Source: an uncultured bacterium
Lineage (GTDB): Bacteria > Acidobacteriota > HRBIN11 > JAKEFK01
Assembly (NCBI GenBank): GCA_963777505.1
Contig: CAVZQN010000004.1
Location: forward strand, 128,001 to 192,000
Length of the DNA stretch: 64,000 bases
Direction of reading: 5' to 3'
The translations under genes were made by a program, and so were the position numbers. Positions 1 to 64,000 of this stretch are shown here, piece after piece. Below the pieces are notes generated by a model. The model was not told the DNA's origin. It searched no databases and worked only from the letters and a program-made list of their open reading frames with translations. The first letter of the stretch is position 1. Each line of letters starts with the position of its first letter.

Positions 1-75
1 AGGATATATCGAAAAATTAACCGGACCTCCCGTTTGCGTAGAAAACGTTGACAAGGGATGTTCCGTCTATTTATC

Positions 76-114
76 GTAGGGGCGTGTCGGGCGGGTCTTA
101 GACCCCGCCCCTAC
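76..114. repeat. GTAG-type REP palindrome
   Basis: GTAGGGGCG...GGGCGGGTCTTAGACCC...CGCCCCTAC; the same core recurs at 20304, 43968 and 47288. Confidence 0.85.
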
Positions 115-118
115 AACT

Positions 119-631
119 ATGCAAGGTGAATGGATCACAAAATTAACTGTGTGGTTGGCGTTATCAGGCTACACATTTGCCGTCATCATGTTGTTGCTTT
201 CCGCCGGTAGGCGAAAATGGGATGCCATTGCAAGAATAGCCTGGACTGTTGGATGCTTCGCGTTGGTCGTGCATGTTGCCTGTGCTTACAATTATTATCA
301 TTCGTGGAGTTATTCTTCGTCATACACTGAAACAGCACGGCAAACTGCAGAAGTTTATGGAATTAATTGGGGCGGTGGACTATTCATCAACTATTTTTTG
401 ATGATCGCCTGGATTGCGGATGTAATCTGGTGGTGGACAGGATTAGAAAAATATAGGATGCGTTCAAAAGCCATAACTTTCGCATGGCACATTTTTCTAT
501 TTTTTATTTTCTTCAACGCAACTATCGTATTCGTGGCAGGTCCATTACGTTGGATTGGATTATTTTTCAGTGTCGTTATACTTTGCTTGTTATTGCGTTC
601 AATCGTTAGCCCTCGGCGTGTCGTGGGCTAA
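119..631 (+). CDS. Hypothetical integral membrane protein (about 5 TM)
   Basis: 170-aa hydrophobic ORF with His residues in or next to TM segments; 11 bp upstream of the MFS gene. Confidence 0.75.
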   Translation: MQGEWITKLTVWLALSGYTFAVIMLLLSAGRRKWDAIARIAWTVGCFALVVHVACAYNYYHSWSYSSSYTETARQTAEVYGINWGGGLFINYFLMIAWIADVIWWWTGLEKYRMRSKAITFAWHIFLFFIFFNATIVFVAGPLRWIGLFFSVVILCLLLRSIVSPRRVVG

Positions 632-642
632 AAAAGCTTGAT

Positions 643-1908
643 ATGAAATCAATTGGTCTTGAACAATCCGTAGAGCCTGTTAGATCCACATTCTATTACG
701 GCTGGGTAAATTTAATTGTTGCAGCATTGGCAATGGTTGGTACATTGCCCGGCCGGACCCAGGGTCTTGGATTAATTACAGAGCCTCTATTACGAGATCT
801 ACAACTCGATCGGGTGACATTCGCTCAAATGAATTTATGGGCCACCTTGATCGGTTCACTGTTTGCAGTTGGAATCGGACGTTTCATTGATCGTTTCGGA
901 AGCAGGGTCATATTAACGCTCGTATCGTTTGCGCTTGGTGTTGTCGTTTTGGCGATGAGCGGCGCAAAAGGAATCATCTGGATGACATTGCTGCTCACGC
1001 TTTCACGAGGTTTTGGACAGAGCGCGCTTTCAGTCGTAAGTATTACGATCGTGGGTCAATGGTTTGTAAGAAGACTCAATCTTGCGATGGCAGTGTATAC
1101 CGTCCTTCTAAGTATTGGATTCATGTTGGCGTTTCCAATTGTTGGAAGCCTTGTTTTGAAAAGTGGCTGGCGCACAGCATGGAGTGGAATAGGATATTCG
1201 CTCTTGTTTGTTCTGGCTCCTGCGGCATGGTTGTTGGTGCGAAGGTCTCCTGAAGTCATTGGCTTAGGGAATAACAAAGAGTTGCAACGTGAAAGTGAAC
1301 TCGAAACATCACAAAGTGGATATACATGGCGCGAGGCACTTTCGACACCCGCATTTTGGATTTTTGCATTGTCCAGTTCCATCTATGGATTGATTGCATC
1401 AGGAATTGCACTCTTCAACGAATCGATTCTTGCAGAACGCGGCTTCAATGCATCCACGTATCATCAAACTTTAGTCATCACGGCTTTGACGGCTCTATTC
1501 GGAAATTTCTTAGGTGGATGGCTGACAGAAAAATGGAGCGTAAATCGTTTAATGGCTACAGCAATGACACTTGTTGCTGGCTCTCTAATTGCGTTACCTC
1601 ATGTGAAAACACAGGTGCATGTCGTTCTTTACGCACTTGTAATGGGGCTTGCGGGCGGATTTGTGATCGTAATCTTTTTCTCTTTCTGGAGCCGTGTTTA
1701 TGGAAGACGTCATCTGGGTCAAATACAAGGCGCCGCACAAACACTGACTGTCGTTGCTTCAGCATTAGGCCCTATCATTCTTGCGAAGTGTCTGGAACTA
1801 ACAGGATCATATGCCGCAATCTTTTATTTGCTCTCCGCAATCGTTGTCATTCTCGGTCTATCCGCGTGGTTTGTCCCAATTCCTCCGGTTAAGACGCGCG
1901 TTTCATAG
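643..1908 (+). CDS. MFS transporter
   Basis: About 12 TM; motif A GRFIDRFGSR; second repeat GWLTEKWS. Confidence 0.92.
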   Translation: MKSIGLEQSVEPVRSTFYYGWVNLIVAALAMVGTLPGRTQGLGLITEPLLRDLQLDRVTFAQMNLWATLIGSLFAVGIGRFIDRFGSRVILTLVSFALGVVVLAMSGAKGIIWMTLLLTLSRGFGQSALSVVSITIVGQWFVRRLNLAMAVYTVLLSIGFMLAFPIVGSLVLKSGWRTAWSGIGYSLLFVLAPAAWLLVRRSPEVIGLGNNKELQRESELETSQSGYTWREALSTPAFWIFALSSSIYGLIASGIALFNESILAERGFNASTYHQTLVITALTALFGNFLGGWLTEKWSVNRLMATAMTLVAGSLIALPHVKTQVHVVLYALVMGLAGGFVIVIFFSFWSRVYGRRHLGQIQGAAQTLTVVASALGPIILAKCLELTGSYAAIFYLLSAIVVILGLSAWFVPIPPVKTRVS

Positions 1909-2005
1909 CGTGAAACAAGTTTCACAATATGGAACTACCTGATTTGCAATATCCTCGGTGAATTGTGGTATACATTTATCGAAAGCCTATTGAGGAGAGA
2001 GGACT

Positions 2006-3127
2006 GTGGGACGACTCATATTTATTTTATTTGTGCTTTTAGCCGTTACATATCCCGCATACGGCTGGCATACCAATACCCATCAACATTTAACACGCGA
2101 TGCGATCAACGTCATGCCTCCCGATTTAAAGAAATTATTTGATGACCGTCCGCAATTTGTCGAATCTGGAATTACTGATCCCGATGAAATTCTAAAAGAT
2201 TACCAAAATCACTATTACGTCCCCGGGGTTGAAGGCGGTGGATTAGATCGAATCGATAAAGTTATCCGAACAATCGAGATGAAACTTAAGGATCCAAAAA
2301 ACGTCGATGTGCCAAAACATTTTTGTATTCTTGCTCACTATATCGCCGATTTATGGAGTCCCGAGGTCCTGATCAAACACGACACAATGAGCAATATCGA
2401 TTACGTTCAAAATCATGACATTGTTGCTGTCTTTGAGGGCTATCAGCAGCCGATCTCAAATTACAGGGAATATTTGGAAAAACGTTCGAGATGGCGCTGG
2501 ACGCTTGAAAATTCGGACGGAATCTCTTCACTGCTCTTCAGCGAAGCTGTTAATGATATTGCACAGGTATGGTTATCGTTGTGGCAGCAAAGTGGGAAAA
2601 CAGTATCGCCGCTTCATTTTTCAATAATTGATCATACAAAAGGAGCGTTGCAGGTAAATTTCGAGGCAGCGATGAAACAAGAAGCGCTTGATGCTGCAAC
2701 GACTGCGACCAATTTTCAAGCAGCAGCTGATGAAAAAGAGCGTGAAAAAATGTATTTAAAGCTTGTCGATCATAAGGATGAAACCGAAAGACTTTCAGGC
2801 ACTCTTATACCTGCGGATGAATCGCTCGCTCATCAGCGGATGATGCGTGACCAGGCAAAGCTTGAATCGTTTAAGAATCCGAAACCTGAATTTTCAGTTT
2901 TGGAAAGTTCGTTAAAACAGGTGGGTGAAAGAAGTGTTTTCGTTGCACGAATTCGCAACAAGGGACTAAAAGAAGTTCAATATCTGAGCCTGGTGTATTC
3001 GGGACGTGCAGGCACCCTGGCGGAAGTTAATAATTTTAAGCCTGGCCAGATAGTGAAAGTAGAAGCAACGTTACCAGCAAACGCCAGTAAGGAAAACATC
3101 CGTTTCAACTTCAGTCTCGCTGAGTGA
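2006..3127 (+). CDS. Secreted Zn-dependent phospholipase C / P1-S1 nuclease-like protein with an extra C-terminal domain
   Basis: Signal peptide ending AYG-W; mature N-terminus WHTNTH; PD...H and HYIAD Zn-ligand pattern; RBS GAGGAG before GTG. Confidence 0.6.
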   Translation: MGRLIFILFVLLAVTYPAYGWHTNTHQHLTRDAINVMPPDLKKLFDDRPQFVESGITDPDEILKDYQNHYYVPGVEGGGLDRIDKVIRTIEMKLKDPKNVDVPKHFCILAHYIADLWSPEVLIKHDTMSNIDYVQNHDIVAVFEGYQQPISNYREYLEKRSRWRWTLENSDGISSLLFSEAVNDIAQVWLSLWQQSGKTVSPLHFSIIDHTKGALQVNFEAAMKQEALDAATTATNFQAAADEKEREKMYLKLVDHKDETERLSGTLIPADESLAHQRMMRDQAKLESFKNPKPEFSVLESSLKQVGERSVFVARIRNKGLKEVQYLSLVYSGRAGTLAEVNNFKPGQIVKVEATLPANASKENIRFNFSLAE

Positions 3128-3869
3128 TCTCAGTGTCTTTGCGGTTGATCTCTTTAATAATCATCGTTTCCACTTGTTGCCATACCTCTGGATCGTTTCC
3201 CATTTTGGTGTGCGCTACCCGGAAAATTTTCTTGAACCACGAAATATGTGAAATATCAATTTCGCTGTTGCTGTAATCAAATTTGTAGTTGCCCATAATA
3301 TGAGTCCGTTTGGCATCTTCAGGATGAATTTCAGGTTCACCTTGAATGATCCAGCCATTTCTTTGAAAAAGATTTGCAGCCTGCTTCACATTGGAAGGAA
3401 TGGTTGAGTCATTCTTTCCGACACTGTCAATTTGAATTGTTAAATGAACAGGAACATCCATTGCTTTGAGTTCTTTTGCAAGCTTAACGACAGCTGCGCC
3501 TCCAAAACTTTCACCAAATAAAATGAGTTGAATCTTATCAATCTCATTTTGTTCCAAATTTCCGGAGCCATCTTGATCGAACGCTGCACGGATCAACTGA
3601 ATTGCGAGATAACGTCTTCGGTTTTCTACAGTTTCAACATAGAGGCCCGGTAATTGTTTTTTGCGCAGTTCTAAAGCGAGTCTCCTGACTCCCGAATTTG
3701 GATCATCCCAGGCATTTCGGCCGCCGAGAAAGCCTACAACCAAAAACGAGTTTTCAGGCAATGGTCTTGGAACTGTGAAATGTCGATATTGCTGGCCTGC
3801 ACATGCATAGATTGTGAGCAAAATTAGACAGCAAAGAACGACGGCGTTCCATTTTCGTAATTTCACCAT
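3111..3869 (-). CDS. Exported alpha/beta-hydrolase-fold protein (possible lipoprotein)
   Basis: Signal peptide with Cys (IYAC); GESFGG nucleophile elbow; late His. Confidence 0.65.
   Translation of the reverse strand: MVKLRKWNAVVLCCLILLTIYACAGQQYRHFTVPRPLPENSFLVVGFLGGRNAWDDPNSGVRRLALELRKKQLPGLYVETVENRRRYLAIQLIRAAFDQDGSGNLEQNEIDKIQLILFGESFGGAAVVKLAKELKAMDVPVHLTIQIDSVGKNDSTIPSNVKQAANLFQRNGWIIQGEPEIHPEDAKRTHIMGNYKFDYSNSEIDISHISWFKKIFRVAHTKMGNDPEVWQQVETMIIKEINRKDTEITQRD
3118..3146 (-). repeat. ACCGCAAAGACGCAGAG-family short repeat overlapping two convergent gene ends
   Basis: Minus strand AACCGCAAAGACACTGAGATCACTCAG, read as the C-terminal NRKDTEITQ of ORF 3111-3869. Confidence 0.7.
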
Positions 3870-3918
3870 TTTTTTTGCGACAAAAGAATTTTATTGTATC
3901 CGTTTATAATATGGCGCG

Positions 3919-5280
3919 ATGACTCAAGAAAATGGTGCGGATCGATGGGGTGAAAGATTATCACGGCGGCTTGGTCTTTGGAGCGCGGTCGCTGTCGTAA
4001 TTGGATCAACGATCGGGAGCGGAATTTTTCGAACACCAGCATCAGTCGCTGAGAAGATTGGAGATGTACCGTTATTCATTGTCGCCTGGATTGCGGGTGG
4101 AGTTCTGGCTTTATGCGGGGCGTTAACGTATGCGGAACTTGCTGCACTCTTTCCACGATCAGGTGGGATTTATGTTTATTTGCGCGAAGCATTCGGTCCA
4201 TTGACTGCATTTCTGTTTGGATGGGCCGAACTCTGGATTATTCGTCCCGGAGCATTTGGCGCAATCGGAATTACGGCTTCTGCGTACACGTTACGGACTC
4301 TAGGTCTTGATCCTGCAGAGCCTGTTGGCCCGATGCGTGCTGAACAATTGTTGGGTGCTTTTTACATTGCGATTGTTGCATTTGTAAATTATCTAGGTGT
4401 CCACCGCGGAGCAATCTTACAAAATATCAGCACCATTCTTAAATCGGCGGCACTGCTTCTGCTAGTGTTGCTTGGACTTTCTATTGGGCGAAGTTCAGGC
4501 ATTCCAATGAACGAAATTTTTTCCCAGCATGATCAAGTTGGGTTTTCCGCTTTTCTTCTTGCTTTAGTGTCGATCCTTTGGGCGTATGACGGTTGGGCCG
4601 ATTTATCTTTTGTTGGAGGAGAAGTCCGTGATCCTCAACGCACGATGCCAAAGGCCCTAATCATGGGCACTGCGTTTGTAGTTTTGTTGTACCTTTCCGC
4701 CAATTTTACGTATCTATCGCTGATTCCAATGTTACAAATGCGGGGAGCTGAACTTGTAGCTGCAGATGTTGCATTGCTGCTGTTTGGTTCAATCGGAGTT
4801 GTGCTGGTTTCAAGTGCAATTGCAGTCAGCACATTCGGAACGCTGAATGGTTCGATGATGACTGCACCGCGTATTTTTTTTGCGATGGCCGAAGATGGCT
4901 TATTTCCAAAATCGATTGCAAAAGTGGATCCCATTAGCAAAGCACCGACAGGCGCAATTCTTCTGACTGCAATTATGGGAATTATTTTTATTTCGATCCG
5001 AACATTCACCGATCTTGCAAACCAATTTGTAATAGGAATCTGGCCATTCTATGCGCTCGGCGTTGCCGCTGTCTTTGTTCTGAGGAAAACAAAGCCGAAC
5101 ATCGACCGTCCTTACCGTGTTTGGGGTTATCCATATGTACCAACGCTTTTTTTGCTTGGATCCTTGTTCCTGCTTGGTAACTATCTGATTAACGAACCAC
5201 TTGCTTTCGGAATCGATGTCGCTCTAATTTTGATTGGTATCCCGTTTTATCTGATCTGGCGTAAATTTCGGAAAAGATAA
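3919..5280 (+). CDS. APC-family amino acid permease (LAT/SteT-like)
   Basis: About 12 TM; TM1 IGSGIF, TM6 WAYDGW, C-terminal RPYRVWGYP. Confidence 0.92.
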   Translation: MTQENGADRWGERLSRRLGLWSAVAVVIGSTIGSGIFRTPASVAEKIGDVPLFIVAWIAGGVLALCGALTYAELAALFPRSGGIYVYLREAFGPLTAFLFGWAELWIIRPGAFGAIGITASAYTLRTLGLDPAEPVGPMRAEQLLGAFYIAIVAFVNYLGVHRGAILQNISTILKSAALLLLVLLGLSIGRSSGIPMNEIFSQHDQVGFSAFLLALVSILWAYDGWADLSFVGGEVRDPQRTMPKALIMGTAFVVLLYLSANFTYLSLIPMLQMRGAELVAADVALLLFGSIGVVLVSSAIAVSTFGTLNGSMMTAPRIFFAMAEDGLFPKSIAKVDPISKAPTGAILLTAIMGIIFISIRTFTDLANQFVIGIWPFYALGVAAVFVLRKTKPNIDRPYRVWGYPYVPTLFLLGSLFLLGNYLINEPLAFGIDVALILIGIPFYLIWRKFRKR

Positions 5281-5285
5281 GATTT

Positions 5286-5311
5286 ACCACGGAGTCACGG
5301 AGAACACGGAG
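5286..5311 (+). repeat. ACCGCAAAGACGCAGAG-family short repeat
   Basis: ACCACGGAGTCACGGAGAACACGGAG, 9-nt period, intergenic. Confidence 0.75.
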
Positions 5312-5324
5312 TTGTGAAAATATC

Positions 5325-6320
5325 ATGATACGAGTACATCCAAAGTTTTCTGTGCTGTGGTTCGGCTCGGTTGTGCTTCTTTTTCTGGCGGTTGAGTATT
5401 GGATTATTCACTCGTATTTTTTCAATGAATATCCGGAATTGTACTCTCTTGGCGTGGCGCTCGATATTACTCTTGGTGTGCCGGCACTTTTTTATCTGTT
5501 TGTTGTGCGGAGCCGAAAGTATCCTGCATTGAGTCTCTTGCCTGTATTTGTCCTTTCACTTGGCATCGCAACATTCATGATTCCTTCCGCATATCATCAA
5601 TTTCTGAACAGCGAAAAAAAGGTACTTTCAATTATCGAAGCCGGACTGATTTTTTATGTCTTGGCTAAGATTCCCGGTTTTCTAAAGCGATATAAAGAGG
5701 CGAAAAAAAACGAGTTCTATATATCTGATGCATTGGAAGTTGCAGCAGGCAAAAAGCGTATTGTAAGAATCTTATTGACAGAATTACTTGTGATGTACCT
5801 CGCAATTGGGGGCTGGTTCAAGAAAGTTTCAACAAGGGAAGGAGCTTTGTCTTTTACGTATCATCGCAAATCTGCTTATCCTGCAATTTTGGGAACGATG
5901 GTTTTTCTCTTAATTGTAGAAACAATCGGCCTTCACCTTCTGTTGATGCAGTGGAGCAGAATTGCAGCCAATATTGTTACAGGTCTCAGTATTTATGGCC
6001 TGATCTGGCTCATCGGCGACTTTCATGCGATCCGTCTTCATCCTGTGATTCTGACCGACGACAAATTGATGTTGCGTATTGGCGTTCGATGGAATGCCAC
6101 AATTCCAATTGGTGAAATTGCAGAAATCCAGATTGGCGGAAAAACGTCTAAAAGTAAAAACTACTTGCGCGCAAGTATTCTAGGGCCTCGAGTTGCTGTT
6201 CATCTACGAAATCCAATTGCAGTAAGAGGGTTGTTTGGAATAATCCGTAATCCTTCCCAAATCGGTCTGTCGATCGATGACCCTGAACTTTTCAGAAATG
6301 AAATCTTGAAAAGACAATAG
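5325..6320 (+). CDS. Membrane protein with a C-terminal soluble (bPH-like) domain
   Basis: 331 aa with multiple TM; FTYH, E-H motif (VETIGLHLLL) and a C-terminal LSIDDPELF. Confidence 0.75.
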   Translation: MIRVHPKFSVLWFGSVVLLFLAVEYWIIHSYFFNEYPELYSLGVALDITLGVPALFYLFVVRSRKYPALSLLPVFVLSLGIATFMIPSAYHQFLNSEKKVLSIIEAGLIFYVLAKIPGFLKRYKEAKKNEFYISDALEVAAGKKRIVRILLTELLVMYLAIGGWFKKVSTREGALSFTYHRKSAYPAILGTMVFLLIVETIGLHLLLMQWSRIAANIVTGLSIYGLIWLIGDFHAIRLHPVILTDDKLMLRIGVRWNATIPIGEIAEIQIGGKTSKSKNYLRASILGPRVAVHLRNPIAVRGLFGIIRNPSQIGLSIDDPELFRNEILKRQ

Positions 6321-6365
6321 TGCGCGGCCGGCCCTGCAGAACTAAATTTAGTATAGGTTCAATTA

Positions 6366-6415
6366 GTAGGGTCGTTCTTGTGCCCCGCTCGCGCGGCCAC
6401 AAGGGCCGCCCCTGC
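6366..6415. repeat. Degenerate GTAG-type REP palindrome
   Basis: GTAGGGTCGTTCTTGTG...CACAAGGGCCGCCCCTGC imperfect hairpin, intergenic. Confidence 0.55.
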
Positions 6416-6423
6416 CAGATTAC

Positions 6424-6969
6424 GTGATGTTTAGAAAATTCTTTTCAAGTGTTTTACTGATTGCCTTAGTTGTATTTGTCTATTGGCTGGTCAAGGATCA
6501 GGTCTACGCCTTCAAACTGGTGCTTCAAGAAGCACCTTCTAATTTGCCAATTCCTGTAGAGGGCGTAGTCGTTACAAATCTTCAAGACACCTGGGGTGCA
6601 CCAAGATCAGAAGGAAGGAAACATCAGGGAATAGACATTTTTGCCCCTCGCGGAACTGCCGTTTTTTCCGCAACAAATGGAATGATTTGGAAGCTCGGTC
6701 AAAACCGTCTGGGTGGGAATGCAGTTTGGATTTTGGGTCCCGGTGGTCATATGCATTATTATGCGCACCTGGAAGCCTTTGCCGATATCGCTGCCGGGAC
6801 TCGAATTTATCAAGGTGAAATTCTTGGTTTTGTAGGAAACAGCGGTAATGCGAAAGGCACACCGCCTCATCTCCATTACGCGATTTACACAATTTCCGGC
6901 GGCGCAGTAAATCCCTATCCACTTCTTTCTTCAACTGCTTACCTCTCGGCATCTTTTCGATTGATATAA
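6424..6969 (+). CDS. M23 family metallopeptidase
   Basis: HQGID (HxxxD), YYAHL and PPHLHY (HxH) motifs; N-terminal TM anchor. Confidence 0.93.
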   Translation: MMFRKFFSSVLLIALVVFVYWLVKDQVYAFKLVLQEAPSNLPIPVEGVVVTNLQDTWGAPRSEGRKHQGIDIFAPRGTAVFSATNGMIWKLGQNRLGGNAVWILGPGGHMHYYAHLEAFADIAAGTRIYQGEILGFVGNSGNAKGTPPHLHYAIYTISGGAVNPYPLLSSTAYLSASFRLI

Positions 6970-7040
6970 TCTTCATACACTTGCACAAAATCTGAGCACT
7001 TTAAAAGACTCCATACATACTTCATCGACGATAACCTCTA

Positions 7041-7056
7041 TGGCCTCAGAATTGCT
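7041..7056 (+). promoter_or_regulatory. Putative sigma-54 (-24/-12) promoter
   Basis: TGGCCTCAGAATTGCT = GG-N10-GC, 17 bp before the ATG at 7074. Confidence 0.45.
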
Positions 7057-7073
7057 TGTCTGTCTGATTAAGG

Positions 7074-8663
7074 ATGAGGTATTTAAGGGTTCCCATATTC
7101 TTGGCGTGTATTTTGTTTTGTTCCTTTATTGATGTGGATCCGAAGCCAAGAATCATTCAAGATCATCATCGTTTCTCAGCAAGTCTTAATGGGTTTCCAA
7201 ATTCAATCCAGGGCATCACTCAACCCGGTGTTCTAAATCCGTTCGGCTCTTCGCAATCATTGAATGGAAACCTTCGTTTTTACAGTCTGTGTGGATTGTT
7301 AATTTGTGTTTTAGGGTATGCACTTTATTTTTTCCATCGAAGGCAACTTAAATTTCGGGAACAGGAATTATTAGACGTCGTTTCAGATCGAACTGCTGAG
7401 TTACAGCAAGAAATAAACATTCGTAAAAAAACTGAAGAAGAACTTAAGAATTCGATGACATTATTGATGTCAACTTTTGATCAACTCAAAGCAGCGAAAG
7501 AATCAGCCGAATCGGCAAATCTTTCAAAAAATCAGTTCCTTGCCAATATCAGTCACGAACTGAGGACTCCTATGAACGGGATCATAGGAATGACACAACT
7601 TACATTGGAAACCGATTTGAACGGCGAGCAGCGTGAATATCTTGGGATGGTGAAAGAATCGGCGGATTCATTGTTAGGTTTGCTGAACGATATTCTTGAT
7701 TTTACGAAAATTGAAGCCGGGAAGTTACGCTTATCAATGCTGAGATTTCAATTGCACTCTTCGGTGGAAAAAATTGTAAAAACTTTTAAGACTCCTGCGA
7801 ACCAAAAAAACCTGGAGTTGACTTGTGAATTCGGACCCGATGTTCCTGAGTTTGTGGTTGGAGATGAAAGCCGCATTCGTCAGATTCTTGTGAACCTCAT
7901 CGGCAATGCAATTAAATTCACGAGCCGTGGTTCCGTTTATGTCAAAGTGGAATTGCAAGAAAAGAATACTGAACTTTGCAAAGTTCATTTTTTAGTAAAA
8001 GACACAGGAATTGGAATTCCTGTATCAAAGCACGACATAATTTTTGAAGCGTTTACTCAGGCTGACTCTTCGACAACAAGAAAATATGGCGGAACTGGCC
8101 TGGGATTGTCGATCAGTTTGGAGCTTGTTTCTGCGATGAATGGAAGCATGTGGCTTGAAAGTAAAGAAGGCGGAGGAAGCACATTCCATTTTTCAATTCC
8201 ACTGTTAAATTCAAAATCAATTCTTGATCCAAGCTCACTTGACGATACAAAACCCGCCACAATGATTCATGACGGCCATCATATCCTGGTAGTCGATGAT
8301 AATTTGATCAATCAACGGCTGATCAGCGAAATTTTAGGAAAGCGCGGAAACAAAGTAAAAGTAGCATCAGATGGTAGAGAAGCCTTAAAAATGTATTTGG
8401 AAAATTCATTTGATGTAATTTTGATGGATATTCAAATGCCAATCATGGATGGTCTTGAGGCAGCAAGTAGAATCAGAGTTGAAGAAAAACGAACTGGACA
8501 CCATGTTGCCATTATTGGAATCACAGCTCATGTAACTCAGAACTGTTTGGAGAAATGTCTTCAAGCAGGAATGGATGATTTCATGACAAAACCTTTTCAG
8601 GTAGAAAAATTTCTGCAGATTCTGGGTACAATCCAAACCAGACAACCCTCCACAGTAAGTTAG
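7074..8663 (+). CDS. Hybrid sensor histidine kinase (HisKA-HATPase-receiver)
   Basis: SHELRTPM H-box, NAIKFT, DTGIGI, GGTGLGL; receiver VVDD...MDIQMP...KP. Confidence 0.95.
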
Positions 8664-8685
8664 CGTCTTTGCGGCAAAAAATTAA

Positions 8686-8713
8686 GGAACATAGACGATC
8701 CATTTGTGTCTGT
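8686..8713 (+). promoter_or_regulatory. Putative ECF-sigma promoter
   Basis: GGAAC-N17-GTCTGT upstream of the TonB-like gene. Confidence 0.4.
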
Positions 8714-8736
8714 AATAGTAGTGAAAGGGAGACAAC

Positions 8737-9509
8737 ATGTGGAACGAAAGTCTAATTGAGTCGAGCGCACAAAATAATTCGAAGCGATGGTTAACAGTTC
8801 AAATTGCGGCGATTGTTCATGCTGCTATTGTCGGCGTGCTTGTCGCTGGTTCTTTCTGGTATGTTGACAGTGTTTCGCTTGCGCCACAGGAACAAATTCC
8901 GCCTGTTTTTTATGAAATCATACCAAGCGGCGGTCCGCCTCCTGCATTTGGAAGTCGAACGCAACAACAGAATGCAATATCAGAAAGTGTGAAGCCTGTG
9001 GCTGCTCCAATTCATCCCGTTTATGAAAAAATTGTTCCTGAGACTGAGACGATTGACCATATTTCGGGTAGTAAAATCTCGAATGCATTTGAAAATAATT
9101 TACCTTCAGGTGATCCGGAAGGAATTCCTGGTGGCGATCCAAACAGCAATTCAAATGGAGGTTTTGGCGGATCAGAAGGTAACGGACTCGGGCCAGCTCC
9201 AATGAGAAGATACTATTTATCACCAGAGCACAATTGAAGTCTGATCCTGCCTGTTATTATCGATCAGATCAAACCGAATTATCCTGAACCGCTTCGCGAA
9301 GATTCGGAGAGAAGGAATAGTCATATTAGAAGCCGTGATTACGCGAACAGGTTCAGTGTCAAGATGTTCGGCTTCTGAAATCTGCGCATCCATTGTTTGC
9401 TCAAGAAGCAATGACTGCAGTGCGTCAGTGGAAGTATCGTCCGGCAACTTTGAACGGAAAACCTGTCCCTGTGTACTTCACTGTCACAGTTTCATTCAGA
9501 CTGCGTTGA
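8737..9509 (+). CDS. TonB-family energy transducer (apparent frameshifts at about 9.2-9.36 kb)
   Basis: TM with HAA, Pro/Gly-rich linker, then across frames PNYPE..GIVILEAVITRTGSV..AVRQWKYRPATLNGKPVPVYFTVTVSFRLR* (TonB_C). Confidence 0.8.
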
Positions 9510-9535
9510 AGCTCTGTGTCTTTGCGGTTAGCCTT

Positions 9536-10300
9536 TTACTCGCCGGCATAGTTGAGCGCGCGAACGGCGCCAAAGAACGCCACGATTGTGAATATAAGAA
9601 ATGCGATTGCTTCAATCAGAATGACATCTGGATCTCCGACCCCAAGAGTTGCATATCGAAGCGCATCTGTTTGCCATGTGACAGGATTTAGCCGCGCAGT
9701 ATAACGGAACCATGCCGGAAGATTTTCAAGTGGATAAAACAAGCTGCTTGCAAACATCAACAGAATGTAACAAATGCTTGTGATTGTGTTGAACGAATCG
9801 ATCCTTCGAATTCTTAAAGCAAGAATTGCAAAAAAGAAAAACCAGCCTGCCGTCCCGACTGCAATTGCGAGAAAGGTATATAAGAGTAATGCGCGCTCAA
9901 CTCGCACATTCATAAAAAGTTCAGCGCATAAAATTGCAAGGCCTGATCCCACAAGACTCAGAAAAACATTAAACAGGATTTTGCCGACTACGAGTTCCTG
10001 ACGGCTTACCGGGTATGTCAGTACTTCGTAGAAAATTCCATTTTCACGTTCGGTGAAATACCTCCAGGACGTATTCATGGCGATGCTAAAACATGTCATC
10101 GCTAAAACTCCTGCAAGAAAAAATGAAGCATAATCTGAACCATATCCTGCGGTTGAAAATGAACTGCCAAGTGATCGTTGAAATCCGTACCCAAATATCA
10201 GCAGGTAGGTAATCGGCACAAAAATGTCCCAAAACAGGAATGTTATGTTCGTGATTCTGAAACGATATTCCCGGAATAGAACTGGACCAACGCCTTTCAT
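9536..10300 (-). CDS. ABC-2 type transporter permease
   Basis: 6 TM; ERENG, LMFASSLFYP..LPAWF..LNPVTW. Confidence 0.92.
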   Translation of the reverse strand: MKGVGPVLFREYRFRITNITFLFWDIFVPITYLLIFGYGFQRSLGSSFSTAGYGSDYASFFLAGVLAMTCFSIAMNTSWRYFTERENGIFYEVLTYPVSRQELVVGKILFNVFLSLVGSGLAILCAELFMNVRVERALLLYTFLAIAVGTAGWFFFFAILALRIRRIDSFNTITSICYILLMFASSLFYPLENLPAWFRYTARLNPVTWQTDALRYATLGVGDPDVILIEAIAFLIFTIVAFFGAVRALNYAGE

Positions 10301-11250
10301 GACTGCACCGGCCGCATTAATTCAACAAAAATTTCTTCCAGTGAGATACCCCGAATTTCAAAACGTTCGATTCGCCACTTTTGAGAAATTTCAGCAAGCT
10401 GCTGCAGACATGCCGCTTCTTCACCTTCAAACAGCATTTCTGCATCCCTGCCCTCATGTGAAAGTGAAAGTGGCCGTAGCGATTTCAGAGATTCAAAAGC
10501 TTCAGATTGTTCCTCTTCAAAAGTAAGTGATACATGAAACCGTTTGTGCGTAAGTGAACGAAGACGGTCCATGCTTCCACTTGCGATTGTCTTACCATGA
10601 TTCAAAATGACAATGTGATCGCACAGCGCTTCAGCTTCTTCCAATAATTGCGTAGTCAAGAAAATTGTTTTGCCTTGTTTTGAAAGCTCGCGTATTGAAT
10701 CAAGAGTCTGGCGTTTGATGATCGGATCCATGCCTGTTGTCGCTTCATCCAGAAAAAGCAGGGGAGAATCAACAAGAAAGGCTTTTGCAACTTGAAGTCT
10801 TCTGCGCATTCCCACGCTTAAATCCTGCGCTTTCTCTTTTCGTTTGTCTTTTAATTCGAATTGTTCAAGAACTTTCCCAACACGAATCGAAGTTTCTTTT
10901 GCGGTTAGTCCATGAAGACGGGCATAAATCTGGAGGTTATCCCAAACAGACAACAATGTTTCAACAGCAGTTTCCTGAAGAACAACCCCTATTTTTCTCC
11001 GTACATTTAAAGAATCTGTTAGAACATTATGTCCAAAGATCCTGGCACTACCTGAAGTCGGTTGCGTAATCGTTGTAAGGATTCGAACCATTGTTGACTT
11101 CCCTGCGCCATTTGGACCCAACAGCCCGAAGATCTCTCCTTCGTTGACAGTGAAACTAACCCCATCGAGTGCGCGAATTTCCTGCTTCATCCGTCCACGG
11201 TATGTTTTAACGATATTTTCGACTTCGATTATCTTTTGCATTTCAACCAC
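10297..11250 (-). CDS. ABC transporter ATP-binding protein (DrrA/NodI-like)
   Basis: Walker A GPNGAGKS, signature LSVGM, Walker B LFLDE; overlaps the permease start. Confidence 0.93.
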   Translation of the reverse strand: MVEMQKIIEVENIVKTYRGRMKQEIRALDGVSFTVNEGEIFGLLGPNGAGKSTMVRILTTITQPTSGSARIFGHNVLTDSLNVRRKIGVVLQETAVETLLSVWDNLQIYARLHGLTAKETSIRVGKVLEQFELKDKRKEKAQDLSVGMRRRLQVAKAFLVDSPLLFLDEATTGMDPIIKRQTLDSIRELSKQGKTIFLTTQLLEEAEALCDHIVILNHGKTIASGSMDRLRSLTHKRFHVSLTFEEEQSEAFESLKSLRPLSLSHEGRDAEMLFEGEEAACLQQLAEISQKWRIERFEIRGISLEEIFVELMRPVQS

Positions 11251-11277
11251 GATGACACAGAGATATCATATAGGTGA

Positions 11278-11967
11278 ATGGGTACCTCTCGCATACTAGT
11301 TGTTGATGATGAACCTCAGATCACTCGTGTACTGCGCCGAAGTCTTTCTTCTCAAGGATATGAAGTGCAGGTTGCCGAAGATGGCGAAGAAGCTCTTGCC
11401 GTCTTCAAACAATGGAAACCTGAACTTGTTATTACGGATTTATCAATGCCTGGAATGGGCGGACTTGAATTGTGCCGGCGTATTCGAAAAATTTCGAGTA
11501 TTCCAATAATTGTTTTGTCAGTGAAAGGTGAAGAATCAACAAAAGTCGAAGCTCTGGATACAGGAGCGGATGATTACATTACCAAACCGTTCGGTGTCGA
11601 TGAACTCTTTGCACGTATCCGGGTTTCGTTGCGTCATGGAGCCGTGCCTCATGTTGAAGAAGGAACAAAACTGGAAATTGGAGATTTTAAGATAGATCAA
11701 GCCACACGCAACGTAACTGTCCGGAATAAGGAAGTTCATCTAACCCCGAAGGAGTACGAAATCCTTTTGCATTTCTTACGGAATCCAAATCGCATTCTCA
11801 CGCATCGAGCTCTGTTAGGCGCGCTTTGGGGCGGAGAGTTTGTAGATCAAAATGAATATCTTCGTGTGTTTATAGGGCAGCTTCGTAAGAAAATAGAACT
11901 TGATCCTGCAAAACCGCAGTACATTTTGACCGAACCCTGGGTCGGCTACAGATTCAAAGTTGAATAA
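11278..11967 (+). CDS. kdpE: KdpE response regulator (OmpR family)
   Basis: REC (VVDD, ITDLSMP, TKPF) plus wHTH with KdpE-typical EVHLTPKEY, YLRVFIGQLRKKIE and TEPWVGYRF; kdp context. Confidence 0.92.
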   Translation: MGTSRILVVDDEPQITRVLRRSLSSQGYEVQVAEDGEEALAVFKQWKPELVITDLSMPGMGGLELCRRIRKISSIPIIVLSVKGEESTKVEALDTGADDYITKPFGVDELFARIRVSLRHGAVPHVEEGTKLEIGDFKIDQATRNVTVRNKEVHLTPKEYEILLHFLRNPNRILTHRALLGALWGGEFVDQNEYLRVFIGQLRKKIELDPAKPQYILTEPWVGYRFKVE

Positions 11968-12030
11968 GAAAAGTCTTTGTGCCTTTAGCGGTTAAAAACT
12001 GTGTACCTTAAGACAAAATGAAGAAATGGA

Positions 12031-13137
12031 GTGGTTATCTTATATGGAACTGCCGGCTTAGTGCTGGCAGTTTTGCTTCTATTTCCATTCCGGGAACAGA
12101 TCAATTCCACTCCCGTTGCTTTAACTTTTCTTATTTTAGTTCTGCTTATGGCAGCAATCTTTGGCACATTCCCGGCTATTGTGATGTCGATAGCTTCCAT
12201 GCTTTGTTTTAATTATTTCTTTTTGCCTCCTTACCATACGTTCACAATTACAGACCCACAGAACTGGATTGCACTCTTTGCTTTTCTTGTGACATCAATC
12301 ATCGCAGGAAGTCTTTCTGGAAGAGTGAGGAAACGAGCTGAAGAATCAGAACGTCTTTATCTGGAGCTTCAAGAAATGTTCAAAAAAGCAAGTCAGGCTG
12401 ATGCAATTAAGCAACGAGAGCAGTTGAAGTCAGCTTTACTGGATGCTGTAACTCATGATTTGAGAACTCCTTTGACATCGATGAAAGCTGCAGTTACTAC
12501 GTTGTTAGCAGAGAGTGAATCGACTTTGGATGTTGAAGGCCGGCGAGAAATGCTGGAAGTCATTGATACTGAGATTGACCGATTAAATCATCATCTCGAA
12601 GGCCTGATCGAAATTGCGAAACTTGAAGCGGGAGCAATGCAGCCTCGCCGCATGTGGTCAAGCATTGAAGAAATCATTTCTAATACTCTCGCGCGTGCGT
12701 CAGGGATCACAGCTTCTCACATAATAAAAGTCGAATATGAAGAGAACTTGCCACCAGTTCGTATCGATGAAAAAGCTATTGCAGAAGTCTTGTATCTTTT
12801 GATTGAAAACGCCACAAAATATGCTCCGGTTGAGTCTGAGATTAACGTAAAAGTACAACAAACTGCTGATTTCCTGAAGGTAATTGTCGAAGATCAAGGT
12901 GCAGGGATTCCGGTTGAACTTCGGGAAAAGGTTTTTGACAAATTTTTCCGTTTTGATCCTGTCAATCTTTCGCCGCGTCCGCGTCTTGTTGGGCTCGGAA
13001 TGGGGCTTGCAATTTCGCGTGGAATTATTGAAGCACACTCAGGAAGGATATGGGTTGAAGATACCTCAAGCGGCAAGGGGACTCGCATATGCTTCACCCT
13101 TCCTTTGATGCAATCGGAAGTAAAAGTAGAAGTTTGA
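12031..13137 (+). CDS. kdpD: KdpD-like transmitter kinase (DUF4118-HisKA-HATPase), no KdpD/Usp/GAF sensor domains
   Basis: 4 TM with FNYFFLPPYHTFTI; intact VTHDLRTPL, ENATKY, DQGAGIP, FDKFFR, GLGMGLAI. The true start may be ATG 12018 with a +1 indel (MKKWSGYL-YGTAG). Confidence 0.85.
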   Translation: MVILYGTAGLVLAVLLLFPFREQINSTPVALTFLILVLLMAAIFGTFPAIVMSIASMLCFNYFFLPPYHTFTITDPQNWIALFAFLVTSIIAGSLSGRVRKRAEESERLYLELQEMFKKASQADAIKQREQLKSALLDAVTHDLRTPLTSMKAAVTTLLAESESTLDVEGRREMLEVIDTEIDRLNHHLEGLIEIAKLEAGAMQPRRMWSSIEEIISNTLARASGITASHIIKVEYEENLPPVRIDEKAIAEVLYLLIENATKYAPVESEINVKVQQTADFLKVIVEDQGAGIPVELREKVFDKFFRFDPVNLSPRPRLVGLGMGLAISRGIIEAHSGRIWVEDTSSGKGTRICFTLPLMQSEVKVEV

Positions 13138-13149
13138 TTCTGCCTTCAT

Positions 13150-13188
13150 ACTTACAATATCTTTACGGACTCTTTACTACTTCTTTAC
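13150..13188 (+). promoter_or_regulatory. Putative KdpE-binding direct repeats
   Basis: ACTTAC/CTTTAC/CTTTAC/CTTTAC at 13150, 13161, 13172 and 13183 (11-bp period); resembles the E. coli TTTATA-N5-TTTACA box. Confidence 0.7.
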
Positions 13189-13220
13189 GTTAGCCGCATC
13201 AAAATCAAATCAGGTGAATT

Positions 13221-15890
13221 GTGGAAAGTGAACGTCCGGATCCTGAGCGTTTGTTAAGGCAAATAAAGGCAGAAGAACGAGAGTCGTCTCGTGCAAAGCT
13301 AAAACTGTTTTTCGGACCCTATCCCGGAGTTGGAAAAACATACGCCATGCTTGAAGCAGCTCGGGAAAGAAAAAAGCAAGGCGTTGATGTTGTTGTCGGG
13401 ATTGTTGAAACGCATGGCCGCCCTGAAACAACTGCTTTATTAAAAGACATGGAGATCCTCCCCAGGAAGGAAATTCCTTACAAAGGTGTGGTTTTAAAAG
13501 AATTCGATCTGGATGCAGCTCTCGCACGAAAGCCAGAAATCATTTTGATTGATGAACTCGCCCATTCAAATCCTTCAGAGAGTCGGCATGCGAAGAGATG
13601 GCAGGATGTGGAGGAGCTTCTAAATGAAGGAATTTCCGTTTATACAACATTGAATGTTCAGCATTGGGAAAGTTTGAATGATGTTGTAGCGCAAATTACA
13701 GGGATCAAAGTTCGTGAAACGGTTCCGGATAGTTTTCTTGAGAAAGCTCATGAAGTGGAACTTGTTGATTTGCCTCCTGCGGATTTATTAAAACGTCTGG
13801 CGGAAGGGAAAGTATATATGGGTGATCAGGCGATCCGCGCAGCAGAAAACTTTTTCCAAACAGGAAACTTAATTGCACTGAGAGAACTTGCATTGCGTCA
13901 TACCGCGGAACGTGTGGACGCAGAAATGCAAGAATTTAAGAATCGATATGCAATCACAAAGGTCCTTCCGGTACGAGAAAGGCTTTTAGTAGGGATTACT
14001 GCCTCGCCAAATTCGCGCAGATTAATTAGAGCGACATTGCGGCTGGCTACAAGTTTGCGATGCGAATGGATTACGCTTTACGTTCAAACTGCAGAGCACG
14101 AAAAATTACCTGCGGATCAAAAAGCGCGAATTATCGATACGCTTCGTCTTGCTGAGAGATTGGGTGGAGAAACCGCAGTTCTGACTGGACAAGATGTTTC
14201 TGAAGAGTTGCTCGCGTACGCAAGAGAGCGAAATGTTACAAAGATAGTCTTAGGAAAACCCTCCAGGCCGCGTTGGAAAGAAATTGTTTTTGGATCAACA
14301 GTCAATGAGATTGCGCGGCGTTCAGGCGAAATTGATTTGTATGTGATTAGCGCAGCAAATCTGTCAGATGAAAAAGTCGTTCGCTATAACCGGGCGGAGG
14401 AGCGTCCATCAAATCGTGGAATCGTTGTCGCAATTCTCCTTATTGCGCTTTGTACGGTTTTAGGATGGGCGCTGATTCAATATCTCGACCGCGCAAATCT
14501 AATCATGTCTTATCTGCTTGCCGTTGTATGGCTCTCTTATAAATATGGAAGACGTACGGGAATTGTTGCTTCCGTTTTGAGTGTACTGTGTTTTGATTTC
14601 TTTCTCGTTCCTCCTTACCTGACCTTCCGTGTTACAGACACTGAATACATCATCACTTTTGTTGGGATGCTTGTTGTTTCACTTTTTATCAGCACAATCA
14701 CCGGCCGTCTCGGTTCACTTGTTAAAGCCACCAGAGGGAGAGAAAGAAGGTTAAGAACTTTGTACAAATTAAGCCGGACACTTGCTGAAATTCCTGAACC
14801 GATGGCGATGCTTCAAGCAGCATGGCAACAGCTAAATGATTTTTACAAAATGCCTGTGATTTTGCTAACACCTGACACCACAGGAAAGTTAAGAATTAGC
14901 GCAGGGGATCCGGAGAGATTTGAATTTGCTGGGAATGATGTTCAAGCTGCTGAATGGGTTTTTCGAAATGAAGAAATTGCAGGACGCGGCAGCCAAACAC
15001 TCGCTGGCTCTAAGGGGACCTATATTCCGCTTCGAGGGAGAGAAAAGTCTGTAGGAGTTCTTGGGATCCGCTTAGAGCAAGATTCCGATTTGATTGACCC
15101 CGAACAACTTCGTTTAATGGAAACTTTTGCAGTAGTCATTGGAAGTGCGCTCGAAAGCAAAGAATTATCCGAACAAGCTGGAAAAGCAACAGCATCAATG
15201 GAAGCCGAAAGGTTACGGAATCTTGTGTTGCGATCATTTTCTTTTGATTTAGCCGCACCTTCTCAACAGATTGTGGAGGTAGCGAGCCATTTAAGGAATT
15301 CTCCCGATTTGTCTCAAAATAAAATGCAGGAAGCGATCCAATCTATATGTGAGAATTCGGAACACATTTTTAAGGTTGCATCGAATCTTCCTCATTATCT
15401 GGAAGAGGAAATTCCAGTACTCTCCGATAACATTCTTCCCAGTAACATAGCGCAGGAACTCAATGAAGATGTTCCGCTTTCCATATATCTCAGCACGGAA
15501 AGGATTTTATTTTTCCCTGCTGAAACAACCAGGAAAGAAGTGTTTGAATCGTTGATTCACACCTTAAAGCTTTCGAATGAAAGAGAAGCATTCAAACTAC
15601 TTGCTGAAAGAGAAGAAGCGGGCGGAATTTTGATCAGACCAAATGTTGCAATTCCTCATACAACAATTGATGGTGTTGATGGTGTAAAGGCTTCATTAGG
15701 AATTCAAAAGACAGAAACCGGTACTCCTTTCTTCTGGTTGCTGTTTGTTTCAGGTCCAGATGCAATTCGTCAGCATCTCGAGTTTTTGAAGAGTGCAGCA
15801 CAAACGCTTTCTGACGAAGTTCTGGGAGAATTGTCGAATACAGATAATTCAGGAAAAGTGCTGAGAATATTAGCTGCAAGCGGGGTTTGA
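13221..15890 (+). CDS. kdpD: KdpD sensor (KdpD-Usp-DUF4118-GAF) with a degenerate DHp and a C-terminal PTS EIIA domain in place of HATPase
   Basis: GVGKTYAML, LIDELAH, KRWQDVEELL, LRELALR; Usp; 4 TM; GAF; H-box reads SFSFDLAAP; C-terminus EREEAGG..NVAIPH...HLEFL matches PTS_EIIA_2. Confidence 0.9.
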   Translation: MESERPDPERLLRQIKAEERESSRAKLKLFFGPYPGVGKTYAMLEAARERKKQGVDVVVGIVETHGRPETTALLKDMEILPRKEIPYKGVVLKEFDLDAALARKPEIILIDELAHSNPSESRHAKRWQDVEELLNEGISVYTTLNVQHWESLNDVVAQITGIKVRETVPDSFLEKAHEVELVDLPPADLLKRLAEGKVYMGDQAIRAAENFFQTGNLIALRELALRHTAERVDAEMQEFKNRYAITKVLPVRERLLVGITASPNSRRLIRATLRLATSLRCEWITLYVQTAEHEKLPADQKARIIDTLRLAERLGGETAVLTGQDVSEELLAYARERNVTKIVLGKPSRPRWKEIVFGSTVNEIARRSGEIDLYVISAANLSDEKVVRYNRAEERPSNRGIVVAILLIALCTVLGWALIQYLDRANLIMSYLLAVVWLSYKYGRRTGIVASVLSVLCFDFFLVPPYLTFRVTDTEYIITFVGMLVVSLFISTITGRLGSLVKATRGRERRLRTLYKLSRTLAEIPEPMAMLQAAWQQLNDFYKMPVILLTPDTTGKLRISAGDPERFEFAGNDVQAAEWVFRNEEIAGRGSQTLAGSKGTYIPLRGREKSVGVLGIRLEQDSDLIDPEQLRLMETFAVVIGSALESKELSEQAGKATASMEAERLRNLVLRSFSFDLAAPSQQIVEVASHLRNSPDLSQNKMQEAIQSICENSEHIFKVASNLPHYLEEEIPVLSDNILPSNIAQELNEDVPLSIYLSTERILFFPAETTRKEVFESLIHTLKLSNEREAFKLLAEREEAGGILIRPNVAIPHTTIDGVDGVKASLGIQKTETGTPFFWLLFVSGPDAIRQHLEFLKSAAQTLSDEVLGELSNTDNSGKVLRILAASGV

Positions 15891-15891
15891 C

Positions 15892-16635
15892 ATGCAATTT
15901 AAGAAACTCATGGGTTACATAGCATCGGTGGGAACAATCGCTCTGACGGTTTTACTTTTCAAGCGCATTTTCTCGGATGCTACACCGGCAACCGTCGCTC
16001 TTATACTCGTTGTTGAGGTGTTGTTCGCAGCAACTTTTGGCGGATTCGGTCCTGGACTTTTAGCAGCTGTAATAGCAGCATTGTCATTCAATTTCTTTTT
16101 CCTTCCTCCTTATGGAACTTTCACGATTGCCCATCCTGCAGATGTTGTATCGTTTTTTGTCTTCCTTTCAACTGCAATTGTTGTGAGCAAATTATCCTCT
16201 GCCGTGCGACAACGTGCAGTAGAAGCAGAGCGCAGAAAAGATGAAGTAGAGCATCTTTATCAGTTTGCAAAGGTACTGATTGAAACTCCCGATACTCTTG
16301 AAGGTGCATCATCCATCGCCAGCAAGATCGTTGAAATTTTCCGAGTAAAGTATGCAGGCATCTATGTTCCTGACAAAAGCGGCAAATGGAAACATGTATC
16401 AGTGAGTTCAAATGAGCTTAAGGACATAGCTCTACCTCAGCCGGAAACATTACGAAGCAACACAATCGCCGAGATGATTGATGAATATGGGAAGGGGGTC
16501 CAATACACGGTTATGAACACTCCTTCTCGAAACATTGGCGTGATAGCGTTGCGTGCACCTGATCTGTCCAAGGATACGATCGCAGCCATTGCAAGTCTCG
16601 TTGCTCTTACTGTTGAAAGAAATCGGTTAATCTAG
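15892..16635 (+). CDS. DUF4118 (KdpD TM) plus GAF-like protein with no kinase domain
   Basis: FNFFFLPPYGTFTI, 4 TM, coiled coil EAERRKDEVEHLY, GAF-like region; ends at ALTVERNRLI*; starts 1 bp after the upstream stop. Confidence 0.85.
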   Translation: MQFKKLMGYIASVGTIALTVLLFKRIFSDATPATVALILVVEVLFAATFGGFGPGLLAAVIAALSFNFFFLPPYGTFTIAHPADVVSFFVFLSTAIVVSKLSSAVRQRAVEAERRKDEVEHLYQFAKVLIETPDTLEGASSIASKIVEIFRVKYAGIYVPDKSGKWKHVSVSSNELKDIALPQPETLRSNTIAEMIDEYGKGVQYTVMNTPSRNIGVIALRAPDLSKDTIAAIASLVALTVERNRLI

Positions 16636-16727
16636 GTTTCAGACACTCAATAACAGCGCGACTTGCGTTTTTTTCTGCACCCTTTAAGATATCTTCACAC
16701 ATTGAGGCAGAGGGGATATAAACTCCA

Positions 16728-19104
16728 TTGATTGATCAGACGATTTCGCATTACACCATTCTCAAAAAGCTTGGTGGCGGTGGAATGGGAGTCGTGTATG
16801 AAGCGGAGGATCTTAGCCTCAAACGTCATGTTGCACTCAAATTCCTTCCTGAATCGGTAGCTGAGACTCCGGAGACGCTTGAACGTTTCCGGCGGGAAGC
16901 ACAATCAGCATCTGCGCTTAATCATCCAAATATCTGCACGATATACGAAATTGGTGAACACGATGGTCGTCCTTTCATTGCAATGGAGATGATGAAGGGT
17001 GAGACCTTGAAGCATGCGATTGATGGAAAGCCAATGGAGATTGATACCGTGCTCGATCTGGGGGCACAAATTGCAGATGCGCTCGATGCTGCGCATACGG
17101 AAAGGATTATTCACCGTGACATTAAGCCGGCAAACATATTCGTCACAGAACGTGGCCAGGCAAAGCTGCTGGATTTTGGATTGGCAAAACAGGGAACAGC
17201 AGCGACTGGAGATACTGAAATGCCAACGGCCAGTACTCCGGCACAATTGACGCAAGCTGGTTCTACTCTGGGCACATTTGCGTATATGTCCCCCGAACAA
17301 GCGCGCGGCAAAGTGCTTGATTCGCGTACCGATCTTTTCTCTTATGGAGTTGTGCTCTATGAAATGGTAACCGGCACCCAACCTTTTGTTGGCAGCAGTA
17401 CAGGCGAAGTATTGGAAGCTATTTTTACAAAGGTACCAGTGTCGCCTGTGCGCTTAAATCCGAATATTCCTGTAGAACTAGAACGCATCATATATAAGGC
17501 GCTCGAAAAGGATCCCAATCTGCGATACCGAAGCGCCGCTGATATTCGAACTGATCTTCAACGATTGAAGAGAGACACTCTTTCCAGCGTTCCAGGCAGC
17601 ACTGTTGCAAGAGATACAGCTACAAAAATCCACTCAGCAAAAAAGTCACGGACACTCTGGGTTGGTGTCACAGCTGCAGTGGCAACAATAGTTCTGCTTG
17701 TAGTTTTCTGGCTAGGCCAAAAACCGAAGACCGCAGTGCAAACTACTGGTCCGATTTCGATAGCCGTGCTCCCGTTTGTAAACATGAGTGCGGATAAAAA
17801 TCAGGAATATTTTTCCGATGGCCTTTCAGAACAATTGCTAAACGATCTGGCCAAAACTCGTGGCTTGCGCGTAATCGCAAGAACTTCGTCTTTTCAATTT
17901 AAGGGAAAGAATGAAGACCTTCGTGTGATTGGTAAAAAATTGGATGTTGCAAATATATTGGAAGGAAGTGTACGGAAAGAGGGGAATAAAGTGCGAATTA
18001 CTGCGCAATTAATTCAAACTTCAGATGGATCCCATTTATGGTCTGATACCTATGATCGAGAACTAAATGATGTTTTTGCGGTGCAGGATGATATTGCACG
18101 ATCCGTAGCTGGAGCATTGAAGGTCACGCTTCTAGGACAAACAGCAAGTAGTTCAAAGTCACAAAATGCGGAAGCATATAACCTTTACCTGCAAGGTCGT
18201 TACTTCCAAGATCGAAGCACCATGGAAGACCTTCAGAAGGCGACAAACTCTTTTGAGCAAGCACTTCAACTTGAGCCTGGCTATGCTCTGGCCCACGCAG
18301 GCTTAGCCAGTATTTACTTTAGGCAGGCAGGTTTGGGCCACCTCGCCGCTGTTGAAGGCTTTGAAAAAACGCGGAATGAGGTAGAAAAAGCGCTGAAGAC
18401 CGATCCAAATTTGGCCGAGGCCTACGCAATGCTAGGGCGGGTCCAATTGAATTATGACTGGGATTGGGCCGGTGCCGATGCTTCCTTTCAGAGAGCGTTG
18501 GAACTGGAACCAGGGAACGCGAGAGCAGTTCGGAACGCTGCCGTTCTTGCTGGTACTCTTGGCAGGTTTGAAGAAGCCATTGAACTGAATCTGAAAGCAA
18601 TCGACCTCGATCCTCTAAACATCGGAAGCTATTTGAATCTCGCAAGCTGGTACCACTCTGCCGGCCGGTTGAAGGAGTCAGAGTCCACAACGGCGAAGGC
18701 CTTGAAGCTAAATCCACAATTTCCTGGTGCACACTATCGGATTTTCCTTCTCTACCTGGACACAAATCCGCAAGCGGCACTTGCTGAGATAAAGCGCGAA
18801 ACAGAGCCAATCTGGCGCGACCAAGGTCTCGCTCTGGTTACCTATGCGATGGGGAATAAAAAAGAGGCGGACAAAGTACTTGACAAAGTATATTGAAGAT
18901 TCCCAGACTATCGCGGCTTTTCAGATCGCCCAGATTTATGCCTACCGTCGTGAAACGGATTACACATTCGAATGGCTTGAACGTGCTTATCAACAACATG
19001 ACGGTGGTCTTGCCGAAATGAAAGGCGATCCGTTGCTGCGCAACATCGAAAATGACCCACGATATGCGGCATTCCTGAAAAAAATGAAACTGCCTCTGGA
19101 TTAA
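16728..19104 (+). CDS. Hanks-type Ser/Thr kinase with TM, TolB-like and TPR domains (one apparent +1 frameshift near 18880)
   Basis: [30 protein letters not shown]; SIAVLPF..YFSDGL; TPRs; the C-terminal [19 protein letters not shown] is in the next frame. Confidence 0.9.
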
Positions 19105-19135
19105 ATACGACGATTCACGTCTGATTAACCTCCGT

Positions 19136-19174
19136 CTTTACGAACTTTTTATTCCCCTCTTTCTCCTTTCTTAC
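19136..19174 (+). promoter_or_regulatory. Putative KdpE-binding direct repeats upstream of the porin-kdpFABC genes
   Basis: CTTTAC/TTTTAT/TCTTTC/TCTTAC at 19136, 19147, 19158 and 19169 (11-bp period), followed by a -10-like TAACAT at 19186. Confidence 0.6.
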
Positions 19175-19207
19175 GGATCGCCCACTAACATTATCCGTGG
19201 TGATAAT

Positions 19208-20300
19208 ATGAATAGACTCCTACTACTCGTCTCGCTTTTACTGAGCTCAATTTGTATAGCACAAACTGAAAATGAGGGTGAGGCTGAAGAACCTCCCGCT
19301 GTAACCTTTAGCGGATTTTTGGAAGCTTATTACTCTTATGACTTCGATAATCCCGATGATCATAAACGGCCATTTTTTCTTTACTCGTATAACAAGCACA
19401 ATGAAGTCAATATCAATCTTGCTTACCTTAAGGCTGCTTACAATTCGGAAAGAGTTCGCGGCAATCTTGCCCTTATGGCTGGTACATATGCAAACGCAAA
19501 CCTTGCTGCAGAATCAGGAGTTTTAAAGAATATTTATGAAGCCAATGGAGGCATCAAGGTTTCTCAAGATCGGGATCTCTGGATCGATGCAGGAATTTTT
19601 GGTTCTCATATTGGTTTCGAAACCGCAATTGGACCAAGCAACTGGACATTAACCCGCAGCATTCTTGCTGAAAATTCTCCATACTACGAGTCCGGCGCAA
19701 AAGTTTCTTACACATACTGATGGGGGAGAGTGGTTTTTTAGCGGATTAATCTTAAACGGCTGGCAACGGATTGAAAGACCAGAAGGGAATAATACTCCAG
19801 CATTTGGAACTCAATTAACCTATAAGCCGAGCGATACATTCTTCTTCAACTACAGCACTTTTATCGGAAATGATAAACCAGATGATGCAAAGCAATGGCG
19901 TAATTTCCATGACTTTTATGCGATAGCTCAGCTCACTCCAAAATTCGGGATCACCGCAGGATTCGATATTGGTTTTGAAGAAGAACCGCCAGGCGGTGAG
20001 GGCTATAACACCTGGTGGACACCGATCGTGATCGTGAGATATTCAGCAACAGACAAAATCAACATTGCTGCAAGAGCGGAATATTACAGCGATGAAGACG
20101 GAGTGATTGTTGCTACAGGAACACCAAATGGATTCAAGACAGCCAGTTACTCAGTCAATGTTGATTACGCATTTACCGATCATATTCTCTGGCGAATTGA
20201 GGGACGAGGATTTCACAGCGAAGATGACATTTTTAACGTGACCGAAGATCCATCCTCATCCAATTTTGCAATGACTACATCGCTGTCTTTGACATTTTGA
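19208..20300 (+). CDS. Outer-membrane beta-barrel porin (BBP2-like), +1 frameshift near 19710
   Basis: Signal peptide; amphipathic beta pattern (FSGFLEAYYSYDF, SHIGFE, AENSPYY, RAEYYSD); C-terminal Phe (SLSLTF). Confidence 0.82.
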
Positions 20301-20303
20301 AGT

Positions 20304-20333
20304 GTACGGGGCGGGTCTTAGACCCGCCCCTAC
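20304..20333. repeat. GTAG-type REP palindrome
   Basis: GGGGCGGGTCT-T-AGACCCGCCCC perfect palindrome followed by TAC. Confidence 0.85.
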
Positions 20334-20348
20334 GAACAGGAGCTTGTT

Positions 20349-20435
20349 ATGTGGGATCTTTTTTTTATCGGATTAACAATCGTTTTTTTCTTACTCAGTC
20401 TCGCTTACGTGCGAGGATGTGAGAAATTGCAGTAG
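20349..20435 (+). CDS. 28-aa single-TM peptide upstream of kdpF (not in the ORF track)
   Basis: MWDLFFIGLTIVFFLLSLAYVRGCEKLQ*; RBS CAGGAG; its stop overlaps the kdpF RBS. Confidence 0.75.
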   Translation: MWDLFFIGLTIVFFLLSLAYVRGCEKLQ

Positions 20436-20445
20436 GAGAAACATT

Positions 20446-20535
20446 ATGGGTCTCGAATCAATTTTAGGGCTGACCGTTTCTGTATTGCTGCTTTTCTATT
20501 TGGTCTACGCGTTGTTGAGTCCCGAGAGGTTCTAA
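20446..20535 (+). CDS. kdpF: K+-transporting ATPase subunit F (not in the ORF track)
   Basis: MGLESILGLTVSVLLLFYLVYALLSPERF* with the hallmark YLxYALLxPExF; RBS AGGAG; 1 bp before kdpA. Confidence 0.92.
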   Translation: MGLESILGLTVSVLLLFYLVYALLSPERF

Positions 20536-20536
20536 G

Positions 20537-22337
20537 ATGACAATCAACGGCTGGCTACAAATTCTTTTTTATTTTCTATTGATTCTGTTGGTGACAAAAC
20601 CAATTGGCGTATTCATGGCACGTGTTTTTAACCGTGAAAAAACATTTCTCGATCCCGTTTTGAGACCAATTGAAAGGTTGATTTATAAATTGACCGGGGT
20701 TGATGAGAATCGTGAAATGCGTTGGACGGAATACGCGGTTGCGATGTTGCTGTTTAGCGTTGTTTCCATGGTTGTTCTTTATTTCATGCAACGGTTGCAG
20801 CATATTCTGCCTTTCAATCCGCAAAACTTAGCTGCGATTAATGAACATTCGTCTTTTAATACAGCAGCATCTTTTACGACAAACACAAACTGGCAGAGTT
20901 ATGTGCCTGAAGTAACGATGAGCTATCTCACACAGATGGCAGGCCTGGCTTATCACAACTTCATTTCTGCGGCTGTTGGAATTGCACTTGCAATCGCTTT
21001 CATACGCGGGATAGCCAGACGGGAAATGAATACGATTGGAAATTTCTGGGTTGATACGGTACGAGCAACTCTGTGGGTGCTGTTGCCGTTTTGCGTTGTT
21101 GGTGCTCTGTTTCTAGTTTCGCAAGGCGTGGTTCAAAATCTGAACCCATACGACACGGTTCAGCTTGTTGGAAAAACAAACGACTGAAGTCGATAAAAAG
21201 GATGAGGCAGGAAATGTCATTACAAATCCGGATGGCACCACTGCTAAGAAATCAACACAAACAATCGCTCAAGGCCCGGTAGCATCTCAAGAATTCATAA
21301 AAGAATGGGGAACGAATGGCGGCGGATTTTTCAATGCAAATAGTTCACATCCATTCGAAAATCCGACACCGTTTTCAAACTTAATTGAAATGTTTGCGAT
21401 TTTTGCGATTTCAGCTGGACTCACTTACACCCTAGGTCAGAATGACCGGCTCACAAAAACATGGATGGGCAGTATTCGCCGCAATGGCATTTCTCTTTTT
21501 TGTAGGCGTCACGGTAGCGTACTGGGCCGAATCGAATGGAAATCCATTGTTAACCGGTACAGATCAAAGCACGAGTGCAACGCAATCCGGCGGCAATATG
21601 GAAGGGAAGGAAATTCGATTTGGACTTGCGAATAGTGCTTTGTTTGCGACCGTAACCACGGATGCGTCCTGCGGCGCAGTAAATTCGATGCACGATTCCT
21701 ACACCCGCATTGGGCGGATTGGTACCGCTTTCAAACATCATGCTCAGTGAAGTGGTCTTTGGCGGAGTCGGCGCAGGAATGTACGGAGTACTCATCTATA
21801 TAGTGCTCTCGGTTTTCATTGCAGGATTAATGGTTGGCAGAACGCCAGAATATTTAGGAAAAAAGATCGAATCCTATGACGTAAAGATGGCAATGCTGAA
21901 TATTCTGATTTTTCCTCTCTTCATACTCGTTCTTACTGGCATTTCTGTAGTTGCATCATTTGGATCTATCCAGTATTTGGAATCCTGGGCCCCATGGGCT
22001 AAGCGAAGTTTTGTATGCCTTCACTTCTGGAACTGGAAATAACGGATCGGCTTTCGCAGGAATTTCAGCGAACACTCCCTGGTATAACACGACGATCGGC
22101 CTAGCGATGCTGTTTGGCCGCTTCTTCATGATTATTCCAGTGCTGGCTTTAGCAGGAAATCTCGCACGGAAGAAAACAGTGCCAGCAAGTCCAGGCACTT
22201 TTCCAGTAACCACGCCTTTATTCACTGTCTTACTTGTAAGTGTGATTTTGATTGTCGGTGCACTGACATTTTTTCCGGTACTAAGCCTTGGACCTATTGT
22301 GGAACATCTGTTGCTGTATGCCGGAAAAACATTTTGA
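20537..22337 (+). CDS. kdpA: K+-transporting ATPase subunit A (four apparent +1 frameshifts)
   Basis: [37 protein letters not shown] and NNGSAFAG filter motifs, spread over five ORF fragments. Confidence 0.93.
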
Positions 22338-22347
22338 GGTTGTATAA

Positions 22348-24393
22348 ATGACAACGAAAGCAAAGAAACAAGCGATTTGGAATACGCAAATTGTAACGCG
22401 TGCTCTGATTGATTCCTTTAAGAAACTAAATCCACGGATCATGATGAAGAATCCTGTCATGTTTGTTGTGGAAGTGGGGAGTGTAATCACAACGATCTTG
22501 TTGATTCGGGACCTCATGGCAGGCACCGGTGGTATCGGGTTCGCACTTCAAATCACGCTCTGGCTCTGGTTCACAGTATTGTTTGCAAATTTTGCTGAAG
22601 CGATGGCTGAAGGCCGCGGAAAAGCGCAGGCTGAAAATCTAAAAAAAGCGCGAACCGAAATCTAACGCACATCGCGCTTTTGCCAAAGGAGAAACTGAAA
22701 CAGTTCCCGCTCCAAAATTACGCAAGGATGATGTTGTTATTGTTTCGGCCGGCGAATTCATTCCAAGTGATGGTGAAATTATTGAAGGTGTCGCTTCAGT
22801 GGATGAATCTGCAATTACAGGTGAATCTGCTCCCGTTATCCGTGAAGCAGGTGGAGACCGCTCTGCAGTTACAGGCGGAACCCGTGTCTTATCAGACCAA
22901 ATCAAAGTCCGAATCACATCGAATCCAGGTGAGACTTTTCTTGATCGAATGATTGGACTGGTTGAAGGAGCGACACGACAAAAGACGCCGAATGAAATCG
23001 CATTAAATATTTTGCTTGCAGGTTTAACCATCATCTTTCTTGTTTGCTGTCGTTACTCTGCAACCTTTTGCGATTTATTCAAAAGCACCACAATCCATTT
23101 TTGTATTGGTTTCACTGCTGGTTTGTCTGATTCCAACAACAATCGGTGGTTTGCTTTCAGCAATCGGTATTGCTGGAATGGATCGTTTAATTCAACACAA
23201 TGTTCTTGCAATGTCTGGACGATCCGTAGAGGCTGCAGGAGATGTAAATACGTTGTTGTTGGATAAAACGGGAACGATCACACTTGGCAACCGTCAGGCA
23301 TCCGAATTTATTCCGCTTCCTGGAGTTGATGAAACCACGCTTGCTGATGCTGCTCAGCTTTCTTCGCTTGCGGACGAAACTCCTGAAGGTCGAAGCATCG
23401 TTGTATTAGCAAAAGAAAAATATAAAATGCGTGGCCGTGAGCTGGCACCGCACGAAGCTCGTTTCATTAAATTCAGCGCACAAACACGGATGTCGGGTGT
23501 TGATTATGATGGCCGGATCATTCGAAAAGGTGCAGCGGATGCAATCGAGAAATTTGTTGTCAGCAATCAGGGTGCTGCTCCAAAAGAGTTGCGTGAAATT
23601 GTAGAACGCATTGCAAAAGCCGGCGGCACACCACTTGTTGTCGCGGAGAATGCAAAAGCACTCGGTGTCATTCACTTAAAAGACATTGTTAAAGGTGGAA
23701 TGAAAGAACGGTTTACTCAACTGCGGGCGATGGGAATTAAAACAATCATGATCACCGGTGATAATCCACTCACTGCCGCTTCTATCGCAGCTGAAGCCGG
23801 TGTCGATGATTTTCTGGCTGAAGCAACACCTGAAGAAAAAATGACGTTGATTAAGAAGGAACAAACTGAAGGCAAACTTGTAGCAATGACTGGTGATGGT
23901 ACGAACGACGCTCCTGCGCTGGCTCAAGCCGACGTTGCTGTCGCAATGAATACAGGGACGCAAGCTGCGAAAGAAGCAGGAAATATGGTGGATCTGGATT
24001 CGAATCCTACGAAGCTAATTGAAATTGTTGAGATCGGGAAACAGCTCTTGATGACGCGCGGAGCTCTGACAACATTTTCAATTTCAAATGATGTCGCAAA
24101 ATACTTTGCGATAATTCCTGCGATGTTTTCTGCTGCCTTTCCGGTTTTGAATGCATTAAACATCATGGGCTTACGCACGCCTCAATCAGCAATTCTTTCT
24201 GCCGTAATTTTCAATGCGCTAATTATCATCGCTTTGATCCCACTCGCTCTTCGCGGTGTAAAATACAGGCCGACTTCCGGCTGCTGCTCTATTAAGGAGG
24301 AATCTGGTGGTTTATGGAGTTGGCGGCATAATCGTTCCATTTATAGGCATCAAAATCATTGATGTTTTCATCAATGCAATCGGACTTGCGTAA
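22348..24393 (+). CDS. kdpB: K+-transporting P-type ATPase subunit B (three apparent +1 frameshifts)
   Basis: [54 protein letters not shown]. Confidence 0.95.
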
Positions 24394-24397
24394 CGAA

Positions 24398-24430
24398 TTT
24401 GCAGCGCCGGCGGGCCGCCGGCGCTACAAA
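24398..24430. repeat. GTAG-type REP-like hairpin between kdpB and kdpC
   Basis: TTTGCAGCGCCGGCGG-G-CCGCCGGCGCTACAAA, 16-bp arms with one mismatch. Confidence 0.7.
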
Positions 24431-24444
24431 CAGGAGAGGTGAAT

Positions 24445-25004
24445 ATGAAAAATCTGAAGATTGCAATTTTAATGACGATTGTAACAACGCTTTTTCTTGG
24501 AATCGATTTATCCACTCGTAGTAACAGGTCTTGCTCAAGTTTTGTTTCCTGACAAAGCGAATGGACAATTAATTAAAAGATAAAAATGGAGCTGTTATCG
24601 GCTCTCGAATCATCGGTCAACCATTTTCATCCTCCAAATATTTTCATTCACGACCTTCGGCCGCGGGCGCAGTCGGCTATGATGCAGGAGCTTCCAGTGG
24701 TTCGAACCTTGGCCCCACAAACCAGAAGCTGATTGACCGCGTAAAAGCTGATGTGGAAAAACGACAGGCGGAAAATCCAGGTACGCCCGTTCCAATTGAT
24801 CTTGTCACTACATCTTCATCAGGACTTGATCCGCACATTTCTCCGGCTGCTGCAGAATTTCAGGTTCCACGAATTGCACGTGAACGTGGTATGAGTGAAG
24901 AGGAACTCCGAAAGCTTGTGGCCAAACATACTGAGGGCAGGCAATTTGGATTTTTAGGAGAACCACGGGTGAATGTACTTTTGTTGAATTTGGATCTTGA
25001 TTAA
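24445..25004 (+). CDS. kdpC: K+-transporting ATPase subunit C (two apparent +1 frameshifts)
   Basis: MKNLKIAIL.., [64 protein letters not shown]. Confidence 0.92.
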
Positions 25005-25020
25005 CCGCAAAGACGCAGAG
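25003..25020 (+). repeat. ACCGCAAAGACGCAGAG-family short repeat
   Basis: AACCGCAAAGACGCAGAG fills the gap between the convergent kdpC and boxR stops. Confidence 0.75.
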
Positions 25021-25021
25021 G

Positions 25022-25852
25022 CTATTTCTTATAAAGATCTACAATCTGCTTGACGCTCTTTGAAATTCCAAGTGATGAAGTATCGATTGTGTGATCGGCC
25101 ATTGCATATAATGCCTCGCGGCCGCGCAATAAAGTTTGAAGTTGTTCCATTGCATTCGGATTATTCGCCATAGGTCGGGGATCTTGCTGCAGCACGCGAT
25201 CCCAATGGTCCTGCGGGTTTGCTTTGAGCCAGAACGTGACGCAGTGTTGTCTGAAGATGTTGTAGGTATCTTCCCTGGTTACGATACCACCACCGGTTGC
25301 GAGAACTGCAGGAGTACGGCTCGCAAGAAATTCTACGAGTACTTCGCGTTCCAAACGTCTGTAATATTCTTCGCCATGCACTTCAAAAATATTTTGTAAT
25401 CGAAGACCTGCTGCCCGTTCGATTCGATCGTCCAGTTCAACAAAATTCTTTTTCAGTCTTGTTGCTGACTTTTTTCCCAATTGTTGTTTTGCCAGCGCCT
25501 CGTAATCCGATTAATGCAATCACCGGTTTACTTTGATCCAGTTTTTGCCGCAAGCCATAAACGCAACTCTTCCATTTGATCGGGACGCAATAAAGTGAGT
25601 TGTGTCAGAATGGATTGATTTTCTGCGGCATGTCTTCGCGAATTGGATAAACCAGAAATGAGAGTTGTAACGGGCACCTGAAGCGCAGAACAAACTGCAA
25701 GTAATCGGTAAACGCAATATTGCCACGTCCGGCTTCCAGTTCCGCTAGAAAACGGAGACTCAAACCGGAAAGTCTGGAGAGCTCTTGACGGGAAATTCCA
25801 CGCTCCTGACGTAAAAAGGAAATTCGCCGCCCAGCTCGGTAAGCGCATTCAT
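25022..25852 (-). CDS. boxR: BzdR/BoxR-type regulator (XRE HTH plus shikimate-kinase-like domain), frameshifted
   Basis: RQERGISRQELSRLSGLSLRFLAELEAGRGNI HTH; IALIGLRGAGKTTIG, FVELD, HGEEYYRRLE, VLATGGGIV; divergent from boxC. Confidence 0.82.
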
Positions 25853-25855
25853 AAT

Positions 25856-25915
25856 AGGAACTATACTGCATCTCATATTCAATTGACAAGTGTTAATGTA
25901 TGCATTAAAATTCAT
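25856..25915 (+). promoter_or_regulatory. boxC sigma-70 promoter with TGCA-type operator sites
   Basis: TTGACA (25883)-N17-TAAAAT (25906); ATGCATTAAAATTCAT (25900-25915) covers the -10; AGGAACTATACTGCAT (25856-25871) lies near the boxR start. Confidence 0.65.
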
Positions 25916-25947
25916 TCATCCTCAGAAGCATTATCTTAAGGTGACCC

Positions 25948-27581
25948 ATGATTTCATTTGAAACATCTCCCGATCAGTACCGTCATTGGAAATTAAGTTT
26001 TCCTGAGAAAAATATTGCATTTCTTGAATTGGATGTTCAAGAAGATGCGCCGTTAAAACCAGAATACAAGCTCAAGCTGAATTCCTATGATCTAGGAGTC
26101 GATATTGAGCTTGCTGATGCGATTCAACGTTTGCGATTTGAGCATCCTGAAATTAGTGCGGTTGTTGTTCGAAGCGGGAAGAACAACATTTTTTGCGCTG
26201 GTGCGAATATTTTTATGCTTGGAACAAGCAGTCATTCATTCAAAGTCAATTTTTGCAAATATACAAATGAAACACGACTCGCGATTGAAGATGCCAGTGA
26301 GAACAGCGGACAACGTTATATTGCTGCGTGCAATGGAACGACAGCAGGTGGTGGATACGAGCTTGCGCTTGCCTGCGACGAAATCGTTCTGGTTGATGAT
26401 GGAAACAGTGCTGTTAGTTTGCCTGAAACTCCGCTGCTTGCCGTACTTCCCGGTACTGGTGGATTAACGCGTCTTGTTGATAAAAGGAAAGTGCGTCGCG
26501 ATCAAGCTGATGTATTTTGCACACTTGCTGAAGGCATCAAAGGCCAGCGAGCCGTAGATTGGAATTTAGTGGATACGCTTAGCGCCTCGAAGCAAGTTTG
26601 ATCAAATCGTTCTGGAACATGCCCGCAGGCACGCGGCACATGATCAAAGCGAAAAGGGTCCGGGTATTGTGTTGACCCCAGTAAATCCTGAAATCACCGA
26701 TAACGAAGTTCGTTATCAAAATGTGACATTGACTTTTGATCGAGCGCGAAGAGTTGCAACTCTTTTGGTACGTGGTCCTGAAGAAGATCTGCCTGACACA
26801 CTGCCGGCAATTTTAGAATTGGGTTCAGAGTATTATCCACTTCAAACTTTTCGCGAAATCGATCGTGCTCTTCTTCATTTACGTTTCAATGAACCTGAAA
26901 TTGGATTGTTGATTATAAAAACGAAAGGAAATATTGAAAATGTAAGAAAGATGGATGAGACGCTCGCTGCTCATTCAACGAATTGGTTTGTACAAGAAGT
27001 GCTTCTATATATGAAGCGTACTCTGAAGCGTCTCGATCAAACGGCGCGAAGCATGTTTGCATTGATCGAACCTGGTTCCTGTTTTGCAGGCAGTTTGCTG
27101 GAGCTGGCTCTGGCAGCGGATCGTTCGTACATGCTGGATAGTCCGGAGGAAGAAGTCGCAATTGAGCTGACGTCAATGAATACAGGATTTTTCCCGATGG
27201 CGAATGGATTGTCCCGATTGAATAGTCGATTTCAATCGGACTGCAGAGAAAGTACAAATGATTGTTGAAAAGCAGAAAAAATATAATGCGGCAGGAGCGT
27301 TGGAAGCCGGTCTTGTGACATTTGCGATTGATGATATCGATTATGAGGATGATGTGCGGGTTGCCATCGAGGAACGTGCGAGTCTTTCGCCGGATGCATT
27401 GACAGGAATGGAAGCAAATCTTCGTTGGGGTGGACCTGAAACGATGGAAACGAAAATTTTTGCGCGTTTGTCCGCGTGGCAAAATTGGATTTTTACCAGA
27501 CCAAATGCAGTTGGTGAACGCGGCGCATTAACTTTGTATGGAAAACCAGAACGTCCAGTGTTCGATTACAAGCGAACTTAA
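25948..27581 (+). CDS. boxC: 2,3-epoxybenzoyl-CoA dihydrolase (two apparent +1 frameshifts)
   Basis: YRHWKL, LKLNSYDLGVDIELADA, KVNFCKYTNETR, AGGGYELALAC, SPDALTGMEANLR, RLSAWQNWIF. Confidence 0.93.
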
Positions 27582-27619
27582 GTTGGTGGCCGCCGTGCAA
27601 ATCTGCTTCACAAACACCT

Positions 27620-27643
27620 GGGCGACCCAAGAGTCGCCCCTAC
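27620..27643 (-). repeat. GTAG-type REP palindrome between boxC and boxB
   Basis: Minus strand GTAGGGGCGACTCTTGGGTCGCCC. Confidence 0.7.
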
Positions 27644-27672
27644 TAGCTTACGTTTTATTGTTGGAGTTTCAT

Positions 27673-29100
27673 ATGCAAATAAATCAAACTGAAAAAATCC
27701 CAAATAATGTAAATCTCAGTGAGGATCGGCGTTTGCAGCGAGCGTTAGAAACGTGGCTGCCCGATTACTTGAAATGGTGGATGGAAATGGGACCGTCTGA
27801 TTTTCAAACCGATCAGATTTATCTTCGAACGGCCATTTCAGTTGAACCTTCTGGTTGGGCTCATTTTGATTATGTAAAGATGCCTGATTATCGTTGGGGA
27901 ATTTTTCTCGCACCAAGTCCAAACAGTGAAGGAAAAATAAGGTTTGGAGATTTTGAAGGTCAGCCTGTATGGACTGACGTTCCTGGTGAATTCAGGAATT
28001 GGCTTCGCCGAATCATCGTCACACAGGGCGATACCGAGCCAGCAAGTGTAGAACAACAGCGATTGCTCGGTCACACTGCGCCAAGTCTTTACGATCTCCG
28101 AAATCTATTTCAGGTAAATGTTGAAGAAGGCCGTCATCTCTGGGCCATGGTTTATTTATTGCACAAACATTTTGGCCGAGATGGACGCGAAGAAGCTGAA
28201 GCACTTCTTGACCGTCGCAGCGGCAATCCTGATAAGCCGCGAATTCTTGGCGCATTCAATCAACCCGTAGAAAACTGGCTCGACTTTTTTATGTTTACGA
28301 TGTTCACGGATCGCGATGGAAAATATCAACTGCTCGCTCTCAGCGAAAGCGGTTTCGATCCGCTGGCGCGAACAACAAAGTTCATGCTTACCGAAGAAGC
28401 GCATCATATGTTTGTCGGTGAAACGGAATTTACCGGGTTGTTCAACGTACATGCGAGTTGATGAAGCAGGATCCAAATCAAGATGTTCGCAAATTAGGAG
28501 GGATCGATCTTCCTACGATTCAGAAATATATCAATCTCTGGTACAGCTTAAGTGCCGATTTGTTTGGTGGTGAGATTTCGACGAATGCTGCAAATTATTT
28601 TGGCGCAAGTTTAAAAGGTAGAAACCAGGAAGCGTCGCAACCAGATCATCAGGCAAAAGATCAAAGCTATAAAATGGCCGTACTTGAAGATGGCAAACTT
28701 GTGGATCAGGAAATTCCGTTGCGTACAGCTATGAATGAAGTGCTCCGTGATTCCTATATAGATGATTGCCAGAGGGGTGTTGACCGCTGGAACAAAGTCA
28801 TTCGCGACGCGGGTGTTGAGTATCAACTCACACTTCCGAACCGACGGTTCAATCGACATATCGGGATCTATGCAGGTCTTTATTGCACTCCGGAAGGCAA
28901 GCTTGATTAACAAGGAGGAATGGGAAGCCAATGTCCATAACTGGTTGCCCAGCGATTCAGATCGTGAATATGTGCAAAGCCTTATGAAGTCCGTCTATGA
29001 AATAGGCAAAATAGCGAACTGGATTGCGCCGCCAGTACGAGGGATTAACAGCAATCCATTTGAATTTGCTTATGTAAAGTTTGAAAACGTCCCGGCGTGA
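27673..29100 (+). CDS. boxB: Benzoyl-CoA 2,3-epoxidase di-iron subunit (two apparent frameshifts)
   Basis: KIPNNVNL, QGDTEPASVEQQ, NVEEGRHLW and TEEAHHMFVGE (two ExxH), IANWIAPP; RBS GGAG before ATG 27673. Confidence 0.93.
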
Positions 29101-29173
29101 TATAGGGATGCGCGATGCGTGATGTTGCATCATTTCCGATGAATCGGTAGGATGTCCAGGGAAGGAGGGAGTC

Positions 29174-30077
29174 ATGAAAAAAAGGGATTCTGTCTTTTGT
29201 CATTGTCTTAGCATTAGCTTTACCGGGATTTGCAGAAAAAGTATCCGGCCAATTTAAAGCAAGCACCAAAGCTGCAATTAAACCCACAGCAGTAACTGCG
29301 TTTCCGGCTCGTTCAGTTCAAGACCCGTTGAAATGGGTAACTGCGTTAGTTCTGGCAGAAGGTTCAATGAACACGGCTGAAGCCCTTCAATCGCTTGATC
29401 CGCGAACAGCATTAATTAACCAGGAGGGGATGCAGGGCAAAAACTATATCAGCTTCTGGATCCGTCCGGATGGTTATGTAGGGATGAATGCTACATATAG
29501 TGAAGGGATGGTGCAGTATCTCGATTCCACTAAAAATAAAGATGGCGAACCAGGTCTTACAAGCGAAAGTTTGGAAGCAACATTTACTGAAAATAGTGCA
29601 AATCGTGTGGCAGGGCGCATCCGCACAACGAAGCCTGGAAAAACAATGAGCGGGGAAACTTATGAACTGGATGTTGAGTTCGATACTCAAGTGACACGCC
29701 CTCCTGCCGGCAAAAAACTGGGACCGGGCGGCGGAGAGCCTGGCAAGGCGCTGATGTCATTGTTTGAAGCGATGAAAACAAACAATTGGAAAGGTGTTCA
29801 AGCCGGAGTTTCTTCAAGAATACTTCAATCTGATGCTAGCCCTGATGCTACTGACGCAGACAACTTAAAAGCTGTTATTGATTCTATTAGTTTTCTTTTA
29901 CCAAAAGGAAAAAATAAGAAGATCCTGGGTGGTGAGGAAAGTAAGGATCGTGCGGTTCTCGAATTGCAAGGTGAAATGGAAGATGGTGCCGGAAACATGC
30001 TTTATTTGGTCCAAATGTTAAAGGAACCAACCGGTTGGCGTTTTGATCGCTCCACCATGTCCGGCTTCCTTGACTGA
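29174..30077 (+). CDS. Secreted hypothetical protein (one extra A in the homopolymer after the start)
   Basis: RBS GGAGG; removing one A from the A7 run gives signal peptide MKKGILSFVIVLALALPGFA in frame with ORF 29328-30077. Confidence 0.7.
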
Positions 30078-30082
30078 GCATT

Positions 30083-30116
30083 GCTCCCTTGCACCCCTGC
30101 TCCTCCGCCCCCCTGC
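30083..30116 (+). repeat. Short tandem octamer repeat (GCNCCYYY, four units)
   Basis: GCTCCCTT GCACCCCT GCTCCTCC GCCCCCCT GC right after a stop codon. Confidence 0.55.
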
Positions 30117-30190
30117 GTCTGGCTAGCCGCATCAGTTAGCCATCGCAGGTTGGCTGTATAATATTAAAAGCACATCATCACGGAGGAATT

Positions 30191-31246
30191 ATGTCTATTG
30201 CCATGATCGGAGATTTACTCGGTTCAGATGCTGATAAATTGTTGAAACACGAATGTAAGGGAATTACAAAAGATCAACTGACTTTGCCTGGCCCGGATTT
30301 TGTTCTTAGGGTTGTTAAAGAAACGGATCGCAATCTTCAGGTATTGCGTAATTTTCAAAGCATTTTTGATCATGGTCGGTTAAAGGGTACAGGATATGTC
30401 TCGATTCTTCCTGTTGATCAGGGCATTGAACATTCAGCGGGTGCATCCTTTGCGCCTAATCCTGCTTATTTTGACCCTGAAAATATTGTTAAGCTTGCGA
30501 TAGAAGGCGGATGCAATGCCGTCGCTTCAACATTTGGTGCTCTTGGGAGTGTTGCACGAAAATATGCTCACCAAATTCCATTCATCGTAAAGATCAATCA
30601 CAATGAGTTTCTTACGTACCCGAATAAGTATGATCAAATCATGTTTGGTAATGTAAAGCAGGCTTGGGACCTTGGTGCAACTGCTGTGGGTGCCACAATC
30701 TATTTCGGATCGCCAGAAGGAACAAGACAAATTCAAGAAGTAGCCCAGGCTTTCTCATTGGCTCACGAACTTGGTATGGTAACAATTCTCTGGTGTTATT
30801 TGCGGAATCCCGCTTTCAAAGTCGGAGAGACTGATTATCACGTAGCAGCAGATTTAACCGGACAGGCAAATCATCTGGGTGTGACAATCGAAGCTGACAT
30901 CATTAAACAAAAAATGCCTGAAAATAACGGTGGTTATAACGCTTTGAAGTTTGGAAAAACTCACAAGAAGGTATATGAACAGCTGACGAGCGACCATCCG
31001 ATCGATTTAACACGGTATCAAGTGGCAAATTGTTTTATGGGTAGATCAGGATTGATTAATTCAGGCGGAGCGTCGGGAACAAATGATCTTGCCGATGCTG
31101 TACGTACGGCTATCGTCAATAAACGCGCGGGAGGAATGGGTTTAATTTCAGGCCGGAAAGCATTTCAAAAACCGATGTCCGATGGAGTAAAACTTCTCAA
31201 CGCAATACAAGATGTCTATCTTGCAAAAGAAATTACAATTGCCTAG
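30191..31246 (+). CDS. fbaB: Class I fructose-bisphosphate aldolase (DhnA/FbaB)
   Basis: [32 protein letters not shown] (Schiff-base Lys), [10 protein letters not shown]. Confidence 0.96.
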
Positions 31247-31252
31247 AAAAAA

Positions 31253-31690
31253 ATGAACTGGATTACTGTAGCGCTCATGACCGTTTTGGCCGGTCAACTT
31301 GTCGCTGTTTTTTACATGATTTATCGCGTGTGGAAAGAATTTTCTTTCACTGTCCAGGAAACACAACGATTGCAGGAACCAATAGAGAATCTGATTCAAG
31401 ATGGAAGAAGGCTTCAGGTTCTTGCTGACTCTTTATCTGGGCATTGGAATCATGTGAGTAATCAAGCACGAGAAGTTATCGAGATCGGCCGCGATACCTC
31501 AGCGCAGGTAGGAACACTTGTTGCAGCAGCGAATGCACTACGCTCACCGAGCGTAAAGCTTGCAATCCGTTACGGACGAGATTGGTATGAGGAACGCAGA
31601 GCAAATCCTATCGTTCGAACTTTCAAACGTGTAACACGAAACTTTAGAAAAAAAATTTGGAAATTGAAAGAACGATTGCAAAATGATTAA
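31253..31690 (+). CDS. Membrane-anchored coiled-coil protein (DUF948-like)
   Basis: N-terminal TM then a helical region; 6 bp after fbaB. Confidence 0.6.
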   Translation: MNWITVALMTVLAGQLVAVFYMIYRVWKEFSFTVQETQRLQEPIENLIQDGRRLQVLADSLSGHWNHVSNQAREVIEIGRDTSAQVGTLVAAANALRSPSVKLAIRYGRDWYEERRANPIVRTFKRVTRNFRKKIWKLKERLQND

Positions 31691-31764
31691 CCCGATATCT
31701 TGCAAGAGAAAGCTTCTCGGATTGATTGTTCCATCCAGTTTCTGTAGGCTAGAATCAAGATAAG

Positions 31765-33513
31765 ATGCGGTTAATCGTCAATCCAGGTTCCCAGGAAAGA
31801 CAGGAATTCGACCTCAAAGAAGGACCCAACACAGTCGGCCGGGCCCGTGACAACGACATCGTCATTCTGGATCAAAGTCTATCTCGTCACCATGCAAGAA
31901 TTGATGTAAGCCGTCAGCGCATCAAAATTAGCGATCTGCAAAGCCGCAATGGAACATGGCTTAATGGAACAAAGGTTGAAGAAGGGATACTCAGACATGG
32001 TGATTTGATTAAATGGGGTGACGTGAGATGCGCAGTTGTCGAAGATACGGCTGCTATCGTTAAGGAAATTCCCGGAGATCTTTCGGATATTTCACTCGAA
32101 GCACTTGTAGAACGAAGTCAAAAAAGTGTTTCAAGAGACCGGCTGAAAATCTTTCTTAAAGTTACGCAGCTGCTTTCATCACCAACAGCACTCGATGCCT
32201 TAATGCAAATGATTCTGGATTTGTTATTCCAGATTATGTCTGTTGAACGTGCAGTCATATTACTTGTGAATGAAGAAACAGGAGAACTCGAACCGAGATA
32301 TGCAAAGCATGCGGATCAGGCACGTAAGGACCGTTACAGTTCGACTGTTATTCAGTATGTAATGGAAAAACATGTCTCAGTGTTGTCATCCGATGCGACA
32401 CAAGATGATCGGTTTGGCGCATCAAACTCAATTCACAATGAATCGATCCGTTCTACGATGTGTGTTCCGTTGAAGGTCCGCGATAAAATGCTCGGCGTAC
32501 TTTACGCAGATAATCTTTCTGTGCCATATCAGTTTGCTGAACAGGAACTTGAATTTCTTGCAGGATTTGCAAATCAGGCTGCAGTCGCTCTGGAAAATTC
32601 GCTGCTTTACACACATATTGAAGAGCAATCCAAAATGCGAGAAACGGAACTCTTGCGCCTGGTAGAAGAGCGAACTCGGAATTTATCAGAGGCACTGATT
32701 GAGGCGGATCATGCGAGAAAAGAAGCCGAACGTCAGGCCGAAATTGCAGAACTTGCAATGGCCGGTGCCAAAGACGCGAACATGGCGAAAAGTCAGTTCC
32801 TTGCAAATATCAGTCACGAACTTCGAACGCCTCTGAATGCCATCATCGGTTACAGCGAAATCCTGGAAGAAGAGGTAGATACTACGAATGAACTTGCAAC
32901 AGACCTGAAGAAAATTAAAGCAGCAGCAAAACATTTGCTCGTGCTAATTAACGACATCCTGGATTTATCAAAAATTGAAGCCGGCAAAATGGACCTGAAT
33001 ATCGAAACTTTCAGATTACATAACCTGATGGATGATGTCGTTTCAACCATAAGACCTCTAGTGGAAAAACATCTGAATCAACTTCATGTTGATTGTTCTG
33101 AGGATGCCGGTTTCATGCGTGCAGATCTAACCCGTATCAGGCAAATTCTTTTGAATCTATTAAGTAATGCTTGTAAATTCACAGAAAATGGCGACATCTT
33201 TATCAGCGTTCATCGTGAGCCGAATGAAGCCGGAGATTGGATTATCTTTCGAGTTCGCGATACAGGGATCGGAATCAATGAAGAACAGCAAGGAAGGTTG
33301 TTTCAACCATTCACACAAGCGGATTCATCTACAACCCGTAAGTATGGTGGAACCGGTTTGGGGTTGGTGATCAGCCGGAGATTCTGTCAAATGATGAATG
33401 GTGATATCGGTGTTGAAAGTGAACCAGAAAAAGGCGCAACCTTTACAGTGCGTCTACCGGCACAAGTCCAGGAACAAGAAACCGAGGCTTCAGCTTCTCT
33501 TCGATTGAGTTAG
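31765..33513 (+). CDS. FHA-GAF sensor histidine kinase
   Basis: FHA (VGR, SRHHA, SRNGT); GAF (STMCVPL..GVLYAD); SHELRTPL, NACKFT, DTGIGI, GGTGLGL; no TM. Confidence 0.93.
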   Translation: MRLIVNPGSQERQEFDLKEGPNTVGRARDNDIVILDQSLSRHHARIDVSRQRIKISDLQSRNGTWLNGTKVEEGILRHGDLIKWGDVRCAVVEDTAAIVKEIPGDLSDISLEALVERSQKSVSRDRLKIFLKVTQLLSSPTALDALMQMILDLLFQIMSVERAVILLVNEETGELEPRYAKHADQARKDRYSSTVIQYVMEKHVSVLSSDATQDDRFGASNSIHNESIRSTMCVPLKVRDKMLGVLYADNLSVPYQFAEQELEFLAGFANQAAVALENSLLYTHIEEQSKMRETELLRLVEERTRNLSEALIEADHARKEAERQAEIAELAMAGAKDANMAKSQFLANISHELRTPLNAIIGYSEILEEEVDTTNELATDLKKIKAAAKHLLVLINDILDLSKIEAGKMDLNIETFRLHNLMDDVVSTIRPLVEKHLNQLHVDCSEDAGFMRADLTRIRQILLNLLSNACKFTENGDIFISVHREPNEAGDWIIFRVRDTGIGINEEQQGRLFQPFTQADSSTTRKYGGTGLGLVISRRFCQMMNGDIGVESEPEKGATFTVRLPAQVQEQETEASASLRLS

Positions 33514-33564
33514 ATAACGCGCCCCATTCCTCCTTCCCCAATAAAGGCGACAAACTTATAGCGA

Positions 33565-34929
33565 TCACTTTATTCTGTAAACCTTCTGTTTTTGATACGA
33601 GATGCAGTATACTTGCGGCCTTTTGCTCGGGCCATATTCTTTTTCGCAATCTCCAACTATTTTCGAATCAATCGTCCAATCATGATACAAAAGATGAATA
33701 GTAGAAGAAAAAACAACTTCATCAAAGAAATCAGGACCTGAATCGAAAAGGAGCAGACTATTTTTTCGCGGCTTCAACGGTTGCATAAGATGAACCAACC
33801 GTTTAACCTGATTCCCCTCTCGTAAATACGCATCTTCTTTTAGCCGTTTCACGTGTATGTTGTGCCATGAATATGCTGTAAACAAAACGATTAGAAATAA
33901 ATAGAGAAAAACTTTCCTTCCTCGATTGTCTGATAAATACACTTCTGTGCTTTTGTAGAGTTCCGCAACATAGACGCATATACCAAACAATGGAACGTAA
34001 AGAAAGAAATCCTGGCGATGTGTGGCAAGAAATAGTACAGGAGCAAGCGCCGCACAAAAGCATGCATAACCAAACTGAAGTGACTTGTTTTTCGTTAATA
34101 CTGCGATGATTGCTGCAAAAACCGCTACCAGCCAGCCGACATTACTTTCTTCTGGGTTTTGAACAATCGTATTCCAGTAAAACAGAATGTTGACGCCCAG
34201 TGAGTGAAAGTCCAACGCGTAAGCATGACCTTTTGCAGTTAAGATTCCCGCTATTATCTTTGGTAGACCCAAAACGAATGCGATCGCAAAAAAGGGAATC
34301 AGCTTCTTAATATTCCATCGGGAGGTCATTAACAGCTCGTAGAATAAGAGAAGGAAGGGTAAAGCGAATGCCATTTCCTTTGTTCTGCAAGCAAAGAAGA
34401 AGGAAACAAGCGATAGCGCAAAAAGGATGCTGAACGTCTTGTTTGCCTTCACGTATAAGAGAAATGAAAGGAACATCAAAGTGCCGCACAATACATCAAA
34501 TATTGAACTGAACTTCCAATAGGCAGGGATTGCGGCAGGATGAAATGCAAACAGAATTCCACCTAAAAATGCTGCAAATGATCTCTTCGTGAAATCGCGA
34601 ATCAGAAGGAAGACGATCGTGGTGTTAAATAAATGCAGTATGGATGTTGCAAGATGATATTTTGAGAAGTCGATGCCAAATAACTTGTAGCACAAATTGT
34701 AAAAAAGGGCTCCTGCCGGCCTGTAAGTATGAATCGTTGCATTGGTCAGAGGGTTGAATGTGTCTATCAGAAATTGAACGGGAGACTTTATGTGTCCCCA
34801 CGACAAATTATGGAGATCATGCATGTCGAAGTAATATCCAAATGCTTTAAAGGTCAGTGTGAAGAAGTAGACGGAAGCGACAGCTATAAAGAATATGAGT
34901 TCGGCTTGTTCATGCCGCTGCGATTTCAT
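33565..34929 (-). CDS. GT-C fold membrane glycosyltransferase-like protein
   Basis: Multi-TM; YRP motif, YHL.S..LH.FN, LFAFHP, TKE; paralog of 39119-40567. Confidence 0.7.
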   Translation of the reverse strand: MKSQRHEQAELIFFIAVASVYFFTLTFKAFGYYFDMHDLHNLSWGHIKSPVQFLIDTFNPLTNATIHTYRPAGALFYNLCYKLFGIDFSKYHLATSILHLFNTTIVFLLIRDFTKRSFAAFLGGILFAFHPAAIPAYWKFSSIFDVLCGTLMFLSFLLYVKANKTFSILFALSLVSFFFACRTKEMAFALPFLLLFYELLMTSRWNIKKLIPFFAIAFVLGLPKIIAGILTAKGHAYALDFHSLGVNILFYWNTIVQNPEESNVGWLVAVFAAIIAVLTKNKSLQFGYACFCAALAPVLFLATHRQDFFLYVPLFGICVYVAELYKSTEVYLSDNRGRKVFLYLFLIVLFTAYSWHNIHVKRLKEDAYLREGNQVKRLVHLMQPLKPRKNSLLLFDSGPDFFDEVVFSSTIHLLYHDWTIDSKIVGDCEKEYGPSKRPQVYCISYQKQKVYRIK

Positions 34930-34969
34930 CGATGATTTAGCCTATGAGTGACACACAAGATTATAATAG

Positions 34970-37570
34970 ATGGGGCATGTCGAAATTTCCCAAATCCAAA
35001 TGAGGGATAATTTCAGGTTAAGCGAAGTAAATAGATTCCAGGTACTAATCCCGCTCGCGTTTTTCATCCTTCTTTTCGTTTCGTTATATTTCTACTTGCC
35101 ATTGATGTTTCAGGTTCCGACTCGGGCACCATCCATCTATTATTTTCGGACTTTCATGCTTCCCCTAGCATTAGTTCACATTGCAAGTTGCATTTGTCTC
35201 GCGCTTCTTCTTCCCGGGAAAGTATCCAGAATGTTTGTATTCTGGCTGGTTTCTTTGTTATTGGTCTTAATCTTCGGAGGTGTTTCGCACCTTCTAGCAT
35301 TCTTATTATTTTTGATTCTTGCATTATGTTTGTTCGAATTTGGTGCGGCGGTTACCAGAAGTTTTCTTGGGGAAGAGCAGCAACAGTTCGGGCTTTCACT
35401 AGGGATCGGTATTCTTTCCTTATCTTTGCTTAGTTCCTATTTGTCTTCTTTCAAATTGCTTCACTTCAACAGTCTGCTTCTGATTTTCATCGCGATTTGG
35501 ATTTTTCTTTTGTTGACGAAACAAATCGTCTTTGTTCAACGCCTCAAGAATCTGAAGGAAGAGCTCCAAGCGAACTGGAATATTTCTACAATCATCGCGA
35601 TCGAGGGCTTATTTCTATTATGTGCTTATATGATTGTTGACTGCACTGCGCCAGAGAATGCTTCCGATTCGGCCAGATTTTACTGGCCTTACATAAAACT
35701 TCTAAAACATAATTCCGGTTTTTTTCATAATCCCTATCAATGGAGCTATGTAGTTCCTCAAGCCTGCTTGACGTACGTAGGATCTATTTATGTTTTATTT
35801 GGAGCGATCGTTGTGCGATGGTCGATGTTTCTTGTATGGATCACACTGATCGCTCTCATTGTCCGTGGAAAAGTGAACGCCGAACTTGGGTTGAAGGTCA
35901 GTGTCGCAATTGTACTTGGATCTTTACCCCTTCTATTAAGACCCTCCACCACACTTATGAACGATTCATTTGTTTGTCTGGTTATTCTGGTACTTTGCAT
36001 AGTGTGTATTGAAAACAAAGTTTATGAAACTCGGAGATTGTACTTTGCAATTGGCGTAATCTCAGGATTGGCATGGGCTACTAAATTCTCAACTCCCTTG
36101 TACACAGCGCCTGCAATGGTTTATGTGTTGTGTCGTTCAATAAAGGTGACTGGTTGGTTCCAGACAATCAAAAGGTTCTCAATTTTAGTTGTGGGTCTGC
36201 TTTTGGGTTGTGCTCCATGGTTATGGAATTTACAGCAGCAAACTAAAAATCCGTTCTTTCCCTTGTTTTCTTCCTTCTTTTACTCCGATCTTTGGCCATC
36301 AGGAATTGATTTTGGAAATCTAGAGAACTTTAAACTTCCTGATGGCCTCAGAGGCTTGTTGCTTTGGCCGATCGAATTGACCTACAACACTCATTCGTAT
36401 GTTGAAGGTTTTGATGGAGAACTCGGATTGATTCTGCCTTTCCTGTTTCTCTTGCTGATCCCTGCAATCAATAAAATGAATTCTTCTGCAAAGTTGTTTG
36501 TATTATTTGGGATTACTGGCACCCTCATACTTTGGACTAAAACGATTTACATCCGTTATTGGTTGCCAGGCTTGTGTTTGTTAACTGCCGCGGCCGTTCC
36601 TGCAGCCGTTTCTCTTTTTCGCAAAAACATTCGCTGGAAAGTTAGTTTTTGTGTTGTTTCGATGTTTATTTGTTTCGCACAGATTCCATTTGAGATGTTA
36701 ATGTCATTCACAGATCCGCTTGGTTTTCCAACCGATGTTTATTCGGGCAAAATTTCGGAAGAACAATACATAGAACGTTCATATCCCGGTTTTCAAAAAT
36801 TCCAAAAACACCTTTCCGCCGCGAACGAAAAATTTCCTCGAATGTGGTTTACAGATTATGAAGGCGCAGGCCATATGAATGTTGAACCGATGGAAGCTGC
36901 TCTATGGGAGTTGCGTCGCCATGGAATCAATCATCCACGGGATTTGATTCAGTATCTTCATTCAAAGGAATGCAAATATTGGGTTGTTAACAAGGCAGGC
37001 GGTCAAGCAGCTTGGTTTCAGTTGCTTGGACTCAGTCCGTTTTTATGGCTTTCAGGAAACGAAATAGATTCAAAAGGAAATAATACTTTATACAAAATGG
37101 CAACGCAGGAAGAAGCACTTCATCTTTATGATAGTCGAGCAAATTCAGCTACGGAGTTGTTGATTAACGGCGGGTTTGAAAAGAATGGTTATCCAGTGAA
37201 GAAGCATTGGCTCTTTGAAGGAGATACCGAATGGGATGATCAAGAGCCAGCTATTAAACTTCCTCCAGGATCCGCTCTATCGCAAACGATTCCGCTCCCA
37301 CCTTCTTTGAACAAGATTTTGATAACAATCAAATCGCAAACAAAGTCGTCACCTGAAGAGGCAAAATTTTCTGTTGCCGTTTTGTGGAAAAAGCATGGCA
37401 CTGGCACTTTTCATCAGGATAAATCGGTATTTATTGCAAGTCATTCCTTCCAAGTTGATGAGATGCTAGCGGCGGTTCCATCAAAAGCAGCCTGGGTTGA
37501 ACTTTACATTTCCAATGCTGCGGACAGTCAGGAAATTATGATCAATGAAGTGCATGTTATTTCGCAGTAG
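34970..37570 (+). CDS. Large GT-C-like membrane protein with a C-terminal CBM-like domain
   Basis: About 15+ TM; PENASDS..Y, ND, GLAWATKF, NPFFP, RYWLP; C-terminal LLINGGFE beta-sandwich. Confidence 0.65.
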   Translation: MGHVEISQIQMRDNFRLSEVNRFQVLIPLAFFILLFVSLYFYLPLMFQVPTRAPSIYYFRTFMLPLALVHIASCICLALLLPGKVSRMFVFWLVSLLLVLIFGGVSHLLAFLLFLILALCLFEFGAAVTRSFLGEEQQQFGLSLGIGILSLSLLSSYLSSFKLLHFNSLLLIFIAIWIFLLLTKQIVFVQRLKNLKEELQANWNISTIIAIEGLFLLCAYMIVDCTAPENASDSARFYWPYIKLLKHNSGFFHNPYQWSYVVPQACLTYVGSIYVLFGAIVVRWSMFLVWITLIALIVRGKVNAELGLKVSVAIVLGSLPLLLRPSTTLMNDSFVCLVILVLCIVCIENKVYETRRLYFAIGVISGLAWATKFSTPLYTAPAMVYVLCRSIKVTGWFQTIKRFSILVVGLLLGCAPWLWNLQQQTKNPFFPLFSSFFYSDLWPSGIDFGNLENFKLPDGLRGLLLWPIELTYNTHSYVEGFDGELGLILPFLFLLLIPAINKMNSSAKLFVLFGITGTLILWTKTIYIRYWLPGLCLLTAAAVPAAVSLFRKNIRWKVSFCVVSMFICFAQIPFEMLMSFTDPLGFPTDVYSGKISEEQYIERSYPGFQKFQKHLSAANEKFPRMWFTDYEGAGHMNVEPMEAALWELRRHGINHPRDLIQYLHSKECKYWVVNKAGGQAAWFQLLGLSPFLWLSGNEIDSKGNNTLYKMATQEEALHLYDSRANSATELLINGGFEKNGYPVKKHWLFEGDTEWDDQEPAIKLPPGSALSQTIPLPPSLNKILITIKSQTKSSPEEAKFSVAVLWKKHGTGTFHQDKSVFIASHSFQVDEMLAAVPSKAAWVELYISNAADSQEIMINEVHVISQ

Positions 37571-37575
37571 AGAAA

Positions 37576-38598
37576 TCATTCGGCTGAAGACCATTCTGTT
37601 TCAAACATTGCGTTTAGCAACTTGAGGTTCTCATCCAGAGTTGGATAGTGCTTCTTATCACCTTTAATGACGTGTGAAATCAGCCGATACGCGATTTCGA
37701 TATAACCTTCGAGCCAACCCATACCGTGATAAGGATCCTGTTTGGAGCCAAAGTGACTGTCATGACGCGCGAGAATTGAACGGTTGCGTCCTTCACCAAG
37801 AAGAATTTCATCAGCCGTTAAGAATTCCCACTTCGCGTATTTTTTAGACCCGATTATGTTTATTTCAAAATGGTTTGGAGAGCCATGAACTGTTTTTGAG
37901 ATTGAGCCGAATGCGCCGCGTTCTTTTGAGAAATTCACAGCGATTTGAACGTGGGAATCTCGGTGTGAAGCCGCTGCATTTTTGAAGGATCGCCAACCGT
38001 GAATGTTTGGATTGAATGCGCCATACAGGAAGCAAACTGCATCGAGCCAATGAATGCCAAGATCCAGATACGTATCATATTCTCCCGACAATCGGACATC
38101 GTCTTTCCAGCTCTGCGATAATTGATCCGCTGATAACAGCGCGCGCTCTGCAAGAGAAGGATGCCAGTAACGTCCTTCGATTGTTATTAGCTCTCCAAAT
38201 TCTTTCCTCTCAATCATTCCTTTCAATTGTTGAAGGCCCCACGTTTGTCTGTAAACCTGCAAAATGGCCGTTGGTGTTTGTACATTTTGAAGTTTTTTGA
38301 GTTGTTCCATATTTACACAAGCGGGTTTTTCACAGAGGATTGCGTCAAATCCTGCTTGATCGGCATCATGAATTGCATCTGCATGCAGCCCGTGTGGATT
38401 TGCAACACACAATAATGCATGCTTATATTTCTTCCGTTCATCCGCAAGTGCAGCTCCTCGTTTCAGCCAAATAGGATCTTGAATGCTTAATTCAGGATGC
38501 AAAATATTTACAACAGCTAAACTCTTTGCGATCGCTTTGCCCGCCCGGCCAGTCCCAAGGATAAGAGGAGTCATTTGGAGAACCTCCATCGATTTCAA
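37576..38598 (-). CDS. Gfo/Idh/MocA family oxidoreductase
   Basis: GTGRAG Rossmann loop, NPHGLH, LCEKP, DLGIHWLD. Confidence 0.85.
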   Translation of the reverse strand: MKSMEVLQMTPLILGTGRAGKAIAKSLAVVNILHPELSIQDPIWLKRGAALADERKKYKHALLCVANPHGLHADAIHDADQAGFDAILCEKPACVNMEQLKKLQNVQTPTAILQVYRQTWGLQQLKGMIERKEFGELITIEGRYWHPSLAERALLSADQLSQSWKDDVRLSGEYDTYLDLGIHWLDAVCFLYGAFNPNIHGWRSFKNAAASHRDSHVQIAVNFSKERGAFGSISKTVHGSPNHFEINIIGSKKYAKWEFLTADEILLGEGRNRSILARHDSHFGSKQDPYHGMGWLEGYIEIAYRLISHVIKGDKKHYPTLDENLKLLNAMFETEWSSAE

Positions 38599-38655
38599 TT
38601 AACTTAATTATAGGATTATACGGATGAATAGATTCTTGGATGATGGATTGGAGGA

Positions 38656-39111
38656 ATGATGGAATGGAAAATGAACCCAATTGGATTCATCCGATGCGCC
38701 TATATGGAAACATCGCAGATTCCAAAAGGTCTTGGAGCCGAACATAATGCTGAAGGAATTTTGGAAGTACTTTCCGAATATGAGGAAGGTCTTCTCGATA
38801 TTGAAGGATTTTCGCATCTTTTTGTGATCTGGATTTTTGATCGGTCAAAGCCTGCTGAACTGATTGGAACACCACCCAGTGATAACAAGCCGCATGGAGT
38901 CTTTGCGACGCGTTCACCATACAGGCCGAATCCTATCGGACTCACAACAGTGGAACTCATTGCGCGGGATGGAAACAAGCTTCGACTTCGTGGAATTGAC
39001 ATGCTTGATGGTACACCTGTGTTGGATGTCAAACCATATTTATCCAATGTTCCAAATGAAATTCTAAAACGCGGTTGGCTGGCTGAAGCAGAAAAGCGCA
39101 AAAAGATTTGA
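38656..39111 (+). CDS. trmO: tRNA (N6-threonylcarbamoyl-A37) methyltransferase TrmO (short form)
   Basis: PIGFI, GFSHL, GVFATRSPYRPNPIGLT, GIDMLDGTPVLDVKPY. Confidence 0.92.
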   Translation: MMEWKMNPIGFIRCAYMETSQIPKGLGAEHNAEGILEVLSEYEEGLLDIEGFSHLFVIWIFDRSKPAELIGTPPSDNKPHGVFATRSPYRPNPIGLTTVELIARDGNKLRLRGIDMLDGTPVLDVKPYLSNVPNEILKRGWLAEAEKRKKI

Positions 39112-39118
39112 AGTAGTC

Positions 39119-40567
39119 TTACTGTGGACGACTTACTTCTGATTGCTCATCGCTAATTGTTTGGTCTCTCCACACTTTCACTTTCCGATCTTTGAATGAA
39201 ATACAGAAAACATCAGTTTCTTTCAGAAGAGGTATATTTTTGTTGCAATCAGGAATCGATTGGGTTGTAACCGTGTAATCATGGAATAGAAGATGAAGGG
39301 CTGCGAATACGCCTGATTCAAACCTTAATGACCACGGCGCAGAATCGTAATAATAAACTGATTTTGGTCTCGGCTTATAAGGTGCGAGCATTTTTACGAA
39401 TTCACGGTTTTCCTTAGCGATGACTAAATATTTCTCCTCAATGCCCTTCTTTAATTCCCAATTCCGCTGAGAGTGCAGGATCAATAAAGCAATCACTACA
39501 ACATATAATTGTGGCAAGAATCTACCGCCCTTTCTTTTCATGACTTGTTGAATGCAGTAAAAAAGTTCAGCCGTATAAATAGATACTCCTATCAACGGGA
39601 TATACATGTGAAAATCCGCGCGCCGATGGGCTAGAGGTAATATTGGAAGGAGCGAAATAATGGTCAATGAATAACTAAAAGCAAGAGTCCTGCTTTTAAA
39701 AATGAATGGAAGAATGCCGAGTATCGCTAGCAAGAACAAACTCGCGAGCAAAGGAAAACCTGGCTCATAGAGTGCACTCTTAACAAAGTGATTCAGACCG
39801 CCGAGCAGAGAAGAGAAATCAAAATGCAATGAGTAGTCATGATTCGGATTTAATCGAAACGACGCTGACAGCTTTAGGCAACCCGTGATGATTGAAATCA
39901 CTAAAAACGGCCAGACATTTCGAAGAGTTTGTTTGAATGAACTCACAAACGATTCAGACCGGCGATTGACCAGGATTTCAAAAGCAACCAGAACCAGTGG
40001 AAAGGTTAAGGACATTTCCTTTGATCGAAGCGAAAACACAAAGCACAACAGTGAAGCAAGATACCACGAATCAAATTTACCGGAATGTTTTATATAAAAA
40101 AGAAATGAAAGGAGGAGGAATGCTGCAGCTAAAGAGTCAAAGGTTCCATAAAAATACCAATAGATGGGAAGTGCGGTTAGATGAAAAGTGAACAAGAATC
40201 CGCCTGCAAAAACGGCAAATTTCGAAGGAACGAGTTTGGCAATTAATAGGCATACACAGGCAATGTTAAAGAAATGAATCAGCGTTGCGACTAAGTGATA
40301 CGGTAAAAAATTAAGGGCGAAGAGCTTGTAGCAGATGTTATGTAACAGAGATCCAAAAGGACGGTAGAAGCTTGTCTGCTTGAAATGGTTGAAATCGAAT
40401 GTGTCAATAATGAAAGCACTAACCGGAAACTGATGAAGCCATGAAAGTGTGTCGAGATCATCAAAATAAAAGTAATTATTAAACGACTTGTAAGTGAAGA
40501 GGAAATAAAATGCGGAGACAAAAACCGAAAAAATCGCAACTTCTTTCTTAGAAATTTTGTTTTGCAT
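39119..40567 (-). CDS. GT-C fold membrane glycosyltransferase-like protein
   Basis: FYFDD acidic motif after TM1, FYRP, YHL, FTFH, SKE; paralog of 33565-34929. Confidence 0.72.
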   Translation of the reverse strand: MQNKISKKEVAIFSVFVSAFYFLFTYKSFNNYFYFDDLDTLSWLHQFPVSAFIIDTFDFNHFKQTSFYRPFGSLLHNICYKLFALNFLPYHLVATLIHFFNIACVCLLIAKLVPSKFAVFAGGFLFTFHLTALPIYWYFYGTFDSLAAAFLLLSFLFYIKHSGKFDSWYLASLLCFVFSLRSKEMSLTFPLVLVAFEILVNRRSESFVSSFKQTLRNVWPFLVISIITGCLKLSASFRLNPNHDYSLHFDFSSLLGGLNHFVKSALYEPGFPLLASLFLLAILGILPFIFKSRTLAFSYSLTIISLLPILPLAHRRADFHMYIPLIGVSIYTAELFYCIQQVMKRKGGRFLPQLYVVVIALLILHSQRNWELKKGIEEKYLVIAKENREFVKMLAPYKPRPKSVYYYDSAPWSLRFESGVFAALHLLFHDYTVTTQSIPDCNKNIPLLKETDVFCISFKDRKVKVWRDQTISDEQSEVSRPQ

Positions 40568-40642
40568 TTATTTCATAGACAAGTCTGAAGCAATCACAAA
40601 GTTGACCAGTCTGAAGAATAACGGTGGTGTTGAGCGAGTAAA

Positions 40643-43600
40643 TCACAGAAAGGAAGCGTATTCGCGCTTTAGGTTTTGGTTCATCTCAAGTGCTTTTTGA
40701 ATCGATTCGCGTGAAGCCGTCTGTGAATCTTTGTTTGTTTCTTTTTTGTGCCGGTACAATACGCCACGGATCGCATATCCTTCTGCGAGTGCGGGATTAA
40801 TCGATAAAGCCGTTTGAATTGACTTGAAACCTTCATCGAGAAGCGAATCAACCTTAGCTCCGTTTGAAACGCTTGCTTCCCAGCTGCAAAGTTCAGCGAG
40901 ACCCAAATACGTATATGGATTGTTGGGATTCAGTTTGATGGAAGTTTCAAATGCGTTACGTGCTTTTTGAAATTCGACTTTTGCAGATTTATTTCTTCGA
41001 ATTAGGTCACGGCCTTCAAGTGTAAATAATTCGCCTAATCTCTGATGGTAGTAGTTGTCAGGCGCTTCTAATTCTGCAGCTTTCTTCATTGCAGCTTTAG
41101 CTTCCGTAAGAGATAAGGATGCTTTTTCTGTTCCCCAATGAATTTCTGCAGAGAGCATGTGGGTAAGAGCCATGTCGATTTGATATCCAGGATCATCCTT
41201 TTTGATTCGGAATCCTTCATTTAATTGTTTCAAGGATTCATCTATGTAGGATGTCTTTGATTGACCTTTTGAAAATTCATATCTTGCAAGAATTCGGTAT
41301 ACCTCGGCAAGATTTGATCGAGGTGTGGCATATTCTGGATTGATCTGGATTGACTTGTTCAGAACCGCTGTCGCATTTTGCGAAGCAGCGCGAGGATCGC
41401 CGCCGCTTCGGAGTTCTTCGTTCGCTTGAATCTTGTAAGAATTTCCGAGATTGTTGTAGGCATAGGCGTCATCAGGTTTCAATTCGATTGCCTTTTTGTA
41501 ATTGTGAATGGCGAGATTCAAGTGTTCACGAAAATTAAGGCCGCGACCTATTTCGTATTGTGCAAGGTCTTTGTAGGTAACACCTAGATTGCTGTAAATG
41601 TATGCGAATTTAGGATTGATTTTGATGCCTCTTTCAAAAACTTTTATCGCTTCGTTGTAATCCGTTCGGGGATCATTACCTGATTTCCGTTTGTAGTCAC
41701 CCGAAATTGCATGCGTATTTCCAAGGCTGTTGTAGACTGCGAAGTCTTCAGAATTTATTTTTAAGGCAGTGGAATAGCTATCAATTGCGAGATTTAAGGC
41801 TGGTACCGGATCTTCATTTCGAAACTCTAAACGGTTTCCCATCAATTGATAGGCGGTTCCGAGATTTTTGTATGCAAGTGCATCTAAAGGATCCAATTTG
41901 GCGGCAGTCTGTGCCAAAGAAACTGCATCATTCAGAGCTGGTGTTGGATCCTGCCCATGCTGCCGCTGATATTCGGCCCAAAGCCAATGAGCATTTGACA
42001 GTCGAGTGTAAAGACTTGCACGTTCAGGGTCCGCTTTTAAGGCTTGTCCACATGAAATTTTTGCTTTGTCGAGACTTCCTTGCAGATTTTCACCCGAGGA
42101 ATAAATGTGCGTATACATGACATTCGTCCACAAGCTGCACAAGCCAGTATAGGCTTCTACATCGCTTTCACCGATTTTGGACGCTTCCAGAAATGCGGCC
42201 TCTACTTTTTTGTAGGCATCCATTGCGCCGGAAGCATTTCCTGATCCTCGCCGATCATTTCCAATCGACATGTAAATATCACCTTCAAGAAGTTTTGCTT
42301 CATAAAGCCATGGAATCTTTTTTAATGCTGCAGCAGATTTCGCGAGAGCTTGATCAAAGCGCTTTTCATAAAAATCGATTAATCCTTCAGCATATTCTGG
42401 TGCAGCTGTTTGAGCTGCATTGCTCAAGCGCAAATAACTAACAGCAGGGATTCTGTATTTCTTTTCTATTTCTTTCCGCCGTGCCTCGCGTACTTCCTTA
42501 TTACGGATCGTTTCCACGTTATCAAGTTCTTTCTGATACAACTTTCCATACGACAATCCAAGCGCATAAGCAACTTCGGGCTCACGGTAATTTGCGTCCC
42601 ATGATTTTGTAAGGTATTTGGAAGCAAGAACAGGATCATTCAGCGATAGGTAACCGCGCCCTATCGCATAGTTGCCGGGTCCCTGAGCTGCCGTACCTAG
42701 CTTTTTCATTTGTGATTGAATTTCGCGAATATTTGAACGGATCAATTCTTTTTCACGCCTCGTGTCGTGCAGTGGAATTGTGTGACCGATCCGCATGATT
42801 GCATCCATTCGTTCGACTTGTTGACCGAAGCGTTGCGCAAGCAGTTGCTGTTGCCTTGCATGCAGCTGCATCCGAATTCCATGACCACCCAACATCAACA
42901 CCGCGATCACAGCGAGCGAACTAACCGCAACAAGCGTTCGATGCTTTTTTACTTTTTTCGAAATTCGATATGCAATGCTGGCCTTTCGAGCGACAACGGC
43001 TTCACCATTCAAATAATGCTGTAAATCATCACCTAGAGCCCGCGCGGATTCATATCTACGTTCCGGCTCTTTCTCTAAACACTTCATTACAATTGTTTCA
43101 AGGTCAGCCGGAATGTTTTGCATAACTTTGCGAATGGTTTGCGGCTCTTCTTCAAGAAGTTTCCGCAAAATTTCCATTGTGCTGTTGGCCGCGAACGGTG
43201 GAGTGCCGGAAAGCAACTCATACAGGGTTGCGCCGAAACTATAAATGTCTACACGCCTATCAAGCTTTTGTACTTCACCCCATGCTTGTTCAGGCGCCAT
43301 ATAACCAGGAGTTCCAACGATTGCTGTGCCCGTTAAAGTGAAAGCGTCGGATTGGATTTCTCGTACTAACCCAAAATCCAGGATGTACGGACGAAAACTT
43401 CCATCGTCTCTACGTTCCACCATGATATTTCCAGGTTTGATATCGCGGTGAATTAAGCCAAGACGATGTGCTGCGTGCAAACCTTCAGCAGCATCCTTCA
43501 TCAGTTTCACTTTTTGATCCATCGTCATTTCTGACGAAATTTGGCTGAGTGTTTTGCCATCAATGAATTGCATCGCAATATACTGGCGGCCTTCGACTTC

Positions 43601-43915
43601 GCCGGCTTCAAATACATTGCATACATTTTCGTGCTCTACGCTGGCTTGAGCACGAGCTTCGCGAAGAAAACGCTGAACCAGTCCTGGATCATCACTGCGC
43701 AAGAACTTTAATGCAACAATACGCCCCAAACGTGTGTCCTGCGCTTTATAGACACGTCCCATTCCTCCTTCACCGATATAAGAAAGGAATTGATATCTAT
43801 CCCAGGATTTGACGGGAAAACTTGAATCTTGATTGTTCTGACTGGAGGTTGAGTTGGACGCCCGTGTTTCTCGATTATAAACATCGGGCGAAATGTTCCC
43901 CTTACCCTCACTCAT
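40643..43915 (-). CDS. Hanks-type Ser/Thr kinase with a long TPR array
   Basis: IGEGGMGRV, VALK, HRDIKPGN, DFG, GTPGYMAPEQ; hydrophobic segment; many TPRs (AYNNLG, YSNLG). Confidence 0.94.
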   Translation of the reverse strand: MSEGKGNISPDVYNRETRASNSTSSQNNQDSSFPVKSWDRYQFLSYIGEGGMGRVYKAQDTRLGRIVALKFLRSDDPGLVQRFLREARAQASVEHENVCNVFEAGEVEGRQYIAMQFIDGKTLSQISSEMTMDQKVKLMKDAAEGLHAAHRLGLIHRDIKPGNIMVERRDDGSFRPYILDFGLVREIQSDAFTLTGTAIVGTPGYMAPEQAWGEVQKLDRRVDIYSFGATLYELLSGTPPFAANSTMEILRKLLEEEPQTIRKVMQNIPADLETIVMKCLEKEPERRYESARALGDDLQHYLNGEAVVARKASIAYRISKKVKKHRTLVAVSSLAVIAVLMLGGHGIRMQLHARQQQLLAQRFGQQVERMDAIMRIGHTIPLHDTRREKELIRSNIREIQSQMKKLGTAAQGPGNYAIGRGYLSLNDPVLASKYLTKSWDANYREPEVAYALGLSYGKLYQKELDNVETIRNKEVREARRKEIEKKYRIPAVSYLRLSNAAQTAAPEYAEGLIDFYEKRFDQALAKSAAALKKIPWLYEAKLLEGDIYMSIGNDRRGSGNASGAMDAYKKVEAAFLEASKIGESDVEAYTGLCSLWTNVMYTHIYSSGENLQGSLDKAKISCGQALKADPERASLYTRLSNAHWLWAEYQRQHGQDPTPALNDAVSLAQTAAKLDPLDALAYKNLGTAYQLMGNRLEFRNEDPVPALNLAIDSYSTALKINSEDFAVYNSLGNTHAISGDYKRKSGNDPRTDYNEAIKVFERGIKINPKFAYIYSNLGVTYKDLAQYEIGRGLNFREHLNLAIHNYKKAIELKPDDAYAYNNLGNSYKIQANEELRSGGDPRAASQNATAVLNKSIQINPEYATPRSNLAEVYRILARYEFSKGQSKTSYIDESLKQLNEGFRIKKDDPGYQIDMALTHMLSAEIHWGTEKASLSLTEAKAAMKKAAELEAPDNYYHQRLGELFTLEGRDLIRRNKSAKVEFQKARNAFETSIKLNPNNPYTYLGLAELCSWEASVSNGAKVDSLLDEGFKSIQTALSINPALAEGYAIRGVLYRHKKETNKDSQTASRESIQKALEMNQNLKREYASFL

Positions 43916-43967
43916 GCTAAAGATACCCCCTCACATTTCACCATAAATGAGCAAACTTCTCAAATGC

Positions 43968-44040
43968 GTAGGGGCGGGTCTAAGACCCGCCCGCGTTACA
44001 AGTGGCGATTACGACGGTCGGGACTTAGACCCGTCCCTAC
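43968..44040. repeat. REP doublet (REPIN-like): two inverted GTAG-REPs
   Basis: GTAGGGGCGGGTCTAAGACCCGCCC (43968-43992) and an inverted degenerate copy ending CCCTAC (44016-44040). Confidence 0.85.
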
Positions 44041-44061
44041 AACGGTGGTAAACTTCAACGC

Positions 44062-46149
44062 ATGCCGAGGCAGCACAGAACGCAGCCGGGAGATCCATCA
44101 CCATTAGGCGCGACGGTGATGGAAGGTGGAGTAAACTTTTCGCTTTTTTCGCAGCGTGCTGTTTCTGTCGACTTGCTGCTTTTCGAAGATTTTGACGATC
44201 CGGAACCATATCAAATCGTCACGTTTCATCCTTTTCACAACAAGACCTTTTTTTACTGGCACATATTTGTTGAAGAAATGTTCGCTGGCCAACTCTATGC
44301 TTTCCGTGTGGATGGACCTTTTGATCCGTTCGAAGGACATCGCTTCAATCGAAATAAGATTTTAGTCGAACCTTATTCAAAAGGTGTTGTCTATGGCGGT
44401 AATTGGTCGCGGCAGGATGCAACCCATGCGTACCCCAACACACAATCTGCAATGAAAAGTCTTGTTATCGATTCATCACTCTACGATTGGGAAGGCGTTG
44501 TTTCCCCGAATATTCCGATGAATGAAACGGTTCTCTATGAAATGCACGTTCGTGGTTTTACGCACCATCCTTCATCCGGTGTGAAACATCCAGGCACGTT
44601 CGATGGCCTGGTTGAGAAGATTCCATATTTGAAAGAACTCGGCGTAACGACTGTGGAGTTACTTCCGGTTCATGAGTTTGATGCTACTGAATGGAATTTT
44701 AAGAATCCAGAAACTGGAAAGCCGAATACAAATTACTGGGGTTACAACACGATTTGTTTTTTTTCGCCTCATCGTCCGTATTACACGGAAGACTGGGAGA
44801 ACATGTCATACACAACAGGTTTTAGAGACATGGTAAAGGCTTTTCATCGAGCCGGACTGGAAGTAGTTCTGGATGTAGTCTTCAACCATACCTGCGAAGG
44901 AGATGAGCGTGGGCCTACGATGAGCTTTCGCGGTTTGGAAAATTCTGTTTACTACATGCTTGAACGCAATGACAAGCGCAAGTACAGCAATTATTCCGGA
45001 TGCGGAAACACAATGAATTGTAATCATCCGATTGTTCGCCGCATGATCCTTGACTCGCTTCGATACTGGGTTCAGGTCATGCATGTCGATGGTTTCCGTT
45101 TTGATCTTGCTTCCATTCTTTCACGTGATGAGAAAGGTGAACCGATGGAAAATCCGCCATTGCTGTGGGAAATTGAATCGGATCCTGTGCTTCAAAAGAC
45201 GAAAATTATTGCAGAAGCATGGGATGCAGCGGGTCTTTATCAAGTTGGAAATTTTCCCGGTGAACGATGGGCTGAATGGAATGGCCGTTATAGAGATGAT
45301 GTCCGCCGTTTTCTGCGTGGTGATTCCGGGATGGCCGGTGCAACAGCTTCAAGAATCGGCGGCAGTGCGGATCTCTACGAACGTTTGGGAAGGGAACCGT
45401 ATCAAAGCATTAACTACATTACCTGTCATGATGGCTTCACCTTAAACGATTTAGTTTCTTACAACCATAAACATAACCTGGCGAATGGTGAAAATAATCG
45501 TGATGGTTCGAATGACAATTACAGTTTTAACTGGGGAGTCGAAGGGGCGTCACAGGATTCAGAAGTCGAACGGTTGCGCGGAAGACAGATTCGAAATTTC
45601 GCCACAATTTTGCTGCTTTCCCAGGGCACACCGATGTTGCTTGCAGGAGATGAATTTCGGAGAACTCAGAAGGGCAACAATAATGCGTATTGTCAGGATA
45701 ATGACATTAGCTGGATCGATTGGTCTCTTTTGGAACAAGAACGCACGATGTTCCGTTTTTTTCGTGAGATGATCCGGTTCAGATTGTCACATCCAGCTCT
45801 CAAACGCAGTAATTATTTTTGGGGCGAACGAGATGCGCGGGGATGGAGCGAGATTAATTGGCATGGAATAAAAATCGGCAAACCTGATTGGGGTTATGAT
45901 TCACATTCTCTCGCATTCACACTTTCAGGTCTTGGCCGCGATAACGATATTCATACAATGATTAATTCCTGGAGAGAGCCGCTTGAATTTGAACTGCCAG
46001 TACTCTCACCAGGGCAAAATTGGCACAGATCGATTGATACTTTTCTTGCTTCGCCTGAGGAGATTGCAGAACCAAATCATGAGGTGCGCATTACCTCGCA
46101 GAGCTACAAAGTTTATCCGTATTCCATTGTCGTACTCATTTCTAAGTGA
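44062..46149 (+). CDS. glgX: Glycogen debranching enzyme (GH13 isoamylase-type)
   Basis: PLGAT..GVNFSLFS, YEMHVRGFT, NYWGYN, DVVFNHT, VDGFRFDLA, IAEAWD, TCHDGFTL, NNAYCQDN. Confidence 0.96.
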   Translation: MPRQHRTQPGDPSPLGATVMEGGVNFSLFSQRAVSVDLLLFEDFDDPEPYQIVTFHPFHNKTFFYWHIFVEEMFAGQLYAFRVDGPFDPFEGHRFNRNKILVEPYSKGVVYGGNWSRQDATHAYPNTQSAMKSLVIDSSLYDWEGVVSPNIPMNETVLYEMHVRGFTHHPSSGVKHPGTFDGLVEKIPYLKELGVTTVELLPVHEFDATEWNFKNPETGKPNTNYWGYNTICFFSPHRPYYTEDWENMSYTTGFRDMVKAFHRAGLEVVLDVVFNHTCEGDERGPTMSFRGLENSVYYMLERNDKRKYSNYSGCGNTMNCNHPIVRRMILDSLRYWVQVMHVDGFRFDLASILSRDEKGEPMENPPLLWEIESDPVLQKTKIIAEAWDAAGLYQVGNFPGERWAEWNGRYRDDVRRFLRGDSGMAGATASRIGGSADLYERLGREPYQSINYITCHDGFTLNDLVSYNHKHNLANGENNRDGSNDNYSFNWGVEGASQDSEVERLRGRQIRNFATILLLSQGTPMLLAGDEFRRTQKGNNNAYCQDNDISWIDWSLLEQERTMFRFFREMIRFRLSHPALKRSNYFWGERDARGWSEINWHGIKIGKPDWGYDSHSLAFTLSGLGRDNDIHTMINSWREPLEFELPVLSPGQNWHRSIDTFLASPEEIAEPNHEVRITSQSYKVYPYSIVVLISK

Positions 46150-46191
46150 CTTCCGCATTATTGCGGTCTAAATTGTTTACGAGGAGGCATT

Positions 46192-46932
46192 ATGATTCGC
46201 ATATCGATTGCAATTCTTACAATTGTTGTTGTCGCCATTACCGGAGTTGCTGCGCAGCAGGCGCATAACATTATTCATGGACGCAATTCGGATGCCCCTC
46301 CAAATGTAAGTTTAACAATTCAGGAACCTGCTGAAGCTCAAGTTGTGACAGGTACCGATGTTACAGTGAAGTTCAAAATTGAAAACTGGCGTCTGTATAA
46401 AGAAGGCGAGCACGGTCAGCACATCCATTTCATTCTGGATAATGAGCCATACGAAGCCCATTACAGCAATGATCCATTTGTTTTTAAAAATGTAAAACCG
46501 GGCCCGCATGTAATTCGAGCATTTCCGAGCCGTCCATGGCATGAATCTGTGAAACAGGAATCAGCATTTGCCATGGTTCAATTTTGGGTCGGAGAAAAGA
46601 CAGGGGAACCTTTAATCGATCCAAAAGCGCCAATGCTTGTTTACAGCAGACCCAAAGGTGAATATTCAATGATCAAACCACCGCATGGCCAACCGCATCC
46701 TGGGATTTTAATTGACTGGTTCGTGAAAAACGTGGATCTCGGAAGTCGAACCGGTTATATGGTCCGAAGTACAATCGATGGAGAATCTCACACATTTAAA
46801 GAGTGGCGTCCACATTATGTTCAAAGGCTGGGTGAAGGTCAGCACACAATTAAACTTGAACTGTTAAAAGATGGACAACCAGTTGAGGGAAACTTTAATT
46901 CAACTCAACGTACAATAACAATTAATCCTTAG
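46192..46932 (+). CDS. Secreted protein with two His-containing beta-sandwich domains
   Basis: Signal peptide; GQHIHFILDNEPY, GPHVIRAFPSRPWHES, YSRPKGEY, GQHTIKLEL; RBS GAGGAGG. Confidence 0.75.
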   Translation: MIRISIAILTIVVVAITGVAAQQAHNIIHGRNSDAPPNVSLTIQEPAEAQVVTGTDVTVKFKIENWRLYKEGEHGQHIHFILDNEPYEAHYSNDPFVFKNVKPGPHVIRAFPSRPWHESVKQESAFAMVQFWVGEKTGEPLIDPKAPMLVYSRPKGEYSMIKPPHGQPHPGILIDWFVKNVDLGSRTGYMVRSTIDGESHTFKEWRPHYVQRLGEGQHTIKLELLKDGQPVEGNFNSTQRTITINP

Positions 46933-47221
46933 CGTCTTCGCGGTTCAATTCCTGTTTGTGCGCAGCAAGAAGGGTTTTTAAAGAGCGGATTTTAATCCGG
47001 CCTTCGGCATATTCAATCAAAAGAGTCCGTTCAAATTCGCTTTTGATTTCAGTGCTTTCCCAAACCTTAATCTTTTCAATCAAACGATCTAATCGCAGCC
47101 GGATTGTTGGATAGCTAATATCGTAATGTTTGGCGATTTCTTTTAAGGAACCAGAGGACAAGAGAAATCTTTTTACGAACTCGACTTCTTCATCGTCCAG
47201 CTTCTCTAACCATTTATTCAT
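46922..47221 (-). CDS. DUF2089 family HTH protein (no N-terminal Zn ribbon)
   Basis: FVKRFLLSSGSLKEIAKHYDISYPTIRLRLDRLI. Confidence 0.85.
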   Translation of the reverse strand: MNKWLEKLDDEEVEFVKRFLLSSGSLKEIAKHYDISYPTIRLRLDRLIEKIKVWESTEIKSEFERTLLIEYAEGRIKIRSLKTLLAAHKQELNREDAKD

Positions 47222-47229
47222 TTTATTAA

Positions 47230-47252
47230 TTTTAACTTTAATAAAGTTAAAA
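47230..47252. promoter_or_regulatory. Perfect AT-rich palindrome, putative operator of the DUF2089 gene
   Basis: TTTTAACTTTA-A-TAAAGTTAAAA, 8 bp upstream of the ATG at 47221. Confidence 0.5.
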
Positions 47253-47287
47253 ATAAAGTCAAATTAAAATTTAACAATGTAATGATG

Positions 47288-47312
47288 GTAGGGGCGGGTC
47301 TAAGACCCGCCC
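47288..47312 (+). repeat. GTAG-type REP palindrome
   Basis: GTAGGGGCGGGTCTAAGACCCGCCC, identical to 43968-43992. Confidence 0.88.
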
Positions 47313-47326
47313 GAAGCTAAGATTAT

Positions 47327-50053
47327 TTACGGGGCTGAAGAATCGAGTACTTGAACTTCGCCTAGATTGAGTTCTTTGATTTCCGATTCAATCTTTTTGC
47401 GATCACCGACTACTACGATCAACATGCCATCTTGTTTAATGTGTTCTTTCGCAGCATTAGTCGCTGAATCGGGGGTTACAGCCGCAATTTTTGAAAGATA
47501 GCGGCTCCATTCATCATCTGGCAAATTGTACAGATAGATATTGGAAAGCTGGGTTGCGATTCCAGAAAGAGTCTGGAAATTCTGCGGATATCGTTTTGTG
47601 ATATTACTCTTGCTGTCTTCGATCTCTTGCGGTGTCAATGGGCGTGTCGTTGAAATTTCTCGAACCTCTTTTAGCAATTCAATGATTGATTCTTTGGTGC
47701 TTTGTGTTTGAACGGGAGCCGATGCATAAAAGGGTCCGAATGATCGAAGCGGTAAAAAGCTTGAACTCGCGCCGTACGAAATACCTTTGTTCTCGCGCAG
47801 GTTCATGTTGATCCGGCTCGTAAATTTTCCACCCAGAGCATTGTTCACCAGCATAAGAGTCTCAAAATCCGGATCATCACGTCTGATGAATACTTGACCT
47901 ACCACGACCATACTTTGCGGCGCTTCTGGTTTGTCTACGATATAGACTTGCGTGTTTGCAATTCTGGGAGGTTCCGGAATTGATTGATTCTTAATATTTC
48001 CTTGTTTCCAGGAACCAAAAGTCTTTTCAAGTTTTGCTACTGCCTCATCCAACGTCAAATCGCCTGCGATCACAATCGCAGAATTATTTGGAAAATAGTT
48101 GCTTCGGTAGTAGTTCACCAAATCATCGCGTTTGATTTCCTTGATAGAAGCTCCGGTACCTGTGCCGGTGAAAGGTTGTCCGTACGGATGCTCTTTGCCG
48201 TACAGAGTGCGCATGAATGTAATTAATGCCGATGTTCCTGGCTGTTTTGATTCTTGCGCAATCCTACCTAAATATATTTTCCTCTGGCGTTCCAATTCTG
48301 TTTCTGGAAAAGTGGGATTCAACACAATATCCGACATCAATGCCAATCCTTGATCCAGATTCCGTTTCAAGATATTGAGATTGACGCGGGATCCATCAAA
48401 CGTGCTGCTTGTGCTGAGATCTGCTCCAAGATTCTGCACGGCTTCTGAAATTTGTAAGGCATTGCGTGTTGGAGTCCCTTCGTCAAGCAATTCTGCAGTC
48501 AGCGACGCAATTCCGGGACGATTCGCAGGATCATTTCCCCAGCCACTTTTTAAAACGAGGTTGGCTTGTACAAGCGGCAAACCATGATCTTCAACAAGCA
48601 AGAGTTCGATTCCATTTGACAATTTTGAACGTTGAATTTTCGGTGGAGCATAAGTTGGTTCTGAACCGGGTGTTGGTTCAATCGTTCGATCCAGAGCGTC
48701 TTTTGGCGCATCTAATTTTCCTTGCGGAAGTACTTGCAGAATTAATCGTTCATTGAGATTCAATGATTTTTTTGCGTGCTGAAGGATGTCTGATGCGGTT
48801 GTATTACTATACCGATCTAAATCCCATTGAAATTTTCCCGGATCTCCAAGCATTGTATTGTAGGCATTCAGGCGATCCGCTCTTCCGCCAAAACCGCCGA
48901 CTTGTTCAAGACTCCGAACAAAATTCGCTTCAAAATTGTCTTTAGCTGATTTTAGTTCAGCTGTAGTTACACCCCGTTCCAGAATCGTTTGCAATTCAGC
49001 ATCAATGTGTTTTTCGAGTTCTTCTAATGAGACTCCTTCGCGAGCTGTAACAATAATTGTGAATGTACTTCCAAGTTCATTGGAATCCTGAGTAGCATCA
49101 ACATCTTGTGCAAGCTGCTTTTCGTAAACGAGTGATTTATATAAACGGGAACTCTTACCATCGCTAAGAATGTTGGCAAGAAGATCGAACTCAGCATCGC
49201 CCGGTTTGTAATGTGCCGGAGAGTGCCAGCTCATATAGAGACGGGCGAGGTTTACATTATCTTCAACATTCACACGGCGAATTCCATCTAGTCGTGGAAT
49301 CCAGCTTTCTACGCGATCAATCGATGGGCCGGGTGGGAGCGGTCCAAAATATTTTTCAATCCATTGTTTAGCTTGTGCCGGATCAAAATCTCCTGCGACA
49401 CATAAAGAAGCATTGTTGGGCGCGTAGTACATGCGGAAAAACTCGGAAACATCATCAAGCGATGCCGCAGTTAAATCTGCCATACTTCCGATGGGTGTCC
49501 ATGAATATGGATGTCCTTGCGGATACATCAAAGGCGGATAAAGATCGAAGACTTTGTTATAGGGCTCATTTTCAAGTCTCTGCCTGCGTTCGTTTTTAAC
49601 AACATCACGCTGAGTGTCCAGTTTCTTTTTATCCATCGCCGGCAGCAAAAAGCCTAACCGGTCTGCTTCCATCCATAACACTTTTTCAAGATAGTTTGGC
49701 GGAATGTTTTCCCAATAATTTGTTCTATCTTCTGATGTGGAGCCATTCCTCACACCACCAATTTCATCAAACGCAAAGTCTTTGTTTCGATTTTTAGATC
49801 CTTGAAACATCATATGTTCAAACAAATGTGCAAAACCGGTACGACCAGGCTTTTCATTTTTTGAACCAACGTGATACCAAATATTTACGGATACTATCGG
49901 AAGGGAATGATCCTCGTGCAGAATTACCTCGAGGCCGTTCGAGAGGCGATATTTTTCAAACTTCACCTCAGGAAGGGAGGCTGCATGGCTCTGGGTATTA
50001 GCCAGCAGGATTCCTGCAATGACGAGGAACAGTAATGCATTCAACTGCCTCAT
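47327..50053 (-). CDS. M16 (pitrilysin/PqqL-like) zinc peptidase
   Basis: Signal peptide; HLFEH (HxxEH), NGST, VVKNERR; second inactive M16 half with SRINMNLRE..YG. Confidence 0.94.
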   Translation of the reverse strand: MRQLNALLFLVIAGILLANTQSHAASLPEVKFEKYRLSNGLEVILHEDHSLPIVSVNIWYHVGSKNEKPGRTGFAHLFEHMMFQGSKNRNKDFAFDEIGGVRNGSTSEDRTNYWENIPPNYLEKVLWMEADRLGFLLPAMDKKKLDTQRDVVKNERRQRLENEPYNKVFDLYPPLMYPQGHPYSWTPIGSMADLTAASLDDVSEFFRMYYAPNNASLCVAGDFDPAQAKQWIEKYFGPLPPGPSIDRVESWIPRLDGIRRVNVEDNVNLARLYMSWHSPAHYKPGDAEFDLLANILSDGKSSRLYKSLVYEKQLAQDVDATQDSNELGSTFTIIVTAREGVSLEELEKHIDAELQTILERGVTTAELKSAKDNFEANFVRSLEQVGGFGGRADRLNAYNTMLGDPGKFQWDLDRYSNTTASDILQHAKKSLNLNERLILQVLPQGKLDAPKDALDRTIEPTPGSEPTYAPPKIQRSKLSNGIELLLVEDHGLPLVQANLVLKSGWGNDPANRPGIASLTAELLDEGTPTRNALQISEAVQNLGADLSTSSTFDGSRVNLNILKRNLDQGLALMSDIVLNPTFPETELERQRKIYLGRIAQESKQPGTSALITFMRTLYGKEHPYGQPFTGTGTGASIKEIKRDDLVNYYRSNYFPNNSAIVIAGDLTLDEAVAKLEKTFGSWKQGNIKNQSIPEPPRIANTQVYIVDKPEAPQSMVVVGQVFIRRDDPDFETLMLVNNALGGKFTSRINMNLRENKGISYGASSSFLPLRSFGPFYASAPVQTQSTKESIIELLKEVREISTTRPLTPQEIEDSKSNITKRYPQNFQTLSGIATQLSNIYLYNLPDDEWSRYLSKIAAVTPDSATNAAKEHIKQDGMLIVVVGDRKKIESEIKELNLGEVQVLDSSAP

Positions 50054-50215
50054 ACTTTTCTCCTGAATTCAATTGAACTTTATTTTGTTGCCATAAATGA
50101 CGAGACCAACCTAAAAAAGGTTGCGATTTCTGGCTGGATCAATAATGATAACGTTCAGCTCCAAATATTGGTAGAGGCGGCTTTGTCGCCCTCCTGAAAT
50201 TGAGGGGTTTGTCGA

Positions 50216-50737
50216 ATGCCAGGTCCATTTTTAGAAGTTTTGAAAGAAGAGGAGTTTTTCTCAAAAATTCGTGACAGGATTGCCTGCGTAATCTCAAAAA
50301 GAATTCATTCTGAGGATTCCGAAGACGTTATCCAGTCGGCGATGGTTGAAATCCGAAGCCGGATCCAGGAATTCAAGGAAGGATCGGATTTACTCCCTTT
50401 AGTTTGTGAAGTACTGAGAAATTCAATTCGCGAATACTATCAGCAGAAGAAGCGTGAAGAAAAGGTGTTGGAATTTTCGCCGGATGCTATGTACTATTAC
50501 CAACCCGAAATCGGCAGCGAAGGCTGGCAGGAAATTGCAAAAAAGGGGATCACTCAACTGAAAGAAGAACAACCGCAACACGCGGAATTGATGAATGCGA
50601 TTTTGCAGTCATCGAACATCAAAAGCCTTTCCCAAAGAATGAAAGTTGAAAAATTGAATCTCTATCGGATGATGTCACGGTGCAGGATTAGCTTGTTAAA
50701 AATTGTAACTGAGAATTTGAAAATTTCGTTACCTTAA
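50216..50737 (+). CDS. Divergent ECF sigma factor-like protein
   Basis: DSEDVIQ (DAEDxxQ of region 2), region-4-like C-terminus; directly upstream of a zf-HC2 anti-sigma. Confidence 0.6.
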   Translation: MPGPFLEVLKEEEFFSKIRDRIACVISKRIHSEDSEDVIQSAMVEIRSRIQEFKEGSDLLPLVCEVLRNSIREYYQQKKREEKVLEFSPDAMYYYQPEIGSEGWQEIAKKGITQLKEEQPQHAELMNAILQSSNIKSLSQRMKVEKLNLYRMMSRCRISLLKIVTENLKISLP

Positions 50738-50740
50738 AAA

Positions 50741-51340
50741 ATGACTCCAACTGAAACTCACGATTTGATGGCGCCCTTATTGTCCGCTTATGAATTGAAC
50801 ATGTTGGACGCCGAAGATCGAAAGCAAATGGCAAATCACATTTGCCACTGTGACGAATGTTTCGAAACGTTTTATCGATTTATTCCAGTGAATTCCGGGT
50901 TACTTCAAATCAAGAAATCGGAAACCGTAAAGGCTCCTGAAGTAGTACAGCATCGGAGGTGGCATTGGCTTCTGACTGCGATCATGGCGATGCTCCTTGT
51001 CATGGCGTTTTGGTTGTTCCGGCAGAGTTCCAAACTACAAGAAGAGATCATGAAAGGAGCCGCTCAAATCCAATTGATTTCCCCCCCGAATCATCAGGAA
51101 GTTCAATCGCCTGTCGTATTTCGATGGGAAGAAGAGCCGGAAGCAGAATTTTATAAAATCTATGTTTTCAAAAACGAAATTATTTTCGTTGAAGGAGAGC
51201 ATGTCAGCTCTCCGCAATTTGAATGGGTACCGCCTTCCACGGCAAAACCAGGAAAGTATCAATGGAAAGTGGAATCCTATTTCAGTGATGGTACTCGCAT
51301 TCGTGATTCAGTTACCTTCGCAATAAAATTAGAAAACTAG
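50741..51340 (+). CDS. Zinc-finger anti-sigma factor (zf-HC2) with TM and Ig-like domain
   Basis: LLSAY..HICHCDEC (HxxxCxxC), TM, LISPP..FRW..Y..GKYQWKV. Confidence 0.8.
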   Translation: MTPTETHDLMAPLLSAYELNMLDAEDRKQMANHICHCDECFETFYRFIPVNSGLLQIKKSETVKAPEVVQHRRWHWLLTAIMAMLLVMAFWLFRQSSKLQEEIMKGAAQIQLISPPNHQEVQSPVVFRWEEEPEAEFYKIYVFKNEIIFVEGEHVSSPQFEWVPPSTAKPGKYQWKVESYFSDGTRIRDSVTFAIKLEN

Positions 51341-51345
51341 GATTT

Positions 51346-51362
51346 ACCGCAGAGTCGCAGAG
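51346..51362 (+). repeat. ACCGCAAAGACGCAGAG-family short repeat
   Basis: ACCGCAGAGTCGCAGAG between convergent genes. Confidence 0.75.
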
Positions 51363-51366
51363 GTCC

Positions 51367-52350
51367 TCAATTCACAGCATCGTATGCCACTTCGGCATTT
51401 TGTTTGAGTCGATCAGCATAGCCGCGATAATCCTTGTATTGAGGAAAATCGAGTTCTTTCACGAAAGCTTCTTTAGATTTGCCGGCAGCTTTTGCTTTCG
51501 TTGCAGCATCTAACAAGTCCTGAATGTATTGACGAAAACCCTTCAGTCCCGCAAGATCCGTTACCTCGCCATGACCCGGAATGATCGTTACGTTCGCCGG
51601 AACACGTGCGATCACTTTATCAAGAGACGTTAGATATCCTTTTGGCGAGCCGCCGCCTTCCACATCAATAAAGGGAATTGTTTTATGAAAAAACATATCG
51701 CCCATGTGGAGCACATTCGCTTTTTCAAAATAAACGACACTATCTCCATCTGTATGTGCAGGCGGTACATGCCAAACTTGAATCGTTTCACCACCCAAAT
51801 AGATCCGGAACTCAGAATCAAATGTCAAAAAGGGCAGAGGGATCTCTTCTACTTTCACTTTTTTTGCCCACTCGATTTGTTCTTCCATATATTTCACACG
51901 ATCGGCATTGCCTGCTTTACGGGCTTCTTCAAGCAGAGCCGGAAATTCCGCAAGAATATCCTTTGGAGAAGCAAGCATACGTTTCCGTACATTGTCATGT
52001 GCAAGGATCATCGCAAACTTTAAAAAATATTCATTGCCGCCTGTATGATCCCCATGATGATGAGTATTTAATAAATACTTGATAGGACGATCCGTTACAC
52101 TTTTGATTTTTGCTTCAATTCCTGGGGCAAGATCACGAAATTGTGAATCAACAACAAAAACCGATTCCGGGCCGACAAAAAATCCTATATTGCCTCCGCG
52201 TCCGTATAAGGCATAAACAGACCCCGCTAGTGGCTTCAATGTAAAAGGGTCTTTTGGGGTTTGTTCATGATGTTGAGTTTGCGTTTGTGTTTGAGCAAAA
52301 ATTGAAATCGGGATAAAAACCAACAGCAGAAAGATTATTCTTCGAATCAT
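51367..52350 (-). CDS. Metallo-beta-lactamase-fold hydrolase (secreted)
   Basis: THHHGDHTGGN, AHTDGD, GD, PGHG; signal peptide. Confidence 0.92.
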   Translation of the reverse strand: MIRRIIFLLLVFIPISIFAQTQTQTQHHEQTPKDPFTLKPLAGSVYALYGRGGNIGFFVGPESVFVVDSQFRDLAPGIEAKIKSVTDRPIKYLLNTHHHGDHTGGNEYFLKFAMILAHDNVRKRMLASPKDILAEFPALLEEARKAGNADRVKYMEEQIEWAKKVKVEEIPLPFLTFDSEFRIYLGGETIQVWHVPPAHTDGDSVVYFEKANVLHMGDMFFHKTIPFIDVEGGGSPKGYLTSLDKVIARVPANVTIIPGHGEVTDLAGLKGFRQYIQDLLDAATKAKAAGKSKEAFVKELDFPQYKDYRGYADRLKQNAEVAYDAVN

Positions 52351-52388
52351 TTGATTCTCCTTTTTTTACCGCAAAGACGCAAAATGTT

Positions 52389-53135
52389 TTACTTGAAAAA
52401 GAATTTAAGCGGGCGCCAGAGCCTGTGTGACCAATCCAGCTCTGTATGATCTCCATCTTTATCGAAGAAGTATTCCAAATCAACCCCTTTTTTGTAGCCT
52501 TTGTCTTTTAAGACGGCAAGCATTTGTCTATATCCAGGAAGTAACAAGCGGTCCAGCTTTTTTGTACCACAATCTAGATAAATGCGGATATTCTTTTTCG
52601 GCTTTGTGAATGTTTGAACTTCCTTAATGATGGAATTATGTTTCCACAGAAATGCGCTTGAAAAACAAGCTGCAGATGAAAATACATTTGGATGCCACCA
52701 GGAAATCAAAAATGAAATTAATCCACCCATGGAAGCTCCAAGATTTGCTGTATTGCTTCGATCGGGCAGCGTCCTATAGGTATTGTCAATAAAGGGTTTT
52801 AGTTGTTTCACTAGAAATTCTGCGTAACTTTTGCCGCGTGTGCCACCCGCGTATTCTGTGTCGCGATCTGGGGAATTATAAATTCCTACGGCAATGAATT
52901 CTTTGATGGTTCTTTTTTTGATCAACCGTTGTGCTACGCGATCCAATCCCCATGGCACACCGAGGAAGGAAGTTGCAGGGTCAATCATATTCTGGCCATC
53001 ATGAACATAGAGCACCGGAAAACGTTTGCGCGGTTTTTTCCAATATGAAGGTGGCAGCCAGATGATTACATCGCGGGGGTACCTGAGTAGCGGGCTCTCA
53101 ATGTTGCGATGATAACGGATAAATTTCGGATCCAT
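52389..53135 (-). CDS. Alpha/beta hydrolase (putative esterase family)
   Basis: FPVLYVHDGQN, LKPFID, GASMGG, DCG, HTE..W..R. Confidence 0.9.
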   Translation of the reverse strand: MDPKFIRYHRNIESPLLRYPRDVIIWLPPSYWKKPRKRFPVLYVHDGQNMIDPATSFLGVPWGLDRVAQRLIKKRTIKEFIAVGIYNSPDRDTEYAGGTRGKSYAEFLVKQLKPFIDNTYRTLPDRSNTANLGASMGGLISFLISWWHPNVFSSAACFSSAFLWKHNSIIKEVQTFTKPKKNIRIYLDCGTKKLDRLLLPGYRQMLAVLKDKGYKKGVDLEYFFDKDGDHTELDWSHRLWRPLKFFFK

Positions 53136-53153
53136 TTACAAGCGCACATCATA

Positions 53154-53651
53154 TCATTGGCCTTCTTTGGAACCGAGGATCATAACTGAAACGGTGCGAT
53201 CGCGTGCGCAGTCTAGTTCTAGAAAGAAAACACGCTGCCAACGGCCCAGTACCAAACGGCCATGCGCAAGATTTAATGTTTGTGCCGGGCTCAGCAGCAG
53301 AGCTTTGCAATGAGCATGACCATTCGCAAGTTCTCCTGGCTGCATATTGACTGTGCGGATAGAAAAATCATCATGACGGTATTTTGCTTTTCTTGGAGCA
53401 TGCCGTTCAAGCATCCGTTTCATATCTTGAAGTAACAAAGGCTCATTTTCATTCACAATAATTGCGGCTGTTGTGTGCAAGGATTGGATATTCACAAACC
53501 CTGAATAACATCCGCAGTCGCTGATGATGGATTGAATTCTTTCTGTAATATCGATAAATTGCAGTGTTTTTCGCGAACGAATGCGGATGAATTCATGATA
53601 CGCAGATAGGCCTGGTGACGGATCGACAAATTGAATTTTTGTGTTTTGCAT
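53154..53651 (-). CDS. yjbQ: YjbQ/UPF0047 family protein
   Basis: HTTAAIIVNE, YRHD, NGHAHCK, LGRWQ..F.ELD..R.R. Confidence 0.9.
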   Translation of the reverse strand: MQNTKIQFVDPSPGLSAYHEFIRIRSRKTLQFIDITERIQSIISDCGCYSGFVNIQSLHTTAAIIVNENEPLLLQDMKRMLERHAPRKAKYRHDDFSIRTVNMQPGELANGHAHCKALLLSPAQTLNLAHGRLVLGRWQRVFFLELDCARDRTVSVMILGSKEGQ

Positions 53652-53653
53652 AT

Positions 53654-54457
53654 TTATCTACCTTGAAGTATCGGAGCAGCAACAGCTCTAGATGTTGCTG
53701 CAGATTTTTTTCGCAAGAGAATCATTTGCAATGCGCGGTTCAAATGAAGATTTGAGGTTTTTCTGAATCTGCGCAAAGGAAAACCTCCAGTACGAAATAC
53801 ATTTTTGTGTCCCATCCAAACGACTAGAAGAGTGACGCGATGAAAGATGGAGTACGCCGTATTCCATAGTGCGTTAATCCAATCTGGACGATTACGCCTG
53901 AGATCCCCAAGAATGCCTGCATGAAATGCAAGATGATGCATTTCGTCACGCAGCAAATGTCTGCATATTGATTGCAATGCCGGAGAATCTGTTGCATCGC
54001 GCAAAGCACGATAATAAACTCGTGCCACGAGTTCTGCGGTCATCAACACGGCGACACACAGTTCCAGGTTCCAGCGCCGCCGTAAGAAACGGAAAATCGA
54101 ATCAGTCCAATGATGTTTTAATAAAGGAATTCCTTCCAATTGAAGAAAATGTCCCAGCAATGCGGCATGCCGTTGCTCTTCGCCAATAAATAATCGGACA
54201 GCTTCAAGCAGATATAGATCCCCTTTTTGTTCGGACTCGATTTCAGCAGCCTTAAGCAGACGCTTTCCATCCGAACTTTCGCCCAGTTGAAATGTTTGGA
54301 TCGAAGCCGATACGAAGATCCGTTCTTGAAGGGTTAATGCTGGAGATTCGTGCCATGGAATCTGCCGGGTATATGAGTTCGATTCAAAGTAGGCACACCA
54401 TTGCCGTGAATTCCAATAGATGGCGTCACGCGTATGAGGATGCGATTGTGTATCCAT
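53654..54457 (-). CDS. Ferritin-like (di-iron four-helix) domain protein
   Basis: FQLGE, EEQRH, AE...Y, DEMHH; RBS AGGAG before ATG 54457. Confidence 0.85.
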   Translation of the reverse strand: MDTQSHPHTRDAIYWNSRQWCAYFESNSYTRQIPWHESPALTLQERIFVSASIQTFQLGESSDGKRLLKAAEIESEQKGDLYLLEAVRLFIGEEQRHAALLGHFLQLEGIPLLKHHWTDSIFRFLRRRWNLELCVAVLMTAELVARVYYRALRDATDSPALQSICRHLLRDEMHHLAFHAGILGDLRRNRPDWINALWNTAYSIFHRVTLLVVWMGHKNVFRTGGFPLRRFRKTSNLHLNRALQMILLRKKSAATSRAVAAPILQGR

Positions 54458-54478
54458 TGTCTTCTCCTTAGCGCAGAG

Positions 54479-54497
54479 TACTTTGCATTGCAAAGTA
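54479..54497. promoter_or_regulatory. Palindromic operator ACTTTG-N5-CAAAGT (copy 1)
   Basis: TACTTTGCATTGCAAAGTA, upstream of the ferritin-like gene. Confidence 0.75.
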
Positions 54498-54504
54498 ATT
54501 GGCC

Positions 54505-54569
54505 TTTTTTAATGCCGAGACCGCCGGTTGTATCAACTCATGGTTTCCGGCGTGCTCGGCGTTAAAAAA
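54505..54569. repeat. Inverted doublet of the short repeat family (terminator-like hairpin)
   Basis: TTTTTTAATGCCGAGACCGCCGG...CCGGCGTGCTCGGCGTTAAAAAA; related to 57488-57550. Confidence 0.65.
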
Positions 54570-54950
54570 TTACGAGCGCGAAGCTTTTGCTGCAAATTGC
54601 ATAAAACTTTCTTTTCCTGTTTCTGATTGAACGGATTCTGCGGCGCGCGCAAGGACTTCTTCCAGCGCTTGCAAATATTCCATAAACCGGTCCCGGCCTT
54701 TATCCGTAAGAAGAATTGTCGTTTGCGGACGGTTCTTTATGAAAGTCTTACGGATACGTATGACCTTCGCTTCCTCAAGGGCTTTTAGATGTCTGCTTAA
54801 ATTGCCGTCTGTTAGATTGCATTCGTCTTTTAATTCCTGAAATGTGATGCCGTTTGCTGAACCACAAAGCTCCGATAAAATTGCAAGACGATTCGGTTCA
54901 TGAAATACACCTTTTAGAATTTGAAATGGATTTTCACGCTTTGATGTCAT
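54570..54950 (-). CDS. Winged-helix transcriptional regulator (HTH_34/ArsR-like)
   Basis: VFHEPNRLAIL, F.ELK...LTDGNLSRHLKALEE, RPQT..LT.KGR..F. Confidence 0.9.
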   Translation of the reverse strand: MTSKRENPFQILKGVFHEPNRLAILSELCGSANGITFQELKDECNLTDGNLSRHLKALEEAKVIRIRKTFIKNRPQTTILLTDKGRDRFMEYLQALEEVLARAAESVQSETGKESFMQFAAKASRS

Positions 54951-55591
54951 TGTGGATCCTCTCCGATTTTTGAGAAATTAAAAAATTCTCGAAATGAAGT
55001 TTCTTCGCTGCCGTCAAAATGTAAAATAATTCCTCCGACCCATTCACCGATAAAAAATACAATTCCCATCGGCCATGGATTCAGAAATGAAAGATCGCCT
55101 TGTAGCAGCAAAATCGTTCCACAGGCTACGTAAAACAGAGATGGAATCCAGATCGAGCGTGGAACGGTATGACGAGTTGCAAAATTTGCAAGACCAAACA
55201 GACACATCCAGATGCCAAAAAGATAGGAATAGAGTCCATGATTCAGGAATGTAAAAGTAAGAATCCCTCCGACAGCTAATGGAAGAAGAACATCCAGCAA
55301 TGGTCTGAGCCGTTTTATATCGCCTCTGTTATCAAGAAGGAACCAGTAAAGAATTGCGGCGAAGTTCAAGATAATTGCAAGAAAAAAGAGAACGCTCCAT
55401 CCGAGCAGGTGGGCGATTATAGTTTTCGGATAAATAGACAACGACATCACTGCGGCAATTATGAGAGCGAGAGTCCCCGAAATTGCGCGAGCACGGCCGG
55501 AATAACCCTTGAATCGCTGTTTCTCAAGGATCTTTTTTTGTAAGTCCCGAACCTGTGAGAGCGCTTGTTGGACAGGATTTCCTTCCATCAT
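54947..55591 (-). CDS. Multi-TM membrane protein, translationally coupled to the wHTH regulator
   Basis: About 6-7 TM; QQALSQVRDLQ N-terminal helix; ATGA overlap with the regulator start. Confidence 0.8.
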   Translation of the reverse strand: MMEGNPVQQALSQVRDLQKKILEKQRFKGYSGRARAISGTLALIIAAVMSLSIYPKTIIAHLLGWSVLFFLAIILNFAAILYWFLLDNRGDIKRLRPLLDVLLPLAVGGILTFTFLNHGLYSYLFGIWMCLFGLANFATRHTVPRSIWIPSLFYVACGTILLLQGDLSFLNPWPMGIVFFIGEWVGGIILHFDGSEETSFREFFNFSKIGEDPQ

Positions 55592-55618
55592 GACTGTAGA
55601 TAATACAAGATTGCAAAG

Positions 55619-55637
55619 AACTTTGCAATACAAAGTT
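55619..55637. promoter_or_regulatory. Palindromic operator ACTTTG-N5-CAAAGT (copy 2)
   Basis: AACTTTGCAATACAAAGTT, upstream of the membrane protein-regulator operon. Confidence 0.72.
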
Positions 55638-56307
55638 AATTGGGCAATCTTGATGCTTCCAGATCCTCATCGATGTCAATTTCCTCGGACTGCCGTATTT
55701 TTTCGCGTTTTCTCGTGAAGTAAATCAATCCGGACATAACTCCCAGGAAAAATCCGATTGCATGCGCGCGGTAACTCACCGTTGGCTCAATGACTGAAGG
55801 TACAAATACAATTAGAACGAAGCCCAAACTTCTAACGAGACGCTTCCCAATCGAAAAACGTCTTTCAATTAATACATACAACATCAACCAGAATCCTGCC
55901 ATGCAATACACAACACCGGAAGCTCCAACCAGAGTCACTTCGGAAGGATACGTCAGCAAAGTTACAAGATGAATGATGCAGCCAAGAAGAATCATCAATC
56001 CTGGAAAAATAGACGGTCCGAAGTAGCCATATAAGAGTGAACTGAAGAGTGCGAGTGGAATAGCATTCGATAAAAAATGCATAAAATCTGAATGAACCAG
56101 AATCGCTGTGAACAAACGCCAATACTGCTTTTGTTGAAAGACGAGTTGACCACTTGCCGGCAGCCATTGTGCAAGACCTCTCCAGTTTTCCCAATAAATG
56201 ATTGACGCAAAAAAAGCGGCTGATACCGCGGCGAGTCCAGCATATGAGCTTGAGCGTTGCGGCTTTGAGGAAAGAAGTGTTTCGCGGACAATCTGATCAG
56301 AATTCAT
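55636..56307 (-). CDS. Rhomboid intramembrane serine protease
   Basis: WRLFT..LVH...H..SN, GASG, AHAIGF. Confidence 0.92.
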   Translation of the reverse strand: MNSDQIVRETLLSSKPQRSSSYAGLAAVSAAFFASIIYWENWRGLAQWLPASGQLVFQQKQYWRLFTAILVHSDFMHFLSNAIPLALFSSLLYGYFGPSIFPGLMILLGCIIHLVTLLTYPSEVTLVGASGVVYCMAGFWLMLYVLIERRFSIGKRLVRSLGFVLIVFVPSVIEPTVSYRAHAIGFFLGVMSGLIYFTRKREKIRQSEEIDIDEDLEASRLPN

Positions 56308-56355
56308 TTTAGCTCAACCGCCAAGCACGAAGATCGGCCAGAAATATTAGTGTAT

Positions 56356-57486
56356 TTATTTTGAAAAACGATCGATACGGAAGCCATCAATTGGGTGTGC
56401 CGTTTTTCCATCCAGACATAAATCAGCAAGTATTTCGCCTACAACGGGTGCAAACTTAAATCCATGCCCTGAAAAACCTGCTGCTATAAAGCAACGTGGA
56501 AATTCAGGATGAACATCGATTATGAAATGTTGATCCGGAGTCATCGTGTACAAACATACCTTACCTTCCAATAACTGACTGCTGACTTCGGGTAGATAGT
56601 TTTTCAAGAAACTTTGCAGTTGAACGGCATCATGGTCAGAGAACTCGCGTGGAACATCGTTAGGATCGTTAAACAATAGTCCACCACCATGGCGAGCAAG
56701 TTTTAATCCTTCATGCTGATAAAGTGGGAACCCGTAAAAAATTCCTGCTGGTGTTTCCGCAAGAAAAACCGGGAAACGAGCCGGATCAAATGCGGATGAA
56801 TCATTGGGTGGAAACCAACCGATGGCCTGTCGTTGAATTTGAAGCGGCAATGAAAGGTCCGCAAGTAAACGTGTGTTCCAGGCACCGCCGCAAACCAGCA
56901 CAGCTCCTGCATCGTAGGATGCTTTTGAAGTTTGAACCTGAACAGAATTTCCGAGGAATTTGATGTCTTCAACGGATTCATTTTCATTCAGCACTGCTCC
57001 GTATTGTTGAGCAAGTTCAAGATGCGAACGGATACATATTTCAACGATCAGAAAACCGGCCATTGGATCGAAGCAGATGTGCCAATCATCAGGAATATGA
57101 AATTGTGGCCATCGTGTTGAAGCTTCTTTTGATCGTAAATGTTCATACGGCAAATGGTGATCAATACATGCCTTCAATGCGCCTGAAAATACGGTACTTT
57201 GTTCGGGACCCACATCGATTCCGCCTGAGCGGACAAGCATTTGTTTGCCGGTCTCTTTTTCAAGCAGCTGCCACAGTTCATCGGACCGCAGGACAAGTGG
57301 TACATAGTCAGGTGATTCGAAGTATGCATGCCGGATGATGCGTGTGTAGCCAGTATGGCTTCCGAGATCATGAACCGCTTTGTATTGCTCAAGCACAAGC
57401 ACACGCTGCCCGCGCAATGCGAGGTGATATGCTGCAGCACTCCCCATCGTTCCCGCGCCAATGATAATTGCATCGTATGTCGACAT
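56356..57486 (-). CDS. solA: N-methyl-L-tryptophan oxidase / monomeric sarcosine oxidase
   Basis: IIGAGTMG FAD motif, GSHTGYTRIIRHAY, CLYTMTPD (covalent-FAD Cys), GFSGHGFKF. Confidence 0.88.
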   Translation of the reverse strand: MSTYDAIIIGAGTMGSAAAYHLALRGQRVLVLEQYKAVHDLGSHTGYTRIIRHAYFESPDYVPLVLRSDELWQLLEKETGKQMLVRSGGIDVGPEQSTVFSGALKACIDHHLPYEHLRSKEASTRWPQFHIPDDWHICFDPMAGFLIVEICIRSHLELAQQYGAVLNENESVEDIKFLGNSVQVQTSKASYDAGAVLVCGGAWNTRLLADLSLPLQIQRQAIGWFPPNDSSAFDPARFPVFLAETPAGIFYGFPLYQHEGLKLARHGGGLLFNDPNDVPREFSDHDAVQLQSFLKNYLPEVSSQLLEGKVCLYTMTPDQHFIIDVHPEFPRCFIAAGFSGHGFKFAPVVGEILADLCLDGKTAHPIDGFRIDRFSK

Positions 57487-57487
57487 A

Positions 57488-57550
57488 TTTTTTTAACGCA
57501 GAGGCCGCCGAGTTTAAAAAAAATTCTCTCGGCGTACTTGGCGTTAAAAA
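57488..57550. repeat. Inverted doublet of the short repeat family (terminator-like hairpin)
   Basis: TTTTTAACGCAGAGGCCGCCGAG...CTCGGCGTACTTGGCGTTAAAAA. Confidence 0.65.
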
Positions 57551-60500
57551 TTAGTTTACATCAGATACACGAATGCGAAGCTCTTCACCATTCGCGCGAA
57601 TTTCGGGAACATACATCGCATGTCCAAGCAAAGGGAGAGCATGAAATTGACCTGGAACTTCTGCGCGCAAGGAATATCGGATCTGCCAGACTCCTTGCGG
57701 CAACTTATCAATGAACAACGCAACCTTTCTGTCGCGCAATTCTTGATACACCCATCGAGTGCGTCCAGTATGATCTTCCGATTGTTCTTGAGGCGCTGAA
57801 ATTTTAGATTGCTCTTTTTTGTTTCCTAACTTGCGTTCAACTGCTCCTGATTTTAATTCAGTGGCAAACAATGATTCACCGCTGCGTATTTCGACAGCTT
57901 CAAGTCCGGCAGGTTTCAAATCTTCAAATACGAGATATTCATAATTGTTTTTGGCTTCGATCGTAACGACAACTTCCACTCGTTCACCACTTTTGACTTC
58001 CCCTGAATCGGTTAGTGGAACTCGATCGTAGGTGTAGCCTTTTAACAATGTTGGTTTGCCCGATAAGCGGAAATATTCACGTTTTACGAAAATTTCATTT
58101 CCTGCGGCCGTTACAGGTTCTTCCAGACTGAAGAATTTTGCTTCGGTTGAAAAGTAAAGCGGGCCATTTCCAGATTTTTTGCGAATCTGGATTTCGTTAT
58201 TGCCGTCTCTCAGCAGTTCCTGCTTAATGCGGAACAAGCTCGGTGCTGAAAGAACAGATGCTGGAGTCACACGTTGGGTTGCTATGTGTGAACCATTTAC
58301 AAGTACATCGAATTCCAAATCAGTTTTCAATTCCTGACTGACTTTTAGATAGTCTGTTAGCGTGTAAAGTACGAATGCTGTATCGCGTGTATTACTCCAT
58401 TGCGCACCGCGGCGATTTTTGATCAGCCAATTAGAAACGGGTTCAATCAAAGTATTCTGAGGATCGATTGCTAACAATGCGCGAAGCACAAATGCAGTCG
58501 CTTCAACGCCACCATCGGACCAGCGCCAGTAAATTCCATCTTCACCCCAATGCGCGGTACCCATCACTGATTCTGAAGTTTCCTGACCTTTAATCAAGAT
58601 TGAAGTATCGGGAGCTTGATCGCGTTTGACACCGTTTTCGAGATTGCGAATTAATACCGATGCCTTTTCACGATCACCGTACTGGTGTGCACTCAATGCC
58701 AGCAGTGCGCGAGTATATGCATTTAACCGGTCTTTGTTCTTCCACAAATTCGCTAGCGCTTTTTGTTCGTAATCACCAGGTCCCGATTTGATTTGAGCTT
58801 TATACGAAGATAATGCATGAAGCATCCAGGATTGCATGTCATATGAATCTTCCTGTTCAACAAGTTCCTTCGCCAAAAATTCAGCCCCGCGATTGAGCGC
58901 ATCTTCGCGAACTTCGACTCCGGCAGCGCGCGCGAGTGTAAAGCCCCACACAACATAGCCAGTCATGAAGTGATCGCTCTCACCTTCTTTCCACCAGCCC
59001 CATCCTCCATCCTGATGCTGGAAATCATAAAGACGCTGAAGTCCGGCATTGACCATATCAGACAGTTTCTTCAGATCTTTTTTCCCTTCCGGATGAGTTT
59101 TTGCAAGATGTTCTTCAACGATGCCGCCATAATTCTGATTTGCTGTTTTCTTCAAGTTCAAATCGTTGATTGTTTTCGCAACCAGAACTGCAGGCAGGAA
59201 TCGGCTCATCGTTTGTTCGGTACAGCCATACGGATAATCGATTAAATAGGGAAGTGCATCGAGCATCGTGACAGCCATGCTTGGTGTCACTTGCAGCGAA
59301 AGAGACGTTGAATCCTTTTTACGGGCAGCAGGAATGTTGAGTTGGATTGTTACCTCTTGTCCGCGGACCTTTCCTGATTTCACCAACAGTTTTTCAATTC
59401 CATGTTCAAAGACCGGATAAGTCTTTTCCATCGCATCTGCGAATTCCCCGCCGCGTGAAGTGACTCGAAGTTTCGCCAAGCCCGCTTCTCGAACTTCAAC
59501 ATTCCAATCGACACGTTTTTCGCTGTTGGGTTCTACAGTTACCGAAGTCGTCTTTAATCCTGCTTCCCCAATCGCTAATCCGCTTGCTTCAAGTGTTGTA
59601 GAAACACTGAATGCTTTTTCAGTGTTGTTATTGATTACCCCCGATATCGTGACGCGATCTCCTACTACGAAGAAACGTGGCGCCTGCAAACGTACGATTA
59701 GTGGTTTGCGGGTTTTTGTTGTTGCATCTCCGATTCCAAATTGATTTGAATTGCTCGCAACACGCGCCGTTGCTTTCCATGCTGTTAGGGAATCCGGATA
59801 TTTTACGCGAACTGTCGCAATGCCCGTTTTGTCTGTAACAACATCCGGTTTCCAAAATGCTGTTGCGCGAAAATCGGTACGGACTTCTACGGCTGCTTCT
59901 TCCGGCGCGGCTAGTGCTTCTTTTGCCAGCGCTTTCTCCGCTACTCTTGCATTGCGACGTGCCCCCGCAACAGCGGGTGGCGGGGGTGCAGCCTGATCTG
60001 CTCCCACTTTGCTTTCTGATTGCGCCATTGCGCCACCAACAGCATCAAACTCCAACTTATTGCCAAGTTCTTGCCGCTCGCGATCATCAAAATCACGCCT
60101 TTTTAAATCAACGTAACTTTTTTGCTGAAAGGTGCTGAAGGTCTGAACTGTCTGGCTCCGTTTTTCGCCAAAGAAAAATTGTCGTGGATCACCGGCATAA
60201 TCTTGTTGAATGTAGGAAACAGATTCATCAGAAAGTGAAAGCGCAAGTTCCGCCGCAACGGGATTTCCATCCGCATCTTTAGTTGTTACCGACAGTGTTC
60301 CTTCTTCGCCAGGCTGATATTGTTCACGATCCGATTTCACCTGCACCTGCAAGAAGTTTTTAACAGGAGGTACAACGACTTGCTTTGTATCCATGAAGAT
60401 CTGTCGATCATTCACCATCACTGCGTTTAAGAAAATATTCGGGACATGTTTTTCTTCGATCGGCAGCTCTATCAATTTGACGGTGCCAGTCATGTGAATC

Positions 60501-63385
60501 AGTTGATAGCTGAAAAGATCACCGCCTTCTACACTGAACAAAACATAACTGCCGCTTGCGGGAACATGAATCATTACAGGTGCTTTTTGGCCTGTGCGAA
60601 CCGTATCTTTATCAACAATCAGTTCAAGCCCGCCATGTCTGTATCCCAATTCAGTTGTTGCATTCGTAGCAACCCAAACTGTGGTCTCGCTAACGATTTG
60701 CACAGGCAGTAAGTCTGGCGCTGAATCTTCACTGCTCCATGCAACGCGATAATATCCTTCACGTTCAGCCTTAAATGAAATTTCTCCTTCACCTTCAGCG
60801 CTTGTTTTCACAACGCGAGTCAAAATGTCATCGTGTTGATATCCTCTGAACTTTAAACGCCAGGGTTTTTCTGGCACAGAAGGCGGCGGCGGAAAAATTG
60901 CAAGCCGTTTACGAATTTCATCCAGCTCTTTCCCGGAGATTTCATTGCCGTCAGGATCAATCCAGATTTCGTACCAGTAATCCCGAGTTATTTTTACATT
61001 GCCTTCCGCTTGAATCGGTTGACTATTTGCATCAATTGTTTTGATGTTTATTTTGACTGTATCTGCAGGCCGATAAAGATAATGCTCCGGATTCTGATGG
61101 ACGAAGTAACGCTGACGTGTAACTCGAACCGAATCACTGGCGATGATTTCGCGTCGTGATGCATCGGTGACACGCGCTTCAATCCTGTACTCCTGATCTT
61201 GTTGTTGCCCGTAGGGCGTCTCAATTTTTAATACGGCTTTTCCTGACGCATCTGTTTTTAAAGTTTCGCGTTTCATGATCTGGCCTTGGCCGTACCACAT
61301 TCTTTGCTGCTGGAAATCCTCGTAAAACCAGGAATACTCACGGTGCGGATACCACCAGTGATGAAAAGGATTTTGGTAAATCACGACTTCTACATTCGCA
61401 TTTGCAACAGGACCGCCGAAGTAATATTCAGCTTGAATATTGACATCGACTGTTTCGCCAAGCCGGAATGATTTCTTTTTTCCATTTTCTTCCGGTGTCT
61501 TGATCGTTACCTGGAACTCAGGAAGTTTATATTCTTCAAGTCTGAACAAAGATGCTGATCCAATCGAACGTTTCTCTGAGTCATAAAAAATGACTTGATA
61601 TTCACCGAGCGGCATCGATTCATTTACCGGAATGTTTCCCCAGGCGCTTCCAAATGCGTTCAATGTGATTGCTTGTTCATGAATCTTAGTTCCGCGAGGA
61701 TCGGTAACTTCCATCTGCAACTTTGTTTCTGTTGGATTACGGTAGCCGTTTGACTCCAACACACGTGCGATGATCTTCCATTGAACATCATCGCCAGGTC
61801 TGTACGCAGGGCGGTCGGTGAAAGCATAAATCTTCCAGCCTTGCGCAGGATTGTAATAAGAATTGTATCCACCGCTGAATGCAGTGCGGTCTACTTTCAT
61901 TGCAGTAGCAAGCAGCTCATTGCTGGTTTGATCTTCAAGCAGATCGATCTTTGCAAGTCCATCCTTATCTGTCACTGCTTCGTGTGAGCGCCAGAAATAT
62001 TGCGAATTGGAATAATACTTTTGCCAGAGTTTTATCCGGGCAGTTTCTATAGGGGCACCTGTTTTCACATCGCAAAAGTAGACCAGAGCTTTGCGGCCAG
62101 CAGCTTTGACTACAAGGGAGCTTTCGGTAACCAGAAGAATGTCTCGTGCTTGAAGATCGCCTGCGCGTGCTACCAATACGTACGAGCCGGGCTTGAGTGA
62201 ATCTTCCAGCCGTAAGGATTCTTGTCCTGGAATATGATTTCCTGCATCGGCGATATCTTTACTCCAGTTTTTAACGGGTTCACGTAACTGAATTTGATGA
62301 ATCCAATTTCCATCCGAAGTATTTTGCAAATTGAGATCGCGCGTGAGATCTACAGGATATAGAGCGAGATCAATTTTCTTAAGGTTGCGCCATGTAAGAT
62401 AGTATTGAATTTCAGAACCAGGTAAAAAGAGATTGGAGATTGTTAGAGAAAGTACAGGTTTTGTAATGTTCTCAATTTCGTTTTTAGCTTGATCGTAGTA
62501 TCGTGTTTCGCCTTTTGAATATTGGGTTATGAGTTGTCGATATAACTCCAGTGCTCTTTTAAAATCAGGTTCACGTCTCCATGTTCCATCTTGATTCCGC
62601 ACCATCCGTCCTGATTGGGAAAGCCACTGTGCATAGTTGAACAGTGCATCATCGTGCCAATCGGTAGTTTTGCCAGCCTTCAGAGCTTCTTCGAATTCAC
62701 GCGGTACTCGAGCGGACATATCGCCCGATTGATAACGCAGGGTCATTGCAATTAAGTAATGAGCATGAGCGCGATCCGAATCTTTGGTTGCAATTTTGAG
62801 GACATTTTCAAGAACAGGAAGGGAAATAGTATTTCCGTAGTACCCGTAATAGTAATAGGGTTCCACGCGCGGAGGAGCGGCCATCGTCCAAACGATTTTC
62901 AAATAACGATCGCGAGCTAATTCAATTTGATCAGAACCAGCCCACCAATCCAACGCTTTATCGTAGTAAGGCAGTGCTTGGCCCCAGTTTCTTGCGAATT
63001 GTGCTTCCCAATAGGAATCACCAAGTGATTCCTGCACTTCAGCCCAAAGCTGATCGCGTTCATCTTCACGCACTACATCACGCACAAGCTGTTCAAGCTG
63101 CTGGCGCGCTTTATCGATATTCGTTGTATCGGGAGATTGCGTTGAAGCTTCTGATCGCCAGAGTGAGTCTGCTAGTTTGAACTTCAGCCAGCGTATTTGA
63201 TCTGCTGGAAGTTTTGATGGATCCAGTTTTTGATAAAGTTCATAAGCGCGCGCATACGAACCTTCACGATAATATCGTTCAGCTTCTTTCTGGATCTCAG
63301 TTGGATCCATTTGTTGTGCAAGTAACGTCGTAAGACCAAGCCCGATTCCTACGAATAGTCCCAATAACCTCAGCTTCCCTTTCAT
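57551..63385 (-). CDS. Bacterial alpha-2-macroglobulin with a helical/TPR-like N-terminal extension
   Basis: TDRPAYRPGD, EEYKLPEF, RTDF..TAFW.P, PDSLT.W, thioester PYGCTEQT, DGGWGWW, WSNTRDT, MYVPE. Confidence 0.95.
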   Translation of the reverse strand: MKGKLRLLGLFVGIGLGLTTLLAQQMDPTEIQKEAERYYREGSYARAYELYQKLDPSKLPADQIRWLKFKLADSLWRSEASTQSPDTTNIDKARQQLEQLVRDVVREDERDQLWAEVQESLGDSYWEAQFARNWGQALPYYDKALDWWAGSDQIELARDRYLKIVWTMAAPPRVEPYYYYGYYGNTISLPVLENVLKIATKDSDRAHAHYLIAMTLRYQSGDMSARVPREFEEALKAGKTTDWHDDALFNYAQWLSQSGRMVRNQDGTWRREPDFKRALELYRQLITQYSKGETRYYDQAKNEIENITKPVLSLTISNLFLPGSEIQYYLTWRNLKKIDLALYPVDLTRDLNLQNTSDGNWIHQIQLREPVKNWSKDIADAGNHIPGQESLRLEDSLKPGSYVLVARAGDLQARDILLVTESSLVVKAAGRKALVYFCDVKTGAPIETARIKLWQKYYSNSQYFWRSHEAVTDKDGLAKIDLLEDQTSNELLATAMKVDRTAFSGGYNSYYNPAQGWKIYAFTDRPAYRPGDDVQWKIIARVLESNGYRNPTETKLQMEVTDPRGTKIHEQAITLNAFGSAWGNIPVNESMPLGEYQVIFYDSEKRSIGSASLFRLEEYKLPEFQVTIKTPEENGKKKSFRLGETVDVNIQAEYYFGGPVANANVEVVIYQNPFHHWWYPHREYSWFYEDFQQQRMWYGQGQIMKRETLKTDASGKAVLKIETPYGQQQDQEYRIEARVTDASRREIIASDSVRVTRQRYFVHQNPEHYLYRPADTVKINIKTIDANSQPIQAEGNVKITRDYWYEIWIDPDGNEISGKELDEIRKRLAIFPPPPSVPEKPWRLKFRGYQHDDILTRVVKTSAEGEGEISFKAEREGYYRVAWSSEDSAPDLLPVQIVSETTVWVATNATTELGYRHGGLELIVDKDTVRTGQKAPVMIHVPASGSYVLFSVEGGDLFSYQLIHMTGTVKLIELPIEEKHVPNIFLNAVMVNDRQIFMDTKQVVVPPVKNFLQVQVKSDREQYQPGEEGTLSVTTKDADGNPVAAELALSLSDESVSYIQQDYAGDPRQFFFGEKRSQTVQTFSTFQQKSYVDLKRRDFDDRERQELGNKLEFDAVGGAMAQSESKVGADQAAPPPPAVAGARRNARVAEKALAKEALAAPEEAAVEVRTDFRATAFWKPDVVTDKTGIATVRVKYPDSLTAWKATARVASNSNQFGIGDATTKTRKPLIVRLQAPRFFVVGDRVTISGVINNNTEKAFSVSTTLEASGLAIGEAGLKTTSVTVEPNSEKRVDWNVEVREAGLAKLRVTSRGGEFADAMEKTYPVFEHGIEKLLVKSGKVRGQEVTIQLNIPAARKKDSTSLSLQVTPSMAVTMLDALPYLIDYPYGCTEQTMSRFLPAVLVAKTINDLNLKKTANQNYGGIVEEHLAKTHPEGKKDLKKLSDMVNAGLQRLYDFQHQDGGWGWWKEGESDHFMTGYVVWGFTLARAAGVEVREDALNRGAEFLAKELVEQEDSYDMQSWMLHALSSYKAQIKSGPGDYEQKALANLWKNKDRLNAYTRALLALSAHQYGDREKASVLIRNLENGVKRDQAPDTSILIKGQETSESVMGTAHWGEDGIYWRWSDGGVEATAFVLRALLAIDPQNTLIEPVSNWLIKNRRGAQWSNTRDTAFVLYTLTDYLKVSQELKTDLEFDVLVNGSHIATQRVTPASVLSAPSLFRIKQELLRDGNNEIQIRKKSGNGPLYFSTEAKFFSLEEPVTAAGNEIFVKREYFRLSGKPTLLKGYTYDRVPLTDSGEVKSGERVEVVVTIEAKNNYEYLVFEDLKPAGLEAVEIRSGESLFATELKSGAVERKLGNKKEQSKISAPQEQSEDHTGRTRWVYQELRDRKVALFIDKLPQGVWQIRYSLRAEVPGQFHALPLLGHAMYVPEIRANGEELRIRVSDVN

Positions 63386-63460
63386 GTATAAAGTCTCCTC
63401 GATAGGTCCACATAATTAGACATCATCTTTGAACGTACGCAAGTCTTGAAAGATTCATTT

Positions 63461-63563
63461 TTTGTAGAAAGGTACGCAGTTCGCACGCATTAATGCGGGC
63501 GAACAGTACCGTAAGACTAACGGAACTGCCTAGCATTCGCCCGGCTGCGTGCCTTACTACAAA
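63461..63563. other. Structured intergenic element (GTAG-terminated MITE-like element or ncRNA candidate)
   Basis: Imperfect 20-bp terminal inverted repeats TTTGTAGAAAGGTACGCAGT / GCTGCGTGCCTTACTACAAA enclose two internal hairpins. Confidence 0.5.
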
Positions 63564-63594
63564 TACCTTATATACTTAGCCAAGAGCCGAAACG

Positions 63595-64000
63595 ATGAAT
63601 GAATATGAGAAGTTAGGAGCATTTCTATCTCGGGAAGGAATACGACCTTCGTGAGGGCAAACGCAAAGAAAATCTCATTCTTTATGACTCGAAAGATCTT
63701 TTAACACATGGGCTCTGTGTCGGGATGACCGGCAGCGGAAAAACAGGATTATGTATCGATTTGCTTGAAGAAGCAGCAATCGATGGAATACCGTCTATTG
63801 TGATCGATCCCAAAGGAGATCTTGGAAATTTATTGCTTCAATTTCCGAACTTGAGCGCTCAAGAATTTTTGCCATGGATTAATGAAGAAGACGCGCGTAA
63901 GAAAGGATTGGATCCTGAAGCTTTCGCGAAGCAGCAAGCTGATTTATGGCGGAATGGACTTGCTGAATGGCATCAAGATGGATCGCGCATCCGCCGGTTA
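63595..64000 (+). CDS. HerA/FtsK-like P-loop ATPase (DUF87/DUF853-like), 5' part only; +1 indel near 63633
   Basis: [10 protein letters not shown] then, in the next frame, [40 protein letters not shown]; runs off the window. Confidence 0.85.

Follow-up and report, generated by a model that had tools for sequence, protein, structure and literature searches.

A conserved, remodelled set of Kdp control genes in an uncultured soil-bacterial family includes a KdpD-like protein ending in a PtsN-like EIIA domain

Escherichia coli KdpD has been described as a tandem Ser/His kinase, in which the KdpD domain is an atypical Ser kinase that phosphorylates S162 of KdpB by itself, DHp-CA not being needed (PMC11018627). 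The same source reports splits into a Ser-kinase chain (KdpD/Usp) and a His-kinase chain (TM/GAF/DHpCA), which are commonest in Acidobacteriota and Chloroflexota; two-chain splits of this kind were also found in many metagenome loci in the present work. In E. coli, R. leguminosarum, S. fredii and P. putida, free PtsN (EIIA-Ntr) targets KdpD in trans (PMC9239096; PMC13104625); the unphosphorylated form of PtsN is reported to bind HisKA in E. coli and GAF in S. fredii (PMC9239096). PtsN control of KdpD is so far known only from trans contacts in Proteobacteria, with a disputed binding site (HisKA versus GAF). In an unrelated family, RetS-GacS of Pseudomonas aeruginosa provides a precedent for a kinase-like membrane protein that controls another through its DHp (PMC8498467).

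The window, which is the whole 64,000-nucleotide stretch of DNA analysed, carries four successive open reading frames on the + strand. These are a gene for a kdpE-like OmpR-family response regulator (11278..11967; 229 aa; Pfam Response_reg and Trans_reg_C), followed by genes A (12031..13137; 368 aa), B (13221..15890; 889 aa) and C (15892..16635; 247 aa). A preliminary description had placed the four genes at exactly these positions and assigned a KdpD 4-TM module to each of the last three, and the coordinates, the DUF4118 matches and the motif F[ND]xFxxPPYxTF, present in A, B and C, all agree with it. A single nucleotide separates the stop codon of B (TGA, 15888-15890) from the ATG of C (15892). 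Directly 3' of C, a pattern scan found a terminator-like hairpin followed by a T-run (16655..16669, + strand), which is suggestive by position only, as the number of terminator-like sites seen overall (12, with 10.0 expected) was not above chance. DUF4118 was found in A, B and C only across the whole genome, and the KdpD-N domain in B only. A single frameshifted kdpD read as three genes was ruled out by the complete TM module within each, and A, B and C are real genes and no assembly artefact.

Protein A is a minimal DUF4118 histidine kinase, in which the 4-TM module (DUF4118, residues 5-108, 103 bits) passes directly into DHp and CA (HisKA, 133-201; HATPase_c, 246-359, 82.6 bits). Pfam detected no KdpD, Usp or GAF domain, in keeping with the initial view of A as having an intact H-box and ATPase and none of these domains, and H142, N260 and the G-box glycines were invariant in 21/21 A-type sequences. 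The features of a HisKA-type kinase are thus present, namely the DHp His, the N-box Asn, the G-box glycines and an adjacent cognate regulator gene. Against the NCBIfam KdpD model NF007793, A scored 165.2 bits (cut-off 1123). The best NCBIfam match of the regulator was KdpE, at 214 bits and under the 325-bit cut-off; its identity to the A-adjacent regulators of three relatives (G041, G108 and G155) is 73-75%, and kdpE adjoins A in all four Kdp-bearing genomes of the class. The phospho-accepting H-box His is present in A and absent from B (F/Y in 31/31 sequences), and C has no DHp; among the three DUF4118 proteins, only A is predicted to be capable of His autophosphorylation.

Protein B is a KdpD-like protein (Pfam and NCBIfam) that shares with E. 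coli KdpD the order KdpD-N, Usp, 4-TM, GAF and then a DHp-like hairpin (PMC11018627). Its KdpD N-terminal domain, the atypical Ser-kinase module (aa 24-232; 13290..13916; PF02702, 318 bits), is followed by a Usp domain (aa 253-368; 13977..14324; PF00582, 43.5 bits), a DUF4118 4-TM module with the sequence FDFFLVPP (aa 402-498; 14424..14714; PF13493, 103.5 bits) and a GAF_3 domain (aa 530-645; 14808..15155; PF13492, 43 bits), all on the + strand. In an alignment of 31 family sequences of 884-909 aa, the present B included, Walker A (G32-x5-G38 K39 T40), Walker B (D111 E112) and R192 were invariant, and position 41 was Y/F. With the Ser-kinase role of these motifs taken from PMC11018627, the N-terminal domain of B keeps, as judged from sequence, every motif of the KdpB-phosphorylating Ser kinase; the TGES motif was found in kdpB of G000, G041 and G108. 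The NF007793 model matched B at 674.6 bits over residues 2-691, up to model position 689/895, without reaching the cut-off of 1123, and the N-terminal Walker A (G-x5-GKT) and Walker B (DE) motifs that go with it were found in B only, A and C having no such domain. Residues 5-377 also matched NF038185 (KdpD-like non-kinase potassium sensor) at 390.8 bits, under the cut-off of 550; that family is a short KdpD-N+Usp protein, whereas B runs 500 residues longer. In a tree of TM modules, the module of B formed a clade apart from those of A and C (support 100/100), which are of the FNFFFLPP type common to ordinary TM-GAF-kinase chains (clade support 100/100).

Unlike E. coli KdpD, B has F/Y for the His and EIIA for CA, and the His-kinase function lies on the separate protein A. 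The pseudo-DHp hairpin of B (aa ~655-745; 15183..15455, + strand) contains an H-box-like helix in which column 675, where a kinase has its His, holds F (14 sequences) or Y (17 sequences) throughout the set of 31, and neither T nor N occurs at H+4. Residues M660, E663, R664, N667, V669-S672, D676 and P680 were invariant in the same 31 sequences; the helix counts 12 invariant residues, and conservation in helix 1 exceeds that of most of the C-terminal third. The hairpin matched the DHp of HK853 weakly (E 0.05-0.1). Pfam found no HATPase_c in B, and PTS_EIIA_2 stands there instead (aa 760-885; 15498..15875, + strand; PF00359, E 6e-8), with a score of 33.2 bits that modestly passes the Pfam cut-off of 27. 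I811-P812-H813 and H852 of this domain are invariant in 31/31 sequences. Its best solved relatives are PtsN structures (3urr/4gqx, E ~1e-3; 1a6j, E 0.0026), and H813, the predicted phosphorylatable His, aligns with the His both in these structures and in the PtsN that the genome itself encodes (27% identity). Since B scored only 17.6 bits against the PtsN model TIGR01419 (cut-off 138.7), the domain is called PtsN-like by its best solved relatives and not a PtsN orthologue. The original account of B as possessing all the sensor domains and no working transmitter is therefore sound, with F/Y in 31/31 and no HATPase; it overlooked the EIIA and the Ser-kinase domain. Its treatment of B as just a sensor half falls short, since B carries the Walker A/B Ser-kinase motifs in 31/31 sequences and ends in a PtsN-like EIIA domain, and so would both receive and send signals itself.

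Protein C is a DUF4118 + GAF stub. Pfam recognized DUF4118 only (PF13493, 90.7 bits), and NF007793 gave 64.1 bits; profile comparison with hhalign placed C 7-247 on B 399-656 (TM+GAF) with a probability of 99.6%. Five C orthologues (248-258 aa, 51-77% identical) all stop at the same point, where the DHp would start, which upholds the proposal that C consists of TM plus GAF and ends there. The orthology and role of the present C are uncertain, as it shares only 28-32% identity with its counterparts in the three relatives, versus 51-65% among those counterparts. A metagenome scan returned no close C orthologue loci, the best matches (28-40% identity) being TM-GAF parts of ordinary kinase chains.

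Thirteen genomes of the class were searched, and A, kdpE, B, C and kdpFABC occurred together in 4/4 of those with the Kdp pump, with DUF4118 genes of all three types (A, B and C) at every one of these kdp loci; the B-type C-terminus, the KdpD-N domain and kdpA co-occurred in the same 4/13. An arrangement limited to the present assembly is thereby ruled out, and the set is a conserved, remodelled Kdp control of one uncultured soil-bacterial family. The expectation that related genomes would share the A-B-C order was borne out for the set and failed for the order: kdpE-A-B-C is peculiar to the present genome, and the three relatives have A-kdpE...C-kdpFABC-B, with B directly 3' of kdpC in G041 and G155 and one unknown 254-aa ORF between kdpC and B in G108. 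Among about 185,000 species genomes, a B-type protein turned up in only 4. In total, 32 B homologues were recovered, 31 of them with KdpD+Usp+DUF4118+EIIA, and the source-named ones are labelled Acidobacteriota. Synonymous sites were saturated in every pair, so pN and pS are given in place of dN/dS; for B and for C among the relatives, pN was 0.21-0.31 against a saturated pS of 0.71-0.83, the lowest pN across the comparisons being 0.16, and the neutral drift of these two genes, earlier considered as an outcome, was not seen. Like the two-chain splits, the present set separates the two activities, keeps kdpE and kdpFABC in one locus and shares the TM type of A and C with split kinase chains. 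Unlike them, its B keeps TM, GAF and pseudo-DHp and gains EIIA, its A is devoid of GAF, and a third, TM+GAF chain (C) is present. The preliminary description knew of no report of such an arrangement, which is correct solely as regards the replacement by EIIA and the presence of a third protein with TM and GAF.

A KdpD-EIIA fusion was not found described in the literature, and the supplementary tables of PMC11018627, which hold KdpD versions from 5495 species, may include some. The genome encodes EI, HPr and free PtsN, with the PTS donor chain arranged as lptB-rpoN-hpf-ptsN-hprK-rapZ-EIIA(Man)-HPr-EI. As in the trans PtsN-KdpD systems, a PtsN-type EIIA with a putatively phosphorylatable His is tied to Kdp control; unlike in those systems, the EIIA lies within a KdpD-like chain, which is non-proteobacterial and could not act as a His kinase. 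The phylum commonly has short soluble fusions of the type KdpD-N+Usp+EIIA: the short KdpD-N ORFs of the phylum sample (548-596 aa) had this composition in 10/10 tested, with His in the active-site column and kdpC/kdpB adjoining. They resemble B in joining the Ser-kinase module to a His-bearing EIIA and in following the pump genes directly, and differ from it in having no TM, GAF or pseudo-DHp and in the separate clade of their EIIA (98/91, with 100/99 for the B-type clade). Given these separate clades and the modest Pfam match of B (33 bits), the likeness of the two fusion types may not reflect common descent. A further, 825-aa KdpD-EIIA form lacks the pseudo-DHp. The long ORFs of the phylum sample gave 18 EIIA domains, none of them KdpD-related. 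In the B-type, 825-aa and short soluble forms, EIIA is always fused to the Ser-kinase module, which suggests that the pump-directed Ser kinase, beside the His kinase, is a PTS target. Occurring in a phylum far from the Proteobacteria, the fusion of the KdpD and EIIA genes independently supports an old, direct link between PTS and potassium.

We consider it rather probable that the set embodies a division of labour, of which we infer every activity and every contact: A with KdpE would serve transcription, B would be a pump-directed Ser-kinase sensor with PTS input, and C would be accessory. The two catalytic jobs of single-chain E. coli KdpD would then be split between separate membrane proteins. 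A, as a minimal membrane-anchored kinase, would phosphorylate the adjacent KdpE and so switch kdpFABC transcription. B is a full-length KdpD relative that retained the Ser-kinase module, Usp and the K+-sensing TM+GAF, lost the DHp His and had CA replaced by EIIA; it would phosphorylate the TGES serine of KdpB and thereby brake the pump when K+ is ample. The EI/HPr chain would phosphorylate His813 of B, and the EIIA would then set Ser-kinase activity or relay a nutrient signal to A. C, with TM+GAF and no output domain, would most likely use its membrane and GAF parts to modulate A or B. The set presents KdpD already taken apart by nature, with a bare kinase, a sensor whose kinase is dead and a TM-GAF piece as separate proteins, and could be of use in mapping the sites of K+ sensing and of signal transmission in KdpD.

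Less probable, though still worth serious consideration, is a sharpened version of the model in the preliminary description, which had the subunits associate through their TM and coiled-coil regions. Here the three proteins would assemble into a single hetero-oligomeric sensor kinase, in which B (through its pseudo-DHp or tethered EIIA) and C (through TM/GAF) would switch the autokinase/phosphatase state of A. B might then act as a built-in PtsN-KdpD complex or as a RetS-like pseudo-kinase partner, either being compatible with its Ser-kinase role. The strong conservation of pseudo-DHp helix 1 speaks for such a contact: it is unexplained by a pure Ser-kinase role and fits a protein-protein interface, for example with A or KdpE. 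The binding of PtsN to HisKA or GAF of KdpD (PMC9239096) and the disruption of the GacS dimer by RetS via the DHp (PMC8498467) point the same way, although a B-A contact here is hypothetical. C would provide the GAF that is missing from A, both have TM modules of the type of ordinary TM-GAF-kinase chains, and B and C are one nucleotide apart in the present genome. On the other hand, the soluble fusions (10/10) and the 825-aa form are without TM and/or DHp for pairing with a kinase, one locus (L090) has an A-type kinase without any C-type gene, and the A-kdpE pair of the relatives is separated from C and B, the genes on either side of the pump genes.

More tentative than either of these readings is a two-way switch in which B would be a natural covalent PtsN-KdpD complex. 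[quoted passage not shown]

It is very improbable that B is a PEP-driven phosphodonor, in which EI/HPr would charge the EIIA His and the pseudo-DHp would dock KdpE, giving ATP-free PTS control by phosphoryl transfer or sequestration. The EIIA does occupy the place of CA beside a conserved DHp-like hairpin, H813 is invariant and both EI and HPr are encoded; against this, forms without the pseudo-DHp exist and an intact kinase A always stands beside kdpE. Phosphoryl transfer from an EIIA to a receiver has, to our knowledge, no precedent, which also counts against it.

Hardly credible, and already contradicted by the conservation data, is that B and C represent duplicated kdpD genes in decay, or that a frameshift-prone assembly has created the three-gene picture: frame changes abound in the neighbouring pump genes and single ones recur in relatives, but every gene has its own complete TM module, the 889-aa frame contains no stop, 31 members share length and architecture, the Ser-kinase and EIIA catalytic residues are invariant, pN is far below pS, the C orthologues end at one point, and the set occurs in four genomes with different gene order. 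In the present assembly, a BBP2 porin gene and kdpA, kdpB and kdpC (19208..25004, + strand) are all frame-broken, with kdpA in five frame pieces and kdpC in two; the pieces of kdpB and kdpC were examined with Pfam. A tblastn search with G041 proteins as query gave at least nine frame changes in this porin-kdpABC region, and nucleotide alignment of the pump genes with a 67%-identical metagenome locus was too noisy for placing indels. If the kdpABC frame changes are real, B would be without a working target in the present genome. The assemblies of the relatives show single frame changes in B of G108, kdpB of G155 and A of G041, and the relatives' pump genes are whole, encoding KdpA of 580-583 aa, KdpB of 689 aa and KdpC of 190-195 aa.

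The regulatory half of the kdp locus consists of a KdpE-like OmpR-family regulator (11278–11967) and three DUF4118 membrane proteins, here named A (12031–13137, 368 aa), B (13221–15890, 889 aa) and C (15892–16635, 247 aa). These ORFs coincide exactly with the coordinates of the preliminary description, and the motif F[ND]xFxxPPYxTF that it reported is common to all three proteins. They are followed by a TPR-repeat Ser/Thr protein kinase and then by a porin and kdpABC. Across the 5.2-Mb genome, A, B and C were the only three DUF4118 matches, and B alone matched KdpD-N, the N-terminal Ser-kinase module of KdpD. A single base separates the stop codon of B from the start codon of C, and a terminator-like hairpin lies 3′ of C, although such sites overall were not above chance in the pattern scan.

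Beside kdpE, A is an intact kinase. Its only Pfam domains are DUF4118, HisKA and HATPase_c, and the H-box His, N-box Asn and G-box glycines were invariant in the 21 A-type sequences, in agreement with the initial reading of an H-box and ATPase without KdpD, Usp or GAF. The lack of a GAF domain follows from the spacing, as only ~34 residues lie between the last TM helix and the His.

For B, Pfam returned KdpD (318 bits), Usp, DUF4118, GAF_3 and, at aa 760–885, PTS_EIIA_2 (33 bits against a cut-off of 27); the NCBIfam KdpD model scored 675 bits, under its cut-off of 1123, and covered B just to model position 689 of 895. Columns were counted in an alignment of 31 family members, in which the phospho-accepting His is replaced by F (14) or Y (17), and neither T (the residue in A) nor N occurs at position H+4. 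The preliminary description was correct in assigning B sensor domains and no working transmitter and overlooked the EIIA domain. Judged by these columns and domains, B has lost both the His and the CA. The helix of this DHp-like hairpin (the pseudo-DHp, aa ~655–745) is otherwise strongly conserved, with M660, E663, R664, N667, V669–S672, D676 and P680 invariant.

The EIIA part of B retains I811-P812-H813, including the active-site His, and H852 in 31/31 members. Its closest solved structures are PtsN proteins (3urr/4gqx, E ~1e-3; E. coli PtsN 1a6j, profile E 0.0026), and it shares 27% identity with the PtsN encoded elsewhere in this genome, whose His aligns with that of B. Since it scored 17.6 bits against the PtsN equivalog, below the cut-off of 138.7, it is called PtsN-like rather than PtsN. 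Within KdpD-N, G32-x5-G38-K39-T40, D111-E112 and R192 were also kept in 31/31; PMC11018627 assigns these residues to Walker A, Walker B and adenine binding in an atypical Ser kinase, which phosphorylates KdpB at S162 and does not need the DHp–CA part. The TGES motif is present in KdpB of the window's genome and of two relatives.

Pfam itself matched C to DUF4118 only; profile comparison aligned C 7–247 to the TM+GAF part of B (399–656, probability 99.6%), which bears out its description as TM plus GAF. The window's C is the odd one of the set, with 28–32% identity to the C proteins of relatives and a pN of 0.49. Five metagenomic orthologues (248–258 aa, 51–77% identity) end at the same residue. 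The role of C is the weakest part of the overall picture.

Searched against 5.8 billion proteins, the last 230 residues of B recovered 32 homologues, 42–98% identical in that part; KdpD, Usp, DUF4118 and EIIA were present in 31, the remaining one being a partial sequence, and all those bearing a name were labelled Acidobacteriota. The B-type C-terminus occurred in 4/13 genomes of the class, namely the window's own (G000) and three relatives of the same family (G041, G108 and G155), to which KdpD-N and kdpA were likewise confined. The same four were recovered from a 401-genome phylum sample, together with two weak matches to free EIIA ORFs of 154–159 aa. When 185,579 species genomes were scanned by pattern, the whole pseudo-DHp+EIIA part was matched in the three relatives alone; the other 77 loci matched at most its first 113 residues, corresponding to the DHp helix of ordinary KdpDs.

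All four genomes carry A-, B- and C-type DUF4118 genes at the kdp locus, so the A/B/C/kdpE/pump set, as read from these sequences, recurs and is not unique to this assembly. The A-B-C order sought in related genomes did not hold: in the relatives, A-kdpE is followed by a porin or unknown ORFs and then by C-kdpA-kdpB-kdpC-B, with B directly 3′ of kdpC in G041 and G155 and one unknown 254-aa ORF intervening in G108. Two further genomes of the family (G071, locus L174; G096, locus L175) have an A-type gene at the extreme end of a contig, and neither kdpA nor KdpD-N was found elsewhere in these assemblies, an absence that carries little weight because they are fragmented. Assembly of the kdp locus seems to be difficult in this family.

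Synonymous sites were saturated (pS 0.71–0.83 in every pair), and pN/pS ratios are therefore not given. The pN values for kdpE (0.16–0.19), A (0.23–0.26), B (0.21–0.26) and, among the three relatives, C (0.23–0.31) lie far under pS. Neutral evolution of B and, among the relatives, of C, which the preliminary description had set against its own reading, is thus not the pattern found.

At least three forms of fusion link an EIIA to the Ser-kinase module. KdpD-N was detected in 145/401 genomes of the phylum sample, with 13 ORFs of 548–609 aa among the matches listed. Twelve of these were fetched and ten (548–596 aa) analysed with Pfam; the latter are short soluble fusions (L194–L203, from G058, G365, G166, G206, G373, G092, G243, G265, G276 and G304), all with KdpD-N, EIIA and the EIIA active-site column occupied by His, and eight with a Usp match. 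The order kdpB-kdpC-KdpD-N was found in 11/12 loci, and kdpB only in one. A third form is represented by P0207 (cluster of P0167), an 825-aa database protein on a 3.4-kb contig, which has KdpD-N, Usp, DUF4118, GAF and EIIA without the pseudo-DHp hairpin and shares with B 56% identity over residues 5–665 and 34% in the EIIA domain. When B 651–889 was compared with 1.84 billion cluster representatives, about seven of the 63 matches, all fragments, spanned pseudo-DHp and EIIA, the others being free EIIA-sized proteins. EIIA_2 domains also occur in ORFs of 438–956 aa from 18 phylum-sample genomes (L176–L193), which did not resemble KdpD in any of its parts.

In the EIIA tree, the short-fusion (98/91) and B-type (100/99) domains form separate clades. 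The TM-module tree places B-type modules (FDFFLVPP) in one clade (100/100) and A and C, together with the TM-GAF-kinase chains found in ordinary two-part systems (FNFFFLPP), in the other (100/100); within the latter the four A proteins group together (87/93), and the C proteins group weakly (92/73), with two truncated kinases. A metagenome scan with C returned mainly ordinary two-part loci, in which a KdpD-N/Usp chain lies by kdpE and kdpFABC, divergent from the TM-GAF-kinase chain. According to PMC11018627, KdpD-N/Usp with a separate kinase is the commonest arrangement in Acidobacteriota and Chloroflexota.

By analogy with the system in that source, B would act on KdpB, and A/KdpE on transcription, while the PtsN literature (PMC9239096 and PMC13104625) suggests that the EIIA domain could bring PTS state into Kdp control. 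The genome encodes the cluster lptB-rpoN-hpf-ptsN-hprK-rapZ-EIIA(Man)-HPr-EI and a diadenylate cyclase; it therefore has a chain that could donate phosphoryl groups to H813, and c-di-AMP is available as a possible input to Usp. We lean towards EIIA acting in cis on the Ser kinase of B rather than in trans on A, because chains that lack TM or DHp carry the fusion too. The very conserved pseudo-DHp argues for a protein partner, which may be A or KdpE. The split into Ser-kinase and His-kinase chains has already been published (PMC11018627), as have a PtsN–KdpD contact in trans (PMC9239096) and a ptsN gene within the rhizobial kdp cluster (PMC13104625). No description of a KdpD–EIIA fusion was found in the literature, the supplementary tables of PMC11018627 lying outside the search. 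The preliminary claim that no description is known accordingly does not extend to the chain split and would hold for the membrane-bound EIIA form with a dead DHp, the partner kinase that lacks a GAF and the additional TM-GAF protein, three features that appear to be new.

The porin (BBP2), kdpA, kdpB and kdpC (19208–25004) contain at least nine frame changes in this assembly, with kdpA in five frame pieces; the 7.6-kb stretch running from kdpE to the Ser/Thr kinase is free of them, and the relatives' pump genes are whole. These changes may represent real decay. They fit consensus errors, as several junctions are close to short runs of A or T and single frame changes occur in the relatives' assemblies too. 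kdpA, in its N-terminal part, and kdpB (20537–24362) share 76–77% and 82–84% identity with their counterparts in metagenome loci whose regulators are of the ordinary two-part kind (L007–L012, L016, L018 and L038), compared with just 48–53% and 72–74% with those of their own family; the porin belongs to the family type (57–64% identity). From these identities, the window's pump genes look to have been exchanged by transfer or recombination.

Used as a tblastn query, the Ser/Thr kinase between C and the porin (16728–18896, 722 aa) matched nothing in the kdp loci fetched from the three relatives. A few kb upstream of kdpE, and separated from it by a divergent ABC-2 transporter pair, lies a hybrid histidine kinase (7074–8663) with HisKA, HATPase_c and receiver domains and no recognised sensor domain.

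Follow-up and report, generated by a model that had tools for sequence, protein, structure and literature searches.

The locus examined here raises the question of what a sensor of the KdpD family can still do once its kinase parts are gone and a domain of the phosphotransferase system (PTS) apparently stands in their place. Within the window, i.e., the whole analyzed stretch of 64,000 nucleotides, a single open frame (13221..15890, + strand) runs through 889 codons without interruption. This confirmed the one frame reported in the initial annotation, and the strings quoted there (ERLRNLVLRSFSFDLAAP, EREEAGG..VAIPH, and HLEFL) were all found in the translation. Counted from the start at 13221, the codon positions assigned to its two central residues proved right as well (F675, 15243-15245; H813, 15657-15659). 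From N- to C-terminus, the encoded protein has KdpD-N, Usp, DUF4118, and GAF domains, then a helical hairpin resembling a DHp, and finally a PTS_EIIA_2 domain that is joined to it through a flexible linker (Table 1).

Table 1. Features of the fusion gene and its surroundings, with positions counted from the first nucleotide of the window.
Feature	Size or residues	Position	Strand	Basis
OmpR-type response regulator, KdpE-like		11278..11967	+	Pfam Response_reg + Trans_reg_C
Minimal kinase, DUF4118-HisKA-HATPase_c	368 aa	12031..13137	+	Pfam, sequence
Fusion gene, putatively kinase-dead KdpD family + PtsN-like EIIA	889 aa, GTG start	13221..15890	+	ORF, Pfam
KdpD N-terminal sensor domain	aa 24-232	13290..13916	+	PF02702, 318 bits
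Usp domain	aa 253-368	13977..14324	+	PF00582, 43.5 bits
DUF4118 four-helix membrane domain	aa 402-498	14424..14714	+	PF13493, 103.5 bits
GAF domain (GAF_3)	aa 530-645	14808..15155	+	PF13492, 43 bits
Putative vestigial DHp, helical hairpin	aa 627-692 and 700-730	15099..15410	+	AF2 secondary structure, column counts
Flexible linker	aa 731-752	15411..15476	+	pLDDT <50 at 731-748; length and sequence variable
PtsN-like EIIA domain	aa 753-886	15477..15878	+	PF00359, PtsN alignment, Foldseek, invariant residues
KdpD-like membrane stub, DUF4118 + GAF-region remnant	247 aa	15892..16635	+	Pfam DUF4118
kdpA, kdpB, kdpC, presumed regulated operon		20537..24965	+	Pfam KdpA on split ORFs; tblastn

The combination of Pfam and Foldseek revealed KdpD-N, Usp, membrane, and GAF domains to be all present in the canonical KdpD order. 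In the AlphaFold2 (AF2) model, the KdpD-N domain with its Walker-A-like GPYPGVGKT matched 2r8r (E 2e-20), and the helices of the membrane region span residues 399-523; the Usp domain matched 7ji4, the KdpD USP domain, and the GAF domain 4qpr, the GAF domain of E. coli KdpD (TM 0.82). Across an alignment of 31 fusion homologues G36 and G38 are invariant, K39 and T40 nearly so. Downstream of the GAF domain the model continues with a helical hairpin (627-730), a disordered linker, and an EIIA fold, the linker region showing indels and weak conservation among the homologues. The score with the KdpD equivalog NF007793/PRK10490 was 674.8 bits, below its cut-off of 1123.

The catalytic parts of a histidine kinase were searched for in the 889-aa protein with Pfam, and neither HisKA (PF00512) nor HATPase_c (PF02518) gave a match, even at E 0.1. 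Since HATPase_c is missing and only linker and EIIA fold follow the hairpin, the earlier statement that N, G1, F, and G2 boxes are absent is upheld. The proposed location of F675 at the phospho-His site was likewise borne out. F675 falls into the phospho-His column and A679 into the Thr column of the H-D-x-x-T motif. In a MAFFT alignment, the former column holds His in all 22 canonical KdpDs (13 from the same phylum, nine from other phyla) vs. F/Y in all 14 long-form fusions, and the latter Thr in 22/22 vs. A, G, Q, or E in 14/14; alignment A1 extends the F/Y at the phospho-His position to 31/31 fusion homologues. As judged from these columns, the DHp of the fusion is one without its phospho-acceptor His and without the Thr of the phosphatase motif. 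As phospho-His, H-D-x-x-T Thr, and HATPase_c are all missing, the database name “sensor histidine kinase KdpD” is misleading for the homologues. With BLASTP, the vestigial DHp (aa 641-745) gave no alignment to the short kinase encoded next to the fusion, and an ESM Atlas search with residues 641-889 returned solely HisKA-type clusters, at <0.9. The initial annotation gives the phospho-His of E. coli KdpD itself as His673, a numbering that agrees with the NCBIfam KdpD model, which aligns residues 2-691 of the fusion to positions 4-689 of its 895.

The C-terminal region was assigned to PTS_EIIA_2 (PF00359) at residues 760-885, scoring 33.2 bits (cut-off 27, E 6e-8) and 37.3 bits when the genome was searched. 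Its best sequence matches in the PDB were two PtsN chains, 3urr and 4gqx (both at E ~1e-3), with VAIPH and HLE aligned, and its best Foldseek matches the IIA-Ntr/PtsN structures 3urr, 2a0j, 4gqx, and 1a6j (TM 0.67-0.73, E 1e-7 to 1e-5). The model of this region reached block means of pLDDT between 71 and 90, mostly 83-90, over residues 751-880. The EIIA-like C-terminus claimed at the outset is supported in this respect, the PF00359 score lying above the cut-off and the predicted fold resembling PtsN; by sequence and by modeled fold, the domain is PtsN-like. H813, in the (A/S)-I-P-H motif, is the candidate phospho-His, H852 (15774-15776) the second His, and R797/E798 the R-E pair upstream.

A kinase is encoded directly upstream of the fusion gene. 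This minimal kinase, the presumed catalytic partner, has an intact H box (THDLRTP) as well as N, G1, F, and G2 boxes and is present in six of the seven family genomes. The initial annotation had assumed that the phosphorylatable His has moved from an ATP-dependent to a PEP-dependent site. This does not hold: since the adjacent kinase (12031-13137) keeps all of these boxes, the phosphorylatable His of the system has not moved, and the ATP-dependent His is kept in trans. The fusion polypeptide has no kinase activity to stimulate, as the kinase is a separate protein. With the kinase half presumably supplied by a neighboring gene, the fusion is better taken as a kinase-dead co-sensor in an arrangement like the split KdpD known from Deinococcus and cyanobacteria. 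The accompanying response regulator had KdpE as best NCBIfam match (214 bits, under the equivalog cut-off of 325), and the membrane stub, which corresponds to positions 398-617 of the NCBIfam KdpD model, starts 1 nt past the stop of the fusion gene.

Comparison with three related genomes showed this kdp-linked split arrangement to be present in the window and in all three relatives. In each of them the fusion gene lies at the kdpABC operon together with a KdpD-like membrane stub, the stub being located directly upstream of kdpA, and a minimal kinase is found at a distance of at most 10.5 kb; the KdpE-like regulator follows the kinase in two of the three. In G108 and G155 the gene order is short kinase, response regulator (73-74% identical to that of the window and right after the kinase), 247-aa stub, kdpA, kdpB, and fusion gene, with one ORF in the interval between the latter two whose G041 counterpart matches kdpC of the window. 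G041 shows the order porin, stub, kdpABC, and fusion gene, and its short kinase ends ~10.5 kb upstream of the fusion gene, i.e., ~2.2 kb upstream of the locus stretch examined. The regulator belongs to this arrangement in the window, G108, and G155 and is not among the genes on the stretch of G041 examined.

On this basis, we consider it probable, with considerable room for doubt, that the fusion senses K+ as a non-kinase co-sensor and, carrying a tethered PtsN, modulates a separate kinase within a split KdpD system. The sensor body, kept whole from KdpD-N to GAF, would read the K+ status; the ATP-binding catalytic domain would have been replaced by the PtsN-like EIIA on a flexible tether of ~22 residues, and the catalytic half of KdpD would be provided in trans by the minimal kinase (membrane domain, DHp, CA) and the KdpE-like regulator. 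[quoted passage not shown] This in turn would set the phosphorylation of the KdpE-like regulator and the transcription of kdpFABC. The trans contact between PtsN and KdpD of E. coli and rhizobia would in this way become intramolecular to the sensor complex. We infer a PtsN-KdpD contact that is now covalent, a phosphorylation of H813 by HPr, and a contact between the EIIA and the short kinase, along with the direction in which this contact acts. A complex prediction with two copies of the kinase transmitter domain (aa 112-368, alignment A3) and the EIIA (aa 745-889, alignment A1), run without controls, gave no support (score of 0.00, mark of 0.32), a result that weighs neither for nor against the contact. 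To be set against the co-sensor model is that a sister subfamily has deleted the DHp hairpin, which hence cannot be essential to a mechanism common to both forms; the missing BLASTP similarity between the vestigial DHp and that of the short kinase also counts against it.

A joint reading that includes the stub is possible, if rather doubtful. It describes a three-protein membrane K+ sensor composed of the kinase-dead KdpD scaffold, the DUF4118 kinase, and the stub, switched by the EIIA. HPr would phosphorylate H813 on the scaffold's own tethered PtsN, and depending on this phosphorylation the EIIA would dock on the kinase transmitter or park on the vestigial DHp, joining K+ and PEP/PTS status as a logic gate inside one complex. 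If true, the long form would represent a surviving intermediate between canonical KdpD and EIIA fusions without DHp, and the system the first natural PTS domain built into a two-component sensor.

The EIIA might instead be an output arm acting on another target, such as the KdpFABC pump, another K+ transporter, or a response regulator, rendering the protein a post-translational K+/PTS regulator. Besides KdpD, free PtsN has TrkA and the YcgO antiporter as binding partners, according to a 2026 review (PMC13104625), and of 10 database proteins scanned, 7 have EIIA_2 joined directly to a cation/proton antiporter. The position of the fusion gene in the relatives, just 3' of kdpB and the ORF in kdpC position, would be in line with this, as would the much wider distribution of the short kinase family. 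Short DUF4118 kinases returned 5905 matches at E<=1e-60 vs. 32 + 12 fusions; being far commoner, the short kinase needs no fusion partner. Against an output arm stands the gene context, as the window, G108, and G155 have the short kinase next to their kdp locus with the KdpE-like regulator at its side, and the kinase of G041 is found within the mentioned distance upstream of the fusion gene. Furthermore, no canonical KdpD was detected in the seven family genomes, in which the four fusions account for all KdpD N-domains above cut-off, so that these genomes are without a canonical KdpD to sense K+ for the short kinase. Altogether, we regard the output arm as unlikely.

The favored co-sensor would depend on an EIIA that is still able to take up phosphate, and the conservation of the domain is of special relevance here. 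H813, H852, R797, E798, G801, and G802 are invariant in 31/31 long-form homologues, in agreement with the conservation of H813 anticipated in the beginning; of these, H813, R797, and E798 do not vary either in a set of 16 sequences that includes the 12 relatives without DHp. Going by this active-site conservation and the likeness to PtsN/IIA-Ntr, the domain looks functional. It is strongly divergent at the same time. The equivalog TIGR01419 for PtsN proper, a free protein of about 150-160 aa from the rpoN cluster, scored 17.6 bits against a cut-off of 138.7 and was missed, the PF00359 score compares with 97.7 bits for the free PtsN of the same genome, and identity to the latter is 27% over 93 residues. 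As a consequence of this divergence, the EIIA domain may have changed partners. The low scores, together with a second His missing from 2 of the 12 DHp-less relatives, might also speak for a degenerate EIIA that is never phosphorylated and serves as a structural or dimerization module, leaving a plain split-KdpD sensor half without PTS input. We hold this to be improbable, given that H813, R797, and E798 have been retained in 31/31 long-form and 12/12 short-form proteins while the domain as such is just 43-68% identical, and that HPr was found in every fusion-carrying genome checked.

Genes for EI, HPr, HprK, and a free PtsN are present in the genome itself, in line with the expectation of EI and HPr in the initial annotation. 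They are part of the cluster lptB-rpoN-hpf-ptsN-hprK-rapZ-EIIAMan-HPr-EI, in which the free PtsN is a separate 161-aa gene beside rpoN, hpf, and hprK and the HPr carries His15 and Ser46. HPr and a free EIIA_2 are also present in all three relatives, and a search of the genome for two EIIC families gave no match. The invariant His and the presence of EI and HPr would be compatible as well with a phosphate relay by the fusion itself, from PEP over EI and HPr to H813 and onward, replacing ATP-dependent signaling to the regulator. However, an intact ATP-dependent kinase and a response regulator are encoded beside the fusion and co-occur with it, and transfer from the His of EIIA-Ntr to a receiver Asp is not known to occur, which makes such a relay highly improbable.

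An assembly chimera or a decaying pseudogene is hardly credible, since the nine frame changes in the neighboring kdpABC and porin genes, along with frame breaks in conserved genes of the relatives' assemblies, are opposed by the same join in 32 independently assembled proteins and three other genomes, by 889 open codons, and by invariant active-site residues at a mean column identity of 74% in the homologue alignment. Eight of these frame changes are in kdpABC and one in the porin, as determined by tblastn with the intact G041 orthologues, and the only kdpA of the genome consists of five frame segments; the system may as a consequence be decaying or redirected in this genome.

The fusion architecture common to 32 database proteins shows that the join is not an assembly artefact. 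Apart from the window's own cluster (98%), their C-terminal regions are 43-68% identical. A sister subfamily of 12 proteins carries the EIIA fusion without any DHp hairpin, and the fused forms constitute one clade with 100% SH-aLRT support when the tree is restricted to the sensor body. Judged from these sequences, it is a conserved natural fusion under selection, not a one-off, and its clade has a second, DHp-less form. In a phylum sample of 401 genomes, the form of the window was confined to the window's own family, and the DHp-less subfamily was not found with the C-terminus of P0310 as query. A contig scan with patterns in the helix preceding the DHp kept 80 loci, namely 77 ordinary KdpDs and three known relatives. 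Scanning of metagenome contigs yielded four short loci, each with a fusion gene; no other gene of the locus was detected in these four at E<1e-8, save for the paralogous match of the stub inside the fusion. Equal lengths of the longest contig for fusion proteins and short kinases hint at shared contigs; one such case, locus L120 (5246 bases), showed no short kinase, and these coincidences are left out of the count. No published description of a KdpD-EIIA fusion was found in the openly accessible literature, and the words “fused”, “fusion”, and “Acidobacteria” are absent from the accessible parts of the 2026 review (PMC13104625). The KdpD-PtsN-like fusion is conserved and, apparently, undescribed.

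In comparison with known systems, regulation of KdpD by free PtsN in trans comes closest in terms of the EIIA. According to two reports, PtsN in its unphosphorylated form binds to KdpD and stimulates the kinase of the latter, free PtsN acts on KdpD in E. coli, Rhizobium leguminosarum, Sinorhizobium fredii, and Pseudomonas putida, and rhizobia possess a second ptsN (ptsN2) within the kdpDE cluster (PMC13104625; bioRxiv 10.1101/2023.07.05.547876). The system described here shares with them a PtsN-type EIIA with phospho-His motif, a KdpD-family sensor, a regulatory PTS with EI and HPr/NPr, and, presumably, control of kdpFABC. In contrast, sensor and EIIA form a single polypeptide here, and this EIIA is only distantly paralogous to the rpoN-linked PtsN of the same genome. 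In terms of the kinase, the split KdpD of Deinococcus radiodurans and of cyanobacteria is nearest: Deinococcus has a split KdpD-N, a sensor kinase, and a response regulator, and, as in the loci compared here, sensor and catalytic halves are separate genes, the sensor half ending the kdp structural genes and kinase and regulator forming an adjacent unit (PMC5716572). The split-type KdpD-N corresponds to the N-terminal half of E. coli KdpD in the same source, whereas the fusion keeps membrane domain, GAF, and dead DHp and adds the EIIA.

A sensing KdpD relative without kinase activity is also the idea behind NF038185 (KdpD-like non-kinase potassium sensor). This model of 373 positions aligns end to end within the N-terminal 377 residues of the fusion, and solely there (residues 5-377); unlike the proteins it describes, which have about 373 aa and consist of KdpD-N and Usp alone, the fusion has 889 aa with four further domains and scores below the cut-off (390.8 vs. 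550 bits). To canonical KdpD, or PRK10490, under which name JGI lists the fusion homologues, it is linked by the homologous helix leading into the DHp, sharing MEAERLRN with proteobacterial KdpDs. Histidine pseudokinases can regulate a true kinase, e.g., RetS acting on GacS. The fusion resembles these as a kinase-family protein without catalytic output proposed to modulate a genuine kinase; it differs in showing no sign of DHp-DHp pairing, in a dead DHp that is dispensable in the sister subfamily, and in the EIIA as proposed effector.

PtsN acts on KdpD, TrkA, and YcgO, and how and why it does so is still debated, as stated in the 2026 review (PMC13104625). A conserved natural fusion of a PtsN-type domain to a KdpD sensor provides independent, Rosetta-stone-type evidence of a PtsN-KdpD partnership that is ancient and reaches far past the Proteobacteria. 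For experiments it is, moreover, the simpler object, a 1:1 tethered pair with a kinase-dead scaffold and a separate minimal kinase, in which the effect of EIIA phosphorylation on the kinase could be measured without competing PtsN targets. As regards catalysis, it also shows public databases to be in error where they label these proteins “sensor histidine kinase KdpD”. The dismantling and rewiring of a histidine kinase is documented by three grades of reduction (dead DHp + EIIA, no DHp + EIIA, and soluble KdpD-N + EIIA). The last grade is represented by soluble KdpD-N(-Usp)-EIIA fusions of 542-582 aa in two genomes of the same phylum (G304 and G092). They likewise join a KdpD sensor domain to PTS_EIIA_2 and differ from the fusion of the window in having no membrane domain, GAF, or DHp remnant. 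In a weakly supported tree of EIIA domains, their EIIA groups with rpoN-type PtsN and not with the clade of the window, suggesting that this fusion may have arisen separately.

The fusion gene consists of 889 open codons in a single frame, and its product carries five Pfam families (KdpD, Usp, DUF4118, GAF_3, and PTS_EIIA_2) in one chain, while neither HisKA nor HATPase_c was found by Pfam even at E-values as high as 0.1. With the NCBIfam KdpD equivalog, the protein scored 674.8 bits (cut-off 1123) over no more than model positions 4-689 of 895. The sequence strings and codon positions quoted in the initial annotation were read correctly, with F675 at 15243 and H813 at 15657. Its proposal of a PTS EIIA-like C-terminus is borne out by a Pfam score above the cut-off as well as by PtsN matches in sequence and structure, and its statement that the kinase catalytic boxes are missing agrees with the unmatched HATPase_c. 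Coordinates are collected in the table.

Positions of the features discussed (domain positions are residues of the fusion protein)
Feature	Source	Position	Strand	Remark
KdpE-like response regulator	window	11278-11967		best NCBIfam match KdpE, 214 bits, cut-off 325
Minimal kinase DUF4118-HisKA-HATPase_c	window	12031-13137		Pfam
Fusion gene	window	13221-15890	+	889 codons
KdpD domain	fusion protein	24-232		318 bits (Pfam)
Usp domain	fusion protein	253-368		43.5 bits (Pfam)
DUF4118	fusion protein	402-498		103.5 bits (Pfam)
GAF_3	fusion protein	530-645		43 bits (Pfam)
PTS_EIIA_2	fusion protein	760-885		33.2 bits, cut-off 27 (Pfam)
KdpD-like membrane stub, 247 aa	window	15892-16635		membrane domain and remnant of GAF region
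Ser/Thr protein kinase, 722 aa	window	16728-18896		long C-terminal extension; named from sequence reading
Fusion gene, frame break near aa 133-138	G108, locus L037	7516-10184		
kdpB, frame break	G155, locus L038	5663-6923		
Short kinase, frame break near G1 box	G041, locus L135	1450-2460		
Soluble KdpD-N(-Usp)-EIIA_2, 582 aa	G304, locus L147	1558-3303	-	
Soluble KdpD-N(-Usp)-EIIA_2, 542 aa	G092, locus L148	937-2562	+	

The fusion proteins were aligned with 22 canonical KdpDs, 13 from the same phylum (including row L028 of the unpublished genome G152, on which the column counts do not depend) and nine from other phyla. Opposite F675, every one of the 22 canonical proteins has His, and four residues further on, in the H-D-L-R-T-P box, every one has Thr, a residue required for phosphatase activity in HisKA kinases. 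In contrast, the 14 fusion proteins compared show F or Y instead of the His and A, G, Q, or E instead of the Thr. A broader alignment of the protein with 30 homologues extended the finding of F or Y to 31 of 31 sequences, confirming the earlier reading of F675 in place of the phospho-His. The AlphaFold2 model of the fusion protein (mean pLDDT 67, pTM 0.31) is unreliable in its domain arrangement. Helices 627-692 and 700-730 of the model form a hairpin, which is directly followed by a disordered segment (731-748, pLDDT <50) and then by a compact C-terminal domain with block-mean pLDDT values mostly of 83-90. The predicted hairpin, taken together with the replaced His and Thr, indicates that the DHp is retained as a structure from which both catalytic residues are gone. 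BLASTP detected no similarity between this vestigial DHp and that of the neighboring short kinase.

The C-terminal domain resembles PtsN at both levels. Its top PDB sequence matches are the PtsN chains 3urr and 4gqx (E about 1e-3), the alignment placing VAIPH on the active-site motif and HLEFL on the second conserved His, and its top structural matches are the IIA-Ntr entries 3urr, 2a0j, 4gqx, and 1a6j with TM scores of 0.67-0.73. H813, whose conservation the initial annotation had named as a check, is invariant in all 31 aligned sequences, as are H852, R797, E798, G801, and G802. Judged by sequence, the domain is nevertheless far from a typical PtsN, with a score of 17.6 bits with the PtsN equivalog (cut-off 138.7) and only 27% identity over 93 residues to the PtsN of the same genome.

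EI and HPr, likewise named there as a check, are both encoded on another contig in a complete PTS cluster of the order lptB-rpoN-hpf-ptsN-hprK-rapZ-EIIAMan-HPr-EI (L119, contig 6, 156000-169000). The HPr has His15 and Ser46, and the EI has no N-terminal GAF domain, which assigns it to the PtsI and not to the PtsP type. Since the assembly (95.9% complete) yielded no EIIC of PF02378 or PF03609, the PTS of this genome looks regulatory. HPr and a free EIIA_2 are also present in all three relatives carrying the fusion gene (genomes G041, G108, and G155).

When residues 650-889 were searched against 5.8 billion clustered proteins, 33 matches were obtained, 32 of them with the EIIA domain. In 30 of these 32, all five Pfam families are present; the other two are P0021, a partial protein of 581 aa without the N-terminal domains, and P0024, which has no GAF_3 call. 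C-terminal identity to the protein of the window is 43-68%, except for its own cluster (98%). The homologues, some of them from Acidobacteriota MAGs, are named "sensor histidine kinase KdpD" or "DUF4118 domain-containing protein" at the source. Of 401 genomes sampled from the phylum, 23 had a match at E<=1e-5; 18 of these matches are ordinary KdpDs (about 895-1165 aa) matching the helix and DHp stretch only, and one is a free EIIA. The whole C-terminal part was matched in four, namely in the genome of the window and the three relatives, all of one family. Within the seven genomes of this family, the KdpD N-domain passes the cut-off in just these four fusion carriers and, consequently, no canonical KdpD was found in the family, the three genomes without the N-domain being fragmented (410-940 contigs). 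Among 1.84 billion representatives, a profile search found 679 matches at E<=1e-3 but no more than 11 at E<=1e-30, all 11 being fragments. The fusion in this long form, i.e., with the DHp hairpin, is real and conserved, and its family is small.

In the window, the response regulator, minimal kinase, fusion gene, stub, and Ser/Thr kinase are followed by a BBP2 porin and kdpA, kdpB, and kdpC. The order in G108 and G155 is short kinase, response regulator, stub, kdpA, kdpB, and fusion gene, with one ORF between the latter two, whose G041 counterpart matches the kdpC of the window. G041 shows porin, stub, kdpA, kdpB, kdpC, and fusion gene; its short kinase lies farther upstream, ending some 2.2 kb ahead of the retrieved locus and some 10.5 kb ahead of the fusion gene. 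As the Ser/Thr kinase has no tblastn match in the kdp loci of the three relatives, the gene order of the window is rearranged compared with theirs. Their synteny shows the fusion gene in the usual operon place of kdpD, with the catalytic half being a separate gene. Such a split arrangement is described for Deinococcus radiodurans and cyanobacteria in the excerpted text of PMC5716572, likewise with the catalytic half in a gene of its own. Short DUF4118 kinases are common (5905 matches at E<=1e-60), so the short kinase is not specific to the fusion protein as its partner. The stub lies directly upstream of kdpA in all three relatives and is a possible third component of the sensor complex.

According to excerpts of a 2026 PTS-Ntr review (PMC13104625), in E. 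coli and rhizobia the free PtsN that binds to KdpD and stimulates its kinase is the unphosphorylated form, whereas phosphorylated PtsN is the active form in P. putida. The same excerpts report a second ptsN encoded within the kdpDE cluster of rhizobia; there it is a separate gene, while here a PtsN paralogue is attached to the sensor half. The most economical reading is that the lineage went one step further and linked the sensor half of a split KdpD to the PtsN paralogue by a tether. K+ would then be read by the sensor body and the PTS state by H813, the tethered EIIA domain acting on the separate kinase. Alternatively, the target of the EIIA arm may be the pump or a different transporter, the EIIA may be a dead structural domain, or the fusion protein may relay phosphate itself. 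The fusion combines known kinds, a split KdpD and control of KdpD by PtsN. No description of a KdpD-EIIA fusion was found in full-text literature searches, subscription journals and InterPro lying outside these, and the words "fused" and "fusion" are absent from the excerpted review (PMC13104625). Conserved and small in range, the tethered sensor is attractive for experiments.

Compared with the intact G041 orthologues, the genes downstream contain nine frame changes within about 5.8 kb (19208-24965), one in the porin, four in kdpA, three in kdpB, and one in kdpC. A run of five A was found in three of the nine junction windows and a longer homopolymer in none. This kdpA is the only one of the genome. 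Either the pump operon is decaying in this genome or the stretch is locally misassembled. Judged from ORF length, the regulator block (7.6 kb) is made up of long and unbroken ORFs, and so are the ORFs scanned within the PTS locus (13 kb). Conserved genes of the relatives show single frame breaks (see table), making indel errors in those assemblies plausible.

A short form of the fusion was reached via the divergent match P0170. Its 12 proteins (P0304-P0315, 794-829 aa) all possess KdpD, Usp, DUF4118, and EIIA_2, with GAF_3 in 11, and wholly miss the roughly 77-residue DHp hairpin. H813, R797, and E798 are still invariant, the second His being absent in two. None was found in the 401-genome sample. 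For a sensor-body tree, the columns for residues 250-650 were used, excluding DHp and EIIA, and 48 rows remained after two short and five near-duplicate rows had been dropped. A single clade (100% SH-aLRT), separate from the 22 canonical KdpDs, united the 14 long with the 12 short proteins, and each of the two forms, long and short, made up one side of a branch (100 and 94). The simplest reading is that the fusion arose once and the dead DHp was then lost in one branch. A third form, soluble and 542-582 aa long, occurs in two further families within the phylum and was not grouped with this clade in a weakly supported EIIA-domain tree.

Besides these sensors, seven of ten scanned proteins from the profile search (P0196, P0228, P0243, P0292, P0288, P0194, and P0224) are cation/proton antiporters (Na_H_Exchanger, one with TrkA_N) with one or two EIIA_2 domains fused to them. 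They mirror the way in which free PtsN is known to regulate the YcgO antiporter in trans, as given in the review excerpts (PMC13104625).
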